DNA of 64,000 bases, taken from assembly GCA_964619365.1 (NCBI GenBank), contig CAZUDQ010000003.1:1-64000 (forward strand). Direction: 5' to 3'. This document shows positions 1 to 64,000 of the stretch, piece after piece (within the stretch, counting starts at the first letter, position 1; the number at the start of each line of letters is the position of its first letter). Under the pieces are notes generated by a model, which was not told the DNA's origin, ran no database searches, and saw only the letters and a list, made by a program, of their open reading frames with translations. A program made the translations under genes and the position numbers. Source of the stretch: an uncultured archaeon (GTDB taxonomy: Archaea; Altiarchaeota; Altiarchaeia; JAFGQM01).

Positions 1-5
1 ATCTA

Positions 6-108
6 AAAGTAAGATTTTCTTACTTTCTAAATTTCTATTACGTTGGGTTACAAAGTAACCCGACCATACTCATTTCGGTATTTCCGATAAAGTAAGATTT
101 TCTTACTT
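6..108. repeat. Two copies of palindrome AAAGTAAGA-N3-TCTTACTT(T) (6-26, 89-108) flanking two further hairpins
   Basis: Read directly. Hairpins GGGTTAC-aaa-GTAACCC (45-61) and TCGG-tattt-CCGA (75-87) lie between the copies; the same motif recurs at 32685-32730. Confidence 0.8.
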
Positions 109-232
109 CCTCATTTTAGCTGAGTTTTGATATTACTTACCAAACTATTTTCTTTTTTAGTCTTTATCCCACTAATTTATCCAAGAAACCTTATTCCAAA
201 TGAAATTAAGAGCTCCCATATCACATATCAAA

Positions 233-856
233 ATGCCAAAACAAAAGCCGCCGCCCAAAGGATTTTTTGCCAGGAGAAAAGCCAGAAAAACAGAAAAGAA
301 GCACCAGGAATTCCAAGGAAAACAGATTGAGCGTGAAATAAAGGCGCGCGAGGAAAAAGCAAAAAAGCAGGAAGAGGAGTTAAAGCTCCAAGCAAAAAAG
401 GAAGAGCAAGAAGAAAAGAAAAAGACCCATGCCCACGAGAACACAAAAGAAAGCATGCACGCCTATCACATCAATAACGCTGCAGCACACGAGTCACATG
501 CACAGCATAAGGTTGAATCGGATAAACTCACAGACCCCAAGAAAATAGGGGATGCTGTAAAGGAAGAAATAGAGCGGCTAAACGACCCAAGACTTCCCCA
601 TCAATCAAAGATAGCGCGCCTCAAAACACTTGAGAAGGCTCTTTTAAACGAAGAGAACAAACTGAGTAAGATTGCCAGTACCAAAGCCCCCAAGAAAGGC
701 ATCTCAAAAGAAAGCCTGCAAAAACGCCAGGTTTTTATCAGGCGTCAAATCAACATAATATCTGGTGCCATCGAACAAAGTTCCAAACCAAAAAAGCCAC
801 CTGCAAACATAAAATTCCTCAGAACAAACCCCGGCACAATGAGAAAAGTAGCCTGA
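233..856 (+). CDS. Hypothetical Lys/Glu-rich coiled-coil protein with basic N-terminal leader (MPKQKPPPK...)
   Basis: ORF 200..856; ATG at 233 preferred; no recognisable domain. Confidence 0.6.
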   Translation: MPKQKPPPKGFFARRKARKTEKKHQEFQGKQIEREIKAREEKAKKQEEELKLQAKKEEQEEKKKTHAHENTKESMHAYHINNAAAHESHAQHKVESDKLTDPKKIGDAVKEEIERLNDPRLPHQSKIARLKTLEKALLNEENKLSKIASTKAPKKGISKESLQKRQVFIRRQINIISGAIEQSSKPKKPPANIKFLRTNPGTMRKVA

Positions 857-902
857 TTTGCGCCATTTATTATCTCTCCTTCTAATTATACTAGAAGATA
901 AA

Positions 903-2243
903 ATGGCAATCCACCCAATTGACGGGCGTTACGGCAGGCCTGAAGTAAAGGCGATTTTTGAGTCCCAAAGCAAGCTCCAAAAACTTATGGAAGTTGAGTG
1001 CGCGCTGGCCCTTGCGCACGCAAAAGTCGGCAATATCCCAAAACCTGCAGCCGATGAAATCAAAAAGAAATGTTCGACGAAGTATGTCACAGTCGCGCGT
1101 GTTGCCGAGATTGAAGCCGAGATAAACCACGATCTTATGGCGATGGTCAAAGCGTATTCTGAGCAGTGTGATAATGATGCTGGCAATTACATCCACCTCG
1201 GCGCGACAAGTGCCGACATCATGGATACCTCTCTTGCTCTCCAGTTTAAGGAATTCATCCCTTATCTTGAAAAAGACCTATTCGACCTAAAAGCAGTACT
1301 GGTAAAACTCACAAAAGAGCACAAAAAGACTGTATGCATGGGAAGGACGCACGCGCAGCACGCAGTACCTACAACTTACGGCCTGAAATTTGCAATATAC
1401 GCTGATGAAGTCGAGCGCCACATAACGCGCCTAAATGAAATCAAGCCAAGGATTCTTGTCGGCCAAATGACTGGCGCCGTTGGAACACAGGCTGCCATAG
1501 GTCCAAATGCAGTTGAGATTCAAAAGATAACGATGAAAGAACTTGGCCTTGTGCCCGTGCGCGTTTCAAACCAGCTAATCCAGCGCGACCGCCACGCAGA
1601 GTTTGTCTTCCTTCTAGCTCTCATCGGCGAGACACTCAATAAGATTAACACTGAAATCAGAAATCTTCAGAGGACTGAAATCGACGAAGTCGCTGAAGGA
1701 TTTAAGAAAGGAAAGCAGGTGGGTTCATCGACAATGCCCCACAAAAGAAATCCGATAATGTGCGAGCGCATCTGCGGGCTTTCAAGGATAATTAAGGCTA
1801 ATGCTTTTGCCGCGATGGATAACATCTCGCTTTGGCACGAGCGCGATTTGACAAATTCGGCCCCGGAGCGAATAATATTCCCGGAGGCTTGCATCTTAAT
1901 CGACTACATGCTTATCAAGTCAATTGATGTTCTTAAGAACCTTGAATTCAAGCCAAAAAACATCGAGCGCATACTAAAGTTTACAAACGGTCTTGTCATG
2001 GCTGAAAAGCTCATGGTGACTCTTGTTGACAAAGGCATGGGCAGGCAGGAAGCTCATGAACTAATAAGAAAGGACGCCATGGAAGTCTATGACAAAGGGA
2101 CGCCATTTATTGAAGTCTTAGAGAAAGACTCCGAAGTCAAAAAGTACCTAAGTGACAAAGAGCTTGAGGCGGCAATGGACCCAAAGAACTATATAGGAAC
2201 AGCTGTCGAGCAGGTCGATTCTCTCCTTAAGGAAATCGAATAG
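903..2243 (+). CDS. purB: Adenylosuccinate lyase
   Basis: HLGATSADI, GRTHAQHA and GSSTMPHKRNP signature; start taken as ATG 903 (MAIHPIDGRYG). Confidence 0.96.
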   Translation: MAIHPIDGRYGRPEVKAIFESQSKLQKLMEVECALALAHAKVGNIPKPAADEIKKKCSTKYVTVARVAEIEAEINHDLMAMVKAYSEQCDNDAGNYIHLGATSADIMDTSLALQFKEFIPYLEKDLFDLKAVLVKLTKEHKKTVCMGRTHAQHAVPTTYGLKFAIYADEVERHITRLNEIKPRILVGQMTGAVGTQAAIGPNAVEIQKITMKELGLVPVRVSNQLIQRDRHAEFVFLLALIGETLNKINTEIRNLQRTEIDEVAEGFKKGKQVGSSTMPHKRNPIMCERICGLSRIIKANAFAAMDNISLWHERDLTNSAPERIIFPEACILIDYMLIKSIDVLKNLEFKPKNIERILKFTNGLVMAEKLMVTLVDKGMGRQEAHELIRKDAMEVYDKGTPFIEVLEKDSEVKKYLSDKELEAAMDPKNYIGTAVEQVDSLLKEIE

Positions 2244-2298
2244 ATTTCTCCCCTCTTTTTATCCCGCAAACCTCAAACTACAAACGGGGTAAATTAAG

Positions 2299-2553
2299 AT
2301 GGATTTCGACGTTGAAATAGATGTTAAATTAAAGGAGGGACTCCTTAATCCTGAAGCAAAGACTATAGAACGCGGTCTGCAGCTATTAGGTTATAAAGGG
2401 ATAAAGGACTTTGACACAAAGCGTGCCTTTGCATTCAAAATCTCAGCAAAGGATGAACATAAGGCAAGAACAGAAGTTGATGAGATGTGTAAAAAGATTC
2501 TTGTAAATCCTGTGATACAGGATTATGAGATAAAGATAAAACACGAAAAATAA
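2299..2553 (+). CDS. purS: FGAM synthase subunit PurS
   Basis: LKEGLLNPE...LVNPVIQDY; directly upstream of purQ and purL. Confidence 0.93.
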   Translation: MDFDVEIDVKLKEGLLNPEAKTIERGLQLLGYKGIKDFDTKRAFAFKISAKDEHKARTEVDEMCKKILVNPVIQDYEIKIKHEK

Positions 2554-2555
2554 GA

Positions 2556-3224
2556 ATGATAGGTGTTTTACAGTTCCCGGGCTCAAACTGCGACCAGGAT
2601 ATAATTCATGTCATAAATGACGTTCTTGGCGAGAATGCAAAACTAGTTTTTTTTAAGGGCTCAAACCTTTCAGATCTTGATGGTCTTGTAATTCCCGGAG
2701 GCTTCTCATACGGCGACCACTTGCGTGCCGGTGCCATTGCCGCAAAGATGCCTGTAATGGAGGGCGTCAAGAAAATGGCAGAGGACGGAAAACCGATCCT
2801 TGGAATCTGCAACGGCTTTCAAATACTTTGCGAGTCAGGTCTTCTCCCAGGTGCCCTGACAAACAACCACTACCTCAAATTCCGCTGCCAGTGGACAGAA
2901 CTTTCAGTTGAAAACGACTCAAGCGCGTTTACCTCGCTTTACTCAAAAGGCGACGTCATCAGGATGCCAATTGCCCACGGCGAAGGTAGGTATTATTGTG
3001 ACGATAAAACTCTTGAAGAGATAAAAGAAAACGGCCAGATTGTATTCCGCTACCTTAACAACCCCAACGGAGCGCGTCATGATGTTGCAGGCCTTACAAA
3101 TAAACAAGGAAATGTTTTAGGCTTAATGCCCCACCCTGAGCGGGCAAGTGAGAAAGTACTTGGAGGAACAGATGGAAAGAAGATGTTTGAGTCGATGATA
3201 AGATTCATCCAGTCAAGGACTTAA
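2556..3224 (+). CDS. purQ: FGAM synthase glutaminase subunit PurQ
   Basis: FPGSNCD, PGGFSYGD, GICNGFQ and MPHPER motifs. Confidence 0.97.
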   Translation: MIGVLQFPGSNCDQDIIHVINDVLGENAKLVFFKGSNLSDLDGLVIPGGFSYGDHLRAGAIAAKMPVMEGVKKMAEDGKPILGICNGFQILCESGLLPGALTNNHYLKFRCQWTELSVENDSSAFTSLYSKGDVIRMPIAHGEGRYYCDDKTLEEIKENGQIVFRYLNNPNGARHDVAGLTNKQGNVLGLMPHPERASEKVLGGTDGKKMFESMIRFIQSRT

Positions 3225-3228
3225 AAAA

Positions 3229-5367
3229 ATGACAGGCGATTTAAAATGCGAAAGCAAAAGGCCGGAGCAAGTATCACTGACTGACGATGAGATTGCACTT
3301 GCAAGAAAGCGTCTTGGTCGTGAACCCAACGACACGGAGTGGGCGATAATCGATGTCATGTGGTCTGAGCACTGCTCATATAAGTCAAGCAGACCATACC
3401 TTAAGCTTTTCCCGACAGAAGGAAAAGACGTTCTTTTGGGTGTTGGCGATGACTGCGGAATAGTTGATTTTGATGAGAAGTATGGTATTGCAATAGGAAT
3501 GGAGTCGCATAACCATCCTTCAGCAATCGAGCCTGTGGCAGGTGCTGCAACGGGCGTCGGAGGAATCGTCCGCGACATAATCTCAAAAGGTGCTAAACCA
3601 ATTGCATGCCTTGACCCCCTGCGTCTTGGCGACATAAAAAATGATACGCGCTCAAGATATCTTTTTGAAAATATAATTAAAGGAATTGCCGATTACGGCA
3701 ACTGTATCGGCGTCCCGACAATCGGGGGCCAGGCAGAATTTGACTCAAGCTTTAACGGCAACCCGCTTGTTAATGTTGTCTGTATCGGCCTAGTTGAAAA
3801 GGATAAGATTGTGCGTGGCATAGCGCCAAATGCGGGCGACACGATGATGCTTATTGGAAGTAAGACAGGCCGCGACGGAATTCACGGTGTTACTTTTGCA
3901 TCCGAAGAATTATCTGAAGGCTCTGAAGAGGAATCAAGACCGGCAGTTCAAATTGAGGACCCACTTTCCGAAAAGCTCTTAATAGATTCATTCTCTGAAA
4001 TCTTTAAGACATATGCATGGTCAGGATGCAAGGATCTTGGCGGCGGCGGCTTTGTCTGTGCCAGTTCAGAAATTGTAGATAAAGGCGGTATGGGTGCACT
4101 CATTCACCTTGATCGCTTGCCACTTCGCGAGAAAGGCATGTTTCCATGGGAGATACTTCTTTCAGAAACCCAGGAGCGCATGATGCTTATTGTAAAGGCG
4201 GGTCAAGAGCACGAAGTCGAGCGCATACTTGATAAGTGGGATGTAATTTATTCTCCAGTTGGAACTGTCACAAATGACGGCGTGTATAAGGTTCTTTGGA
4301 AGGGAGAAGAAATCGTAAGCCTCCCGACAAAAGTAATAACTGAAGGGCCATTAATGAATCGCCCGACCGAAAAGCTTCCAGTAACAGTTCCGGAAAAACA
4401 AAAGACCGGCGATCCGGCTGATTATTTGATAAACCTTCTTGTTTCCCCAGATATCGCATCAAAGCATTGGATATCGCGGCAATACGACCACGAGGTCCAG
4501 TTAAGGTCGGTAACAAAGCCTGGTGATGACGGGACAATAACCAGAATAACCCCAAACGAAGGTGCTGTCCTTGGCCTTGGCTGCAACAGCAAGCATTGCG
4601 CGCTTGACATTGAAAACGGGGCGCGGGAGTCTCTGGCAGAAAGCCTAAGGAACATAACTGCGATGGGCGCAAAGCCTCTGGCCGTTGTTGACTGCCTGAA
4701 TTTTGGCAACCCGGAAAAACCATGCGCAATGTGGCAGTTTAAGCGCGCAGTTGAAGAGATTACAAAGGGTCTAAAGCTATTTGGCATACCGGTTGTCTCA
4801 GGAAACGTCAGCTTCTATAATGAGACTGCCGGAAAAGCAATAAATGTTTCGCCGATAGTCTGCACACTGGGCAAGGTAGCTCTAGATAAAGCTATTGACA
4901 TCTCACTAAAAGACGCAGGCGATAAGATACTCCTTATAGGAAAGACGCTACCCGAACTTGGCGCTTGCCCGAAAGTAGATTTCTCACTTGAGAAAAAGAC
5001 AAACGAACTAGTCTTTAAGCTGATTTCGGAAAGGAAGATAAACGCATGCCACGACCTCTCAAAAGGAGGACTTGGAGTCGGGCTTTCCCGCATGGCTTTT
5101 GCAGGAGATATCGGATTTTTCATAGACCCTGAAGTAATGGGCGAAGATATCGACCTTTCTGAAAAACTCTTTTCTGAAACGAATGCAAGATACGTAATCG
5201 CGACAAAAGACGCAGCAGCAGCTCTTGCTCTTGCCGATGAATTCGAAGTCTACGTCCAGCAGATAGGAAGTGTCGGTGGCGAAGACCTTGACTTTGCAAG
5301 TTTTGCAATACCGCTTAATGGTGCAAAAGAAAAGTGGGAAGACGCATTAGAAGAAATCATGTCATGA
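3229..5367 (+). CDS. purL: FGAM synthase subunit PurL
   Basis: MWSEHCSYKSS, ESHNHPS, NFGNPE and SGNVSFYNE motifs. Confidence 0.97.
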   Translation: MTGDLKCESKRPEQVSLTDDEIALARKRLGREPNDTEWAIIDVMWSEHCSYKSSRPYLKLFPTEGKDVLLGVGDDCGIVDFDEKYGIAIGMESHNHPSAIEPVAGAATGVGGIVRDIISKGAKPIACLDPLRLGDIKNDTRSRYLFENIIKGIADYGNCIGVPTIGGQAEFDSSFNGNPLVNVVCIGLVEKDKIVRGIAPNAGDTMMLIGSKTGRDGIHGVTFASEELSEGSEEESRPAVQIEDPLSEKLLIDSFSEIFKTYAWSGCKDLGGGGFVCASSEIVDKGGMGALIHLDRLPLREKGMFPWEILLSETQERMMLIVKAGQEHEVERILDKWDVIYSPVGTVTNDGVYKVLWKGEEIVSLPTKVITEGPLMNRPTEKLPVTVPEKQKTGDPADYLINLLVSPDIASKHWISRQYDHEVQLRSVTKPGDDGTITRITPNEGAVLGLGCNSKHCALDIENGARESLAESLRNITAMGAKPLAVVDCLNFGNPEKPCAMWQFKRAVEEITKGLKLFGIPVVSGNVSFYNETAGKAINVSPIVCTLGKVALDKAIDISLKDAGDKILLIGKTLPELGACPKVDFSLEKKTNELVFKLISERKINACHDLSKGGLGVGLSRMAFAGDIGFFIDPEVMGEDIDLSEKLFSETNARYVIATKDAAAALALADEFEVYVQQIGSVGGEDLDFASFAIPLNGAKEKWEDALEEIMS

Positions 5368-5399
5368 TTTTAGGTAATTAGGATTTAGATTATTTAGAC

Positions 5400-5801
5400 A
5401 TGGACCCGCACTCACGCCCGATATCTATTCCAAGACTCGTTCTTGAAACTGCGTTTGCCGCCGCGCGCAAGTCTCTACCTTTAGAATTCGGCGCGATTTT
5501 ACGGGGAATAAAAGGCGACCCGTCAGGCAGGGCAGTCAAGGAAATGCTACTTTTGCCAGGAACTGTTCAGGGACATGGGTTTACAAGCTTTCACTTAACG
5601 ATGATGCCTCTTTCTTCAGAAGGTATTGGAACTATACATTCACACCCTTCAGGCATCAAACGTCCAAGTGACGCCGACCTCTTAATGTTCTCGCGAACCG
5701 GGAATTCACATATAATAATTGGAAACCCGTTTAGGGACGAATCGGATGCCCGAGGCTTTGATTCGCAGGGAAAACCTGTTGAAATAATGCTTCTTGACTA
5801 A
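5400..5801 (+). CDS. JAMM/MPN+ (Mov34) family metalloprotease
   Basis: E...HSHPSG...PSDAD JAMM motif. Confidence 0.88.
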   Translation: MDPHSRPISIPRLVLETAFAAARKSLPLEFGAILRGIKGDPSGRAVKEMLLLPGTVQGHGFTSFHLTMMPLSSEGIGTIHSHPSGIKRPSDADLLMFSRTGNSHIIIGNPFRDESDARGFDSQGKPVEIMLLD

Positions 5802-5859
5802 TAATTATGTAAAAGTCGCCCTATTTTTTGACTTTTATACTCATATTTACTAAAATAGA

Positions 5860-6068
5860 TGTCGCTACGGGGCGTAATCTTGATTACTGCTGCTAACCTA
5901 AGATGATGGATTAACAACACGTGGCGCTACAAAGTTTAGCCCCTCCGGGTCAACCCGGTTGAGAGTGCATCCTGCACCCGACTATGATATCGGGAGTTAA
6001 CGAGGGGCAATAACGCTAAAGCGGGTAAAACACCCGCGTCATTTGTGTCGCCATTTACGTCTTTTTTT
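5860..6068 (+). ncRNA. Putative ~200-nt structured non-coding RNA of unknown family
   Basis: GC-rich intergenic segment with many nested stems, a TATA-like TTTTATA at 5833-5839 and a T7 tract at 6062-6068. Confidence 0.55.
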
Positions 6069-6137
6069 GGCAACAAAATAAGGCAAAACAAAGTGACACT
6101 TCATTTGGGCGGATGTTTTTAGCCGCCTTGAAAGATC

Positions 6138-6458
6138 ATGCATCAAGCATTACGCGAATCTAAAGACGGTACTATATTGCGAATCTGGGCAATGCCCGGA
6201 GCAAAAGAGACTGCCCTTTCGGATTATGACGGCTGGAGACAGGCAATCAAGCTCAAAACACGCGAACCGGCACTAAAAGACGCCGCAAACCGCGCGATAG
6301 AGAATTATTTGACCTCTCTTCTGGGGACAAGCGCCACACTAGTTTCAGGCGCAAAATCGAGGGAAAAAGAAATCCTCGTCAAAAACAAAAACCCCGCCCA
6401 AGTGCTTGATGCCCTAAAGGAAAGACAAGCAAAAAATAAAAAACAAAAATCAAAATGA
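6138..6458 (+). CDS. DUF167/YggU family protein
   Basis: PGAKET...EPALKDAANRAIENYL...LVSGAKSREK pattern. Confidence 0.85.
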   Translation: MHQALRESKDGTILRIWAMPGAKETALSDYDGWRQAIKLKTREPALKDAANRAIENYLTSLLGTSATLVSGAKSREKEILVKNKNPAQVLDALKERQAKNKKQKSK

Positions 6459-7912
6459 GTAAAGCACCTGTTGACATAATAAAATACGTTATTCATGCAG
6501 AAGCCGAGGCCACAGGCCTTGTCGAAAAACCAGACCTTATTGGCGCGATATTCGGCCAAACAGAAGGCCTTCTGGGTGAAGACCTTGATCTTCGCGAATT
6601 GCAAAAATCAGGGAGAATAGGAAGAATAGACGCAGACCTTGACACAAAAGCTGGCGTGACAAAAGCAAAAGTTACAATACCGTCAAGTCTTGACATGGTA
6701 GAAACCTCAATAATCGCCGCAGGCGTAGAGACAATAACCAGAATCGGACCGTGCGACGCAAAGTTCAAGATATCAAATATCGAAGATGTCCGCGAGGAAA
6801 AAAGAACGGCTGTTGTTTCAAGGGCAAGAGAGCTCCTTAAGACATTTATGCATGACGAGCTTCCAGACGCAAAGGAAATCTCAGAAGAGTTAAGAAAGGA
6901 TATAAGGACCGAAGAAATAACCAAAGTCGAAGGTCTTGACGCGGGACCCGCAGTGACAACGGCTGAGGACATAATAATCGTTGAAGGCCGCGCAGATGTC
7001 CTGACCCTCCTTAGAAACGGCATCAAAAATTCGGTTGCGGTAGGTGGAATCAAGATTCCAAAAGAGATAACAAAGATTGCAAAAGGAAAAAGTGTTACTG
7101 CGTTTGTTGACGGAGACCGAGGTGGAGACCTTATACTAAAATCCCTAAAGAACGCTGGCGTTACAATCGATAATGTCTCGCGCGCTCCGGCAGGACGCGA
7201 AGTAGAAGGCCTTGCCAGAAAAGAGATTGTTATGTGCCTGCGCAGGAAAAAGAGTTCAGAAGAGGCATTTAATGAACTTGATGATGCAAGCAACAAGAAA
7301 TCCTATTCAAGCGATAAGAATGACCGTGATGGCCGCAGCAGCGACAGCCGCTCAAGGTCAAGTGACAGAAACAGCAGCCGTGATGGCCGCAGCAGCGACA
7401 GCCGCTCAAGGTCAAGTGACAGAAACAGCAGCCGTGATGGCCGCAGCAGCGACAGCCGCTCAAAGTCAAGTGACCGTAGCAGCGACAGCCGTGATGGCCG
7501 CAGCAGCGACACTGAACGTTCTGAGAGTGCTCGCTCTCGTGGAGGCCGCGACCAAAATGACCGTGAGTCACGTGAGCCAAGGCAGAGAAGCACAAGACGC
7601 GACCGCGCACAGGCAACGGCAAATGTTGAAAGCGCAAACGCGGGCGAGAGTTCAAAACTCCTTAGTACTCTGACAAAATTAAAGGGCAAAATTGCAGTTC
7701 TTGATGACAAGTTCGAAGTAGTAAAAGAAGTAGAGATAGGCGACTTAAAGAAGCTTAAAAAAGAACTCAAAGACGCAAACGCTCTTGTTATTGACGATAT
7801 CCTCACAAACGAGGTACTCGAAAACTCCGGAGGAGCTAAATTCGTCTGTGGTATAACAACTGCAGGCAATCTCAAGGCGCCAAAGGACAAAAAGATCGTT
7901 ACAAAGTTCTAA
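6455..7912 (+). CDS. dnaG: Archaeal DnaG (TOPRIM, exosome-associated) with an Arg/Ser/Asp repeat insertion
   Basis: GAIFGQTEGLLG, LRELQKSGRIGRI, IVEGRADV and DGDRGG motifs. Confidence 0.96.
   Translation: MSKAPVDIIKYVIHAEAEATGLVEKPDLIGAIFGQTEGLLGEDLDLRELQKSGRIGRIDADLDTKAGVTKAKVTIPSSLDMVETSIIAAGVETITRIGPCDAKFKISNIEDVREEKRTAVVSRARELLKTFMHDELPDAKEISEELRKDIRTEEITKVEGLDAGPAVTTAEDIIIVEGRADVLTLLRNGIKNSVAVGGIKIPKEITKIAKGKSVTAFVDGDRGGDLILKSLKNAGVTIDNVSRAPAGREVEGLARKEIVMCLRRKKSSEEAFNELDDASNKKSYSSDKNDRDGRSSDSRSRSSDRNSSRDGRSSDSRSRSSDRNSSRDGRSSDSRSKSSDRSSDSRDGRSSDTERSESARSRGGRDQNDRESREPRQRSTRRDRAQATANVESANAGESSKLLSTLTKLKGKIAVLDDKFEVVKEVEIGDLKKLKKELKDANALVIDDILTNEVLENSGGAKFVCGITTAGNLKAPKDKKIVTKF
7324..7511 (+). 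repeat. In-frame 54-bp tandem repeat (about 3.4 units, RDGRSSDSRSRSSDRNSS) inside dnaG
   Basis: Units start at 7324, 7378, 7432 and 7489. Confidence 0.92.
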
Positions 7913-7915
7913 AAA

Positions 7916-7967
7916 TATAAAGGGGAGTTTCCCCTTATATTCTTTATTTTTTTATATTTTTTTTTAT
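7916..7967 (+). terminator. Hairpin plus T-rich tract after dnaG
   Basis: TATAAAGGGGA-gtt-TCCCCTTATA followed by long T runs. Confidence 0.55.
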
Positions 7968-8019
7968 TCATAATTTTTATTCTTACCCACTCTAATCATT
8001 CATTCTTAACTGTAATGGG

Positions 8020-9492
8020 ATGGAAACCAAATTCGACTCGACAAAAGACATAGGTCTCCCGGCAGACCCACTCGATATGATAATCGGGCAGGAGTCTGCA
8101 GTCAGCATAGCAAGGATAGCTGCCAAACAAAGGCGCCACTTGCTCCTTGTAGGTCCACCTGGAGTCGGAAAGAGCATGCTTGCAAAGGCAATGGCATACC
8201 ATATCCCCAAACCGAATACTGAAATTGTTGTAGCGCATAACCCAAAAAACCCGGAGCGCCCGTTTATCCTTACGCGTATGGCAGAGGACATTGAGCGCCA
8301 CAAGACTTTGGAACAAAAGTCCCGCGGGAAAATCGTATCACCAGATAGTGTTCCAACTGAGGTCACAGGACGATTGGGCTTTAAATGTTCTTTATGTGGC
8401 AAGAACAGCGCACCCAGGTATGAAACCTGCCCGCATTGTGGGGGAATAAAGTCAAAAAAAGAGGAGTCAGATACTGGAAACGCTCTAGCTGATATGCTTT
8501 CCCAGGTGTTTAATGTCGAGATGAGCAATTATCCTGAAGAAGAAGTTCACGTTTCTAGGGTAAATGAAAACGGCAAAGAAGAGATTCTTATCTTCCAGAC
8601 TTACGGCAACGATAAAATAAAGGTAATTGATAATGAGGCCTTTAAGCATATGAATGAGCTTGATAAGTTAAAGCGTACAAGAACTATTGTCCCACTAAAA
8701 AGAACAGCATTTGTTCAGGCAACAGGCTCATCAGCTACAGAACTTCTAGGTGATGTTAAACACGATCCATGGGGTGGCCTTCCAGATGCTGGTGGTCGTT
8801 TACCCTACCAACGAGTTGTTGCAGGCGCAATACACGAAGCTCACGAAGGCGTTCTTTTTATTGATGAGCTTCCACAACTTCAAAAGCTTCAGCATCACAT
8901 ATTAACTGCAATGCAGGAAAAACAATTTCCAATATCGGGAATGAATTCAAGTTCGTCTGGAGCCGCAGTCAAAGTCTCAAAAGTCCCGTGCGATTTCATA
9001 TTTATCGGGGCATGCAACATAACTGACATAAGTGAGATACTTCATCCTCTTCGCTCAAGGATTGTTGGTTCAGGCTATGAACTTCTCCTCGATACGACTA
9101 TGGAGAAGACTCCAGATAATATAGATAAACTATCTCGTTTCTTTGCCCAAGAAGTCATACTTGATGGCAAGATACCTCATGGGACCCCCGAAGCCGTCGC
9201 GGCGATTGTTGCCGAATCAGAACGCAAAGCAGAATTAATTGATAGCAAGAAAGGAGAGCTTTCAATACGCTTCCGCGACCTTGGTGGGATAATACGTCTT
9301 GCAGGAGACCTTGCAAAGATGGAGGAAAGCAGTTTGATAGAGGGGCACCACATAAAGGCGGCACTTAAGAATGCAAAGAGTGTTGAAGAGCAGCTTGTCG
9401 AAAAATATGGAAGTATCTGGCAGGGAAAGGCAACGGATTCTTCAAGCCACCATATAATTTCAGAAGAGAAAAAGGCGCAAGGATATCTTTGA
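8020..9492 (+). CDS. LonB-related AAA+ ATPase lacking the protease domain, with a Zn-ribbon insertion
   Basis: IIGQE, Walker A GPPGVGKS, LLGDVKHDPWGG, GAIHEAHEGVLFIDE, HPLRSRI; CxxC...CxxC insert; ends before any Ser-Lys protease domain. Confidence 0.85.
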   Translation: METKFDSTKDIGLPADPLDMIIGQESAVSIARIAAKQRRHLLLVGPPGVGKSMLAKAMAYHIPKPNTEIVVAHNPKNPERPFILTRMAEDIERHKTLEQKSRGKIVSPDSVPTEVTGRLGFKCSLCGKNSAPRYETCPHCGGIKSKKEESDTGNALADMLSQVFNVEMSNYPEEEVHVSRVNENGKEEILIFQTYGNDKIKVIDNEAFKHMNELDKLKRTRTIVPLKRTAFVQATGSSATELLGDVKHDPWGGLPDAGGRLPYQRVVAGAIHEAHEGVLFIDELPQLQKLQHHILTAMQEKQFPISGMNSSSSGAAVKVSKVPCDFIFIGACNITDISEILHPLRSRIVGSGYELLLDTTMEKTPDNIDKLSRFFAQEVILDGKIPHGTPEAVAAIVAESERKAELIDSKKGELSIRFRDLGGIIRLAGDLAKMEESSLIEGHHIKAALKNAKSVEEQLVEKYGSIWQGKATDSSSHHIISEEKKAQGYL

Positions 9493-9536
9493 AAGATTCA
9501 TTTTTATTTCGCAGTGAGTATACTTACTAAAAAACA

Positions 9537-10142
9537 ATGGCAGTAACAGATGAAATAGTCGGTAACATAACAGAAAAGCCAAAAGCGGCAATGACCTTTC
9601 TTGTGATATTTGTTTTAGGCTTAATAGCACTTATACTTATTCTTTTGGCCTCGCCGGAAAATCTGGACGGCTGCGACTTTGAGCTTAATTGTTCTGTTTG
9701 CTGTCCGTGCGACTGCGATGACAAAGTCATTCAGACACCAGTTAACACTAGTACCGTAAAACAAAACCAAACAAGTGGCAAGGAATTGCAGGCCGCCTAC
9801 CTGAAAGTCGTAGATGATTGTTTGGCAAAACAAGGACCTATGGGTATAGAAATATGCACAAAAGGCAAAGCACAGGATGATTATGCCGCATGGTGCAGAA
9901 AAGAGAATGGAGTCTTTGGTCCGCAGGGCATGATGGGTCTTCCGAATTGTAATCTGCCGGCAACAGACAGCGGCAAAAATTGTACTGACGGGACAGAGTG
10001 TGATTCCGGGACATGTATTGCGCCCGATGGCGCGAAATCCGGTCAGACGAATCTTGTTGGAACTTGCAACGACTGGATGACGATAGTTGGTTGTTATACC
10101 TATCTTGACAATGGCGAGTCGATAGAAATCTGCGTAGACTGA
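9537..10142 (+). CDS. Membrane-anchored Cys-rich hypothetical protein
   Basis: N-terminal TM helix and many extracellular Cys. Confidence 0.7.
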   Translation: MAVTDEIVGNITEKPKAAMTFLVIFVLGLIALILILLASPENLDGCDFELNCSVCCPCDCDDKVIQTPVNTSTVKQNQTSGKELQAAYLKVVDDCLAKQGPMGIEICTKGKAQDDYAAWCRKENGVFGPQGMMGLPNCNLPATDSGKNCTDGTECDSGTCIAPDGAKSGQTNLVGTCNDWMTIVGCYTYLDNGESIEICVD

Positions 10143-10173
10143 TTTTTTCAGATTCTTTTTCTAATTCTCTTTA

Positions 10174-10596
10174 ATGTTTAAGCATCTTGAGCATCCTGCG
10201 GATATTGGCATACTGGCAGAGGCATCTACATTAGAAGAAGCTTTTGTCGAAGGGGCAAAAGGCATGTTTTCTGTAATGTGCGACCTGTCTACGGTCAAAG
10301 CCGAACACCGTATTGAAGTTACTTGTGAAGCAGGCTCTATCGAGACTCTTTTTGTCGAATGGTTAAATGCTCTCTTGCTCCAGGCAGACTTACACTCGAT
10401 GTTTTTTTCAAGGTTCAAAGTGCAGATAACTAAGCGCGCAGACGACTCGTTTAAGCTCGCCGGTTTTGCATGGGGGGAGGAGATTGACGCGCCACGCCAC
10501 AAAATAGGCACTGAAGTCAAGGCCGCAACATATTCTGGTCTCAAATACAAGGAAGAAAGAGGCATCCACAGCCTTCAATGCCTCCTTGACATATGA
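10174..10596 (+). CDS. Archease
   Basis: EHPADIG N-terminus, EVKAATY, C-terminal LDI; overlaps the rtcB start. Confidence 0.93.
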   Translation: MFKHLEHPADIGILAEASTLEEAFVEGAKGMFSVMCDLSTVKAEHRIEVTCEAGSIETLFVEWLNALLLQADLHSMFFSRFKVQITKRADDSFKLAGFAWGEEIDAPRHKIGTEVKAATYSGLKYKEERGIHSLQCLLDI

Positions 10597-12032
10597 TGGA
10601 ACTAAACGAGATATCAAAGGGACTTTGGGAACTTTCCCAAACAGGAGATATGAAGGTTCCGGCAAGGATATATGCAGATAAAAACATAATCGAAACTCTT
10701 AAAAGCGAGATTTCAAAGGCAAGCCCATGGTCTGCGTTAAAGCAACTTGAAAATGTCGCGACACTTCCCGGAATACAAAAAGCGGCAATTGCAATGAGTG
10801 ATATTCATCCCGGATATGGCTTTCCAATCGGCGGTGTTGCCGCATTTGATTTAGAAGAAGGTGTGATATCTGTTGCAGGCGTGGGCTTTGACTGCAATTG
10901 CGGGGTAAGGACGCTTCGCATACCGCTACCCTCAAGGGAAGTCGAAAAAAAGAAAAAGGAGCTTGCAGACATTCTGTTTTCAAAAGTCCCGGCAGGCCTT
11001 GGAAAAAAAGGCAAGCTTTCCTTAGACAATCGCGAAATTGACGAGATGCTCATAACTGGCGCCAGGTTTGCAATTGAGCAAGGATATGGCATTGAGTCTG
11101 ATATTGAGTTTTGCGAAGAAAACGGAAGCATAAGTGGCGCAGACCCAGAAAAAGTTTCAAAGCACGCTAAAGACCGTCAAAACAAGCAGGTTGGGACATT
11201 GGGTTCAGGCAATCATTACCTGGAAATCCAGAAGATAACAAGTATATTAAACGATAAAGCCGCAGCCGCGTATGGACTAACGCAAGACGAGTGTCTGATT
11301 TCAATTCATTGCGGAAGCCGGGCGCTAGGTCACCAAATAGGGACAGATTACTTAAAAGTCCTTGAAGCGGCGACAAAAAAATATGACATAAAGATTCCTG
11401 AAAAAGAACTTGCGTGCGCTCCGATAAATAGCGATGAAGGGCGCGATTACCTTTCGGCAATCAATTGTGGGATTAATGCGGCATTTGCAAACAGGCAGGT
11501 TATATCCCATCTTGCCCGCGAGGCATGTGCAAAAGTCCTTGATATTGCGCCTGAAGATATGACCCTTCTTTATGATGTCGGCCACAACACAGCAAAGATT
11601 GAAAAGCACGCTGGAGCTGAGCTTTTAGTCCTAAGGAAAGGCGCAACAAGAGCCTTTGGTCCCGGTCGAAGCGAGATTCCAAAAGCTTATAGAGCTACGG
11701 GCCAGCCAGCACTCATCGGAGGCACTATGGGAACTTCTTCTTATATCCTTTGCGGAACCAAAAAAGGGATGAAAGAGTCCTTTGGCAGCGCGTGCCACGG
11801 GGCAGGACGTGCAATGTCACGCCAGGAGGCAAAAAGGCGTTTTAAAAGTGAAGACATCCTCAGCTTGCTGGAAAAGAAAGGTATAATAATCAAAGGCCAT
11901 AGTCTGGATGGAATTGCCGAAGAAGCACCGGGCGCATATAAGGACGTTGACGAGGTTGTTTCTGTAATGGAAGAGGCGGGAATTGCAGGAAAAGTTGCAA
12001 AGCTTTCCCCCATAGTATGTGTAAAAGGATAA
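10593..12032 (+). CDS. rtcB: RNA-splicing ligase RtcB (no intein)
   Basis: DIHPGYGFPIGG, GFDCNCG, GTLGSGNHY, HCGSR, HGAGR and EEAPGAYKD motifs. Confidence 0.97.
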   Translation: MMELNEISKGLWELSQTGDMKVPARIYADKNIIETLKSEISKASPWSALKQLENVATLPGIQKAAIAMSDIHPGYGFPIGGVAAFDLEEGVISVAGVGFDCNCGVRTLRIPLPSREVEKKKKELADILFSKVPAGLGKKGKLSLDNREIDEMLITGARFAIEQGYGIESDIEFCEENGSISGADPEKVSKHAKDRQNKQVGTLGSGNHYLEIQKITSILNDKAAAAYGLTQDECLISIHCGSRALGHQIGTDYLKVLEAATKKYDIKIPEKELACAPINSDEGRDYLSAINCGINAAFANRQVISHLAREACAKVLDIAPEDMTLLYDVGHNTAKIEKHAGAELLVLRKGATRAFGPGRSEIPKAYRATGQPALIGGTMGTSSYILCGTKKGMKESFGSACHGAGRAMSRQEAKRRFKSEDILSLLEKKGIIIKGHSLDGIAEEAPGAYKDVDEVVSVMEEAGIAGKVAKLSPIVCVKG

Positions 12033-12079
12033 GTTCTTTTCTTTTTCTTGATTTTAAGTCAAATTATAGGCGTTAAAAA

Positions 12080-12958
12080 ATGAACTCGGAACCTAAAATT
12101 TATATTGACGGGAAGTTTTATCCAAAGTCTGAAGCCAAAATATCGGTTTATGACCACGGCCTCCTTTACGGGGACGGGGTCTTTGAAGGTATACGCTGTT
12201 ATGATGGCTGTGTATTCAGGCTTGATGAACACATAGACAGGCTTTATGATAGCGCACGCGCTATTTGCATGGACATACCAGTGACAAAAGATGCTATGAA
12301 GGAAATAGTCCTTAAGTCGCTAAGGGCAAACAAACTAAAAGAGGCTTATGCCAGGCTAATTGTCACAAGAGGGGTCGGCGACCTTGGTCTTGACCCTAAC
12401 AAGTGCCCGGTTCCGTCCATAATATGCATAGCGCAGTACTTTGCGCCGCTTTACGGCGATTTGTACGACAAAGGGATGAAGATAGTTACTGTCGGCACAA
12501 GAAGAGTCGCACCAGATGCTCTTGACATAAAGGCAAAGACGCTAAATTACCTCAATAACATTATGGGTAAGATTCAGGCTAACCTTGCAGGATGCGACGA
12601 GGCTCTTATGTTAAACAATTTAGGTCGTGTTGCAGAAGGCACAGGCGACAACTTTTTTGTCGTTAAAAACGGCGTTCTTTATACACCCCCAACAGGCGCA
12701 GGAATACTAAAAGGAATAACCAGAAAGGTCGTTATGGAACTTGCCCAGGAACACGGTATAAAGGTTGTTGAAGAAGACCTGACACTTTTTGATGTTTATA
12801 CGGCAGACGAAGTCTTCATGACAGGAACTGCAGCTGAAGTCATTTCTATAATAGAAGCTGATGCCAGGATGATAGGCGACGGGAAACCGGGACCCATAGC
12901 AAAGAAGCTTCGAGAAGAGTTTGACAAGATATGTTGCAAAGACGGCGATAAAGTCTAA
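12080..12958 (+). CDS. ilvE: Branched-chain amino acid aminotransferase
   Basis: DHGLLYGDGVFEGIR, KTLNYLNN, EGTGDN and FMTGTAAE motifs. Confidence 0.95.
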   Translation: MNSEPKIYIDGKFYPKSEAKISVYDHGLLYGDGVFEGIRCYDGCVFRLDEHIDRLYDSARAICMDIPVTKDAMKEIVLKSLRANKLKEAYARLIVTRGVGDLGLDPNKCPVPSIICIAQYFAPLYGDLYDKGMKIVTVGTRRVAPDALDIKAKTLNYLNNIMGKIQANLAGCDEALMLNNLGRVAEGTGDNFFVVKNGVLYTPPTGAGILKGITRKVVMELAQEHGIKVVEEDLTLFDVYTADEVFMTGTAAEVISIIEADARMIGDGKPGPIAKKLREEFDKICCKDGDKV

Positions 12959-12966
12959 ACCTAGAC

Positions 12967-13278
12967 ATGGATAAAACAGGAGAAAAAACGGAAAAAGAAG
13001 CAGGAATACTTTCAAAAAAGGATAAGAACGGAATTCCAGATCCGCTTCATTTCGAGCTTTCCCCTCATGTTGTTCATCTCGCATGGCTAATCTATATAAT
13101 AGCTGTCCTGGGTGCAATACTCTGCCTTGTCCCGATAATTATGTTTGCCGAAGAAATCGGCGCCGGGCCGTATGCAGACAATCTCCTTATCGTAGAAATA
13201 GCCCTGATTGTAGTCTTTGTCGCAACCATCGTAGAAAAAACATTTGTCGCACATAAGCACAAGGCGCAAAGAAGCTAG
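12967..13278 (+). CDS. Hypothetical 2-TM membrane protein
   Basis: Two hydrophobic segments; abuts ilvE and ribD. Confidence 0.6.
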   Translation: MDKTGEKTEKEAGILSKKDKNGIPDPLHFELSPHVVHLAWLIYIIAVLGAILCLVPIIMFAEEIGAGPYADNLLIVEIALIVVFVATIVEKTFVAHKHKAQRS

Positions 13279-14370
13279 ATGGAAAAAGACGAGAAGTTCA
13301 TGCGCGAAGCAATTCGCCTTGCAAAAAAAGGACTAGGAAGAACAAGCCCTAATCCTGCAGTGGGTTGTGTCATTGTAAGAAATGACGAGATAATAGGTCG
13401 CGGTTTTCACAAGAAAGCAGGCGCACCGCACGCTGAAATCGAAGCAATAGAAGACGTAAAATCTCAGAAGAAAAAATTAGCGGGAACAACTCTTTATTGT
13501 ACTCTTGAACCTTGTTGTCATCACGGCAAGACTCCGCCATGCACTGATGCGATAATCGCAAACGGTATAGTGCGCGTTGTTTATGCTTCATGCGATCCCA
13601 ATCCAAAGGCCTCTGGCAAAGGTGATAAAAAGCTAAAAAAAGCAGGCATTGAAATAAGCTCAGGAGTCTTAGAAAAAGAAGCCTCAGAACTAAATGCAGC
13701 TTATTTTAAGTACATAAAAAAATCTATTCCGCTTATCATAGCAAAAGCCGCCCTTTCAGCCGACGGAAAACTTTGCGCACTTGACGGAAGCTCTAAATGG
13801 ATAACGGGTTCTGAAGCACGCCGCGAGGCACATCGCATGCGAAATATTTATGACGCGGTTATGGTGGGAGCACACACAGTTGCCTTAGACAATCCACGAC
13901 TCACATGCAGGATACAATGCGGAAGAAATCCAGTAAGGATAATTGTCGATTCACATATAACAGTACCTCTTGAATTTAAGATTTTTACACATAACGCTCG
14001 TGTGATTGTTGCATGCCTTGATACGGCCCCCCAAAGTAAAGTCGAGCTTATAAGGGACACAGGGCACGAGGTGCTTTTCTGCAAGAAAAACAAAGATGGC
14101 ATGGTTGACTTAAAAGATCTTATCAAAAAGCTTGGCAAATCGGGAATAACGTCAGTCATGATTGAAGGAGGTCCTGGTCTTTTGGGTTCGGCCTTTGATA
14201 CAGGAATAGTGGACAGGACAGCATTCTTTTTTGCTCCAAAGATAATCGGGGCGGGAAAGACCATAACCTGCAAGAACAAAAAAGGCATGAGTGGAGCAAT
14301 AAACTTTAAAGATGTCAAGACAAAAAAGCTCGGAAATGACATCCTGATGCTTGGGAGGATAAAATCATGA
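13279..14370 (+). CDS. ribD: Bifunctional pyrimidine deaminase/reductase RibD (bacterial type)
   Basis: PNPAVG, HAE...TLEPCCHHGKTPPC, SKWIT and IEGG motifs. Confidence 0.95.
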   Translation: MEKDEKFMREAIRLAKKGLGRTSPNPAVGCVIVRNDEIIGRGFHKKAGAPHAEIEAIEDVKSQKKKLAGTTLYCTLEPCCHHGKTPPCTDAIIANGIVRVVYASCDPNPKASGKGDKKLKKAGIEISSGVLEKEASELNAAYFKYIKKSIPLIIAKAALSADGKLCALDGSSKWITGSEARREAHRMRNIYDAVMVGAHTVALDNPRLTCRIQCGRNPVRIIVDSHITVPLEFKIFTHNARVIVACLDTAPQSKVELIRDTGHEVLFCKKNKDGMVDLKDLIKKLGKSGITSVMIEGGPGLLGSAFDTGIVDRTAFFFAPKIIGAGKTITCKNKKGMSGAINFKDVKTKKLGNDILMLGRIKS

Positions 14371-15575
14371 ATACAATAGACGAGGCGATTTTGGATGTAA
14401 AAGAGGGACGCCCCATAATCGTTGTTGACGACGAGAGTCGTGAAAACGAGGGAGACCTGATTGTCGCGGCAGAAAAAGCAAGTCCGGATGTCATAAATTT
14501 CATGATTAAGGAATGCCGCGGTCTTGTCTGCATGCCGGCAACTGCCGAGCGACTTGACGAGCTTGAGATAAGTCAAATGGTAAAGCGTAATACGGATTCA
14601 AAGGAAACCGCATTTACAGTCTCAATCGATGCAAAAGAGGTAGAAACGGGCATATCAGCATTTGAACGGGCAGAGACTATTGCAAAGTTTCTTGACCCGA
14701 GCACAAGACCTAAGGATTTCACAAGACCTGGGCACATCTTCCCGCTTCGCGCAAAAGAAGGTGGCGTTCTTGTAAGGGCAGGGCACACTGAGGCATCAGT
14801 AGACCTTGCGCGCCTTGCAGGACTTTATCCAGCAGGAGTCATATGTGAGATAGTAAAAGACAATGGCAAGATGGCTCGCATGCCCGATTTGATAGAATTT
14901 GGGAAAAAACATAAGCTGAAGCTAATATCCGTAGCCGATCTCATAAAATATCGCATTGAAAACAAGATAGATTATATTGGCGAGAAAAAAGAGCCAATAG
15001 TAAAAAAAGGCGGCGAGTCTGATTTTCCAACACGTTTTGGCAACTTTAAGATAATTTCATTCCGCTCTCTTGCAGACGGAAAAGAACATCTTGCAATCAT
15101 CAAAGGAGAGCTTGCAGGGAAAAAAGACGTCCTTGTGAGGGTACACTCTGAGTGTCTGACCGGGGACGCACTCGGCTCACTAAGATGCGATTGCGGGCCA
15201 CAACTAAACGAAGCACTTAAGGCAATAGAAAAAGAAGGCTACGGCGTTGTGCTTTACATGAGACAAGAAGGCCGCGGGATAGGCCTTGGAAATAAGATTA
15301 AGGCTTATGAACTTCAGGATGGTGGACTTGACACAGTCGAGGCAAATATTGCCCTGGGCTTCCCCCCCGATTTAAGGGATTATGGGACTGGCGCCCAAAT
15401 ACTTCGTGACCTTGGCTTAAGCACAATAAGGATAATGACAAACAACCCCAAAAAGATTGTCGGGCTTGACGGATATGGTCTTGAGATAGTGGGACGCGTT
15501 CCAATAAAGATACCTGCAAACAAATTCAATAAGAAATATCTTGAAACAAAAATAGAAAAGATGGGGCACCTATGA
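14367..15575 (+). CDS. ribBA: Bifunctional DHBP synthase/GTP cyclohydrolase II
   Basis: RENEGD, RPGHIFPL, GHTEA; RVHSECLTGD...RCDCG; QEGRGIG. Confidence 0.96.
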   Translation: MNTIDEAILDVKEGRPIIVVDDESRENEGDLIVAAEKASPDVINFMIKECRGLVCMPATAERLDELEISQMVKRNTDSKETAFTVSIDAKEVETGISAFERAETIAKFLDPSTRPKDFTRPGHIFPLRAKEGGVLVRAGHTEASVDLARLAGLYPAGVICEIVKDNGKMARMPDLIEFGKKHKLKLISVADLIKYRIENKIDYIGEKKEPIVKKGGESDFPTRFGNFKIISFRSLADGKEHLAIIKGELAGKKDVLVRVHSECLTGDALGSLRCDCGPQLNEALKAIEKEGYGVVLYMRQEGRGIGLGNKIKAYELQDGGLDTVEANIALGFPPDLRDYGTGAQILRDLGLSTIRIMTNNPKKIVGLDGYGLEIVGRVPIKIPANKFNKKYLETKIEKMGHL

Positions 15576-15582
15576 ACCGCGT

Positions 15583-16626
15583 TTATTTTTTAGCAGAATT
15601 TTTCCTTTTTTCTACGATTTCTTTTAGCCTGCGTTGATATTCTTCATCCCTAAATCCGACTTTCTCTGCAAATACTGGAATGCCCTTGGGCCTGATTCTA
15701 ATTTCTTTTCTCCCCTTACCATTATCATTAACACTGTGATCTATCTCATTTTCTCTTAATATTCCAGACACATAATTGGCAATATGGTTCTTACCCTTGT
15801 ATGTTCGTATCCTTAGGTTTGGAGTTCTTGACGTCTTTGCGATATCTCCATGACTGTCAACGATTCCCTTTAAGTAGCTAAGCCGCATATCGGTTCTTCT
15901 TTTTGAACCAGGCTTTAACAGAATTCCAGTAGGGCTTTTTTTACCCCAGTCTGTTGCTTTATTATGCATTGCAATAAAATCGCCACCCCGTATAGTGGCG
16001 CCAAATATTTTACGTCCCTTTACATTAGTTATTGTGGCTTTTGTTTCGGTTCCGGCAATATTTTTTGAGGCACGAAGCAATTCGCTTGTTATCTCTTTTG
16101 ATTTTAAGTTGCTTTTCATACTGCCGAGGTCATTATCGTAGTGATAACCAAGATTGCCATCTGCAAGTCCCATTAGGTAGCCTAAGTCCCTTCTTTTCTC
16201 AGGTGAAGAAGCTATTTCCTCTAAACTAGAACCCTTTCTTTGGGACATGTGCACATCAAAACGTTTTTTGCTCATGAAATTAGGGGGTGCGGTTTCTCCC
16301 TTTGCCCATCTTTCAACAGTTTTTCTTGTGAGCCCCTCTTCTTCCGCGATTTTAGTAGAATTCTCTCCTACCAAGCGGGCTTCAACTACGCGGCGATATT
16401 TCATAAAAGCCTCTTTGTTCTTTTCAAGGCGTTTGTTTATTATTGGGTCGGGCACTCTAAACAAAAAAAGCCTGCGGATTCTCTCTTCAGCTTCCGCAAG
16501 CGAGACCGTCCTACGAGTTCCAATGACAAAGTTATCTCCCGGAGCCTTTCTTCTATTTACAGTGCGCTTTATTCGACCTTCAGATCGCTTCTTTGCCTTT
16601 TTGGCAAGTTGTTTTGGTCCAACCAC
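15583..16626 (-). CDS. Free-standing HTH plus two-motif LAGLIDADG-like protein with basic N-terminus
   Basis: HTH-like STKIAEEEGLTRKTVERWAKG; LAGLIDADG-like helices LGYLMGLADGN and YLKGIVDSHG; C-terminal FAEKVGF. Confidence 0.75.
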   Translation of the reverse strand: MVGPKQLAKKAKKRSEGRIKRTVNRRKAPGDNFVIGTRRTVSLAEAEERIRRLFLFRVPDPIINKRLEKNKEAFMKYRRVVEARLVGENSTKIAEEEGLTRKTVERWAKGETAPPNFMSKKRFDVHMSQRKGSSLEEIASSPEKRRDLGYLMGLADGNLGYHYDNDLGSMKSNLKSKEITSELLRASKNIAGTETKATITNVKGRKIFGATIRGGDFIAMHNKATDWGKKSPTGILLKPGSKRRTDMRLSYLKGIVDSHGDIAKTSRTPNLRIRTYKGKNHIANYVSGILRENEIDHSVNDNGKGRKEIRIRPKGIPVFAEKVGFRDEEYQRRLKEIVEKRKNSAKK

Positions 16627-16685
16627 TTTATTATATTTCCTTTGACAAAGGAGAAAAGCCCTTTTAACTTCCTTTTTTCAATTAA

Positions 16686-17153
<468 letters not shown>

Positions 17154-17209
17154 AGTCTTATTTAAATTAAATTATCCTCAAATTACTTTGCAATTTCTAT
17201 TAAGCTAAA

Positions 17210-17614
17210 ATGACAACAAAAATAGCAATAGTCTTCTCAGAGTTCAATTATGACATCACAAGTGCCATGGTCGAGCGTGCAAAAAACCACGCAGAGCTTC
17301 TTGGTGCAGAGATTGTCGAGACACAGAGCGTGCCTGGCGCATATGACATGCCGTTTATCGTAAAAAAGTTGATTGAAAAGGATAATGTCGATGGTGTTGT
17401 TGCAATTGGTGCAATAATCCAGGGCGACACAAAACACGACGAAGTAATCGCAGCACAGCTTGCGAGAAAACTAACAGACCTTTCTCTTGAGTCTGGAAAG
17501 CCAATAGGCCTTGGAGTATCTGGTCCAGGTCAAACGCGGGCGCAGGCAATGTCACGTATTGACGGTTATGCAAAGCGTGGTGTTGAAGCTGTTGTCAAGT
17601 TAAGTAAAAAATAA
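17210..17614 (+). CDS. ribH: 6,7-dimethyl-8-ribityllumazine synthase
   Basis: SEFNYDIT, VPGAYDMP and IQGDTKHD motifs. Confidence 0.95.
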   Translation: MTTKIAIVFSEFNYDITSAMVERAKNHAELLGAEIVETQSVPGAYDMPFIVKKLIEKDNVDGVVAIGAIIQGDTKHDEVIAAQLARKLTDLSLESGKPIGLGVSGPGQTRAQAMSRIDGYAKRGVEAVVKLSKK

Positions 17615-17642
17615 GTCTGAACAGGATTAAATAATTTTAAAA

Positions 17643-18839
17643 ATGGAAAAGGATTTCATGATAGGCGAAGCTCTTGTCGGAGAGGGCAACGAAGTCGCAC
17701 ACATCGATATGGTAGTTGGAAGAAAGGACGGTCCTGTAGGGCAGGCTTTCCTTAATGGTATGGCAGGACTTTCTCAGGGTCACACGCCTATTCTTGGCGT
17801 AATACGCCCGAACCTTATATCAAAACCGGCAACACTCATTGTACCAAAAGTAACAGTCCAGAATCTTGAAGATGCAGAAAAGATATTCGGTCCCGCACAG
17901 TCGGCCGTTGCAAAAGCTGTTGCAGACGCTGTTGCAGAAGGCACTTTTCCAAAAGAAGAGGTTGAAGATTATGTCATAATCGCATCAGTTTTCATACATC
18001 CTGGCGCTGAGGATTATGAGAAGATTTACCGCTATAACTATTCGGCAACAAAGATGTGCCTTACTCGCGCAATCGAAGGATACCCGAATCTAAAGAAGAT
18101 AAATTACGAAAAGGATCGCGCTATGCACGCGGTTGCAGGAGTCAAAATGGAAAAATTATGGAGACCCCCTTATCTACAGGTTGCACTTGACATAATAAAT
18201 CAGGATTACTTAAAACATGTAATCGAGAACTTGCCACAAAACGACATGATGATTTTTGAGGCCGGAACACCTTACATAAAGGAGTTTGGAGTAAGAGGGA
18301 TTTCAGAAATCAGAAAGGCAAGGAAAGGCGCATTTATAATAGCTGATCTTAAGACTCTTGATGTTGGAAAGGTCGAAGTCGACCAGGCATATAACAATAG
18401 CGCAGATGCTGCTGTCGTCTCAGGTCTTGCGACAAAAGAGACAATAGAAGCAGTAATCTATGAGACACACAGACTTGGAATCTATGCTTATGTTGATATG
18501 ATGAATGTGGCAGACCCTGTTGCAAAGTTAAAAGAGCTAAAAGAGAATCCAGATGTCGTGATACTTCACAGGAATATTGATTCAGAGAATGTAGAGGGCG
18601 AGCAGGATGCGCGCTGGAAGCTAATCTCGCAGATTAAAAACGAGGTCTCAAAAAAGATTCTTTGTGCAGTTGCAGGTGGAATCACACCAAAGACAGCCAA
18701 AACCGCTCTCATCAATGGCGCAGATATCCTGATTGTAGGACGTTACATTACACAGTCAAAAGATATTGAGCGCTCTGCAAGAGAGTTCCTTTCGCTTCTT
18801 GGCGACGACACAGATCTTTACAGGACACACGTGGAGTAA
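17643..18839 (+). CDS. fae-hps: Bifunctional formaldehyde-activating enzyme/3-hexulose-6-phosphate synthase
   Basis: GEALVGEGNEVAHID, FGPAQSAVAKAV; LQVALD, EAGTP and ADLKTLD motifs. Confidence 0.94.
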   Translation: MEKDFMIGEALVGEGNEVAHIDMVVGRKDGPVGQAFLNGMAGLSQGHTPILGVIRPNLISKPATLIVPKVTVQNLEDAEKIFGPAQSAVAKAVADAVAEGTFPKEEVEDYVIIASVFIHPGAEDYEKIYRYNYSATKMCLTRAIEGYPNLKKINYEKDRAMHAVAGVKMEKLWRPPYLQVALDIINQDYLKHVIENLPQNDMMIFEAGTPYIKEFGVRGISEIRKARKGAFIIADLKTLDVGKVEVDQAYNNSADAAVVSGLATKETIEAVIYETHRLGIYAYVDMMNVADPVAKLKELKENPDVVILHRNIDSENVEGEQDARWKLISQIKNEVSKKILCAVAGGITPKTAKTALINGADILIVGRYITQSKDIERSAREFLSLLGDDTDLYRTHVE

Positions 18840-18912
18840 ATCTCCACTGTTCCTCTTAGTTATCGCAACTCTTAGCGGAAGCCTTTTTTCTATTATACGT
18901 TCTAAATACCCT

Positions 18913-19180
18913 TGCGGGCTAGGTTGGGGGTTTAGGGGACCCCTCTTTCTTAGAATCCTCTTTAGAGAGCCAAGAACCTTGGGGCGGTTTTCCGACTTAT
19001 GGTTTGTGTCTGCTTTCCTCTGTGTCGATCTTTCGTCCCTTGGGGGCGCGCGGAGTTCGAATCTGGTCAGACCTTGACGGGAGCAGCCATAAGGATTCTT
19101 CTCGTCGTCTAAGGAATCGCGAGGGGGAGCATGTTAGCAGAACACAGGTCTTAGGAGGTTTTCCCACCCAAGTGTCCGCA
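18913..19180 (+). ncRNA. ffs: Archaeal SRP (7S) RNA
   Basis: 5' GCGGGCTAGG..GGGG start typical of archaeal SRP RNA; terminal helix TGCGGGC/GTCCGCA; helix 8 GGTCAGACCT-TGAC-GGGAGCAGCC at 19065-19088. Confidence 0.85.
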
Positions 19181-19252
19181 CTTTAATGCTATTTTTGCAC
19201 TTTTTATAACCGTCGTCATAAGTATTTCAGTAATTTACTAAAATTATTTAAA

Positions 19253-20629
19253 ATGAGACGCCTTCTTCTAGTAGGGATAATTCTTTCTTTTTTGATGTTA
19301 ACGACAGTTAGCGCCTATATGCCACCTGGCGCATACTACGAGATACCTGATGATTTTTTGAATCTTGAACCTGATTTTAATCCTGGTATGTATGATTGGG
19401 ACGGAATGTTTATCGGGGCTTGCGAGTGTCAGGCCGGTGATATTGGTGGCGGTTGCTCTAACATAGACGGTTGCGCCGCGCATAAGGTATGTGACACAGG
19501 ACTTTGTATGCTTAACTCCGATTGTGGCGGTCCGGGTTGCGGCTTAGACCTCTTTAATTGCGAGACTGCTTGTGATAATGCATTTGACGACTGCAAATTG
19601 GACTGTGGAATGAGCATATTTTGTGGCAAGACCTGTCTTGGAAAGAAGAATACCTGTTATGCAGCCTGCAATGATACTTATGATGACTGCAATGAGTGTA
19701 ACGGACTTTGGAGTTCCTGCCAGAAGGTAAACCTTTGTTGCAATGTTCAGTGCGCTGATGCTGCATACGCATGCAACCCTGATAACGGGGAGTGTGAGTG
19801 TAAGCATGAAGAAGAGCTCTGTGCGGCTGATGGAACCGGAAACGGCATTGATGAGGACTGCGACGGGGATATTGACGAAACCTGCGGGGCGTGTGCCGAG
19901 GATGAACTCGTTGCCTGTACAAAAGACGCATGTCCGGGGACAAGGACTTGCCAGGAGGATAACACCTGGGGCGATTGCGTAAAAAACAATCCGTGTTGCA
20001 AAGTTGACTGCGAGCCAAACGAGATGTGTAATCCATCAAACGGCGAGTGTGACTGTAAGATGACCACAGAGATTTGTGGAAACGCCTTTGACGATGATTG
20101 CGACGGAGAAAAGGACGAAGGATGCGCTGGTGCCCCGCCCTCTGGTTCCGAAGATGATAGCAATCCGGCAAATCCGCTTTGGAATTCAAGCGGAAGCACT
20201 TACGAGCAGGATGTTGCAGAAAGAAAAGAGGCATGCATCACAAAGGGTGGACGTTGCGTTGAGCAATGCGTTGGTTGTGCTCCAGAGTATCTTGAAGTCT
20301 GCGAAGACGGCGAAGTAATTGAGGGTATCTGTGCGCCCCCAAAGCCAGGTGTCATCGGAGGTACGCGTGAAGTTTGTTGTATTTCAAAAGAACTTGCAGG
20401 AGGGCAAAAACCACAGAATGCAAGCTCTGTTTTTGGAACTGACCAAAACATGGCATCAGATTTTGTAAAGGCACTAGACATAAACCTATTGATAATTTTT
20501 GCAATAATTATAATAGTGCTTGTAGGAGTTTTGATTGGAGTAAAGATGCTAAAAGGCAAAAAAGAGCCGCCAACTACGGTTGAGCAGGTGATACAATTGC
20601 CACCAGCGCAAGAGTCCCCAAAACAATAA
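19253..20629 (+). CDS. Exported, C-terminally anchored, very Cys-rich surface protein with MopE-like metal-binding repeats
   Basis: Signal peptide; GIDEDCDGDIDE and EICGNAFDDDCDGEKDE; C-terminal TM helix. Confidence 0.85.
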   Translation: MRRLLLVGIILSFLMLTTVSAYMPPGAYYEIPDDFLNLEPDFNPGMYDWDGMFIGACECQAGDIGGGCSNIDGCAAHKVCDTGLCMLNSDCGGPGCGLDLFNCETACDNAFDDCKLDCGMSIFCGKTCLGKKNTCYAACNDTYDDCNECNGLWSSCQKVNLCCNVQCADAAYACNPDNGECECKHEEELCAADGTGNGIDEDCDGDIDETCGACAEDELVACTKDACPGTRTCQEDNTWGDCVKNNPCCKVDCEPNEMCNPSNGECDCKMTTEICGNAFDDDCDGEKDEGCAGAPPSGSEDDSNPANPLWNSSGSTYEQDVAERKEACITKGGRCVEQCVGCAPEYLEVCEDGEVIEGICAPPKPGVIGGTREVCCISKELAGGQKPQNASSVFGTDQNMASDFVKALDINLLIIFAIIIIVLVGVLIGVKMLKGKKEPPTTVEQVIQLPPAQESPKQ

Positions 20630-20660
20630 ACCGCCACTAAAGGCGGGTTTTCCTTTCTTT
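20628..20660 (+). terminator. Hairpin CCGCC-actaaa-GGCGG plus pyrimidine tract
   Basis: Immediately after the stop codon at 20629. Confidence 0.55.
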
Positions 20661-20715
20661 CCTATATTTTTACTCTTTTTTATTCCATCTTTCTAATTTC
20701 ACGCAGGCACTTCTT

Positions 20716-20801
20716 GCCGAGGTGGCAGAATCTGGCTAATGCGCAAGACTGGAAATCTTGTGGGCTCTTCGCCCGTCTGGGTTCAAATCCCAGCCTCGGC
20801 G
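20716..20801 (+). tRNA. tRNA-Ser(GGA)
   Basis: Acceptor GCCGAGG/CCTCGGC; anticodon arm CAAGA-CTGGAAA-TCTTG; long variable arm; GGTTCAAATCC T-loop; no intron. Confidence 0.96.
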
Positions 20802-20885
20802 CCTCACTTTACTTTATATTGAATAATACACGACACCAAGGCTTATGTCAAAGTCATAAGTCCGGCATTTGCCCTCCACTTTAAC

Positions 20886-20899
20886 ATCCCAGCCTCGGC
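20886..20899 (+). repeat. 14-bp direct repeat of the tRNA-Ser 3' end (att-like scar)
   Basis: ATCCCAGCCTCGGC is identical to 20787-20800. Confidence 0.8.
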
Positions 20900-21021
20900 A
20901 CCCAACCTTACTAGTGAAGTCTTGGATATTGCCTTAAGGGGGCTTATGGATATACTGATTTTATGCTACACTGAACTAAGCGCCCCGACATGAAATCTAT
21001 AAACTATTAACTTTATCTTAG

Positions 21022-21087
21022 TGTGTGGATTTGTGGCAAATTGTGTGGAGTTGTGGCAAATACCATACTAATTTGCCCATATGGGCA
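21022..21087. promoter_or_regulatory. Direct repeat TGTGTGGAnTTGTGGCAAA x2 (20-bp period) plus perfect palindrome TGCCCATATGGGCA
   Basis: Repeats at 21022-21040 and 21042-21060; palindrome at 21074-21087, upstream of the operon starting at 21180. Confidence 0.6.
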
Positions 21088-21179
21088 TTTTATACTCAAA
21101 GCTTCTAAATAAGATATGAAAAACGAAAACTGGCGCGAAACCAGCAAAGGCAATTCAGAGTCAAAAGGAGACAAATAAA

Positions 21180-21464
21180 ATGCCAATAGGAGATGGAACA
21201 GGCCCCGATGGTAGGGGTGGATGGTGCACACCGCTCTGGCAGAGTGGTAAGATAGAAAGGCCGGAGCCCTTTTATGGAAGAGGTATGGGACGAGGTTTCG
21301 GAAGAGGTATGGGACGAGGTTTCGGAAGAGGTATGGGACGCTTCGCAGTCATGAGCGGGGGGCGAGAGTTTACGACAAGTGAAAAAGAATACCTTTCCAA
21401 TGAAATAGAGCAAATGGAAACTGACTTAGAAGGTGCGAAGAATCGCCTGAAGGAACTAAAATGA
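21180..21464 (+). CDS. DUF5320-like Gly/Arg-rich protein
   Basis: MPxGDGTGPxG start; GRGMGRGF 24-bp repeats at 21276-21340; C-terminal coiled coil. Confidence 0.8.
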   Translation: MPIGDGTGPDGRGGWCTPLWQSGKIERPEPFYGRGMGRGFGRGMGRGFGRGMGRFAVMSGGREFTTSEKEYLSNEIEQMETDLEGAKNRLKELK

Positions 21465-21826
21465 AAATTGCAGTGACAACTATGAAAGGGGGATTGGATG
21501 ATGACGTATCGTCCATGCTTGGGCGATGCTCCTATTTTACTATAGTTGAGGTGGATGGTGAAAAGATAACTAAAACTGAGATTCTGAAAAATGAGTTTGC
21601 GATGGCCGGTGGCGGCGTAGGTGTTCGCGTGGCGCAGTTTCTGGGCGAGTTATCAGTGAATGCAGTAATAGCGGGAAATTTTGGACCAAACGCATTTAGC
21701 ATACTAAATCAGGCGGGCATCAAATGCGTGCAAGCTCAGGGCAAAGTAAAGGATATCGTTATTGCATTTACAAAAGGCGAACTCAAAGAACTTAGTTCCG
21801 AGAGTGTACAGACCTTCAGGAAATGA
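21461..21826 (+). CDS. NifB/NifX-family (FeMo-cofactor-binding-like) protein
   Basis: MKIAV...GRCSYF...GNFGPNA pattern. Confidence 0.88.
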   Translation: MKIAVTTMKGGLDDDVSSMLGRCSYFTIVEVDGEKITKTEILKNEFAMAGGGVGVRVAQFLGELSVNAVIAGNFGPNAFSILNQAGIKCVQAQGKVKDIVIAFTKGELKELSSESVQTFRK

Positions 21827-21848
21827 GTTCTAAGGGTAATGAGAAATC

Positions 21849-22223
21849 ATGAAGATAGCAATACCATCTTCTGACAAATCAGGACTGGACTCAGAAATAT
21901 TTTTGCATTTTGGCAGGTGCCCATTCTATACAATAGTGGACACTGAATCCGACAAAGTAGAGGTATTAACAAACACTAGTGTTCATTTCGGCGGTGAGTT
22001 CGACCCCCCAAATCTCTTATCCAAAGCAGGAATCGAGGGTCTAGTCTGTTCGGATATTGGAACAAAGGCTATACGTTTATTCGATGACTTGGGGATAGAA
22101 ATTTTTATCGGGGCTGGCGGAACAGTTGAGGAAGCACTCGCAGCATGGAAAGAGGGAAAACTACAAAAGCCTGCAGGTGAATACACTTGTGAAGGACATA
22201 GAGACGAAAAAGGGGAACAATAA
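21849..22223 (+). CDS. NifB/NifX-family protein
   Basis: MKIAIP...HFGRCPFY...IGTKA pattern. Confidence 0.88.
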   Translation: MKIAIPSSDKSGLDSEIFLHFGRCPFYTIVDTESDKVEVLTNTSVHFGGEFDPPNLLSKAGIEGLVCSDIGTKAIRLFDDLGIEIFIGAGGTVEEALAAWKEGKLQKPAGEYTCEGHRDEKGEQ

Positions 22224-22240
22224 AGATTTTACAAAGGAAA

Positions 22241-23071
22241 GTGAGTAATACACGACAAATAGTGATAACCGGAGGGAAAGGTGGTACAGGCAAATCTACG
22301 TTTGCTATCCTCTTGTCTCTGAAGCTTGCAAAGGAGGGTAAGAAAGTAGTCCTGTGTGATGCAGATGTGGAGTGCCCGAACGACCATCTTATACTTGGAA
22401 TGGACCTAAGTGACGGAGAGGTCATATACCAGGACTTCCCGGAGATTGATAATGAGAAATGCACCCGATGTGGGAAATGCGTTGAACAATGCAGGTTCAA
22501 TGCACTATTCATGCTAAAGGGTCAGAAGCCTCAGATTGTAAAGGATCTCTGCTGTGGATGTGGGCTCTGCTGGGTGATATGCCCAGAGGGGGCAATCACG
22601 TCGAAGAAAGAGGCATGTGGAGTCTCGTTCACCAATAAGGTTTCAGACAACCTTTGGCTCGTAACTGGGAGATCACGTGCGGGAGTCGAAGAAAGCGGAC
22701 CCATTGTCAAAGAGACAAAGATGAGGGCGAGAAAGCTTGCCGAGAAGATGGGTGCAGATGTCCTTTTGGTGGACAGTGCTGCAGGAACACATTGTAGCGT
22801 GATTAACGCACTAACTGATTCGGAGTTAGCCTATGTGGTGACGGAGCCAACACCCCTCGGAGCGAATGATTCCAAGCTGATGCTAGACTTGCTTAAGATA
22901 ATCGGCATACCAAGCGAGATTGTATTGAACAAAAGTGGAATTGCGAGGGATGAAGTGATTGAAAATCTAGCGAAAAGTAAGAATGTAAAAATCTCTTATC
23001 GGATTCCTTATTCTAAAGACCTAGTGGAAGCGTATTCAAAAGGGAAGCTAAATGAGGTGGATCTCATATGA
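22241..23071 (+). CDS. MinD-superfamily P-loop ATPase with inserted 2x[4Fe-4S] ferredoxin domain
   Basis: GGKGGTGKS, DADVECPN, two CxxCxxCxxxC motifs, VTEPTP. Confidence 0.92.
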   Translation: MSNTRQIVITGGKGGTGKSTFAILLSLKLAKEGKKVVLCDADVECPNDHLILGMDLSDGEVIYQDFPEIDNEKCTRCGKCVEQCRFNALFMLKGQKPQIVKDLCCGCGLCWVICPEGAITSKKEACGVSFTNKVSDNLWLVTGRSRAGVEESGPIVKETKMRARKLAEKMGADVLLVDSAAGTHCSVINALTDSELAYVVTEPTPLGANDSKLMLDLLKIIGIPSEIVLNKSGIARDEVIENLAKSKNVKISYRIPYSKDLVEAYSKGKLNEVDLI

Positions 23072-23871
23072 AGATTACAATACTTTTAGAGGATACCATG
23101 AATCCTGAAAGCGGGCTTGAATGCGAACATGGTTTCTCGGCATTTGTTGAGTTCAAAGGTAAACGGATACTGTTTGATACCGGGCAATCTGGGGCATTCA
23201 TAAATAACGCCAAGAAGCTAGATATAGATCTTGCTAAAACTGACTTTGTTGTTTTGAGCCATGGACACTATGACCATACAGGCGGCCTTCCAGAGTTTCT
23301 TGAAAACTATGACTGCAAGGACATGACACTTATTGCCCATCCTGGAATCTTCGGGAAGAAATTGCAGAGCGATAAAACGGATATCGGTTGTGTTATAGGC
23401 AGACAGGAGCTAGAGACTGCATTTAAGGAATGCTTCTTTACGAAAACACCAGTAGAGCTTATGCCTGGAGCCAGTTTCCTAGGCGAAGTCCCACGGACCT
23501 ATGAGGATCCTGGAACGTGTGCTGATTGTGTGTTAAATGGTGAGATTGTGCCCGACCTTGTGAAGGACGACTCGGCTATTGTTTTCAAGACAGACAAGGG
23601 CGGAGTCCTGCTGACCGGATGCTCGCATTCTGGGATAATCAACCTCGCCAAAGAGAGTGAAAAGAGAGTCGGAAAACTCTGTGTGATAATCGGTGGGTTC
23701 CACTTAATGTACGCTGGAAAGCAGAGAATGAATAATATAATATCAGAGTTCAGAGAGATGAATGTCAAGGAGTTACGACCGGGGCATTGTACCAGCGAAG
23801 AGGCTATTGGTAGGATGGAAAAGGACTTGGATGCAAAGCGCATAACCACGGGGGAGGTAATTACAATATGA
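23068..23871 (+). CDS. MBL-fold metallo-hydrolase
   Basis: EHGFS, LFDTG, SHGHYDHTGG, GCSH, GGFH and HCT motifs. Confidence 0.9.
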   Translation: MKITILLEDTMNPESGLECEHGFSAFVEFKGKRILFDTGQSGAFINNAKKLDIDLAKTDFVVLSHGHYDHTGGLPEFLENYDCKDMTLIAHPGIFGKKLQSDKTDIGCVIGRQELETAFKECFFTKTPVELMPGASFLGEVPRTYEDPGTCADCVLNGEIVPDLVKDDSAIVFKTDKGGVLLTGCSHSGIINLAKESEKRVGKLCVIIGGFHLMYAGKQRMNNIISEFREMNVKELRPGHCTSEEAIGRMEKDLDAKRITTGEVITI

Positions 23872-24728
23872 AGATTGCTGTAGCATCAGGAAAAGGCGGG
23901 GTCGGCAAGTCTATGGTGGCCTCCGCTCTGGCCATGATGTTCGCTAAGAATAGACAGGTAGTGGCCGTGGATTGTGATGTTGACGCGCCCGATTTGGGCA
24001 TCTGGCTTGGAAACCCGGATTTTGGTAGCGGAATTAAGATATCACTTTCAGAGAAATCTGTAATAGATTATGATAAATGCATAGGTTGCGGTAAGTGTAA
24101 AGAAGCATGTAGGTTCAGCGCAATAGACCTCAAAGATAAAAAACCCGAAGTCTTGCCCTACCTCTGTGAGGGGTGTGGAGTATGTGAAGCAGTCTGTCCG
24201 ACAGGTGCGATATCCCTAAAGTCCGTGGATAACGGCGAGATAATAACTAGCGAAACCAAACAAGGTTTTCCATTAGTGACAGGCCTGCTGTATCCTGGCG
24301 AGACAGGTTCAGGTAAGATAGTTGCCGCCATCAAGGAACGGGCCGAGAAATTTGAACATAGCGTCATGCTTCTTGACTCTGCGGCCGGGATAGGATGTCC
24401 GGTGATAGCGTCATTAACGGGGGCTGATTATGCGGTACTCGTGACAGAACCGACCCCTTCAGGTTTTTCTGACCTTCAAAGGGTTTTGGAGATAGCCAAT
24501 CACTTTAAAGTGCCCTATGGAGTAGTAATAAACAAATGGGATATCAACAAAGAGATGAGTAAAAAGATTGAGGAATGGGCGGGTGAGAAAATGCTTGGAA
24601 AACTGCCATTCGACAAAGAGGTTTTTGTGTCAATTTCTGAACTAAAGCCCATAATGGAAAGCAAGTCCCTGGTAGTTCCTGAGTTGATGAAAATATCCAA
24701 GAAGGTTGAGACAAGGATATTAAAATGA
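23868..24728 (+). CDS. Second MinD-superfamily ATPase with ferredoxin domain
   Basis: SGKGGVGKS, DCDVDAP, two CxxCxxCxxxC motifs, AGIGCPV, VTEPT. Confidence 0.92.
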   Translation: MKIAVASGKGGVGKSMVASALAMMFAKNRQVVAVDCDVDAPDLGIWLGNPDFGSGIKISLSEKSVIDYDKCIGCGKCKEACRFSAIDLKDKKPEVLPYLCEGCGVCEAVCPTGAISLKSVDNGEIITSETKQGFPLVTGLLYPGETGSGKIVAAIKERAEKFEHSVMLLDSAAGIGCPVIASLTGADYAVLVTEPTPSGFSDLQRVLEIANHFKVPYGVVINKWDINKEMSKKIEEWAGEKMLGKLPFDKEVFVSISELKPIMESKSLVVPELMKISKKVETRILK

Positions 24729-24789
24729 ATACCTATGAATCTCACTTAAAAAAAGAGTCCTTCTTCCATGAAATTAGTAATAAGTAAAT

Positions 24790-25092
24790 ATGGCAAATGA
24801 GCAAAAAATCATAGCCGAATTGAGTGTAGTTCCTCTTGGCAGTGGGCCTAGCGTGAGCAAGTATGTCAAAGCGGCGATTAGAGAGCTAAAGTCGAGTAAT
24901 GTAAGAGTCGAGCTTAGCGCAATGGGGACAATACTCGAAGCAGGGAGCATTGATGACATCCTTAAAGCGGCCAAGCGCGCACATGAAGCAGCATTCCAGG
25001 CAGGTGCTGTGCGGGTTGTAACCACATTGAAAATCGATGACCGGAGAGACAAGATCCAAAGCATCGAATCAAAGCTTGCGGCTATAAGATGA
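24790..25092 (+). CDS. MTH1187/YkoF-family thiamine-binding protein
   Basis: AELSVVPLG, SVSKYV, MGT and KIDDRRDK motifs. Confidence 0.9.
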   Translation: MANEQKIIAELSVVPLGSGPSVSKYVKAAIRELKSSNVRVELSAMGTILEAGSIDDILKAAKRAHEAAFQAGAVRVVTTLKIDDRRDKIQSIESKLAAIR

Positions 25093-26015
25093 CTGAGGTA
25101 TATTCTTCTTCGCTGGGGAAAACTGAGTTCTTTCAAAGGATAGGAAACTTCAGGATAGAAAACATCCTTTCAGTTAAAAACAGCCAGGCAGGCCAAGGGA
25201 AGCCCACAGGCTTTGTGATAAGTGGGATATGGATTTCTATATTTATGGGCTCGGATGACAGCATGTGGGTGACATTGTTTAACACAAAGAGAAACCCAGA
25301 TTTGAAAGCATCGTTGGAAAAAGAGCTAGAGCTCTCCCCCAGTGAGACCTATCCTTATGTCCTTGAGAGCCCTTCAGAGGAAGTCGCAAGCATTTGGAGG
25401 AATGCCCTTAAGCAAAACAAGAGGGCTGGATACCTGGAGTTTTACAACAGCGAACTCGGGCAGGAAATACTCACGGCCGAGGCTGGATATGTTCGCGAAT
25501 GGCTAAAAGGATGTGAAACGGTGCTTGATGTTGGCTGTGGTCCTGGCGTCTTTGAAAAGGAGCTTTTGGATATGAACATTGTTGGCATAGACCCTTCTGC
25601 CGATATGCTACAATTGGCAAGGTCCCAGAACAAAGACATTTTCATCCAAGGCAAAGCTGAGAGCTTGCCCTTCAGGGATTCGTGTTTTGACGGAATATTC
25701 TTCATTGCTTCACTTGAGTTCACGGAGGATTACCGGCTTGCGATAGACGAGGCCGCAAGAGTTTTAAAGGATAATGGCAGAATCGCCATTTTGATGCTGA
25801 ACTCAGAATCTGCATATTTCAAGAAGATGATAACGAAAGGTGGGTATATTGCGTCAAAGCTCAGGCATACAAACATAAAGGAGATTGAAGCGTATATCTC
25901 AAAGAAGTTCGAGATCGCTGGAGAATATATGCTTGGAATACAGGGCGGTAGCGCGTTTTCCTCCTGCGATCCAGTGCAGGCAAGCATTTACGCATTAAAG
26001 GGGAAAAAGAGATGA
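25089..26015 (+). CDS. Class I SAM-dependent methyltransferase with N-terminal extension (start uncertain)
   Basis: VLDVGCGPG, GIDPS and AESLPFRDSCFD motifs. Confidence 0.85.
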   Translation: MTEVYSSSLGKTEFFQRIGNFRIENILSVKNSQAGQGKPTGFVISGIWISIFMGSDDSMWVTLFNTKRNPDLKASLEKELELSPSETYPYVLESPSEEVASIWRNALKQNKRAGYLEFYNSELGQEILTAEAGYVREWLKGCETVLDVGCGPGVFEKELLDMNIVGIDPSADMLQLARSQNKDIFIQGKAESLPFRDSCFDGIFFIASLEFTEDYRLAIDEAARVLKDNGRIAILMLNSESAYFKKMITKGGYIASKLRHTNIKEIEAYISKKFEIAGEYMLGIQGGSAFSSCDPVQASIYALKGKKR

Positions 26016-26093
26016 AAACCAGATACAACCCGGCGTTTAACTTTATGACTATGACATCACTATGTTTTTCTATTTTCTGTCGATAGATTCAAT

Positions 26094-26207
26094 ATGCATT
26101 TATCCAAACTTAATATAGTCCTAATAATTCTTGTCGCCCTTCTTGGCGCGATATGGCTGGGGATTGTTTTAAGCGGCCATTGCCCATCATGTACCCTTAA
26201 TGGTTGA
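26094..26207 (+). CDS. 37-aa single-TM microprotein, copy 1 (MHLSKLNIVLIILVALLGAIWLGIVLSGHCPSCTLNG)
   Basis: Hand-translated; same-length paralog at 28958-29071 with the frame preserved. Confidence 0.7.
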   Translation: MHLSKLNIVLIILVALLGAIWLGIVLSGHCPSCTLNG

Positions 26208-26265
26208 TTGTGGTGATTTTTCTTGCAGTTCCCATTAAGTTTCTATATTAAGCTAAGCCCAAACG

Positions 26266-26633
26266 ATGAGCAACCTTTTTTATCCCCAAAAAGTCGCAGA
26301 TACTAAACTTATAACGCGCGACGTTTCACTTGTCTTCATGTGGGCAGGACTCCTTTTTCTTATACCTATGTTTGTCAGCATACTATACGGCGTATTGTTG
26401 CAGGAGAAGGATTTGAGCGTTTGCGCCCGAGTATTGTCAATTCTGCAAAGATAATCTTTAAGATATACTGTTTTTGGACTGTTGCAGGAATCATCGCGCT
26501 TCTTCTTCTTGGAGTCCCTGCGTTTGATTCGCTTAATCTTTCCATGAACGCTGTTTCAACAACGGGGGCCGATGTCAGAAATGGTGGCTGGCTCTATTAT
26601 CAAGACAGCCTTAGCGGCAATTTTCCTATATTT
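26266..26633 (+). pseudogene. trkH: Partial trkH duplicate with a 370-bp internal deletion (frameshift), truncated next to the kef gene
   Basis: 26214-26392 matches 29078-29256, then 26383-26633 matches 29617-29867; joined at CTATACGGCG. Confidence 0.9.
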
Positions 26634-26634
26634 A

Positions 26635-28347
26635 TTAGCTAAATATCCTATGGCTATAACATTTGTATCTACCCTTCCTACTCTTCAGGTCATTTATGTG
26701 GGCAACTCTTTCTTCTAAGAACTTATCAAGATTAAGTTCGTTTTTCTCAATCAGTGTGGATGCATGATGCCCCCCGAGCAAATGGGGCATTATAACGTAT
26801 GTCCCCCCCCTTTCATATAAAGCAATAGCTTCTTCAATCTGATGAGAAACGACAATCACTATTGCGTCTTTATTGACTTCCCTTACTTTACTTATGAGAA
26901 GTTCACTCGTATCAAAATCCTGTATGGTCGATATTATCATTTTGACTTTGCAAAGATCCAGGCTGTCTAAGAGTTCTGAGTCATTGGCGTCTCCATATCT
27001 GCAGTTAATACCCTCTTTTGCCAAGTTGACAATAATTTCTGGGTCATAATCGATAACCAGGAACTTATTCTTGCCCTTTTTAAGCGATTCCAAAAGATCA
27101 TACCCTATGTTCTTATACCCAAATAGTATGCATTCATAGGGTTCTGTCCCATGGTATCTGTGTTCATCGATTTTCTTGCCCTTCTTTTCAAAGATCTTTA
27201 AATATTTTGACAATTTTGGATAAATCTTATTCGAATAAAGTATCAGGTAGCTTGATCCCGCAATAGTTATCAGCCCGACAGCAGTCACAATAGATAAGAT
27301 CTCAGTACCCAAATGCCCCGTCCTGATTCCCAGACTTATGAGAATGAAAGAGAATTCGCTTATTTGGGCAACAGTCAGACCTGCAAGGAAACTCGTCCTT
27401 TTGCTATAACCGAATCTCCCCATAAGTAACATCACGATTATCGGGTTTCCGATAAGGATGAAAAGTGACAACACGACTATTGGTATGAGATATGGTGTGA
27501 TGTTACTAAAACTCATCTGCGCTCCAAGGAATATGAAGAAAAGGACAATAAAGAAATCACGCAAGGGTGTGAGTTTTGAACTGATTTCATAGCGGAAAGG
27601 TGAGAGAGAAAGAGTTATTCCTGCAAAAAGTGCACCAATCTCCATAGAGAAGTTCATATAGTAGAAAAGACCGGCAAGTCCCAAAGCCCAGGCAAGAGAG
27701 AAAAGCAGTAAGAGTTCCTGTGACTTTGCAACTGCAGTTGTTACCTTAGGTAGGACATATATTCCCACAATACCCAAAAAGACAAGTAGGCCAACACCCA
27801 CAAGGAGTGTTTCGATTGCCATAGCTGCAAAATCGGCTCCCCCAGCTGTCGAGGAAATTACCATGAGTATAAATATTACAATAACATCTTGTACTATTAA
27901 AAAACCGATAGCAATCCTACCATATAATGTATCCGTATCTTTTTTATCCGATAGGAGTTTCATAATTATAATAGTACTACTAAACGTTAGTGCAATCCCT
28001 ATGTATATCGCCTCTATGTCAGTAAAACCTAAAAGCCTTGCTATGATAAATCCGCCAATCGAAGTGAATACGACCTGTCCAACACCCGTGACAATCGAGA
28101 TTTTACCGATATCCTTTATGACTTTGGGATCAAGTTTAAGTCCTACGATAAAAAGCAGGAGAGCTATTCCGATGTTAGAGAATATCATCAGGGAATCTTC
28201 TGACCTAAGGATATCAAACATATATGGACCGACAAGTATGCCCGAGATGATATAACCGATTATAAGTGGCTGTTTCATTAACCACATGATACCAGCTACA
28301 AGTGTACTGATACCCACAATAAGACTGAGCTCTATAAAGACTTCCAT
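26635..28347 (-). CDS. CPA2-family (Kef-type) cation/H+ antiporter with C-terminal RCK/TrkA-N domain
   Basis: LLLFIVGL, FSSTIII, LIVQD, QISEFSF; C-terminal IDYDP and YGDA. Confidence 0.92.
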   Translation of the reverse strand: MEVFIELSLIVGISTLVAGIMWLMKQPLIIGYIISGILVGPYMFDILRSEDSLMIFSNIGIALLLFIVGLKLDPKVIKDIGKISIVTGVGQVVFTSIGGFIIARLLGFTDIEAIYIGIALTFSSTIIIMKLLSDKKDTDTLYGRIAIGFLIVQDVIVIFILMVISSTAGGADFAAMAIETLLVGVGLLVFLGIVGIYVLPKVTTAVAKSQELLLLFSLAWALGLAGLFYYMNFSMEIGALFAGITLSLSPFRYEISSKLTPLRDFFIVLFFIFLGAQMSFSNITPYLIPIVVLSLFILIGNPIIVMLLMGRFGYSKRTSFLAGLTVAQISEFSFILISLGIRTGHLGTEILSIVTAVGLITIAGSSYLILYSNKIYPKLSKYLKIFEKKGKKIDEHRYHGTEPYECILFGYKNIGYDLLESLKKGKNKFLVIDYDPEIIVNLAKEGINCRYGDANDSELLDSLDLCKVKMIISTIQDFDTSELLISKVREVNKDAIVIVVSHQIEEAIALYERGGTYVIMPHLLGGHHASTLIEKNELNLDKFLEERVAHINDLKSRKGRYKCYSHRIFS

Positions 28348-28363
28348 TATCAGATTAAGGGAA

Positions 28364-28861
28364 TCAACGATCCCTGAGCAGGTTTATAATGCTACTTGGG
28401 GTCACGACACCTAAGACCTTCTTGTTCTCATTCACCACAGGGATATATTTAGAACCTTGCTTATATACGGTCTCAATAACCTTGTTTATCGGAGTGTCAT
28501 AAGTAATTGTTCTTTTGTTCTTGTTTATGAGCTCCTTTGCTTTTCTATGGGCAAATTCCCTTCTGTAGCCGCTTTCAAGCACTTTTGTAAGCGGCTCATA
28601 TTTCACCTGATTTAAAAACAGTCCGATAACATCCTCATCAGATACCATACCCACGAATTTCTTTTCTTTTGTAACGACAATGCATGTGTTTATCTCCTCT
28701 TTTTTCAGCTTTTTAATTATATCATTTCCGAAATCATCCTCGTTGACAAAGATGGGTTTTATCATGGCGTCTTTTGCCCTTAATTTTAACACATCATCGA
28801 TGTTGCATATGGATATTGCCTGCTCCTTCCTAAGGCCCTTTACAAATTCACTGCCTTTCAT
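28364..28861 (-). CDS. Stand-alone tandem CBS-domain protein
   Basis: AKDAM, FVGMVSDED and IPVVNENKKVLGVVT motifs. Confidence 0.85.
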   Translation of the reverse strand: MKGSEFVKGLRKEQAISICNIDDVLKLRAKDAMIKPIFVNEDDFGNDIIKKLKKEEINTCIVVTKEKKFVGMVSDEDVIGLFLNQVKYEPLTKVLESGYRREFAHRKAKELINKNKRTITYDTPINKVIETVYKQGSKYIPVVNENKKVLGVVTPSSIINLLRDR

Positions 28862-28957
28862 ATTTTAAAGTCTGTAATAAACGGTTTGATAAATAAAAGT
28901 TCTAAAATCTAGGCAGTCATAGAATTTATTTTCCCACAACTACTCGATAAATAAACA

Positions 28958-29071
28958 GTGAACTTATCAAAATTTAACATAATCTTAATTGTTGTTGTGC
29001 TTATACTTGCCGTTATATGGCTTGGAATAGTCTTAAGGGGGCATTGCCCCTCCCGCACCTTTAATAGTTAA
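28958..29071 (+). CDS. 37-aa single-TM microprotein, copy 2 (MNLSKFNIILIVVVLILAVIWLGIVLRGHCPSRTFNS; GTG start)
   Basis: Hand-translated; paralog of 26094-26207. Confidence 0.65.
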   Translation: MNLSKFNIILIVVVLILAVIWLGIVLRGHCPSRTFNS

Positions 29072-29129
29072 GTATGTTGATTTTTCTTGCAGTTCCCATT
29101 AAGTTTCTATATTAAGCTAAGCCCAAACG

Positions 29130-30617
29130 ATGAGCAACCTTTTTTATCCCCAAAAAGTCGCAGATACTAAACTTATAACGCGCGACGTTTCACTTGTCTT
29201 CATGTGGGCAGGACTCCTTTTTCTTATACCTATGTTTGTCAGCATACTATACGGCGAGGCAAACTGGCCGATATATCTTGCCCTCATAGCCTTGACATCA
29301 GGCCCTGCCTATCTCCTGTCAAAAATAGCGCGCCACGATACGAAAAAGCCCTTTACAGATATGACCTTAATCACTCTTGCCGCAGCTTGGCTTATTCTCT
29401 CCCTTGTGGGGGCATATCCCTTCTTTTTCATGACAGATATGGGAGTTCTTGACTCTTATTTCGAGTCAGTTTCATCCATTTCAACAGCGGGTATAACAAA
29501 TATTGCCCTCCCGGAAAGCTTTCCGCCAAGCATCCTCTTATGGCGCACAGTACTCGCATGGATTGGAGGCATAGGGATAACCGCCTTTGCTTTTTACACC
29601 CTCATGCAAAGCGAGTCTATACGGCGTATTGTTGCTGGAGAAGGCTTTGAGCGGTTGCGCCCGAGTATTGTCAATTCTGCAAAGATAATCTTTAAGATAT
29701 ACTGTTTTTGGACTGTTGCAGGAATCATCGCGCTTCTTCTTCTTGGAGTCCCTGCGTTTGATTCGCTTAATCTTTCCATGAACGCTGTTTCAACAACGGG
29801 GGCCGATGTCAGAAATGGTGGTTGGCTCTATTATCAAGACAGCCTTAGCGGCAATTTTCCTATATTTGCAGGCGTGATGCTCGTGTTGATGTTTGCAGGA
29901 GCGACATCATTTGTCGCCCACTACCGCGTCTTTAAGGGGAAAAACCCGATTGAGTATTTTCGTGACCAGGAAACAAAATGGTTTATAGGAATACTTGCAG
30001 GCGGAGCTCTTGCTTTCTTTTTATTCTTAACGATATTCCCCGGAAATCTTGGAACGCCAAACCAGGATCCAATTGTCATGTCATATGAAGCCATGTCAAC
30101 TTCTACAACCGGCGGTTTTGAAATATTCCCATATGTCACAGGTCTTCCCGAAACTGCGAGCTTTTTGATGTTTGGTCTCTTTATTCTAGCCCTAATTGGA
30201 GGCTCAACAAACAGCGCTGCAGGAGGTCTTAAAGTAAAGCGCATAATCCTGCTTTTACACTACGTTTCATGGAAGTTAAAGCAGCAAATAGCACCAAAAG
30301 GCGCAATATCCCATTTTAAACTGAGCAAAAAACCAGTTTCGATAGATGAAGTGACAAATGCCGCAACATTCATCTTCATATACTGTTTTGCCATCTTTCT
30401 TGTATTGTTCTTAGTTCTTGCGGCCCAGCCTGAAATGAATGTCCAAGACGGCATACTAATGGTCGCCTCAGCCCAGTCTGGCGGGGGTGTTACCCCAATT
30501 CCGGCGTACGACCTTGCATGGCAGTCAAAATTCTTCCTTCTTTTTACAATGATGTTTGGAAGACTTGAATTCATCCCGCTTCTTGCCATGGGAGCATTTT
30601 TGGTACATAAACGCTGA
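29130..30617 (+). CDS. trkH: Trk K+ uptake membrane subunit
   Basis: FESVSSISTAG, WIGGIG, IGGSTNSAAGGLK and MMFGRLE pore-loop motifs. Confidence 0.93.
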   Translation: MSNLFYPQKVADTKLITRDVSLVFMWAGLLFLIPMFVSILYGEANWPIYLALIALTSGPAYLLSKIARHDTKKPFTDMTLITLAAAWLILSLVGAYPFFFMTDMGVLDSYFESVSSISTAGITNIALPESFPPSILLWRTVLAWIGGIGITAFAFYTLMQSESIRRIVAGEGFERLRPSIVNSAKIIFKIYCFWTVAGIIALLLLGVPAFDSLNLSMNAVSTTGADVRNGGWLYYQDSLSGNFPIFAGVMLVLMFAGATSFVAHYRVFKGKNPIEYFRDQETKWFIGILAGGALAFFLFLTIFPGNLGTPNQDPIVMSYEAMSTSTTGGFEIFPYVTGLPETASFLMFGLFILALIGGSTNSAAGGLKVKRIILLLHYVSWKLKQQIAPKGAISHFKLSKKPVSIDEVTNAATFIFIYCFAIFLVLFLVLAAQPEMNVQDGILMVASAQSGGGVTPIPAYDLAWQSKFFLLFTMMFGRLEFIPLLAMGAFLVHKR

Positions 30618-30654
30618 CCTTTAATTCCACAGAATCTCTAAATATAAAAAGAAA

Positions 30655-31314
30655 ATGTATATCACGATTACAGGCGCAGGAGTATTGGGGTTTTACACCG
30701 CGAAATTCCTCTCTGAGCGAGGTCATGACGTTATCGTTATAGAACAAAAAAAGGATAGGGCAGACTCAGTCGCCGACAAGATTGACGCAACTGTGATATG
30801 TGGCGATGCAAAAGAGATAAAGACGCTACAGGAAGCCGGAATCGAACATTGCGATGTCGTCCTTGCAATGACTGGAAATGACGATTCAAACATACTAATC
30901 TCAATTCTTTCAAAACAGCTTGGTGCAAAGCGCGCCCTTTGTAGAATAACTCACATCGAATATAGTGAGGATCTTTTCAAGAAGCTTGGAATTGATGCCG
31001 TGATATACCCCGAACTCTCGATTGCAACACAGATTGAGGAGATGGTAGGCGACCAAGACATAATAGGGTTTGCGATGCTTGATGATGGAAACATCGAGAT
31101 GGTCGAATTTGTTGCAAAACAAGGCTCCAAGATGATTGGCAAAAAGATATCCTCAATATCTTTCCCAAAAAATTCAAGAGTAATATCAATAATAAGAAAA
31201 GACGGTCAAATGCAAGAAGCAGAACCCGAAAATGTTATTAGTATAGGCGATAAACTCCTTGTACTCACGAGCAAAACAGAGCTGCAAAAAGTCGAAAAAG
31301 AGCTTTTAAAATAA
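30655..31314 (+). CDS. trkA: Trk K+ uptake RCK subunit
   Basis: GAGVLG Rossmann start, ICGDA, TGNDDSN, YPE, TrkA-C domain. Confidence 0.93.
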   Translation: MYITITGAGVLGFYTAKFLSERGHDVIVIEQKKDRADSVADKIDATVICGDAKEIKTLQEAGIEHCDVVLAMTGNDDSNILISILSKQLGAKRALCRITHIEYSEDLFKKLGIDAVIYPELSIATQIEEMVGDQDIIGFAMLDDGNIEMVEFVAKQGSKMIGKKISSISFPKNSRVISIIRKDGQMQEAEPENVISIGDKLLVLTSKTELQKVEKELLK

Positions 31315-31434
31315 TTATCCCCCAACGATAATTTTATTATGGGGCAACTATTTCTTTACTTAAATCAATAGTTTCAACTCTCCAGTTTGGCTTCCATTCC
31401 GCAAAATATCTTAAAGATACAAAGGGGGTGAAAA

Positions 31435-31626
31435 ATGACAGATACTAATCTTGAAAAAGTAGGTGCGCTTTGGCAGAATACTTCAGCTGACGGAAAACCG
31501 TATTTTAAAATGGATTTATCCGGAAGAAAGCTTGTAGTATTCCCAAATGGGTACAAAGAAGATGATAAACAGCCGGATTTTCTAGTTTATGAGCGGACAA
31601 AGCTCGAAGAAAGCAAAAAAGACTGA
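31435..31626 (+). CDS. Small DUF736-like protein
   Basis: VGALW..S.DGKPY...VVFPN..K..KQPDF pattern; purine-rich SD-like GGGGTG upstream. Confidence 0.65.
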   Translation: MTDTNLEKVGALWQNTSADGKPYFKMDLSGRKLVVFPNGYKEDDKQPDFLVYERTKLEESKKD

Positions 31627-31726
31627 TTCTTGCGGAAATTCAGCTTGCCCAACCCGCAAACCTTCTTTTTTATACAATTACACGCAAAATAGCCGCATCA
31701 GCGCCTCAAATGGAGCTTAAGCTCAT

Positions 31727-31760
31727 TACTAAATAACTACTAAATAACTACTAAATAACT
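31727..31760 (+). repeat. 11-bp tandem repeat TACTAAATAAC x3 immediately upstream of tRNA-Pro
   Basis: Units start at 31727, 31738 and 31749. Confidence 0.9.
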
Positions 31761-31763
31761 TTT

Positions 31764-31838
31764 GGGACCGTAGGGTAGCCAGGTTCATCCTTCAGGCTTT
31801 GGGAGCCTGTGACCCGAGTTCAAATCTCGGCGGTCCCA
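31764..31838 (+). tRNA. tRNA-Pro(TGG)
   Basis: Acceptor GGGACCG/CGGTCCC; anticodon arm CAGGC-TTTGGGA-GCCTG; GTTCAAATC T-loop. Confidence 0.96.
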
Positions 31839-31932
31839 CTCATTCTTTTAACAAATATATCGGAAAACATCTTTTTATTGTTTATCCTGTTATAAAACAA
31901 GTCAATCTTTTAGATTTGTACATACATCAAAA

Positions 31933-32664
31933 ATGGATTATAAAGAAGGGTCAATGGGACTTGCGATAATACTGGGTGCGATACTTTTTATTATTTTTAG
32001 CTTTGTTTTTGGCTTTATTGGAGGATTTAGCGGAAATTGGATAGTCATGGCGATAATGTCGTTCATTTTGGCCCCGGTCTTAACAGGTGCCGTTGCGGCA
32101 ATCATAGCAAAAGGTAGTGCCGGACGCGGCTTTGTAGCTGGCTTTTCATCAGTCCTTATAGGATATTACATCTTTTTGGTGTTGACAATACTCCTTCTTG
32201 CAATAACAATGGCAGGACTAGGTATCCCGATAGACCAAGTAATTGCGATGGCTATAGGGCTTCCAGGGGTAGCATTAAGTCTTATATTGTCAATAGTTCT
32301 TGGCGTGATTGTACTCCCAATAATCCTTGGAATATTTGGTGGAATCGGTGGTGCGATAATCTCTGCTGCAACGGCAACAAAAGCCAATGCGCATCAGCCC
32401 CAAGCACCTGCTGCCGCGATACACACAACAATCATTCAGGCTCCAGCAAGCCCTGTGGCCGCTGCGGCGCCCATTGTCATAAATTCGGCTTCGCCTGCCC
32501 CTCCAAAAGCAGCTGAGCCGGTAGCAGCACCCGCAAAAGTAGTAGCTAAAACAGAGGTGGCAAAAGAAGCTTCAGTGTCTAAGTTAAAATGTGCAAACTG
32601 TGGTGCTGAAAATAAGGCTGGTGTTACGTTCTGCAAGTCCTGTGGTTCAAGGCTTAAGGGCTAA
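31933..32664 (+). CDS. Multi-TM membrane protein with Ala/Pro linker and C-terminal Zn ribbon
   Basis: Gly-rich TM helices; CANCGAEN...FCKSCG. Confidence 0.85.
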   Translation: MDYKEGSMGLAIILGAILFIIFSFVFGFIGGFSGNWIVMAIMSFILAPVLTGAVAAIIAKGSAGRGFVAGFSSVLIGYYIFLVLTILLLAITMAGLGIPIDQVIAMAIGLPGVALSLILSIVLGVIVLPIILGIFGGIGGAIISAATATKANAHQPQAPAAAIHTTIIQAPASPVAAAAPIVINSASPAPPKAAEPVAAPAKVVAKTEVAKEASVSKLKCANCGAENKAGVTFCKSCGSRLKG

Positions 32665-32684
32665 GATTTTTGTATTTTAGAAGG

Positions 32685-32730
32685 AATAAGAAAATCTTAC
32701 TTTTTTTCTAAAGTAAGAATTTCTTACTTT
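32685..32730. repeat. Two copies of the AAAGTAAGA-N3-TCTTACTTT palindrome between convergent genes
   Basis: 32685-32703 (imperfect) and 32710-32730. Confidence 0.8.
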
Positions 32731-32736
32731 TCTCTT

Positions 32737-33225
32737 TTAGATGATTTTTCCGCCTTGAAAGCGCCCGCTGTAAGGGACAACTCCACCCCCCACTTCCTCA
32801 AATACTATCTGGGCGATTTTTACTCCCTTCTCAACTACAAAGTCATGGGTGGAGATGTTCTTTAAACCAAAAGTGAGTGTCCCGCAAAAACCTGGGTCGA
32901 CAAGGGCGTTAAACGTTGATGCGCCACAGCGAAAAAGGGAGCTTTTATTAAGGACGCGCGCGGCAAGATCCTTTGGCATATTGATTTTTTCTATGGTTTC
33001 CATAAGGACATAGTCTCCAGGCTTTAAGACTATTTCATTTTCAGGTATTTCTTTTACTTCTGGCATCACCCTACCTGAAAGCTTCATTGCAGCTTCACCA
33101 GATGCGTCATAAAATGTCTTTACTCTAAGGTCATATCCACAGGATTCAAGGCAATCCTCGCAGTAGTTCTCTATGAGATTTTCTTCCTTAATCCGCTTTT
33201 CCAAAAGCGCGCGTCCAAGAATCAT
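32737..33225 (-). CDS. dcd: dCTP deaminase/dUTPase-family protein
   Basis: GYDLR, KSSLFRCG, VDPGFCG, IAQIVF and YSGRFQ motifs. Confidence 0.8.
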   Translation of the reverse strand: MILGRALLEKRIKEENLIENYCEDCLESCGYDLRVKTFYDASGEAAMKLSGRVMPEVKEIPENEIVLKPGDYVLMETIEKINMPKDLAARVLNKSSLFRCGASTFNALVDPGFCGTLTFGLKNISTHDFVVEKGVKIAQIVFEEVGGGVVPYSGRFQGGKII

Positions 33226-33905
33226 TTTCCAAATTTTCTTTCTGTGTTAGAGTATTGAGCGAATGCGCAATTTAGGTCTTGTTCAGAAAAATCAGGAAAG
33301 GGTTTTTCACAAAGGAAAAGCTCCGAATATGCGCTTTGCCACAAAAGAAAATTGCTTATTCTTTTTTCTGCAGTCCTTATTACAAGGTCTGGGGCACTTT
33401 TTACCCAAAGGCAGTCTTCAAAGTTCTTGTCATTAAATTCTTTGCCTGAAGCACAGAGTTTTTTTGCGGCAAAAAGAATCTCCTCTCGCCCAGAGTAATT
33501 AAAGCATAAATTGAGTTTGCAAGAATCATAGTTCTCTGTTTTATCTTTTGCCTTTTTTATTAGCTCTTGCATGCTTTTTGGGAATATCGAAGTCTCCCCA
33601 GGGAACTCCACATGCACCTTTCTTTCATCGATTAATTTTGATTCTAAAAGTCTCCCGAAGGCTTCTTCAAGATACAAAAAAAGGCCGTCAAGCTCTTCTT
33701 TTGGGCGCTTTTCGAGATTCTCCTTTGATATAGAATAAGCCGTGATTTCCTTGACGCCTGCTGCGTAGCACCACTCTGAGAACTCTTCAAAACGAGTTAT
33801 ACCTTCTTTATGGCCTTCCCATACGGCAAGACCGTGCTCTTTTGCCCATCTGCGATTACCATCTGGAATCAAGGCAACGTGCTGCGGTATTTTTGTCGTT
33901 CTCAT
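33222..33905 (-). CDS. uppS: cis-prenyltransferase (undecaprenyl diphosphate synthase family)
   Basis: HVALIPDGNRRWA, YSGREEI, PDLVIRT and RISNFLLWQSAYSE motifs. Confidence 0.95.
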   Translation of the reverse strand: MRTTKIPQHVALIPDGNRRWAKEHGLAVWEGHKEGITRFEEFSEWCYAAGVKEITAYSISKENLEKRPKEELDGLFLYLEEAFGRLLESKLIDERKVHVEFPGETSIFPKSMQELIKKAKDKTENYDSCKLNLCFNYSGREEILFAAKKLCASGKEFNDKNFEDCLWVKSAPDLVIRTAEKRISNFLLWQSAYSELFLCEKPFPDFSEQDLNCAFAQYSNTERKFGK

Positions 33906-33994
33906 TTTTTATGTCAAGTTCGTCAAATTAGTCGTGCTAAGTTCTATACTCTAGAAACAAAAACAAAGATAATTTTTACTAATTAGAAAATAAA

Positions 33995-35203
33995 ATGAAA
34001 ACAGTTCTGGCTTATTCGGGAGGGCTTGATACATCAGTCCTCATAAAGAAGATGCAGGACCCGGAAGGGGATTATGCAACAGATATTGTAACATTCACTC
34101 TTGAGCTTGGACAGGGTGATGAGGATTTAAAGGCAATTGAAGCCAAGGCAAAGGCGCTTGGCGCGCGCGCGACACATTCTGTTGACGCAAGAGAGGAGTT
34201 TGTCAGGGAATATATCTCAAAAGCAATCAAAGCAAATGGCCTTTATGAAGGCAAATACCCGCTTGGAACTGCAATCGGGCGACCTCTTATTGCAAAAAAG
34301 ATGGTTGAACTTGCACAAAAGGAAGGTGCAGACGCAGTCGCTCATGGTTCGACAGGAAAAGGCAATGACCAGGTAAGATTTGACGTTTCTTTCCGAGCAC
34401 TTAATCCAAAATTAAAGATAATCGCCCCGATGCGCGACACCTGGATTGCACGCGAGGACGCGATAGATTATGCTGAAGCCAATGGGATAGACCTTCGCGG
34501 CATAACAAAAAAGAAGATTTACTCGGTTGATGAGAACCTTTGGTGCAGAAGCTGTGAAGGTGGACCACTAGAAGACCCTTATAACGAGCCGGGCGAAGAT
34601 GCTTATCGCTGGACAAAAAACCCAGCAGATTGCCCGGAGTCCCCAAGCTACATCGAAATAGATTTTGAAAAAGGAGTCCCCGTTGCTCTTGATGGGAAAA
34701 AGATAGGGGGCGTTGAACTTATTGCAACAGTGAATAAGGTTGCAGGCGAAAATGGAGTCGGAAGAATCGACATGATTGAAGACCGCCTTGTCGGGATAAA
34801 GAGCCGCGAAGTGTATGAATGCCCTGCGGCAATAACAATAATTGAAGCGCATAAAGACCTTGAGTCCTTAGTCTTCACACGCGAAGAGCGTCTCTTTAAG
34901 GAGATTATTGACTCCAAGTGGTCGCAGATGGCTTACATGGGTCAGTGGTTTGAGCCTTTGATGGAGGACTTAAACGCATTTATTGATAAAAGCCAGGAAA
35001 AGATTACGGGCACAGTCCGCGTAAAACTCTTTAAGGGAACCTGCACGGTTGTTGGCAGGAAGTCAAAATACTCGCTTTACGATGCAGGCCTTGCGACCTA
35101 TGACGCATCAGACACTTTTGACCACAAAAGCGCAGAAGGATTCATTAAACTCTGGGGACTTCCTTCAGAAGTTGCAGGACTGCGAGCAAGAAAACAAAAA
35201 TAA
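33995..35203 (+). CDS. argG: Argininosuccinate synthase
   Basis: LAYSGGLDTS, HGSTGKGNDQVRF and KSREVYE motifs. Confidence 0.97.
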   Translation: MKTVLAYSGGLDTSVLIKKMQDPEGDYATDIVTFTLELGQGDEDLKAIEAKAKALGARATHSVDAREEFVREYISKAIKANGLYEGKYPLGTAIGRPLIAKKMVELAQKEGADAVAHGSTGKGNDQVRFDVSFRALNPKLKIIAPMRDTWIAREDAIDYAEANGIDLRGITKKKIYSVDENLWCRSCEGGPLEDPYNEPGEDAYRWTKNPADCPESPSYIEIDFEKGVPVALDGKKIGGVELIATVNKVAGENGVGRIDMIEDRLVGIKSREVYECPAAITIIEAHKDLESLVFTREERLFKEIIDSKWSQMAYMGQWFEPLMEDLNAFIDKSQEKITGTVRVKLFKGTCTVVGRKSKYSLYDAGLATYDASDTFDHKSAEGFIKLWGLPSEVAGLRARKQK

Positions 35204-35225
35204 AGACTAAAATAGAGAAGAAAGC

Positions 35226-36572
35226 TTAACCTAGGATTTTTTCTATTGCTGTCTCAAATTCTTTTCTGGCGGCAAAAACCTTCTTTTTACTGTGTTCCAG
35301 ATTCTTCTTTGCAAGCGCGAGGCCTAAGTTCCCTGTCGCTCCCTGGTGAGTTTTCTTCATTATATTTTTCACAGGGTCTTCTTCTTTTAAGGAATTAAGG
35401 TTCTTTGCAACTTCAATGTATGCTTCGCGCCATGGCTTTCCTTTTGCGGCAAGTTCTATTGCAGCGTCTGTCGCAAAAATCTCAGGCACGCACGCATCTT
35501 TGCAGCGTTTTTCATTTATTTCCAAGCCTTCAATGACAAGAGTCATTATGCGAACAGAGGAAAGCGTTATACCAAAGCTTTCCATAAGCGGTTCTTTTGT
35601 CTCCTGGAAATCCCGGTTGTATCCCGAAGGCAAATCTTTGATTATGTTTATCACTTGATTGTAGGCTGAAAGCACCTTTTCACTCTTTGCGCGCACAAGT
35701 TCAAGGATATCAGGATTCTTCTTGTTTGGCATAATTGAAGAGCCGGTGCAGAACTCATCAGGTATGCTGATATAACCAATCTCAGGGATTGAGAAGAAAA
35801 TAAGGTCGCCACTCATCTTGGAAAGGTCAGCCATTATCTGCCCGAGCGCCGAAATAACTATGCTTTCAATCTTGCCGCGACTGTTATTGGCATAAAGGAC
35901 GTTGTTTTGCACTTTTGCAAAACCCAGCATGTCCGAGACCTCCTGACGGTTGATTGGAAGTGGGACACCGTAGCTTGCAGCACTCCCCAAAGGAGACTGG
36001 TCAATAAGCTTAAATGCGGTCTTTAGGACGCGCACGTCGTCGAGAAGACTTTCGGCATAGGCTCCCGCCCAAAGGCCGACTGAAGAAGGCATCGCGCGCT
36101 GAGTGTGGGTTCGCCCCGGAACTGGAATCTTTTCACCCTTTTTTGCAAAACCAAGCAGGGTATCAATAAGCTGGAAAACGGCTTCTGCTACCTCAAATAT
36201 CTCTTCTTTTGAATAAAGGCGCAGGTCTAAAAGCACCTGGTCGTTTCGTGAGCGGCAGGTGTGGATGCGCTTTCCTGTCCGTCCAAGACGCTTGACAAGA
36301 CGATTCTCAATTGCCGTGTGAACATCTTCGTCATTACGGGATATCTTGAATTTGCCAGCATTATGGTCCTTTAAAATCACAAGAAGCTCTTTTTTTAGCT
36401 CGGTAAACTCTTTTGGAGAAAGAATACCAATATCTTTAAGCATGTGGGCATGTGCGATGCTGCCTGCAACATCCCATTTTACAAGAGAATCATCCAGGAG
36501 ATAGTCTCCGCCAACTGTGAATTCCTCGATTCCCTCCTCGAGCTCGTAGCCTTTATCCCAAAGTTTGACCAT
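35226..36572 (-). CDS. argH: Argininosuccinate lyase
   Basis: EDVH, RSRNDQV, GSSIMPNKKNPD and LPSGYNRD motifs. Confidence 0.95.
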   Translation of the reverse strand: MVKLWDKGYELEEGIEEFTVGGDYLLDDSLVKWDVAGSIAHAHMLKDIGILSPKEFTELKKELLVILKDHNAGKFKISRNDEDVHTAIENRLVKRLGRTGKRIHTCRSRNDQVLLDLRLYSKEEIFEVAEAVFQLIDTLLGFAKKGEKIPVPGRTHTQRAMPSSVGLWAGAYAESLLDDVRVLKTAFKLIDQSPLGSAASYGVPLPINRQEVSDMLGFAKVQNNVLYANNSRGKIESIVISALGQIMADLSKMSGDLIFFSIPEIGYISIPDEFCTGSSIMPNKKNPDILELVRAKSEKVLSAYNQVINIIKDLPSGYNRDFQETKEPLMESFGITLSSVRIMTLVIEGLEINEKRCKDACVPEIFATDAAIELAAKGKPWREAYIEVAKNLNSLKEEDPVKNIMKKTHQGATGNLGLALAKKNLEHSKKKVFAARKEFETAIEKILG

Positions 36573-36654
36573 GCGTAATTTTAGATTTGAAGCAAGAAAA
36601 GGCTATACTTCTTCACTTCTTTTGTTTATATCTGATTTCTTTCAAATATGAAAA

Positions 36655-37560
36655 ATGGATAAGAACTTAATAGAGCTGGACGATTTGTCAAAAAAAGACA
36701 TAGATTCCATTCTGGAACTGGCCTTAGACATTAAGGCAAACCCTCAGAAATACGAGAAAGTCATGGATCAAAAGACCCTCGCCATGATATTTGAGAAGCC
36801 TTCGCTTCGTACGCGCGTTTCCTTCGAAACCGGTATGACAAAAATGGGCGGTCATTCAATATTTCTTTCAAAAAACGATATTCAGCTTGGTCGTGGCGAG
36901 ACTATTGAAGATACCGCAAAAGTCACAAGCCGTTACGTTGACATAATAATGGCGCGAACCTTTGAACATAAGACCGTCGAAGCCTTGGCAAAAAACGCGA
37001 CAGTGCCAGTTATTAACGGCCTTACAAATTACAATCATCCCTGCCAGATTTTAACAGATCTTTTTACAATAAAAGAGAAGCTAGGGACAATAGAGAATAT
37101 CAAGCTTGCGTTCCTTGGCGACTGCACAAATAACACTTGCCACTCATGGCTTCTTGTTGCAAAAGCAATAGGTATGCAGGTTGCCTGCGCATTTCCCGAA
37201 GGCTACGCCCCAGGCGAAGACGTCCTTAAGAAGGCAAAAGGCCACTACTCCCTGACAAACGACTCAAAAGAAGCAGTAACAGGCGCTGATGTCATATACA
37301 CTGACACCTGGATGAGTCTTCACATAGCAGAAGAAGAGCGTTTTGCACGCACTGCAGCACTCATGCCCTACCAGGTAACTGAATCTTTAATGAAAAATGC
37401 AAAGCCTTCTGCAATATTCATGCACTGCCTCCCGGCACACCGTGGAGAGGAGATGACAACAGGAGTCATTGACGGGCCGCAAAGCGTTGTTATTGACGAG
37501 GCAGAAAACCGCATGTGGACGCAGAATGCAATAATCCTAAAACTTATGGAGAAAGCATAA
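36655..37560 (+). CDS. argF: Ornithine carbamoyltransferase
   Basis: FEKPSLRTRVSF, HPCQ, YTDTWMS and MHCLPAHRG motifs. Confidence 0.95.
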   Translation: MDKNLIELDDLSKKDIDSILELALDIKANPQKYEKVMDQKTLAMIFEKPSLRTRVSFETGMTKMGGHSIFLSKNDIQLGRGETIEDTAKVTSRYVDIIMARTFEHKTVEALAKNATVPVINGLTNYNHPCQILTDLFTIKEKLGTIENIKLAFLGDCTNNTCHSWLLVAKAIGMQVACAFPEGYAPGEDVLKKAKGHYSLTNDSKEAVTGADVIYTDTWMSLHIAEEERFARTAALMPYQVTESLMKNAKPSAIFMHCLPAHRGEEMTTGVIDGPQSVVIDEAENRMWTQNAIILKLMEKA

Positions 37561-37566
37561 GTTAGG

Positions 37567-38211
37567 ATGCCCTTGCCACACAAGCCAAAGGCACAAAAAA
37601 AGCCAGTCTACCATTTTGTCGATTTTGGATGTGGTTTTGAGAAAAAGAACGCTCCAGAGCGCCTAATAAATGTCGCTAGAAATCATCCAGATAAACTCGT
37701 CGCCGGCTTTGATTCTCAGCTAAGCCATAAGAAGATAAAATCCCTACGGCAGAAATATCCAAATTTAAGACTTTTTAATACAGTTCTCCCTGAGGGTATG
37801 AATAAACTCGAGCCAGGTTCTGTAGGTATTGCAAATATGGAATTTTTCTTGCAGAGCTTTTCCCGACCCAAAGGCGAAGCTGACAAGTTCCTTTCAATTC
37901 TTTCAGAAAAGATGCACCCCCATGGCAGGATATATGTGAGTTGTGTAAATGCCAATAGGCCCGCTTATGTTGAAGACTTCGAAAAGATAGCATTTAAACT
38001 TACTAGTCAAGACAAGTTTGGAAAAGATAATCGAAAGAGATTTTCAAACAGTCAGGGACAGAGACTATATCGGGATTTGATGGAAGGGGTGTCTAAGAAA
38101 GAACTAAAACGCCGAAATCCTCTTGCGTGGCCCACCTGGATAGATGAACTTCCCAGAGATCCAAAAATCTATGCCCCGACACGCCTTTGTTTTAAAGCCA
38201 AAAAAGACTAA
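37567..38211 (+). CDS. Basic SAM-dependent methyltransferase-like protein, paralog 1
   Basis: FVDFGCG motif I; clear paralog of the next gene. Confidence 0.7.
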   Translation: MPLPHKPKAQKKPVYHFVDFGCGFEKKNAPERLINVARNHPDKLVAGFDSQLSHKKIKSLRQKYPNLRLFNTVLPEGMNKLEPGSVGIANMEFFLQSFSRPKGEADKFLSILSEKMHPHGRIYVSCVNANRPAYVEDFEKIAFKLTSQDKFGKDNRKRFSNSQGQRLYRDLMEGVSKKELKRRNPLAWPTWIDELPRDPKIYAPTRLCFKAKKD

Positions 38212-38222
38212 TTAAATTCGAA

Positions 38223-38867
38223 ATGCCTAAACGACGTCCCGTAAAATTAAAACATTGGAAAAGACCACTTTACTCTTTTGTTGATTTTGGATGCGGCCAG
38301 TCAGAACGCTTATTAGAACTTAAAAAACGACACCCAGAGAAAGAGATGGTAGGCTTTGAATCAAGAATGCCAAAGGGGCAGGTTGAATCTTTTGAAAGCC
38401 AACATAAAAATTTAAAGATATTCAACCAACCACTTCCAGAAGGGCTTAATGTTTTAGAAAATGGTTCGATAGGTGTTGCCAATATGGATTTTTTCCTAAG
38501 TCAAGTTTCCAGAACTCCCTGTAGTGCCCAAAATTTCCTCGTCGATTTATCAAAAAAGATGCATCCAAGAGGAAAGGTCTTTATTACAGCTACGCGTTAT
38601 AACCGCCCGTTAGTGCATTCGTATCTTAAAGACGCAGGGTTTGAACCAATAGCCGAAAAAGAATTAAATGAACATAACCGGAATCTTTTTTCTAGAACCT
38701 ATTCGACAAAATTTTACCGCGACTTAACTGAAATGTCTAAAAAGAAACTAGCGGCAAGATACCCAGAAGTAAATCCAAGTATTATAGAATCTATGAATAA
38801 AATAAAGGATTCACCAATAAGATTATCCTTTAGGCTAAAACCCGAAAAACGTGCAGTAATTACTTAA
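38223..38867 (+). CDS. Basic SAM-dependent methyltransferase-like protein, paralog 2
   Basis: FVDFGCG, LPEG.N.LE.GS.G.ANM.FFL and KMHP.G shared with paralog 1. Confidence 0.7.
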   Translation: MPKRRPVKLKHWKRPLYSFVDFGCGQSERLLELKKRHPEKEMVGFESRMPKGQVESFESQHKNLKIFNQPLPEGLNVLENGSIGVANMDFFLSQVSRTPCSAQNFLVDLSKKMHPRGKVFITATRYNRPLVHSYLKDAGFEPIAEKELNEHNRNLFSRTYSTKFYRDLTEMSKKKLAARYPEVNPSIIESMNKIKDSPIRLSFRLKPEKRAVIT

Positions 38868-39306
38868 ATTCTAAGCCGTTTTGAGCCCTTTCGCAGTATA
38901 TACACCGTAGTCTTAGCGGGTCTTTGGATTCAACCTTAAATTGCCCGAGAACAGCTTCAGAATGCGTCACACAGTTTGGATTCGTACACTTTAATATCCC
39001 TTTAACGGAATCTGGAATCTCGACATTATATTTTTTCTTGATGCCACAGCCTGCAATAACATTTACAGAAGCATGCGGGGAAACAAGGGCAACACGATCC
39101 AAGTCGTCCTTATCAAGCTCACTGCCTTCGATTTTTATTATATCTTTTTTACCTTTGCTCTTTGAATTCACGCGAGAAAGTACCGTTACTGTTGCAGGAT
39201 AATCATCAAGACCAAGTAGTTTTATTACCTCCCAGGCCTTACCTCCTTCGATATGGTCGATTACTGTCCCTTCTTCGATTTTTTGAACTTTTAGTGTCTT
39301 ATCCAT
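38860..39306 (-). CDS. pyrI: Aspartate carbamoyltransferase regulatory subunit
   Basis: GTVIDHI, KDIIKIE and C.NPNCV...RCIYCE motifs. Confidence 0.96.
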   Translation of the reverse strand: MDKTLKVQKIEEGTVIDHIEGGKAWEVIKLLGLDDYPATVTVLSRVNSKSKGKKDIIKIEGSELDKDDLDRVALVSPHASVNVIAGCGIKKKYNVEIPDSVKGILKCTNPNCVTHSEAVLGQFKVESKDPLRLRCIYCERAQNGLEFK

Positions 39307-39315
39307 TTTTTCTCT

Positions 39316-40215
39316 TTATTCAAAAAGCGCCTTCATAATGACTGCCATCCTTGTCGGTATACCGTTTTTTGCCTGTTCAAAATATTTTGCCCGCGGGTCG
39401 TTATCGACTTCCGGGCGTATCTCATCGATTCTTGGAAGCGGATGCATGAGAATCATGTTCTCGTTTGCTTTATCCATGAGTCCCCCGTCGACAACATATG
39501 CGCCGGCATACTTTTTGTAGTCTTCCTCACTTGGGAATCTTTCTCGCTGTATTCTTGTCATGTAAAGCACGTCAAGCTCTTCAATTGCATCATCAAGCTT
39601 TACTACTTCCCGTACGTCCATGCCCTTGCCTTTTAAGTATCTTACTGTCCCTCTATCCATACTAAGGGCTGGAGGTGAGATATAAGTTATATTTACGTCC
39701 CAATTTGAAAGGGCAATAGAAAGAGGCCTTCCAGTTCGCCCGTAACGCAGGTCTCCGCAGATACCTATTCTAAGGTTATTAAAGTCACCAAGGCTTTTTC
39801 GTATGGTGTATAAATCAAGAAGGCTTTGAGTGGGATGGTCGTGGCTTCCGTCCCCAGCATTTATTATCGGAACAGGAGACACTTCAGAAGCAAGCTTTGA
39901 AGAGCCTTCAAGAGAGTGGCGCATGGCAATGGCATCAACATATCCACCAAACATTCTTACAGTATCTAAGAGGCTTTCACCCTTTTTTACTGAAGTCCCT
40001 GCAATAGAGGAAAAACCAACAACACTTCCCCCGAGGCGCTCCATAGCGCATTGGAAGGAAAATTGCGTTCTTGTTGAGGGCTCAAAGAAAAGAGTCCCAA
40101 GAATTTTCCCCGTTGCCTGTTTTGTAAAGTCCTTGTCCGAGTCGTATTTTGCGGCGTCGGCAAGCACGGACTCAATTAGTTCCTTGCTTTCTTCTCTTGT
40201 AGACACAAAATCCAT
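39316..40215 (-). CDS. pyrB: Aspartate carbamoyltransferase catalytic subunit
   Basis: FFEPSTRT, HPTQ, TRIQRER and HPLPR motifs. Confidence 0.97.
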   Translation of the reverse strand: MDFVSTREESKELIESVLADAAKYDSDKDFTKQATGKILGTLFFEPSTRTQFSFQCAMERLGGSVVGFSSIAGTSVKKGESLLDTVRMFGGYVDAIAMRHSLEGSSKLASEVSPVPIINAGDGSHDHPTQSLLDLYTIRKSLGDFNNLRIGICGDLRYGRTGRPLSIALSNWDVNITYISPPALSMDRGTVRYLKGKGMDVREVVKLDDAIEELDVLYMTRIQRERFPSEEDYKKYAGAYVVDGGLMDKANENMILMHPLPRIDEIRPEVDNDPRAKYFEQAKNGIPTRMAVIMKALFE

Positions 40216-40230
40216 TTTATTATATTATTT

Positions 40231-43200
40231 TTAGTTTTGTTTAAGATAATCGTTTAGGCTTTTTACTTCGGGCTCAGTTTTCTTTAGCTGGCGCAGGGCG
40301 AGCAATGCGGCTTTTGCACCCTCAATTGTTGTAATGTAGGGAATCTCATAGTCAAGTATTGCAAAGCGCATTCGTTTGTCGCGCTCACTGCGGTCTCCCC
40401 GCATAGGCACGCTGATTACTAGGGCCGGTTCTCTTGACTCTACCATACCACGCACGTTTTTTACCCGTACGCAGGAAACTCCTGCCTTGTCAAATGCATC
40501 AAATGTCCCGTCTTCAGCAAATAGGCTAAAGCCAAGTTTTTCAAGGCCTTTTGCGATTTCTATTGCATCTGGATATTGAGCAGGGTCGCCCACATTAAAA
40601 AGTATTTTTCCTTTCTGGGGAAGTGTATTTCCCGCGCCTGACTGAGCTTTAAAATAAGCGCATCCAAATGATTTGTCAATTCCCATGGATTCACCCGTGC
40701 TTCTCATCTCAGGAGAAAGAACTGGGTCAATTCTAAGCTTATCAAAAGGAAGGACAACCTCCTTTATTGCAACATGATTTATTTTTGCCGAGTGGTCAAA
40801 GGTCTCAAGAATATCCTTTAGTTTCTCACCCATAATTGCTCTTACCGCGACTTTTGCAAGCTGGACGCCTGTTGCTTTTGAGACAAATGGTATTGTTCTT
40901 GAAGAGCGCGGGTTTGCTTCAATCACATAAAGTTCCTCGTCTTTTATAGCATATTGAATATTGATTAAGCCTAAGGTCTTTAGGCCAAGAGCCATCTTCT
41001 TTGTACATTCTTCAATTTGACTTATCATATCAGGCGAGATGCCTTGAGCAGGTATCACACAAGCTGAATCTCCGGAATGGATTCCTGCCTCTTCAATATG
41101 TTCCATGATTCCACCGACATAGACATCCTCACCATCACAGACTGCGTCAACATCAATTTCAGTTGCACCACTTAGGAACTTATCAACAAGTATCGGGTGC
41201 TTTGGCGAGATGCTTGCGGCTTCTCTCATATAGGCCTCCAGCTCATCGTCATTAAAGACAACTTCCATAGCGCGCCCGCCCAGTACATAAGACGGACGGA
41301 CAAGAACGGGATACCCAAGACGCTTTGCAACGACAAGTGCGCCGTCAAAACTCCTCGCAGTTCCCCAATCCGGCGCCTTTATTTTTAGCTCATCAAGAAG
41401 TTTTCCAAAGTTATCGCGGTCTTCGGCAAGGTCTATTGCATCAGCCCCCGTTCCAAGAATATGTACTCCCGCTTCAACCAGCCCTTTTGATATGTTTATT
41501 GCAGTCTGACCGCCAAACTGCACCATGACGCCTAACAAGTTATCCTGTTCGCGCTCTATGATATTTAAGACATCTTCGATTGTCAGCGGTTCAAAATAAA
41601 GTTTGTCAGACGTATCAAAGTCTGTTGAAACAGTTTCAGGATTATTGTTTATTATTATTGCCTCATAACCAAGCTCCCGAAGTGCATAGACCGCATGGAC
41701 TGTGCAGTAATCGAATTCGACACCCTGTCCAATTCGTATTGGTCCCCCACCAAGGATTATGACCTTTTTCCTTCCAGTGTCGCGCCCCTCGCTTTCGTCT
41801 TCATAGGTGGAATAGTAATACGGGGTCTTTGCTTCAAACTCAGCAGCGCAGGTGTCAACCATTTTGTACGTTGGAAGGACGCCAAGTTTCTTCCTTAGCT
41901 TGCGAATATCAGTTTCGCTTAGTTTTCCCTTATCGTGTAAATTTGATATTTGGAAATCACTAAAGCCAAGACGCTTTGCTTCTTTTAAAAAAGATGCGCT
42001 AAGCTCCTCATTTTCGAGCCGTTTTTCCATCTCAACAATGTTTTTGAGCTTGTAAAGGAAGAAGAGATCAATCTTATTTATCCTATTTATGTCCTCGGGA
42101 CACCACCCTTTCCGCAGGGCGTCATAAACATAATAAACCCTCATATCTGTTGCATGCTCAAGCTCCTCGGCCAGGCGTTCATCATCAGTACAGTACTCCC
42201 GCCCGTCGGCACATATCCCCATGCGGTCTTGGTCAAGTGAGCGTATGGCCTTTTGAAGCGACTCCTCAAAGGTTCTCCCCATACTCATGACTTCTCCAGT
42301 ACTTTTCATTTCAGTCCCGATGCGACGTTCCATTCCGCGGAATTTGTCAAACGGCCAGCGTGGGACCTTTGTTACGATATAGTCAAGAGCCGGTTCGAAT
42401 GAAGCTGGCGTGTTTTTTGTGATCTCATTTCGTATCTCGTCAAGATTAAGGCCACAGGCAATCTTTGCGGCAACTCGCGCAATTGGGTATCCTGTTGCTT
42501 TTGAAGCAAGAGCCGAAGACCTTGAGACCCTGGGGTTTACTTCTATTACCCTGTATTCAGGTTTTTCCGGGTGAAGTGCAAACTGTACATTGCAACCACC
42601 CTCAACACCAAGAGCCGTTATTATCTTAAGTGACGCCGTTCGCAAGAGTTGATATTCTGTGTTGTTTAAGGTTTGAGTCGGAGCAACGACAATACTTTCT
42701 CCTGTATGAATCCCGACAGGGTCGAAATTCTCCATGTTGCAGACTGTTATGCAGTTTCCTGACCCGTCGCGCATGACCTCGTATTCGATTTCTTTCCACC
42801 CACCAATATACTCTTCAATCAGAGCCTCGCTGTTCTTACTGCGATTAAGTGCGCGCTCAACGATACGCGCGAATTCAGATTCAGTAAAAGCTATGCCCCC
42901 CCCAGTTCCACCTAGTGTGTATGCGGGCCGTATGATTGCGGGAAGGCCACCTATATCAAAAAGCGCTTCTTGGGCTTCATGGAGACTGAAAACTGAGTGG
43001 CTTTTGCAGATGGGTTCATTTATCTCCCTCATGAGCTCGGCAAATTCTTGTCTCCCTTCACCCTTTTTTATCGAATCAATAGGCGTTCCAATGACTTTTA
43101 GATTGTATTTTTCAAGGATTCCTTTCTTTTCGAGTTCGACGCCCATATTAAGCCCGGTCTGACCCCCCATTGTCGGAAGAATCGCATCAGGCTTTTCCTT

Positions 43201-43437
43201 TATTATTATCTTTTCAATCGATTCGGCGGTTATCGGCTCAAGGTATACCGCGTCTGCAATATCGGTATCTGTTTGTATCGTCGCAGGATTGTTGTTGATA
43301 AGGATTGTTTTGTACCCTTCCTCGCGGAGTGCAAGGCATGCCTGGCTTCCACTGTAGTCAAATTCCGCCGCCTGTCCTATCTGGATAGGGCCGCTTCCGA
43401 TTATCAGGATTTTTTTGACATCAGTTCTTTTTGGCAT
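40231..43437 (-). CDS. carB: Carbamoyl-phosphate synthase large subunit
   Basis: GSGPIQIGQAAEFDYSG; duplicated ATP-grasp domains; EVNPRVSRSSALASKATG. Confidence 0.98.
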   Translation of the reverse strand: MPKRTDVKKILIIGSGPIQIGQAAEFDYSGSQACLALREEGYKTILINNNPATIQTDTDIADAVYLEPITAESIEKIIIKEKPDAILPTMGGQTGLNMGVELEKKGILEKYNLKVIGTPIDSIKKGEGRQEFAELMREINEPICKSHSVFSLHEAQEALFDIGGLPAIIRPAYTLGGTGGGIAFTESEFARIVERALNRSKNSEALIEEYIGGWKEIEYEVMRDGSGNCITVCNMENFDPVGIHTGESIVVAPTQTLNNTEYQLLRTASLKIITALGVEGGCNVQFALHPEKPEYRVIEVNPRVSRSSALASKATGYPIARVAAKIACGLNLDEIRNEITKNTPASFEPALDYIVTKVPRWPFDKFRGMERRIGTEMKSTGEVMSMGRTFEESLQKAIRSLDQDRMGICADGREYCTDDERLAEELEHATDMRVYYVYDALRKGWCPEDINRINKIDLFFLYKLKNIVEMEKRLENEELSASFLKEAKRLGFSDFQISNLHDKGKLSETDIRKLRKKLGVLPTYKMVDTCAAEFEAKTPYYYSTYEDESEGRDTGRKKVIILGGGPIRIGQGVEFDYCTVHAVYALRELGYEAIIINNNPETVSTDFDTSDKLYFEPLTIEDVLNIIEREQDNLLGVMVQFGGQTAINISKGLVEAGVHILGTGADAIDLAEDRDNFGKLLDELKIKAPDWGTARSFDGALVVAKRLGYPVLVRPSYVLGGRAMEVVFNDDELEAYMREAASISPKHPILVDKFLSGATEIDVDAVCDGEDVYVGGIMEHIEEAGIHSGDSACVIPAQGISPDMISQIEECTKKMALGLKTLGLINIQYAIKDEELYVIEANPRSSRTIPFVSKATGVQLAKVAVRAIMGEKLKDILETFDHSAKINHVAIKEVVLPFDKLRIDPVLSPEMRSTGESMGIDKSFGCAYFKAQSGAGNTLPQKGKILFNVGDPAQYPDAIEIAKGLEKLGFSLFAEDGTFDAFDKAGVSCVRVKNVRGMVESREPALVISVPMRGDRSERDKRMRFAILDYEIPYITTIEGAKAALLALRQLKKTEPEVKSLNDYLKQN

Positions 43438-43438
43438 C

Positions 43439-44542
43439 TTATCTTTTTTGGAAGTTTGCCTCCTTCATTATCTGTATGAAATCATCAAATAAGTACTTGC
43501 TGTCCCATGGCCCTGCGTGCGCCTCTGGATGATACTGAACTGTGCGTACCGGAAGGCTTTTGTGGGCGATTCCTTCGACGCTCTGGTCGTTAAGGTTTAT
43601 GTGGGTGACTTCGACTTCGTCTGTTGGAAGACTGCTTGCTTCTATTGCAAAGCCGTGGTTCTGGCTTGTAATATACACACGACCCGTTGGAAGCTCTTTA
43701 ACGGGCTGGTTTCCCCCACGGTGCCCGAATTTAAGCTTGTATGTATCCGCCCCAAAAGCTCGTCCGACAAGCTGGTTGCCAAAACAGATTCCAAAGACAG
43801 GCATCTGCGTGTCGATTAAGGTCTTGATGTTAGCTACAATATCTCCTGCCCGCTCCGGGTCGCCCGGCCCGTTTGAAATCATTATTCCGTCCGGAGAATA
43901 ATCAAGAATGTCTTTTGCGCTGGTTTTTGCCGGGACTTGGATTACCTCGCAACCACGGTCAACCAGGTTCTTTATTATTGAGCCTTTGACTCCGCAGTCA
44001 ATAAGGGCCATCCTTCCTTTCTTTTCACCCATTGGAGCATGGATTACAGGCTTTTTTACAGTGACTTTTTCCACAAGGTCTATTTCTGAAATAGACTTTA
44101 GCTCTTTTGCCTTTGCGATAAGTTCGTCCCTGTCAAAATTATCACCTGTCGCAATTATTGCGTTCATGACACCTGCGTCCCTTATCTTTCTTGTAAGCAT
44201 GCGCGTATCAACGCCCTGTAGTCCGACGATGCCTTCTTCTTCTATCCAGGACTTAAGGTCTTTTAGAAACGGGATGTGGCTTGGGTGCTCACAAAGTTCG
44301 CGCACGACAAATCCCTCCACTTGTATGTGGTCGGACTCAAATCGCTCAGGGCAGACGCCGTAGTTTCCAATCAGAGGGTACGTGGGCATTAGAATCTGAT
44401 ATTTGTACGACGGGTCGGTCAAGCACTCCTGATATCCGGCCATCCCAGTGTTAAAGACAAGCTCTCCGCATGCTTCTCCTTGCGCGCCAAAGCCTTCTCC
44501 TTCAAGCAGAGTTCCGTCTCTTAGTACAATTATTCCTTTCAT
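43439..44542 (-). CDS. carA: Carbamoyl-phosphate synthase small subunit
   Basis: GELVFNTGM, SNGPGDP, GICFG and QYHPE motifs; start taken at MKGIIVL (44542). Confidence 0.96.
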   Translation of the reverse strand: MKGIIVLRDGTLLEGEGFGAQGEACGELVFNTGMAGYQECLTDPSYKYQILMPTYPLIGNYGVCPERFESDHIQVEGFVVRELCEHPSHIPFLKDLKSWIEEEGIVGLQGVDTRMLTRKIRDAGVMNAIIATGDNFDRDELIAKAKELKSISEIDLVEKVTVKKPVIHAPMGEKKGRMALIDCGVKGSIIKNLVDRGCEVIQVPAKTSAKDILDYSPDGIMISNGPGDPERAGDIVANIKTLIDTQMPVFGICFGNQLVGRAFGADTYKLKFGHRGGNQPVKELPTGRVYITSQNHGFAIEASSLPTDEVEVTHINLNDQSVEGIAHKSLPVRTVQYHPEAHAGPWDSKYLFDDFIQIMKEANFQKR

Positions 44543-44713
44543 AAAATTTACAGCAAAAAACCTTAGAGAATTTAGAGCCACATGCCACAGCAATGCTACT
44601 CCAAGAATTTATTTAATTTTAGAGTGCGGTCTATAAAAGGTGCGCCCAAACGTTTTTTATGCTAGTAATTTCGAATTAAATTCCCTTTTATTTCAAGGGT
44701 TTGTTAGCAACAA

Positions 44714-46003
44714 TTAATTTCTAAAGACAAGTTCTCTACCACAGCTTTCTGTTTGGATATCTTCATCAACGGAGTAAGCGCACTTGCCGCGCACAAAAGT
44801 CCCTATGATTTTTCCTTGGCCAACCATCCCTTCAAAAGGGGTCCAGCCGCATTTTGAATGCAGCTTTTTTGCAGATATCCTGTATTTGTAGCTTGGGTCG
44901 ATTATGACAAAGTCGGCATCAAAGCCTTCTCTAAGCGAGCCTTTGCCTTCTATCCCAAATATTTCAGCAGGCCTTCGCGCACAGGTCTCAATAAGTCCCC
45001 TAAGGTCGCTGTGTCCAAGAATCAAAGGAAGCCGCGTTTCGACGCCGGGCACGCCGCCAGAAGCATTTTTCCAGCCACACGTCTTTTCTTGGATGGTGTG
45101 GGGGGCATGGTCGGTTGAAACCATGTCTATTGCGCCGGCTCTAAGGCCCATTAAAAGAGCGGAATTGTCGCTTTTGCTTCGAAGGGGCGGATACATCTTA
45201 AGTTTTGTTCCCTGCGCTTCCTCATCGTCTTTTGAGAGGAAAAGATACTGAGGACAAACCTCGCAGCTGACATTTGAATTGAGTTTTTTTGCCCGCATGA
45301 CTTCATGAAGGGCAGCGTCACTTGTAACGTGGCATATATGCACGCGGTTATCGCACATCGCCCGTGAGACATCTTTAATACTCATAGCCTCGCATATTGC
45401 AGGGCGTGATTCAGTAAATCGTCTAAAGCTAGCACATTCTCCCTCATATTTTTCTAAAAGCTCTTTTTTCTCACAATGAAATGCACCAAGAAGACCCTTC
45501 TTTTTCATGGCTTTAAAGAATTCTGGAAGACGAGTAGTGTCAAACAGGAAGTTCCCAGTACTCTTCCCAAGGAAGAACTTGACTCCTGCGATATTTTTTG
45601 CGGCAAGAATCTCCTCAAGATTGTCGTTTTCAGCACCCATATAGAGTCCAAAGTCAATGATGCTGTTTTCCCTTACGTGCCTCCTTTTTTCCTCAAGGCG
45701 CGAAACAGAGTTTATCCCCTCTTTGTTATTTGGCATCTCAAGGACGCTTGTCACACCGCCTGCGGCAGCAGACAATGATTCGCTTTTCCAGTCGCCTTTA
45801 TGGCTCTCCCCAAAGTCCCTGAAGTGAACATGAGCGTCAATCAGACCCGGTATTATATGGGCGCCTTCAGCATCTATTATCTCGTCAGCCTCAAAGCTCT
45901 TTTTTGTGATATCTACAATCTTGCCGTTATCGATGACCAAGTTTGCCTCTATTATGCTTGAGGGGGTGACGATTTTGCCGTTTTGGACTACGAGATCTAC
46001 CAT
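44714..46003 (-). CDS. pyrC: Dihydroorotase (amidohydrolase family)
   Basis: PGLIDAHVHFR, EMPN, PPLR, STDHAPH and WTPFEG motifs; next to carAB-pyrBI. Confidence 0.88.
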   Translation of the reverse strand: MVDLVVQNGKIVTPSSIIEANLVIDNGKIVDITKKSFEADEIIDAEGAHIIPGLIDAHVHFRDFGESHKGDWKSESLSAAAGGVTSVLEMPNNKEGINSVSRLEEKRRHVRENSIIDFGLYMGAENDNLEEILAAKNIAGVKFFLGKSTGNFLFDTTRLPEFFKAMKKKGLLGAFHCEKKELLEKYEGECASFRRFTESRPAICEAMSIKDVSRAMCDNRVHICHVTSDAALHEVMRAKKLNSNVSCEVCPQYLFLSKDDEEAQGTKLKMYPPLRSKSDNSALLMGLRAGAIDMVSTDHAPHTIQEKTCGWKNASGGVPGVETRLPLILGHSDLRGLIETCARRPAEIFGIEGKGSLREGFDADFVIIDPSYKYRISAKKLHSKCGWTPFEGMVGQGKIIGTFVRGKCAYSVDEDIQTESCGRELVFRN

Positions 46004-46094
46004 TTTTAATATTTTGCCAAACGGTTAACTAATACTTAATAATAAAAAAGGACTATTTTCACGCTTTTATCCAACCAGCATTAAATTATAAGAA

Positions 46095-46871
46095 ATGGAG
46101 CCGGGAAAAGTAGAGAAATATCTTCTTAAAAAAAGAGCTGAAGACGGTGCATTACTCTTTACGGTAATTGACCCCATGGACTATTCTGAGCTTGACGGTG
46201 CAATCGCCGCAGCAAAAGCCGCTGCAAGTGCGGGCGCCGATTTAATTGTTGTCGGAGGCTCAACAGGGGTGCAGGGCCAGGCTCTTGACTATACAGTCTC
46301 AGGCATCAAAAAAGAAGTTGATATACCCGTGAATCTTTTCCCCGGAAACATCGGGACTGTAAATGCAAAAGCAGATTCCATATATTTCATGTCTATGCTT
46401 AATTCTCGTAACACCTACTGGATATCAGAAGCCCAGATGCTTGGGGCCCCAGTTGTAAAACGTCTTGGCATTGAGCCACTTCCAACAGCATATCTTGTTG
46501 TTGGTGACGGTGGGACCGTTGCTTGGGTTGGAGACGCAAAGCCAATTCCACTAAACAAGCCTAAAATCGCTGCAGCCATGGCGCTTTCAGCCCAGATGAT
46601 GGGCTTTAGATTCGTTCTTACTGATGCAGGCTCAAATCCTCCAGAACCCGTACCGCCTCAAATGATAGCCGCGGTGCGCGCAGCTCTTGGCAAGGACACT
46701 TTTTACATTGCAGCAGGTGGAATTAGAAGTGAATCTCAAGTACGAGCGGCAATAGTAGCAGGCGCAGACGCCGTTCAGATTGGAACTGCTTTTGAAAACG
46801 CAAAAGATGTCGAGAAAATGGCATCAAAACTAGTTGCCGTAGTAAAAAAGGAAGGCAAAAAGCGCCTTTAA
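46095..46871 (+). CDS. Geranylgeranylglyceryl phosphate synthase
   Basis: IDP, VGGSTG, LFPGN, MSMLNSRN and AGGIRS motifs. Confidence 0.9.
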   Translation: MEPGKVEKYLLKKRAEDGALLFTVIDPMDYSELDGAIAAAKAAASAGADLIVVGGSTGVQGQALDYTVSGIKKEVDIPVNLFPGNIGTVNAKADSIYFMSMLNSRNTYWISEAQMLGAPVVKRLGIEPLPTAYLVVGDGGTVAWVGDAKPIPLNKPKIAAAMALSAQMMGFRFVLTDAGSNPPEPVPPQMIAAVRAALGKDTFYIAAGGIRSESQVRAAIVAGADAVQIGTAFENAKDVEKMASKLVAVVKKEGKKRL

Positions 46872-46959
46872 TTTCTCTTTTTAAGTCAATTTAGCCAGTG
46901 CTAACTACCAAACAAAAGAAAATCAGAAATAGTATTAAATTTAAGAAAATGCCACACCC

Positions 46960-47265
46960 TTACTCGTCGTGGCGGTGTCTGTGTGCTGGAGACGCCTCAA
47001 CCGGTGCAACTGGTACTGAACCTTCTTCAATAACAATAACATCCGATATTGCTCTTACAGACTTAAATGGGATTATAAAATCTCCGTTTGAGTCTTTTGG
47101 GAAGCGCACATCTTCAGCAGTTTCTGCATCAGGTTCGACAATGATGCTTTCCATCTCACCCGTGGCTTCATCAACGATTATATCGTCAAGCCTGCCTATT
47201 TCCTTTCCGGTAGTCGTAATCGACCTCTTACCCCCAAGTTGCCTAGCAACAACAAATCGTGCCAT
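46960..47265 (-). CDS. PRC-barrel domain protein (archaeal CdpB-like)
   Basis: L.GK...T..G.EIG.LDDIIVD..TG...IPF.SV.AISDVIVI pattern. Confidence 0.88.
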   Translation of the reverse strand: MARFVVARQLGGKRSITTTGKEIGRLDDIIVDEATGEMESIIVEPDAETAEDVRFPKDSNGDFIIPFKSVRAISDVIVIEEGSVPVAPVEASPAHRHRHDE

Positions 47266-47431
47266 TGTTCCACCTAATAATTTTAGTTGCTCATCTTAAC
47301 GCCGCAAACTATAAAAACACGACGGTTTTTGGGCGTTTTTTAAGTCCTTGCCATCACCAACAAACTTAAGCTATTAATAAGTGGCAAAAAATCTAAACCC
47401 TTTTTACCAATAATAATCAATATACCAGATT

Positions 47432-48403
47432 ATGTCCGAAGAACTTCTCGAAGAAAAGAACGCACCCAGTGGTGGCCCTGAATTACCCGAGGAGCTAAAA
47501 AAACTGCTGGTAAAACAGCATTATCATCTTGTCGGGCGTCATTCTGCCGTCAAAGTATGTGAATGGCTCAGGCGAAGCCTGATGAACAAAGCTGTTTGTT
47601 ATAAGGAACAGTTCTATGGCATAAATTCCCATAGGTGCCTGCAGATGACTCCAGCAGTTGGCCATTGTACTGAAAGGTGCGTATTTTGCTGGCGCCCCGT
47701 TGAATGGACAATAGGAACCGACTTAACAGACTGGGATGACCCCGATTTCATAGTAGAAGAGTCCCTTAAAGCTCAAAAGTTACTCCTTTCAGGTTACGGA
47801 GGGTTAAAAGACCGCATTGACCCGGTTAAATGGGAAGAGGCACAAAACCCAAATCAGGCGGCAATATCTCTTTCAGGTGAGCCTACAGCATATCCACAGA
47901 TAGGCGATTTGATAGAGTCTTACCACAATCATGGCTTTGAAAGCACATTCCTTGTTACAAATGGGACTTTCCCTGAGCGCCTAAGGGCGATGACGCGCGA
48001 ACCCACAAATCTTTACCTTTCAGTAGAGTCACCGACTCAAGACCTGTTTAAGTTGCTTAATCGCCCGGTAACTTCTGATGCATGGGAACAATTCAACAAA
48101 ACAATAGACATATTCCCGCTCTTTAAATGCAGAAAGGTATTTAGAATAACTCTTGTTCGTGGATGGAATGACGATGAAAAGTTTATCCCAGGCTTTGCAA
48201 AGCTCGTAAACAAGGCGGAGCCCGATTTCATAGAAGTGAAGTCTTACATGTGTGTCGGCCATTCACGAAAGCGCCTTACACTTGACAATATGTTAACTCA
48301 GGAAGAAATCGAGGTTTTTTCAAAGAAGCTAGGGATCGAAGCAAATTATACGCTTACTGACTCGTGTCCTCAGAGTCGCGTAGCCCTCCTAAAGAGGAAC
48401 TAA
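47432..48403 (+). CDS. taw1: tRNA 4-demethylwyosine synthase (radical SAM)
   Basis: HSAVKVCEW, CYKEQFYGINSHRCLQMTP, CTERCVFCWRP and SLSGEPT motifs. Confidence 0.95.
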   Translation: MSEELLEEKNAPSGGPELPEELKKLLVKQHYHLVGRHSAVKVCEWLRRSLMNKAVCYKEQFYGINSHRCLQMTPAVGHCTERCVFCWRPVEWTIGTDLTDWDDPDFIVEESLKAQKLLLSGYGGLKDRIDPVKWEEAQNPNQAAISLSGEPTAYPQIGDLIESYHNHGFESTFLVTNGTFPERLRAMTREPTNLYLSVESPTQDLFKLLNRPVTSDAWEQFNKTIDIFPLFKCRKVFRITLVRGWNDDEKFIPGFAKLVNKAEPDFIEVKSYMCVGHSRKRLTLDNMLTQEEIEVFSKKLGIEANYTLTDSCPQSRVALLKRN

Positions 48404-48944
48404 AAGATTTCTTCTCTTTCTTGTCGTTATGGTTAGAAGTCATACGAATATAGAATCCAAGACCGACAAGCATTGCTCCAACAGCAATCCCCATTATTGC
48501 CATGTCAAATATGATTCCGCTTGAGTCGGGAATCGCTTTTATCTGAGCCATTGTGACAAAAATCTCAGCGGCGATTGCAAATATTATTACAGGCAAAAAG
48601 CGAGTTAAGAAATCACGTGCCCTTTCTTGGACGTTTTTGAATTTTCTTTCAGCAATTTCCTCCTCAAGAATAGATTTTATTAGGTCAAGCACAGCAATTC
48701 CGATAACTACCATACCCATACCCGAAATCATAAGTGCAGAGGCGTCTTCTCCGAGTATAGTCTCAGTATAACCGGTAAGCACCATCCAACCCTCAACAAG
48801 ATCCTTTATTCCCAGGACAACAAGGGAAAGACAGATAACAAAGAGTATTATTGCAACTATCGTGAGTGTACTGTGAAGCGCCTGATCAAATATATCAATA
48901 TGTTTTTTTACTGGGGGACATGTACTGGGTTTTTGTCTTGCCAT
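48354..48944 (-). CDS. Hypothetical 4-TM membrane protein
   Basis: Four hydrophobic helices; 3' end overlaps the taw1 end. Confidence 0.7.
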   Translation of the reverse strand: MARQKPSTCPPVKKHIDIFDQALHSTLTIVAIILFVICLSLVVLGIKDLVEGWMVLTGYTETILGEDASALMISGMGMVVIGIAVLDLIKSILEEEIAERKFKNVQERARDFLTRFLPVIIFAIAAEIFVTMAQIKAIPDSSGIIFDMAIMGIAVGAMLVGLGFYIRMTSNHNDKKEKKSFSSSLGGLRDSEDTSQ

Positions 48945-49040
48945 TGTTATATCGACTTTTATTTTGGGCCGCCTAAATTAATGGTAAGTTAATAAAAATA
49001 TGAAACAGCCCAGTTTCTAAATAAAAACTTATAATAAAAT

Positions 49041-49763
49041 ATGAAAAGAATTAGTTATTTTGTCCTTGTATCAGGCATTCTCCTGCTTATAGCACCATTG
49101 GCAGAGTCTCAGATAGACCTAACAGAGTATGACTCTGCCGTACTACAGATTGATGAGCTGACAAGTGAGGCCAATCGCGCGCGCGCAAACTACCAAAATG
49201 ACCTCATGATTGAGCTTCTCAGACAAAAAAGGGCACTAGAAGAAGAGCTCAATACCCCCAAAATGTCTTATCTGGCCACATATTCAGAATTGATTATTCC
49301 GCTAGATGAGGCCGAGTACCTAATAGGGGAATTTTCATCAGTATTTTCAAAGGATTTTAGCGCTGGTGATATAAAATCGATAAAAGACAGACTAACGGCA
49401 TCTGAAGCATTTTTTTCCTCTGGAAACTATTCAGGGGCAAAAGAAGCACTGCCCGCTTTATCAGAAATCATAATCTTACCAAGTTCTCTTGCAGAAGAAG
49501 CAGGCGCAACTGCTCGCGAGGATACATTATCAAAAGGCGATAGTCGCATCCTCCTTGACGCCGCAGATCTTTTTGATGAAGCATCAGAAGAGTATTTACT
49601 TGGCAAAAATTCCTTTCCCAAGGCAAGAGAACTTACAAACTCCGGAATAAGTCTTGTACTGCGTTCAAAAGAAGTTCCCGAGCAGTTACCTTATTACATA
49701 CTCTTTGTGGCAATACCTGTAATAGTCGCTGGCATTCTACTATTCTACGGGCTAAAAAAATAA
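49041..49763 (+). CDS. Exported helical protein with C-terminal TM anchor
   Basis: Signal peptide; C-terminal hydrophobic helix followed by KK. Confidence 0.7.
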   Translation: MKRISYFVLVSGILLLIAPLAESQIDLTEYDSAVLQIDELTSEANRARANYQNDLMIELLRQKRALEEELNTPKMSYLATYSELIIPLDEAEYLIGEFSSVFSKDFSAGDIKSIKDRLTASEAFFSSGNYSGAKEALPALSEIIILPSSLAEEAGATAREDTLSKGDSRILLDAADLFDEASEEYLLGKNSFPKARELTNSGISLVLRSKEVPEQLPYYILFVAIPVIVAGILLFYGLKK

Positions 49764-49769
49764 GACGTC

Positions 49770-50066
49770 TTATTCCTTTGTCTCGCGCATACCCTTGACG
49801 ATATTAAGGAGGCTTGTGAACCTTTTATCATCGTTTCCTTTGGATACTTCGAGCTCTTTTATTTGCTCTTTTTCTGAAAGGACAACGCGTTTTATAACAT
49901 TAATCTCCCGTATCACAAGATTCATCTTCTGTTTAAGAAGATCTATTTCAGAATCAAGAGTCCGTATCTGCTCAAGCGCATTAGTAACCATTTCGGCCTC
50001 TTCAGTCTTTCTATTTTTCCCGGAACCCGTCGATTTGGATTTTTTAGTCCTTTCTTCTCTGCTCAT
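49770..50066 (-). CDS. Hypothetical coiled-coil protein
   Basis: Heptad pattern; SD-like GAGGT upstream. Confidence 0.65.
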   Translation of the reverse strand: MSREERTKKSKSTGSGKNRKTEEAEMVTNALEQIRTLDSEIDLLKQKMNLVIREINVIKRVVLSEKEQIKELEVSKGNDDKRFTSLLNIVKGMRETKE

Positions 50067-50113
50067 AAAATACCTCTATTTGATTTTAATGCCATAACCA
50101 ATAAAAACTTAGG

Positions 50114-52462
50114 GTGACGGGTTTTGTGGACGATAACATTCTTCTTGATGTAAGTTATGAGCGTGAGGGTAGCGCTCCAGTACTTAAATTATACTATCCC
50201 GGCCAAGACGGCAGGGACAAGGATATTAAAGAGATAAAGGATTTTTTTCCTTATTTTTACGCCGTGCCACGAAATGACGCCTCTGCACTAAAAAGAGGCA
50301 TCGAATCTGAAATAAGCTCACTTCGTGATGCCGAAGAAGTAGTTCTTGAGGACTCTAGCCAAAAGCTTAGAGTAATCAAAGTAACCCTTAATAATCCTGG
50401 AGAGGTTCCCGACGCGCGCGAAAAAATAAGACGCTTGCAGGAATGTCTTGAGACCCGCGAAGACGATATTCGTTTCACACAAAGATATGTCATAAATTCA
50501 GGTATTGTTCCAATGAAGGGGGCAACAAATACTAAGCTTAAGATTGCCGCATTTGATATTGAAACTGTAAAGATTGATTCAGACGGACCTATGGAAAACA
50601 CTAACATGCGCCCGATAATAATTAGCTATGCAGACTCACTTGGCGCAAGACATGTATGGCAGTTTGGCAACGAGTCAAGTCATAAGTTTGCCAAGACCTG
50701 CTCAACAGAAGAAGAGATAATAGAACTCTTTATTTCAACAGTAAAAAAGCAAGGAATTGACATAATAGTAACCTATAACGGCGACAATTTCGATTTTCCG
50801 GTGATAAAAGACCGTTGCAAATTCCTTGGCACGAAATTTAATCTTGGCCCGAAAGACGAAGAGGTCAGGCTTGAGCGGCGTGGGATGAATCTTGCCGCAA
50901 GGATTCCGGGGCGCCCCCACATTGACCTTTATCCAATATGCAGAAAACTATTTTCACTACCCAGGTACACCCTTGAAGATGTCCACGAAGCGCTGTTTGG
51001 CGAAGTGAAGCTCGACATAGAAATCGAAAACCTGGCTAGCTGGTGGAAAGAAGGAAAAAATATAGATAAAATCATTGAGTACTCCATTTCAGATGTCGAT
51101 TCCTGCCTTGCAATAGCAAAAGAGGTTCTCCCAACAGAATACGAGCTTACCCAGATTGTAAAACAGCCGATATTTGAAGTCTCGCGCATGGGAAGTGGAA
51201 ACGCAATAGAATGGCTCCTTATGTCAATTGCCCATGAAAAAGGCATTTTAGTCCCAAACAAGCCAAGCGACAGAGATTATCAGATTAGACGGGGGGAAGG
51301 TTATGAGGGTGCATACGTAGTAGAGCCGATAAAAGGACTGCATGATAACATATTCGTATTCGATTTTCGCTCGCTATACCCCTCAATCATAATAGCCCAT
51401 AACATCGACCCTTCAACTCATGACCAGAAAGCAGATGATGCTCTTTGTTCTATCTCACCAACGGGAGCCAAGTTCAAAAAGACGCCAAAAGGACTCATAC
51501 CAGGGCTTCTTAACGAGATACTTTCAAGCAGGACAAAAATCAAGCGCCAGCTAAAAAAGGCAAAAGAAGAAAAGGAATCGGCAACTACAATAAAAGTCCT
51601 TGACGCGCGCCAGCAGGCCCTTAAGATACTTGCAAATTCAGCTTATGGCTACATGGGGTTTTCGCGGGCGCGCTGGTATGACAACGATTGCGCCGGAAGT
51701 ACGGCTGCCTGGGGGCGTGAATACATAAAAGACACGATAAAAAAGGCTGAAGGACTGGGATACAAGGTCGTTTATGGGGATACAGACAGCCTGATGCTAA
51801 CGGTTCCCGGAAAAATAACAAAAGCTAAAGGAAAAGACATTGCAAAAGATTTCTTAAAGGAGATAAATTCAAAGCTCCCAGAAGCCATGGAACTTGAGTT
51901 TGAAGGTTTCTTCCCGCGTGGGGTGTTTATCACTAAAAAGCGCTACGCCCTAATCTCAGCAGAAGGAAAACTGACAATAAAGGGTCTTGAGACACGCCGT
52001 CGTGACTGGGCACAAATAGCAAAGGATACTCAAGTCCAGGTACTTGACGCAATACTCCGTGAGAGAAACCCAGAAAAGGCCGCAGAACTTGTCAAAAAAG
52101 TCATATTAGACTTAAAGGAAGGAAACGTCCCGCTTTCAGAACTCTTAATACATACTCAACTCACAAAGCCGATTGGGGAATACGAAAACAAAGGACCGCA
52201 TGTGATGGCTGCCACCAAGGCGCAAAAAAAAGGAATGAGAATAAAACCGGGCGACGTCCTCCAGTACATAATAACAAAGAAAGGCAACTCAATAAGCGAT
52301 AAGGCATGTCTTATCGGCTTTTGCAAGGAGAATGATTACGACCCCGAATATTACATAAACAATCAGGTTCTTCCGGCAGTCATGCGCGTACTTGAAGCAT
52401 TGGGGTACAACGAAGACGAGCTAAAGGGTCTTGGAAAACAGACGACTCTTGGACATTTCTAA
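50114..52462 (+). CDS. polB: Family B DNA polymerase (no intein)
   Basis: FDIET, YNGDNFDF, DFRSLYPSII, KILANSAYGY and YGDTDS motifs; C-terminal PIP-like QTTLGHF. Confidence 0.97.
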   Translation: MTGFVDDNILLDVSYEREGSAPVLKLYYPGQDGRDKDIKEIKDFFPYFYAVPRNDASALKRGIESEISSLRDAEEVVLEDSSQKLRVIKVTLNNPGEVPDAREKIRRLQECLETREDDIRFTQRYVINSGIVPMKGATNTKLKIAAFDIETVKIDSDGPMENTNMRPIIISYADSLGARHVWQFGNESSHKFAKTCSTEEEIIELFISTVKKQGIDIIVTYNGDNFDFPVIKDRCKFLGTKFNLGPKDEEVRLERRGMNLAARIPGRPHIDLYPICRKLFSLPRYTLEDVHEALFGEVKLDIEIENLASWWKEGKNIDKIIEYSISDVDSCLAIAKEVLPTEYELTQIVKQPIFEVSRMGSGNAIEWLLMSIAHEKGILVPNKPSDRDYQIRRGEGYEGAYVVEPIKGLHDNIFVFDFRSLYPSIIIAHNIDPSTHDQKADDALCSISPTGAKFKKTPKGLIPGLLNEILSSRTKIKRQLKKAKEEKESATTIKVLDARQQALKILANSAYGYMGFSRARWYDNDCAGSTAAWGREYIKDTIKKAEGLGYKVVYGDTDSLMLTVPGKITKAKGKDIAKDFLKEINSKLPEAMELEFEGFFPRGVFITKKRYALISAEGKLTIKGLETRRRDWAQIAKDTQVQVLDAILRERNPEKAAELVKKVILDLKEGNVPLSELLIHTQLTKPIGEYENKGPHVMAATKAQKKGMRIKPGDVLQYIITKKGNSISDKACLIGFCKENDYDPEYYINNQVLPAVMRVLEALGYNEDELKGLGKQTTLGHF

Positions 52463-52632
52463 AGCAAACAAACCTTACTTAAAGAGCGATTTTTTTAATC
52501 AGAGCTCATAAGGTTCATCATGGACAAGTCCTATAAAGAACTTAGCTCAGGGGTTGTTCGCTTCATCATTACTAATTTTATAATGTGGAGACATTAATAT
52601 CAAATAGACTATGTTGTAGAATAAAAAAAGAA

Positions 52633-53766
52633 ATGGCATCGCGCATTGACGAAAAACATCTTGTAAAGACACTTCAGGAATTAATAAAGATACCTTCGGT
52701 TACCTGCAACGAAGGCGAGATTGCAAACTATGTGTTTGAAACCATGACAAATCTCGGTCATGTTGCTTACGTGGACGAGGAAGTAGATAACGTCTATGTT
52801 GAAATGGGTGTGGGAAATGAAGGCAAGACTCTAATGCTTAATTCTCATCTTGACACAGTCCCCCCAATGGGCTACTTAAAAGACCCTTTTCGCGCTGAGA
52901 AAAAAGGAAATAAAGTAATTGGACTTGGCGCGTCAGACTGCAAGGCAGGGGTTGCAGGAATGATTGAGATTGCACACAGAATCGACCCAAAAAAGATTAA
53001 TGGAAAACTGCTTTTGGCATTTACCGTCGCAGAAGAAGACGTTCTTAAAGGAACACGCCTTCCCAAAGGAAGCATGTACGCTGCAGAAAAAATTAAAGCA
53101 GACGGATGTGTAATAATGGAGCCAACACTTTACAAAGGTGTTCCAAAGATTTCAGCGGGATGCCGTGGGCGCATGATTCTTGAACTTACAGTCCACGGTA
53201 AAAGTACACATTCTTCACGTCCCGAGACTGGCAAAAACGCAGTCGAAGAAGCAGTACACTTAGTAAACAGGCTAAAAGACCATGATTTATACATGGGCAA
53301 TTATTTTGGAAAAGAGCTTCCAGAGACCCTTTCAATCGTAAAGATAAACAGCGACTCGCCGGCAACAAACATAATCCCCCGGCTTTGTGAAATGACAGTC
53401 GATTACAGGACGCTTCCCGGCCGCGATGATGTCAAAAAGAAGATAAAAGCTGCAATAAAAGAATCAGGGGTTGAAGCTGATGTGAAAATGCCCTATTTTT
53501 TCCCAGGATATTTCTTAGGGGAAAATTGCGAGTTTACAGACCAGTTTAAAACCCTTATTGATTCCCAGTTCAAATGTGATACAGAACGCATGGTAGCACT
53601 TGGAAGGGCTGACACTGAGTATTTTTACAGGCACGGCATTCCCGCTCTAGAGTTTGGTCCGGGTGAGAATCACCAATGCCACAAGCCTGAAGAGTATGCG
53701 CTCATACCAGGAATGGTCTCTGCGACAAAAGCGGTAATGAAATTCTCTGAAAAGTTCCTTTCTTAA
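52633..53766 (+). CDS. M20-family metallohydrolase (ArgE/DapE-like)
   Basis: NSHLDTV, GLGASDCKAG, AEED, MEPT, HSSRP and HKPEE motifs; start taken as ATG 52633. Confidence 0.88.
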   Translation: MASRIDEKHLVKTLQELIKIPSVTCNEGEIANYVFETMTNLGHVAYVDEEVDNVYVEMGVGNEGKTLMLNSHLDTVPPMGYLKDPFRAEKKGNKVIGLGASDCKAGVAGMIEIAHRIDPKKINGKLLLAFTVAEEDVLKGTRLPKGSMYAAEKIKADGCVIMEPTLYKGVPKISAGCRGRMILELTVHGKSTHSSRPETGKNAVEEAVHLVNRLKDHDLYMGNYFGKELPETLSIVKINSDSPATNIIPRLCEMTVDYRTLPGRDDVKKKIKAAIKESGVEADVKMPYFFPGYFLGENCEFTDQFKTLIDSQFKCDTERMVALGRADTEYFYRHGIPALEFGPGENHQCHKPEEYALIPGMVSATKAVMKFSEKFLS

Positions 53767-53878
53767 GAAACGAATAGTTATCCCCCGGAGATAACTTTAT
53801 CCTGTGATAACTATATGTCTTAATCCCTTAGAATTATCTATCTCCAAAATACGCGTTCGCCTAGATAAACATAAGAAA

Positions 53879-54109
53879 ATGAGGATACTCAAATCTAGGA
53901 AAGGACAGACAGACTCTGTTTTTAAGCTGGCACTTGTCGTGATAATAATCGCGGCTGTGCTTGCAGTGGTTTCATATATGATGGGCTCGGCATGGACCGG
54001 GGCTGAAGAGCTTGCAACAGGAGCTGCAACAGCATCAGAGAGTGTTTCTGAAGCAACAGATTGCATGATAACTGGCAATTGCGACGAGGGCGGATTATCA
54101 GGAAGCTAA
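53879..54109 (+). CDS. Type IV pilin-like protein (class III signal RKG/QTD)
   Basis: MRILKSRKG-QTDSVFKLALVVIIIAAVLAVV; start taken as ATG 53879. Confidence 0.85.
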   Translation: MRILKSRKGQTDSVFKLALVVIIIAAVLAVVSYMMGSAWTGAEELATGAATASESVSEATDCMITGNCDEGGLSGS

Positions 54110-54112
54110 AAA

Positions 54113-54286
54113 GTGCACTCCATTGTCTTTACTCTGGCTCTTGTCACAATAGTTTCCTTTCTTGTAATCTGCGCCCTTATGGTGATTTTTGCAGACACCC
54201 AAGAAATTGCGTTTGGTGCAATAAACGATTCTGAAGAGGCAAGAACTTACGCACTCCAAAAAGCAGCAGATATAATACAAAAATGA
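54113..54286 (+). CDS. 57-aa leaderless pilin-like protein (MHSIVFTLALVTIVSFLVICALM...)
   Basis: Hand-translated from GTG 54113; its stop overlaps the next ATG (ATGA). Confidence 0.7.
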   Translation: MHSIVFTLALVTIVSFLVICALMVIFADTQEIAFGAINDSEEARTYALQKAADIIQK

Positions 54287-54483
54287 TACCAAAGGGAAGA
54301 AAAGGGGTAGCAGACGAAGTCTTTAAAATAGCTCTTGCAATAATAATTGTTGCAGCGGTTCTTGGGATTGTCGCAACCGTTCTTTCAGAGATAAAAGAGG
54401 ACAGTGTCTCTGCGATAAACGCAACAGGCTCGGCCTTTAGAAACTTCACCGCGCGGATAGTCAATAAAACCGCAAGCTTCTAA
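54283..54483 (+). CDS. Type IV pilin-like protein (class III signal RKG/VAD)
   Basis: MIPKGRKG-VADEVFKIALAIIIVAAVLGIV; paralog of the 53879 gene. Confidence 0.85.
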   Translation: MIPKGRKGVADEVFKIALAIIIVAAVLGIVATVLSEIKEDSVSAINATGSAFRNFTARIVNKTASF

Positions 54484-54486
54484 AGA

Positions 54487-54741
54487 ATGGATTTGCCGTT
54501 TAAGATTGCAGCTGCGATTATTTTAGGGATGGGAGTCCTGTGCGCACTAATGCTTTTTAGCTCGCATATTATTTCAGCTGGAACAACACTTGAGGATACT
54601 GAAAAAACACTTTTTTCAGATTCACAGGACGATGCAACAAAGCTTCTTTTGGACGGGGAAAAAGAAACGGACAAAGGCTATGTTATACTAGATGGTGGAA
54701 TGCTTCCAGATGGTGGTGGACAACTAAACAGGCTTTTTTAG
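54487..54741 (+). CDS. Leaderless pilin-like protein
   Basis: MDLPFKIAAAIILGMGVLCALM; shares FKIA and CALM with its neighbours. Confidence 0.7.
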   Translation: MDLPFKIAAAIILGMGVLCALMLFSSHIISAGTTLEDTEKTLFSDSQDDATKLLLDGEKETDKGYVILDGGMLPDGGGQLNRLF

Positions 54742-54742
54742 C

Positions 54743-55192
54743 ATGCAGATTAACCGACGAGGGAGCTCGGTTCTTGAAGCCCCCTTTATGATTCTTGCAA
54801 GCGTTCTTGTCATCGTCTTTTGCCTTTGGATAGGAATTAATTCGATGGAAAAATTTGTCAAGGGTTCAGAGGAGCAGGCGGCAGCACAGGCTGCAAGTGA
54901 CCTTTATGAGGCCGCAAGGATAATCTCACTAGGGTATGACAAGAATTCAATGCGATATTTTTTGTCTGTTCCTGATTGTTGCAGGATAAAGGTGGACGGA
55001 GAACTGAGTGCAATTTTTGTCAACGAATCTGACGGGGAAAGAATAATTACAGGGCCAATGGCAATATCTGGAGTACGAATAGAATCGGCATGCGGTCCAA
55101 TTGAATCTGGAGAACACAACCTACTACTAGAATACTGGGAAGATGGGCAAAAAGTTATTATTTCAAAGGAAGGGGCAGTCTGCAGCGATTGA
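54743..55192 (+). CDS. Minor pilin-like protein (class III signal RRG/SS)
   Basis: RRG-SSVLE plus hydrophobic helix; globular C-terminal domain. Confidence 0.75.
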   Translation: MQINRRGSSVLEAPFMILASVLVIVFCLWIGINSMEKFVKGSEEQAAAQAASDLYEAARIISLGYDKNSMRYFLSVPDCCRIKVDGELSAIFVNESDGERIITGPMAISGVRIESACGPIESGEHNLLLEYWEDGQKVIISKEGAVCSD

Positions 55193-56918
55193 CCTGATGG
55201 TATTCTTGTTGCTTTCATCTCTTGCCATTTCTTACCTCTCCTTACAATCGGCACAATTATCATCAAGATCCCAACGCAGGATGGAAACTGAAAGCTTAAA
55301 CGAAATGGCTGAAATAAGCCTTTCGGCGCTTCTTTCCTCTAAGGCAGATATTGAGATTAGCGTCCTGCAGAAAAAAGCGGCAAGTAGGATAAACTCCCCC
55401 GTTACAAATGATGCAAGAAAGATACTTGATTACTTAAAACTGGCTGAGGAGGCCATCTCAGAAATAGAAAGCAGTAATGATATCTCGGACAATCCCCATA
55501 TAGCATACATCCGACATAAGTTTTCAGAGATAGATTCGTATTTAGGGCTTGCCCAGGACTCACTGATTGGATTTAGCGCTTCCCAGATAGACTCAGCCCT
55601 TAGTGATTCTCTTGCGCCTTGCCAAGCCCTTGGCGAGCTTTCCTCAATTTTCTCCTCATTTGTCGGGTTTGATTTTAGTTGCGATACCATAACCTCTGAA
55701 ATACTAAGTTATCTTGGAGAGGAACTCTCAAGTGTCGCTATGGATTCAAATGACCTTGTTTCGTTTATAGATGAAGCAGAAAGCCTATTGGACGTGGAGA
55801 TTAAGGAAAAAGCAAGAGAACTACGCTGCAAACTTTCAGACATTAGGCAAGCCATTGAGTCCGTATTTGGCTATATCGAAGTGGGAGTCAACCCCGATGT
55901 GTCGCCTCTCGAACTTTTCCCGGTTAAGCTCAACGCAGAAAGTTACACCATAAGGCAAGTCACAGAAGACGCGCTAACGAGTGGAGATTTCTTTGCAAAA
56001 ACAGACTGGGAAAGGACTGCAATCGCGTCAGTCGCTTTAACATATTTTAGGGGAAAAAACCTAACAACAGGCCTATTCGAAAAAGGCTTTTTGGAGGAAA
56101 ACATACATTCCCAGCCCAGTGGAGATTTGATTGGCGAGTACATTGAAATCACTCCAGAACATTCTCTTCAAAAAGAGGACAATATGACTCTTAGCGGGGT
56201 CTACACAGAGGACAAAAGTATTTCCCTAAAAGCAAAGATAACTGGTGCAGGTTATCTTGGACTGCAAGCGGCATTTTTTGGAAAGGAACTTGGTTCTGGC
56301 AGGCAAAAGACCGTATATTTTGAAGGAGGGGAATACATACTAAACAGCACAGCATACATCACAAACGCGCACGAAAGGACATATAATGGAAGCGCGGTTA
56401 AAGGTGTTACAAGAGAATCTCCCATAAGCGTTTCTGAAGAAGTTTTTAGTCATAAGGACATACTCACTCCGGAAATAAATTTTGAAGGAAACTTAATCAA
56501 AACAACAATAACGCGACCCTTTTCCTCAGTCTTTTGGCTTGAACTGGGAAACGCCACATTTGAGCCGCAAAACTATGCGTTCCAAATAGAGCATATTATT
56601 GAAACAAAAAGCGGCGAGTATATAATAAACAGTTCTGTAGCCGACGGCGAGTATGACCCGAATGCCGAAAAGTCAGCAGTTTTAGGCGCCCTTGCAATAG
56701 ACAAAACAAGCATCTTTCCCGAGCTGAAGAGTTCTATTGAATCAGAGATAAAGCGCATAATACCAAATTATAGTTATTCTTTTAATCTCTCTTGCCCCTG
56801 CAAGGAGGGAATTTATTTTGGCAGTGGAAGCCCGCAAGGAAGATATGGTATTGCAAGAAGGCATTTTTGGATTGATGACTGCGAGTGTGATGTGACACTT
56901 ATTCTCTGGAGGGACTAG
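55143..56918 (+). CDS. Large class III-signal protein (RKG/QS)
   Basis: RKG-QSAAIDLMVFLLLS; helical then beta-rich body; C-terminal Cys. Confidence 0.75.
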   Translation: MGKKLLFQRKGQSAAIDLMVFLLLSSLAISYLSLQSAQLSSRSQRRMETESLNEMAEISLSALLSSKADIEISVLQKKAASRINSPVTNDARKILDYLKLAEEAISEIESSNDISDNPHIAYIRHKFSEIDSYLGLAQDSLIGFSASQIDSALSDSLAPCQALGELSSIFSSFVGFDFSCDTITSEILSYLGEELSSVAMDSNDLVSFIDEAESLLDVEIKEKARELRCKLSDIRQAIESVFGYIEVGVNPDVSPLELFPVKLNAESYTIRQVTEDALTSGDFFAKTDWERTAIASVALTYFRGKNLTTGLFEKGFLEENIHSQPSGDLIGEYIEITPEHSLQKEDNMTLSGVYTEDKSISLKAKITGAGYLGLQAAFFGKELGSGRQKTVYFEGGEYILNSTAYITNAHERTYNGSAVKGVTRESPISVSEEVFSHKDILTPEINFEGNLIKTTITRPFSSVFWLELGNATFEPQNYAFQIEHIIETKSGEYIINSSVADGEYDPNAEKSAVLGALAIDKTSIFPELKSSIESEIKRIIPNYSYSFNLSCPCKEGIYFGSGSPQGRYGIARRHFWIDDCECDVTLILWRD

Positions 56919-56919
56919 A

Positions 56920-57384
56920 TTGAAATTCAGATACTTAAACAAAAAAGGATGGCTCGTCTGGTCCTGGTCAAAAGCAGGCATGCTAATCATATTTTTTGCC
57001 TGTATGGTAATGCTTCTTTGTGCGTTTTCCCTATTGTCAACAGCTTTTCTTGCAGATTCAGCTCAAAAGCTCTCCTCAGACATTGTTAATTCCTTGCTTA
57101 TGGTTTCCTCTTCAGAAGACGGCAGCTATCTTGAGATAAATCTTCCTCCTTCGGTACAAGGCGAACCTTATCATATGACGGCAAACAAGACTGAATCCGG
57201 TCTTGTTGCAATAATAGTTTCTGTACAGACTCAAAAAGGCAAGATGATTGGAATCAGCGTCTTGCCAACCCCATATCACAATGCTTCCTTAGGCATTTTG
57301 CATCAATCAGATTCAAAGGAACACAAATTATGTGCCAATATACACAATGATACAACATATCTTTATCCCAAGGGATGTTTTTAA
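56920..57384 (+). CDS. Minor pilin-like protein (KKG/WL)
   Basis: KKG followed by a hydrophobic helix. Confidence 0.7.
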   Translation: MKFRYLNKKGWLVWSWSKAGMLIIFFACMVMLLCAFSLLSTAFLADSAQKLSSDIVNSLLMVSSSEDGSYLEINLPPSVQGEPYHMTANKTESGLVAIIVSVQTQKGKMIGISVLPTPYHNASLGILHQSDSKEHKLCANIHNDTTYLYPKGCF

Positions 57385-57832
57385 TTCGAAAAAAGGGCAG
57401 CTTGGGCCACAGGCTCTTGAGGATTTGCCGATAAGCGCCATAGGCTTGATATGTGTGATTATCCTTGTCATGCTCCTTCTAAAAGTAGGCCTTGGTGCGA
57501 TAATCCCTTCAGATATAAGCGAAGCGTCTTCTTTTGGGCAAAGAGCACTTTTCCTTCTTGTAAAATCCTTTTCAAGCAGTGAATCAAAAGGAATTTCATC
57601 ATGGGCGATAGATGCGGCAAAAGTCTCCGAAATGAATCACAAAAACTATCCACTCAAAGGCGTTCTCGCATCCCCCCAATACGGCTTTTTTGCGCAAGTT
57701 AAATCCTGTTGCGGTGAATGGAAGTTTGGAGGCAGTAAGGAGCCCGCATTATCATTTCATGCGCCTGTTTCAGTCCTGTGCGAAGACAAACTCTGCGACG
57801 GCGATATAATATTAAGGATCTGGAAAAAATGA
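57347..57832 (+). CDS. Minor pilin-like protein (KKG/QL); start uncertain
   Basis: KKG-QLGPQALEDL plus hydrophobic helix; ends in a beta-strand IRIW, like its neighbours. Confidence 0.7.
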   Translation: MIQHIFIPRDVFNSKKGQLGPQALEDLPISAIGLICVIILVMLLLKVGLGAIIPSDISEASSFGQRALFLLVKSFSSSESKGISSWAIDAAKVSEMNHKNYPLKGVLASPQYGFFAQVKSCCGEWKFGGSKEPALSFHAPVSVLCEDKLCDGDIILRIWKK

Positions 57833-60426
57833 AAAAGAAAGGATATATCCCAGCATTTAGCATAATCGGCGTTGTGTTTTGCGTCATTGCAATCTCAGTA
57901 TCGTTATTATGGGAACTTGGTTCTGCAGGAGACTTTGGAATCCACGCCCAGGATATCGCCTGGCTAAGGATGAATTCGGCAATAGAAAGTTTTGAAGAGG
58001 AGATACGAGACGATCTTTCGCGTACACTGGGTTTATGTGCAACAAAGGCCGGGCAGATACCAGAAGGAACTACAATAAACCCTTATCTTGAGATGGAGGA
58101 AAGGGTGGGCTGGGAAAAAATCCTTGAGAATATATCCCTGTGCACTAAGGAAAATACCTTATCCCATATAAGGGATATTGCTCATGAAAAAGGCGATGAC
58201 TGGGCCCTTTTCACTTTTGATTCGAACATCACCCTTGCAATTGATTCTACCCAAAAAATTGAGTTCTTGCCAGATCTTGAGGGCCCCTGGATGTCTGGAA
58301 AAATAAAAATCCCGGAAATTACAATAACTGCAAAGGAAGGCTGGAGCGCACGATTTACAAATAGGACGATAAATGCCAGGATATCAGGTCGTTTACATGA
58401 CATGTACCTTCGTGCAAGAGACTTTCATTCCAAGTATCCAGACCGGCTTAGCTGGACCTTAAGCGGAGCGCTCTACCTGCGTGCATACCTTTCAGCTTAC
58501 ATAACAGGAGGAACCGGACCATACCTTTATGAGGGCGATTTTCAAACAGACCCGGTCGCAACAATACTTTTTGGAAAAATTGAGGAAATAGAAGAGTTAA
58601 TAAAAGACCCACTGGATTCAATAACAGGGATTGGGGCGATACCCGCTGCGACATGGCTTTCGGAGTGGGAGTTTTTAAGCGAGCCTTCCTTTTTGCCGCC
58701 GGGAGTCGATATGGACATTTCAGATTATGACCAGGCAAAAACGGCGATTATGGGAACTGAGAACCCGGAAGAAGTCTTTGAAGAAACATGCGAAGGAGAT
58801 TCTTCGGGAAATTGTTTATCCTCTACAGACCTAGACACTTTAGAGGAAGAAGCACTTGCCACGGCAAAAGAAATGGAGCGTTATGAAAAAGTTAGAGATT
58901 TGTCAGATGACTGGCTTTCGAGCTATTCAACAACAAGGTATCATAAATGTGACAATAAAGACACCTGTGAAGATGACTTAGAGGATTGCAATGAAGATTG
59001 CTGCGAGATGTATGAAGATTGCGAAGACGACTTAGATGATTGCAATGATGATGTTGATGAATGTGAGGACGACTGTGACGACTTAAGAGAGGATTGCAAG
59101 GACCTCAAAAAGGAGTGCAATCAATATAAAAAGGATTGTAAGGCCTGCAAAAAGGAATACTGTAAACCAGATTATGAATACTGCAAAGACCAATATGGCG
59201 GATACCCTGATGACAAAAAAGGCGCATGCTACTATAGCGCCCTTGATACGCTTTTTGGCAGCAGTGATGAAGACATCTGCGATGATTTTAGGGATGATTC
59301 AAAAGAGGTACTTAGCGCGATAACTTCAGCCCTGGAAAACGGGCAGTCACAGACATGCAAGTATAAGATAAAAGAAGGGAGCGACGAAGCAGGAGGCAAC
59401 AAAATTTTTAATTCAAATGAATATGGTCTCGGGTTTAATGATGTCGACACCTATTGTTCCTCAGCGATAACTTCAGTCACGGAACTTGCCTCAATTGTTA
59501 AAAATATTCTCACAGAAGAAAAACTAGGTTCAGATTCATGTTCAAAAGATAATTCAGGCGAGTGCATTTCAAATGATAACTGTGGAGACGCAGGAAATTG
59601 TAATGTTCGTTGTAATTTTGTTTCTTGCTCGCGAGGAAATGACATTTATCAATGTGTGGGCGATTATCAATCAGGAAATAGAGTCGTCACATGCAGTAAG
59701 GGAAGAGATGTTTTTGATACCTGTAGATGTAGATGCCGTCCGACAATAAAAATTGTGGAAGAGACGCAAAAACCAGTGCAAAAAGTATATGAATTTGCAA
59801 AAAAGACGTATGACGCTTTAGAATTGCATTATGAAGCAACAAATGACCAAATAGAGGTTCTTTCCAATATTAAAAAGTTTACATCAGCAGTAGAGTCTCT
59901 TGATAAAAATAAAGATTCTTTTGACATCTATTCAAAAATAACTCCGATTTATGTTAAGTATGATTCTGGGGACGGTGCGCATTGTTATGTTAATCCGACC
60001 TATATGGCACGGGAGGGGGGTGTATGTGCGGACTATCTTGAATCCGCAGGGCTTTATAGCGCCCAAATTGCCGCCGCAGCCCTAATAACTGTATTTAGCG
60101 GCGGGGCCGGAACGCCACTTCTTGACTACGCAAAAGACTTCTTTCCAGTGATATTTGAGACAAGTGCCAAATTTAGCATAACAGAAAGCATAACAGACGA
60201 CAACTCACGAAATATACTTGTCAATATCGCAGAAGGTGGTGGCGAGCTTTACACATACGCTCCGCTCGAATTCGAGATATACAAAGAACATGAGTTTAAG
60301 GTAGAGTCGCTTACTCTGGGGCGAATAATCTTATATCTTTACCTTCCCATAACACAAGGTGGAATCGGACGAGCAATAGAACGGATGGGTGCAAAAAACG
60401 AAGGCGAGAGTTGTCCTACAGAGTAA
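57829..60426 (+). CDS. Large class III-signal protein with acidic Cys-periodic coiled coil and late hydrophobic helix
   Basis: MKKKG-YIPAFSIIGVV (ATGA overlap at 57829); CEDDLEDCNED... repeats; AQIAAAALITVFSGGAG. Confidence 0.8.
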   Translation: MKKKGYIPAFSIIGVVFCVIAISVSLLWELGSAGDFGIHAQDIAWLRMNSAIESFEEEIRDDLSRTLGLCATKAGQIPEGTTINPYLEMEERVGWEKILENISLCTKENTLSHIRDIAHEKGDDWALFTFDSNITLAIDSTQKIEFLPDLEGPWMSGKIKIPEITITAKEGWSARFTNRTINARISGRLHDMYLRARDFHSKYPDRLSWTLSGALYLRAYLSAYITGGTGPYLYEGDFQTDPVATILFGKIEEIEELIKDPLDSITGIGAIPAATWLSEWEFLSEPSFLPPGVDMDISDYDQAKTAIMGTENPEEVFEETCEGDSSGNCLSSTDLDTLEEEALATAKEMERYEKVRDLSDDWLSSYSTTRYHKCDNKDTCEDDLEDCNEDCCEMYEDCEDDLDDCNDDVDECEDDCDDLREDCKDLKKECNQYKKDCKACKKEYCKPDYEYCKDQYGGYPDDKKGACYYSALDTLFGSSDEDICDDFRDDSKEVLSAITSALENGQSQTCKYKIKEGSDEAGGNKIFNSNEYGLGFNDVDTYCSSAITSVTELASIVKNILTEEKLGSDSCSKDNSGECISNDNCGDAGNCNVRCNFVSCSRGNDIYQCVGDYQSGNRVVTCSKGRDVFDTCRCRCRPTIKIVEETQKPVQKVYEFAKKTYDALELHYEATNDQIEVLSNIKKFTSAVESLDKNKDSFDIYSKITPIYVKYDSGDGAHCYVNPTYMAREGGVCADYLESAGLYSAQIAAAALITVFSGGAGTPLLDYAKDFFPVIFETSAKFSITESITDDNSRNILVNIAEGGGELYTYAPLEFEIYKEHEFKVESLTLGRIILYLYLPITQGGIGRAIERMGAKNEGESCPTE

Positions 60427-60428
60427 CA

Positions 60429-63400
60429 CTACTCCTTATTGTTGGTGTTGCATCCCTCGTTTGTTGAGACCCACTCAGTCGTCTCCTCAGCGTACTTATC
60501 CCCCGCAAGCCACATAGAGCCAACAGCTGCCGCGGGCGCTGCAAGACGGGCTGTCCAACTCAGGATTTTATTTCCAGAGTTTCCTGCAAACATTCCAGTT
60601 TTAAGGTAGTTTCCCACTCTACTGGAAATTGATGTGCTACCCTTTGGAACATAAGTGTAACTCTTGCCGTCGTTTATAGATTTTAAATTTGTGACTTCGG
60701 CGGTTTTTCCATCACTATAAGTCACTTTAAATGTTTCGCCTTTCTCAAGCGGTACCTCCATTGGAGTGGACTCATAAATAGTATCACCCATAGCATATAT
60801 GCTGTCTGAAGTAACTTTTTCATAGTAATTACCATCACCAAGAGCCATATATTTATCAGGTATTGCTTTTCCAGACCCAATAAGATCAACCTGAACATCA
60901 CTACTTACTTCTTTCCAAACATCTCCCTGATGCACTGTTACTTTAGCTCCACCTACTTCCTTAACTGGGACGGTTATATCAGTAGTCTTTGTACCTGCAG
61001 GCACATTTACTGACTCACCATCAACCGTAGTCACACCTTTTACAGTACTTGTAGCGACTTTTGAAACAGGTTGGGCAAATGTGCTTCCAAGGGCCCCTCC
61101 GATGTACATCCCAGTACCAAATCCTGAAAAGAAGTTCTTTGTATCTGCGTCACCTATGAACATGCTTGTGACCGAAGTTCCAAGTGAAAGGGTTTGAGTA
61201 AGAGAACCAAAACCAGTTGCACCACCCAACAACCCGAGTGCCGCTCCAGTTCCTGCTCCAACCCAGAATGAACCCGAACCAAACATACTAAGCGAGTCGC
61301 CTTCCTCTTCTTCCATGCAGCTCACATCGCCGCAATGGCAGTCGTTGTCATAGCCGTCATCACAAGTCTTTGGGTTGCTACGCGGGTCTTCACTTTCTGT
61401 TGGAACGCCTTCAGTTTGTATATTGTACCATGCCCACTGGTTTACACCAGAATAAGCGCACAGATAGACGGTTCCGTCACACTGTGCCGTCTGGCATTCA
61501 TGATCCTTGTTGCAGGCGACGTCATCCTCAGTTACCCATTTATAACCATTATTTGATGTCGTTGTATTTGCAGATGAACCGCTGTTCCACTCAAGTTTCC
61601 TGCATATTTTATAATTACCGTCGTCAACTCCTGCTGTCGTCCCGCCATCTGCGTCCCAGACCATGTAACATGGCGTATTGGCGTTGCAGGTACAAAGGTC
61701 GCCTGAACCTTCTCCTGTGCGGTCTACAAGGCCGTCACAGTTATTATCCCAGCCATCATTGCAGATTTCAACGGTGTTTCTATATTCAGCTGGAAGGTCG
61801 CTGTCACAATTAAGGCACATCCCATAATACTTATCTTCCTCACCTGAACTGTAATAGACTATGCAGGCTAGGTCTTCATCAGTTATTCTGCCATCGGAAT
61901 TAACGTCAGCACAGTCAAGCTTATAACCAGTAATTTGCTTTTTGCTAATAAGCATCATAAGGATTTCATCAACTTCATCAATCTTGAGGTCCCCGTTAAT
62001 ATCGCCCTTTATCCCACGGCAGGCATCAAGACTGTAAATCTCTAAACAGTAAGACGGAATTACCTGACCTGATGCAAGAAGCGTATCCGGATTAGAAAGC
62101 TCCATTCCTAAAAACATCTGCGCACAGTAACTGTCATCAGTATTTATTACACCGTTTTGGTCAAAGTCTGTTGCCGCGTAGACTTCAACAGGTAAGTATA
62201 TCCCACGCTCCTCAACTTTTATCAATTTGTTTAGAAGAGCAATATCGTCATCGCCTATTTTTTTATCGCCATCAAGGTCGCCTGCAAGTGGCGATTCTAA
62301 ATAAAGGTCAAAGCATGCCCCGCCACTCATGTCACCCGGCCATTTTCCTGAAACTACATTTGTAAGGCAAATTAAATCATCTTCGTCAACATCAGAATCA
62401 AGGTCGTAGTCTGCACACTTGGCGTATTCTGCACGCGCGGCCTGAGTCAACGGAAGAATCAGATTCTCAAGTATTGCAATATCATCGGTATCAAGTTGTT
62501 CATTCCCGTTAAGATCGCCCACACGGTCTTCACAAATTATTGTCCCTTCGATTATCCCGCCTTTTGCAGATTCAAAACAGTTTATGAGCATTGTTTCACT
62601 GACCTGCAGGATATTTGATTTGTAATCTGAAACGCATTTTCGTACTTCCTCCATGCCGTCACACGTCGTTTCATTTGTTGCAAGAGGGCATGTTCTTGAC
62701 TTTGCGCGGGAGATATCCGCGACATAAATCTTCTCATAGGTCACAATATCCTGTCCATCTGCAAAAATGCTAACCTTGTATATTCCCTCACCGTTTGGCG
62801 CCTTAAAACTCGCGTCGTACCCGAGTTCGCCCAAATCCCAGGTCAGTTTTTTAAGACTGCCATAGACATTCGCATAAAGCATCTCAAGTCCAGGTATCTC
62901 TTGTCCTTCAAATTCAGGGTATGCAAAAATCTCAAAATACTCATCAGCCAAAAGAACAGGCTTGTCGACGTCTGTTCTCATAAGAAGATTTTCACTGGCA
63001 GAATCAGATTCAAAATAAGTCACGAAATCACCACCATATACTGTCCCATCCTTTTCCATGATTACCTTTACTAGGGCGCGGTATTCTCCTTTGAAAGGAA
63101 CATTTAACTCAACTTTCCAGGTTTCTGATAAATTGTCAAAACTAAGATTCTTTGGTTCTGATGTTATGAGTGCGTCACCGTCAAGGTAGTATACCTGAAC
63201 GGATTTTGTCAGAATGTTAAAATCTTTTGAGTCTTTTACATCAATATCATATTCAAGCCTGATTGGTTGGGTCTTCTTTATGGGTAAGATAGGCTCGACA
63301 CTAAGATTTTCTGAAGTGTAAGCACTGGTGTTTACACTATACGCAAGGGGAAACGTGCCGGTGTATCCATCATACTGTGCCTGTATTATTATAGTGTAGG

Positions 63401-63515
63401 CCCCCTCTCCTTCTGGACCGTAACCAACAGCAGTCCAGCGGGCAAGTGAAAACGGTATCTGTGCAAACAAAAAAACGACTATAAATACTAGTGCTAGAGT
63501 TTTGGCATATTCCAT
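60429..63515 (-). CDS. Exported 1028-aa protein with three dockerin-like EF-hand pairs, MopE-like Cys motifs and glycine zippers
   Basis: Signal peptide; GDLNG/ADYD, GDLDG/TDFD and GDING/ADVN pairs; EICNDGWDNNCDGLVD; GAGTGAALGLLGG. Confidence 0.85.
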   Translation of the reverse strand: MEYAKTLALVFIVVFLFAQIPFSLARWTAVGYGPEGEGAYTIIIQAQYDGYTGTFPLAYSVNTSAYTSENLSVEPILPIKKTQPIRLEYDIDVKDSKDFNILTKSVQVYYLDGDALITSEPKNLSFDNLSETWKVELNVPFKGEYRALVKVIMEKDGTVYGGDFVTYFESDSASENLLMRTDVDKPVLLADEYFEIFAYPEFEGQEIPGLEMLYANVYGSLKKLTWDLGELGYDASFKAPNGEGIYKVSIFADGQDIVTYEKIYVADISRAKSRTCPLATNETTCDGMEEVRKCVSDYKSNILQVSETMLINCFESAKGGIIEGTIICEDRVGDLNGNEQLDTDDIAILENLILPLTQAARAEYAKCADYDLDSDVDEDDLICLTNVVSGKWPGDMSGGACFDLYLESPLAGDLDGDKKIGDDDIALLNKLIKVEERGIYLPVEVYAATDFDQNGVINTDDSYCAQMFLGMELSNPDTLLASGQVIPSYCLEIYSLDACRGIKGDINGDLKIDEVDEILMMLISKKQITGYKLDCADVNSDGRITDEDLACIVYYSSGEEDKYYGMCLNCDSDLPAEYRNTVEICNDGWDNNCDGLVDRTGEGSGDLCTCNANTPCYMVWDADGGTTAGVDDGNYKICRKLEWNSGSSANTTTSNNGYKWVTEDDVACNKDHECQTAQCDGTVYLCAYSGVNQWAWYNIQTEGVPTESEDPRSNPKTCDDGYDNDCHCGDVSCMEEEEGDSLSMFGSGSFWVGAGTGAALGLLGGATGFGSLTQTLSLGTSVTSMFIGDADTKNFFSGFGTGMYIGGALGSTFAQPVSKVATSTVKGVTTVDGESVNVPAGTKTTDITVPVKEVGGAKVTVHQGDVWKEVSSDVQVDLIGSGKAIPDKYMALGDGNYYEKVTSDSIYAMGDTIYESTPMEVPLEKGETFKVTYSDGKTAEVTNLKSINDGKSYTYVPKGSTSISSRVGNYLKTGMFAGNSGNKILSWTARLAAPAAAVGSMWLAGDKYAEETTEWVSTNEGCNTNNKE

Positions 63516-63557
63516 TTTTAAATTTAATAGATAATTATTGCAGGAACGCTTAAAAAG

Positions 63558-64000
63558 TTAGCAACTAGTATCCCTTGATACCCATTCTGCTGTACTTTTT
63601 GCGTAGTATGTCGCAGCTTTTGATGAGGTAAATGCGCTAAACGCAGGTATAAATGCGCGACCAAATATAAGTTTTCCTGCAGTAAAGGCAAAACTTGTCT
63701 GGTCCATGCCCCCCCAAGGACTTATCGTATTTAGCATACCCTTACCAAAGTCAAGCATACCTTGTCCTACACCTTTGGCCGCCCCAGTCCAAGTAGCACC
63801 TTCGCCAAGGCTAGTGAAACCTTTACCAATGCTGGATGCACCAGCCTTAATGCCATCCCAGCCAGATTGAGCAAGATCCCCCATATCACCCCATAGTGTG
63901 GATTCCTCAGACATACTAAAATACTCAAAATTCATGTCAGGCATTTGGAAACTACTATCAGCAAAACCAAATGATTCACTCAGTCCACTAAACCCTGGGA
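63558..64000 (-). CDS. 3' end of a Gly-rich protein continuing beyond the window
   Basis: Frame stays open to 64000; shares the C-terminal YAxxTxEWVSxxxxC motif with the 60429 protein. Confidence 0.7.
   Translation of the reverse strand, partial: PGFSGLSESFGFADSSFQMPDMNFEYFSMSEESTLWGDMGDLAQSGWDGIKAGASSIGKGFTSLGEGATWTGAAKGVGQGMLDFGKGMLNTISPWGGMDQTSFAFTAGKLIFGRAFIPAFSAFTSSKAATYYAKSTAEWVSRDTSC

Follow-up and report, generated by a model that had tools for sequence, protein, structure and literature searches.

In archaea, according to Czekay and Kothe 2021 (PMC7991803), H/ACA RNAs with two or three hairpins are rare. Among the known examples, HgcG/Pab40 (RF00064; Pf7, Pho40, Afu4) is a three-motif H/ACA sRNA of Thermococcales and Archaeoglobus. 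According to Muller 2008 (PMC2377435), the in vitro target of Pab40 motif 3 is U2016 of stem-loop 69, counted as one of the two highly conserved pseudouridines of that stem-loop. The same paper sets spacing rules for such guides: the target lies 14-15 nt from the ACA box, the K-turn is separated from the pocket by 5-6 pairs, and the upper stem has no more than one bulge. The sR-h45 RNA of Haloferax volcanii, as described by Majumder et al. 2020 (PMC7075261), leaves UNUN unpaired in helix 69 and yields two pseudouridines (1940 and 1942) from its 3' stem-loop, while its 5' stem-loop makes psi2605. The same description finds the ACA dispensable for typical reactions of single stem-loop guides, whereas double guides need the ANA that separates their two stem-loops. 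Yeast snR191 (psi2258/2260, helix 69) and snR10 (psi2923) belong to the same kind of RNP as the RNA reported here, but these are eukaryotic hairpin-hinge-hairpin snoRNAs without K-turns. In the modification table of Sloan et al. 2016 (PMC5699541), the psi2923 site adjoins Um2921 and Gm2922.

We analysed a 64,000-nucleotide stretch of DNA (the window) from an archaeal genome of 1,208,397 bases in 17 contigs, which is 85% complete. A 336-nt spacer at 5802-6137 houses a structured RNA. The spacer is flanked upstream by a JAB/JAMM-domain gene (5400-5801; Prok-JAB, E 2.6e-10) and downstream by a DUF167 gene (6138-6458; E 5.6e-14), after which comes the gene for an archaeal DnaG-like Toprim protein (6455-7912); the domain matches confirm the JAMM, DUF167 and dnaG gene calls made when the locus was first described. 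Positions 5861-6012 (+) very probably encode a two-hairpin archaeal box H/ACA guide sRNA with its own TATA box and with targets in 23S rRNA. Several pieces of evidence form the basis of this reading: (i) the fold, (ii) its covariation, (iii) the occurrence of the stretch as a single copy, (iv) a promoter-like box, (v) complementarity and co-variation between guide and target, and (vi) the presence in the host genome of genes for four proteins, Cbf5 (431.8 bits), Nop10 (70.3), Gar1 (37.6) and L7Ae (94.5), all scoring above the curated cut-offs. The parts of the locus are as follows.

5833-5839 (+): putative TATA-like promoter box, TTTTATA, with a start predicted at about 5860-5863
5861-5869 (+): hairpin 1 lower stem, 5' strand; nine pairs with 5920-5928, of which 6/9 are doubly changed, with 88% of cells pairing (17 sequences)
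5870-5875 (+): hairpin 1 5' guide strand; core GGCG at 5871-5874, invariant in every row covering that core
5876-5880 (+): hairpin 1 upper stem, 5' strand; five pairs with 5908-5912, two of them doubly changed
5881-5907 (+): putative hairpin 1 K-turn/K-loop region with a conserved signature, 5' UGA at 5881-5883 and 3' AUGA at 5903-5906
5913-5919 (+): hairpin 1 3' guide strand; core CAAC at 5915-5918, CAAY being conserved
5929-5931 (+): ACA box of hairpin 1, internal, at the H-box position; invariant in all aligned sequences
5939-5945 (+): hairpin 2 lower stem, 5' strand; pairs with 6002-6008 (7-9 pairs in relatives), six of the eight model pairs doubly changed, 95% of cells pairing
5946-5953 (+): hairpin 2 5' guide strand; GGGUCA at 5947-5952 pairs with UGACCC of the host LSU helix-69 loop
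5954-5960 (+): hairpin 2 upper stem, 5' strand; seven pairs with 5988-5994, six doubly changed, 95% of cells pairing
5961-5987 (+): putative hairpin 2 K-turn; 5' GAGA at 5961-5964, apical stem 5965-5969/5973-5977, 3' C-UAU-GA at 5982-5987
5995-6001 (+): hairpin 2 3' guide strand; GUUA at 5996-5999 pairs with UAAC just 5' of the target U
6009-6020 (+): 3' tail; AUA at 6010-6012 in the ACA-box position, then GCUAAA
6021-6037 (+): small G+C hairpin after the guide RNA, a possible 3' end or terminator; a hairpin of different sequence occupies the same place in 6/7 family genomes (by eye)
6062-6068 (+): T7 run, a candidate archaeal termination signal

In both hairpins a lower stem leads through a large internal loop into an upper stem topped by a K-turn signature, and hairpin 2 additionally bears a short apical stem that is 100% paired, with two compensatory pairs, and to which RNAalifold adds an invariant G-C closing pair. 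We count the upper stem of hairpin 1 as five pairs because a candidate sixth pair, 5875-5913, forms in only 2 of 16 sequences. The K-turn signature of hairpin 1 has a 5' strand UGA (CGA in one row) and a 3' strand AUGA; that of hairpin 2 reads R-A-G-R on the 5' strand (AG invariant) and C-N-N-U-G-A on the 3' strand in 19/19 rows. The loop of hairpin 1 also contains an invariant CUGCUG (5887-5892).

The fold is conserved among relatives. In alignments fitted to the two-hairpin model (A8 and A10), 92.4% of the cells are paired across seven genomes and 15/34 pairs are changed on both sides, a count that none of 500 shuffles reached, and only 0-3 compensatory pairs remain when the partners are slid by 1-3 columns as a control. 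The original prediction had pointed to covariation in homologs as a check on the structure, and it is borne out on the larger set of 17 distinct sequences drawn from six related genomes, 12 metagenome loci and the window: 91.6% of the cells pair and 22/34 pairs are doubly changed (0/500 shuffles), with 1-6 compensatory pairs in the slid controls. From an unfitted MAFFT alignment, RNAalifold recovers the same five helices, the lower stem of hairpin 1 included, with 14/37 pairs compensatory. The minimum-energy fold of the whole region on the + strand is not better than chance (z -1.32; 13/200 shuffles fold equally well), and the minus strand folds better (z -2.96). We nevertheless fix the strand as + because many conserved G-U pairs are present (e.g., GU in 11/17 sequences at one pair); a minus-strand RNA was rejected, since neither these pairs nor the ACA box and the GA motifs are compatible with it.

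At gathering scores, Rfam 15 contains no family that matches the RNA region, the only matches elsewhere in the window being an SRP RNA and two tRNAs, and ARAGORN finds no tRNA in the region. The earlier statement that the locus carries no known RNA signature therefore holds at gathering scores but not below them: a permissive Rfam search of 5700-6250 gave a sole match, to the H/ACA sRNA HgcG/Pab40 (RF00064), at 25.5 bits (E 3.4e-5; 5804-6017, + strand), compared with a gathering threshold of 77 bits for this three-motif model. The alignment skips 80 of the 276 model positions, corresponding to motif 2. No riboswitch or leader family matched in the region at E values up to 10.

Sequence similarity by itself is a poor guide to the distribution of the RNA, with blastn recovering it in just 2/60 relatives, and covariance models were required. 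A model built from the window RNA (R1) finds it in 6/7 other genomes of the host family, the single genome missed being 63% complete. R1 also picks up two genomes from a distant family, where both matches fall at motif 3 of genes to which Rfam gives HgcG scores of 275.8 bits (in genome G089) and 216.5 bits. At this sensitivity, R1 gave no match in 92/101 genomes, and a second model (R2) gave none in 33 genomes from five other families of the class (f2-f6). We also collected 64 metagenome loci by way of the N-terminal part of DnaG. R2 matches 12 of these 64, and a 13th (L036) begins inside hairpin 2 at a contig edge. All 13 RNA-bearing loci fall among the 15 in which DnaG is at least 70% identical, the remaining two having merely 41 and 146 nt of upstream DNA, and at the sensitivity of R2 none of the 49 loci with DnaG at most 63% identical was matched.

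To assign targets we used a strict scan that counts Watson-Crick pairs only and lets the guide start at the upper stem or one base away. Scans that admitted G-U pairs and loose boundaries did not discriminate, scores of at least 10 being reached in 43/300 shuffles for hairpin 1 and 124/300 for hairpin 2. The best strict target of hairpin 2 in the host 16S and 23S rRNA is LSU U1924, with 4+6 Watson-Crick pairs; 13/1000 shuffles reach 10. This residue is the first U of the helix-69 loop, presumably equivalent to E. coli U1915, and it aligns with the helix-69 site of the HgcG-bearing genome G089. Guide and target also vary together: a guide C faces a target G in the host, versus a guide U and a target A for the HgcG gene of G089, and in the family genome G004 a G>U change in the 3' guide is matched by C>A in the LSU, giving 5+8 pairs. 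At other loci, A>G changes in the guide retain wobble pairing with the target U. Two genomes fit less well: in G006 a guide U stands opposite a C of the LSU sequence in that bin, which leaves no strict match, and in G001 a G in the LSU breaks one guide pair. Taken together, the complementarity points to the first helix-69 loop U, U1924, as the residue that hairpin 2 would guide. Because the guide also pairs with the second U of that loop, a single typical 'UN' site is predicted in helix 69. The box of hairpin 2 is AUA in the window, 14 nt from G5996, and it is loosely kept: the 17 distinct sequences have ANA in eight cases (including ACA at 14 nt in metagenome locus L043), GCA in two and other triplets in seven, and the distance between box and guide varies from 12 to 17 nt (hand count).

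The target of hairpin 1 is harder to assign. Immediately 3' of the A-loop UU (host LSU 2549/2550) stands CGCC, complementary to the GGCG core of this hairpin, and immediately 5' of the UU stands GUUG, complementary to the CAAC core; together they allow 4+4 or 5+3 Watson-Crick pairs. The total of eight pairs is reached by 104/1000 shuffles in the strict scan of the host rRNA. On the other hand, the A loop is the top strict match for hairpin 1 in 4/4 family genomes with rRNA; its sequence does not vary among the five family LSU copies, and G089 departs from it at paired bases. The geometry is also as expected: 14-15 nt separate the ACA of hairpin 1 from the upper end of the 3' guide, and with U2549 as the target the first paired 3' guide base, C5915, is 14 nt from the ACA, as in hairpin 2 and in HgcG motif 3. 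We therefore tentatively favour, by a slight preponderance, the A-loop U at host LSU U2549 as the residue that hairpin 1 would guide. We take this residue to be E. coli U2554 and yeast psi2923, and the yeast snR191 and snR10 sites to be the positional equivalents of host LSU U1924 and U2549.

It is also possible, with an appreciable though clearly smaller probability, that hairpin 1 serves a different rRNA site, a tRNA or another RNA, or that it is an orphan or structural hairpin. The modest length of the A-loop match leaves room for this, as does the coverage of our target scans, which was rRNA only; moreover, when the window is taken alone with loose boundaries, LSU 584 (7+3 pairs) and LSU 1768 do as well as the A loop or better. 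Both of these sites fare worse once relatives and spacing are considered. LSU 584 varies in G001, G004 and G006 while the guide stays constant, its target U is a C in G006, and it would lie 13 nt from the ACA; LSU 1768 would lie at 16 nt, both distances being outside the 14-15 nt given in Muller 2008 (PMC2377435). LSU 1400 was rejected as merely mimicking the upper stem, and host U2491, the Pab40 motif 1 site by alignment, on account of poor pairing.

Compared with HgcG/Pab40, the window RNA is alike in one hairpin and different in the remainder. Hairpin 2 corresponds to motif 3, with reciprocal covariance-model matches, and the two share a U target in the helix-69 loop, a seven-pair upper stem, the layout of the K-turn, one unpaired guide base beside the upper stem on each side, and a spacing of 14 nt between the first paired 3' guide base and the box. 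The five-pair upper stem of hairpin 1 fits the spacing rules as set out in Muller 2008 (PMC2377435), while the seven pairs of hairpin 2 are like those of motif 3 in the Rfam model of HgcG. In contrast to the three hairpins of HgcG, the window RNA has two; the guide strands of hairpin 1 have no resemblance to motif 1 or 2; its G+C content is about 51%, versus 71% for HgcG, over the matched stretches; its 3' box is AUA-like and loosely conserved rather than ACA; and its gene neighbours differ. Given its score of 25.5 against 77 bits, its two motifs and its unrelated first hairpin, the window RNA is not a member of RF00064 as defined.

A further known RNA of this kind is sR-h45, with which we compare the window RNA by description: both are double stem-loop archaeal H/ACA RNAs with an ANA triplet between the hairpins, and the window RNA would, like sR-h45 (PMC7075261), use its 3' stem-loop for helix 69 and its 5' stem-loop for a second 23S site. 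The differences are that a single helix-69 site is predicted for the window RNA and that its hairpin 1 fits the A loop rather than the psi2605 site. The combination of an invariant ACA between the hairpins and a loose 3' box matches the findings of Majumder et al. 2020 (PMC7075261) on the two boxes. The multi-hairpin form, rare in archaea according to PMC7991803, this loose 3' box and the possible A-loop target are the points of interest in an RNA that is new, judged against Rfam 15, as a further archaeal box H/ACA guide, the class itself being known.

From the assignment to this class we infer that the RNA would be transcribed, assembled into an RNP and used to direct modification at these sites. 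Transcription would begin from the TATA box at 5833-5839, and the primary transcript would probably end at the hairpin or T7 run (6021-6068). As in other members of the family, each hairpin would bind one set of Cbf5, Nop10, Gar1 and L7Ae, with L7Ae on the K-turn above the upper stem and the PUA domain of Cbf5 on the lower stem and the ACA or AUA box. The strands of the internal loop would then bracket an unpaired U-N by pairing with the 23S rRNA sequences that flank it, and its U would become pseudouridine. For hairpin 2 the site would be U1924, which would also be the site of Pab40/HgcG motif 3 and of the 3' stem-loop of H. volcanii sR-h45; hairpin 1 would most likely guide the U just 3' of the conserved A-loop G, U2549. 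The two candidate pseudouridine sites would thus both lie at the functional heart of the ribosome, one in the helix-69 loop and the other probably in the A loop. The helix-69 guide hairpin appears to be common to very distant archaea, with the remainder of the RNA rebuilt, and if the A-loop assignment is true, hairpin 1 would be an archaeal guide for the site that snR10 serves in yeast, one for which there is little documentation from archaea. The analysis also gives a probable function to a conserved intergenic RNA of small-genome uncultured archaea that Rfam thresholds leave unannotated.

The original prediction described this locus as a novel non-coding RNA or riboswitch-like leader with mutually exclusive helices, possibly linked to the exosome-associated DnaG. 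All of the complementarities it listed can be read in the window, some of them displaced by 1-2 nt, and they are as follows.

5810-5817 with 5830-5837: 8-nt inverted repeat
5863-5869 with 5920-5926 (+): CGCTACG with CGTGGCG
5874-5887: GTAAT/ATTAC
5935-5940 with 6015-6020: TTTAGC/GCTAAA
Within 5939-6008: GCCCCT/AGGGGC
5945-5958: CCGGG/CCCGG
5965-5977: GTGCA/TGCAC
5977-5994: CCCGA/TCGGG
6021-6037: GCGGGT/ACCCGC
6042-6054 (+): window-specific stretch complementary to 5921-5933, i.e., to the 3' strand of hairpin 1 and the ACA

Three of these helices are conserved with compensatory changes: CGCTACG/CGTGGCG and GCCCCT/AGGGGC, which form the lower stems of hairpins 1 and 2 respectively, and GTGCA/TGCAC, the apical stem. 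The helices GTAAT/ATTAC, CCGGG/CCCGG, CCCGA/TCGGG and TTTA/TAAA are not: jointly they have 74% of cells paired and 2/19 pairs doubly changed, and CCCGA/TCGGG exists in only one of seven sequences. The long-range helix between 5921-5933 and 6042-6054, which would compete with the lower stem of hairpin 1, is real in the window, where 12 of its 13 positions pair and only 4/2000 shuffles of the downstream 164 nt do equally well. Its 3' strand, however, has no counterpart in the six relatives, in which the best match within 164 nt is 8-10 of 13. The two alternative folds are thus peculiar to this one genome, and mutually exclusive helices that are convincing in one sequence can evidently vanish when relatives are aligned.

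These observations bear directly on whether the RNA is a cis-regulatory leader or riboswitch of DUF167-dnaG that switches between the lower stem of hairpin 1 and the long-range helix. Its position is suggestive, directly upstream of DUF167-dnaG and on the same strand in 7/7 family genomes and 12/12 metagenome matches, and so is the alternative helix itself. We nonetheless consider such a switch very improbable, given that its 3' partner is confined to the window, that Rfam offers no riboswitch or leader family there at E values up to 10, and that in the window a T7 run plus some 70 nt intervene before the gene. Relatives preserve the fold of an archaeal box H/ACA RNA, and the conserved unpaired bases that might otherwise suggest a ligand-binding leader are all accounted for by the complementarity to 23S rRNA, the K-turns and the ACA. 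The proposed link to DnaG is upheld as far as gene order goes, but that order is conserved within one family only, and the homologous RNA of the HgcG-bearing genome G089 is flanked by different genes. A mobile element of the MITE type, which would be expected in many copies, or a chance fold in a spacer might seem compatible with the insignificant fold energy of the + strand. Either is exceedingly improbable in view of the 22/34 compensatory pairs and the recurrence of the RNA at the same locus in 6/7 family genomes, and the stretch is not a MITE because it has a single match, its own, in the 1,208,397-base host genome.

The prediction of a discrete, structured RNA gene, read from the + strand under a TATA-like promoter of its own, agrees with our results: a T/A-rich octamer ends 17-18 nt upstream of the model start in 7/7 family genomes (hand count), a position that places the predicted start at the foot of hairpin 1, and a T-tract lies downstream. 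The guide RNA could instead be the 5' part of the DUF167-dnaG transcript, freed by processing, with no gene of its own. Hairpin 2 ends 18 nt before the start codon of DUF167 in G003, 21 in G002, 28 in G006 and 32 in G004 (hand count), which leaves scant room for a separate promoter, and the order RNA-DUF167-dnaG is conserved. In the window, by contrast, the distance is 129 nt, with the T7 run and a TTTTTA about 20 nt before the ATG, and in G005 and G001 it is 96 and 58 nt, so that in these genomes one transcript could terminate and another start; a gene order kept inside a single family may reflect relatedness alone, and the HgcG gene of G089 has other neighbours. On balance we regard a processed leader as unlikely and prefer a guide RNA gene with its own promoter, which may nevertheless share a transcript with the DUF167-dnaG operon in several genomes. 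A more elaborate version, in which the guide RNA is a processed DUF167-dnaG leader and the extra 3' segment seen in the window shifts the RNA, in this lineage only, between RNP assembly and an inactive fold, coupling guide output to the exosome-associated DnaG, appears quite improbable. In the window the distance between the RNA and DUF167 exceeds that in relatives by about 100 nt, and this extra DNA includes the segment complementary to the 3' strand of hairpin 1 and the ACA, the T7 run, and a second hairpin (6107-6128).

The apical loop of hairpin 1 in the box H/ACA guide RNA contains a CUGCUG stretch (window 5887-5892) that is invariant in all aligned guide RNA sequences covering it (18/18), and this conserved motif falls outside what the H/ACA model accounts for. 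The apical part of the same hairpin also carries additions in homologues. The metagenome guide RNA homologue at 739-947 of locus L042 is 209 nt long, owing to a large apical insertion in hairpin 1, and the guide RNA of the family relative G001 has a smaller additional hairpin at the same position.

The helix-69 loop region of the LSU, which is normally very conserved, is altered in two relatives, G001 (LSU locus L016) and G004 (L017). The base change in the G004 loop is paired with a corresponding change in the guide; the one in G001 occurs without a corresponding guide change.

Sequence on either side of the guide RNA, together with dnaG and the SRP RNA, contains the following features of the window:

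5810-5837: inverted repeat overlapping the TATA-like box, with perfectly matched 8-nt arms separated by 12 nt
6027-6037 with 6109-6119: complementary stretches (91% complementarity)
6455-7912 (+): dnaG, with a long repetitive Ser/Arg/Asp-rich insert at about residues 285-385
18914-19179 (+): SRP RNA, Rfam match Bacteria_large_SRP, 83.8 bits

By eye, no such 8-nt inverted repeat was seen upstream of the guide RNA in six relatives. Downstream, 6027-6037 comprises the loop and 3' arm of a hairpin that follows the guide RNA, and its partner, 6109-6119, lies just before the DUF167 start codon, where it also belongs to a local GGCGG/CCGCC hairpin (6107-6128). The spacer holding both this complementarity and the local hairpin is window-specific.

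G001 alone has a pair of similar ORFs inserted in the interval that separates the guide RNA from the JAMM gene (locus L003):

1687-2271: ORF, 194 aa
2319-2894: ORF, 191 aa

A different ORF, of 131 aa, occupies this interval in the relative G006. The DnaG insert of the window protein is placed C-terminal to the Toprim domain, and comparable low-complexity inserts occur in DnaG of G006 and G001. In an Rfam listing that gives only the best match per clan, this archaeon's SRP RNA is assigned to Bacteria_large_SRP rather than to the archaeal SRP family.
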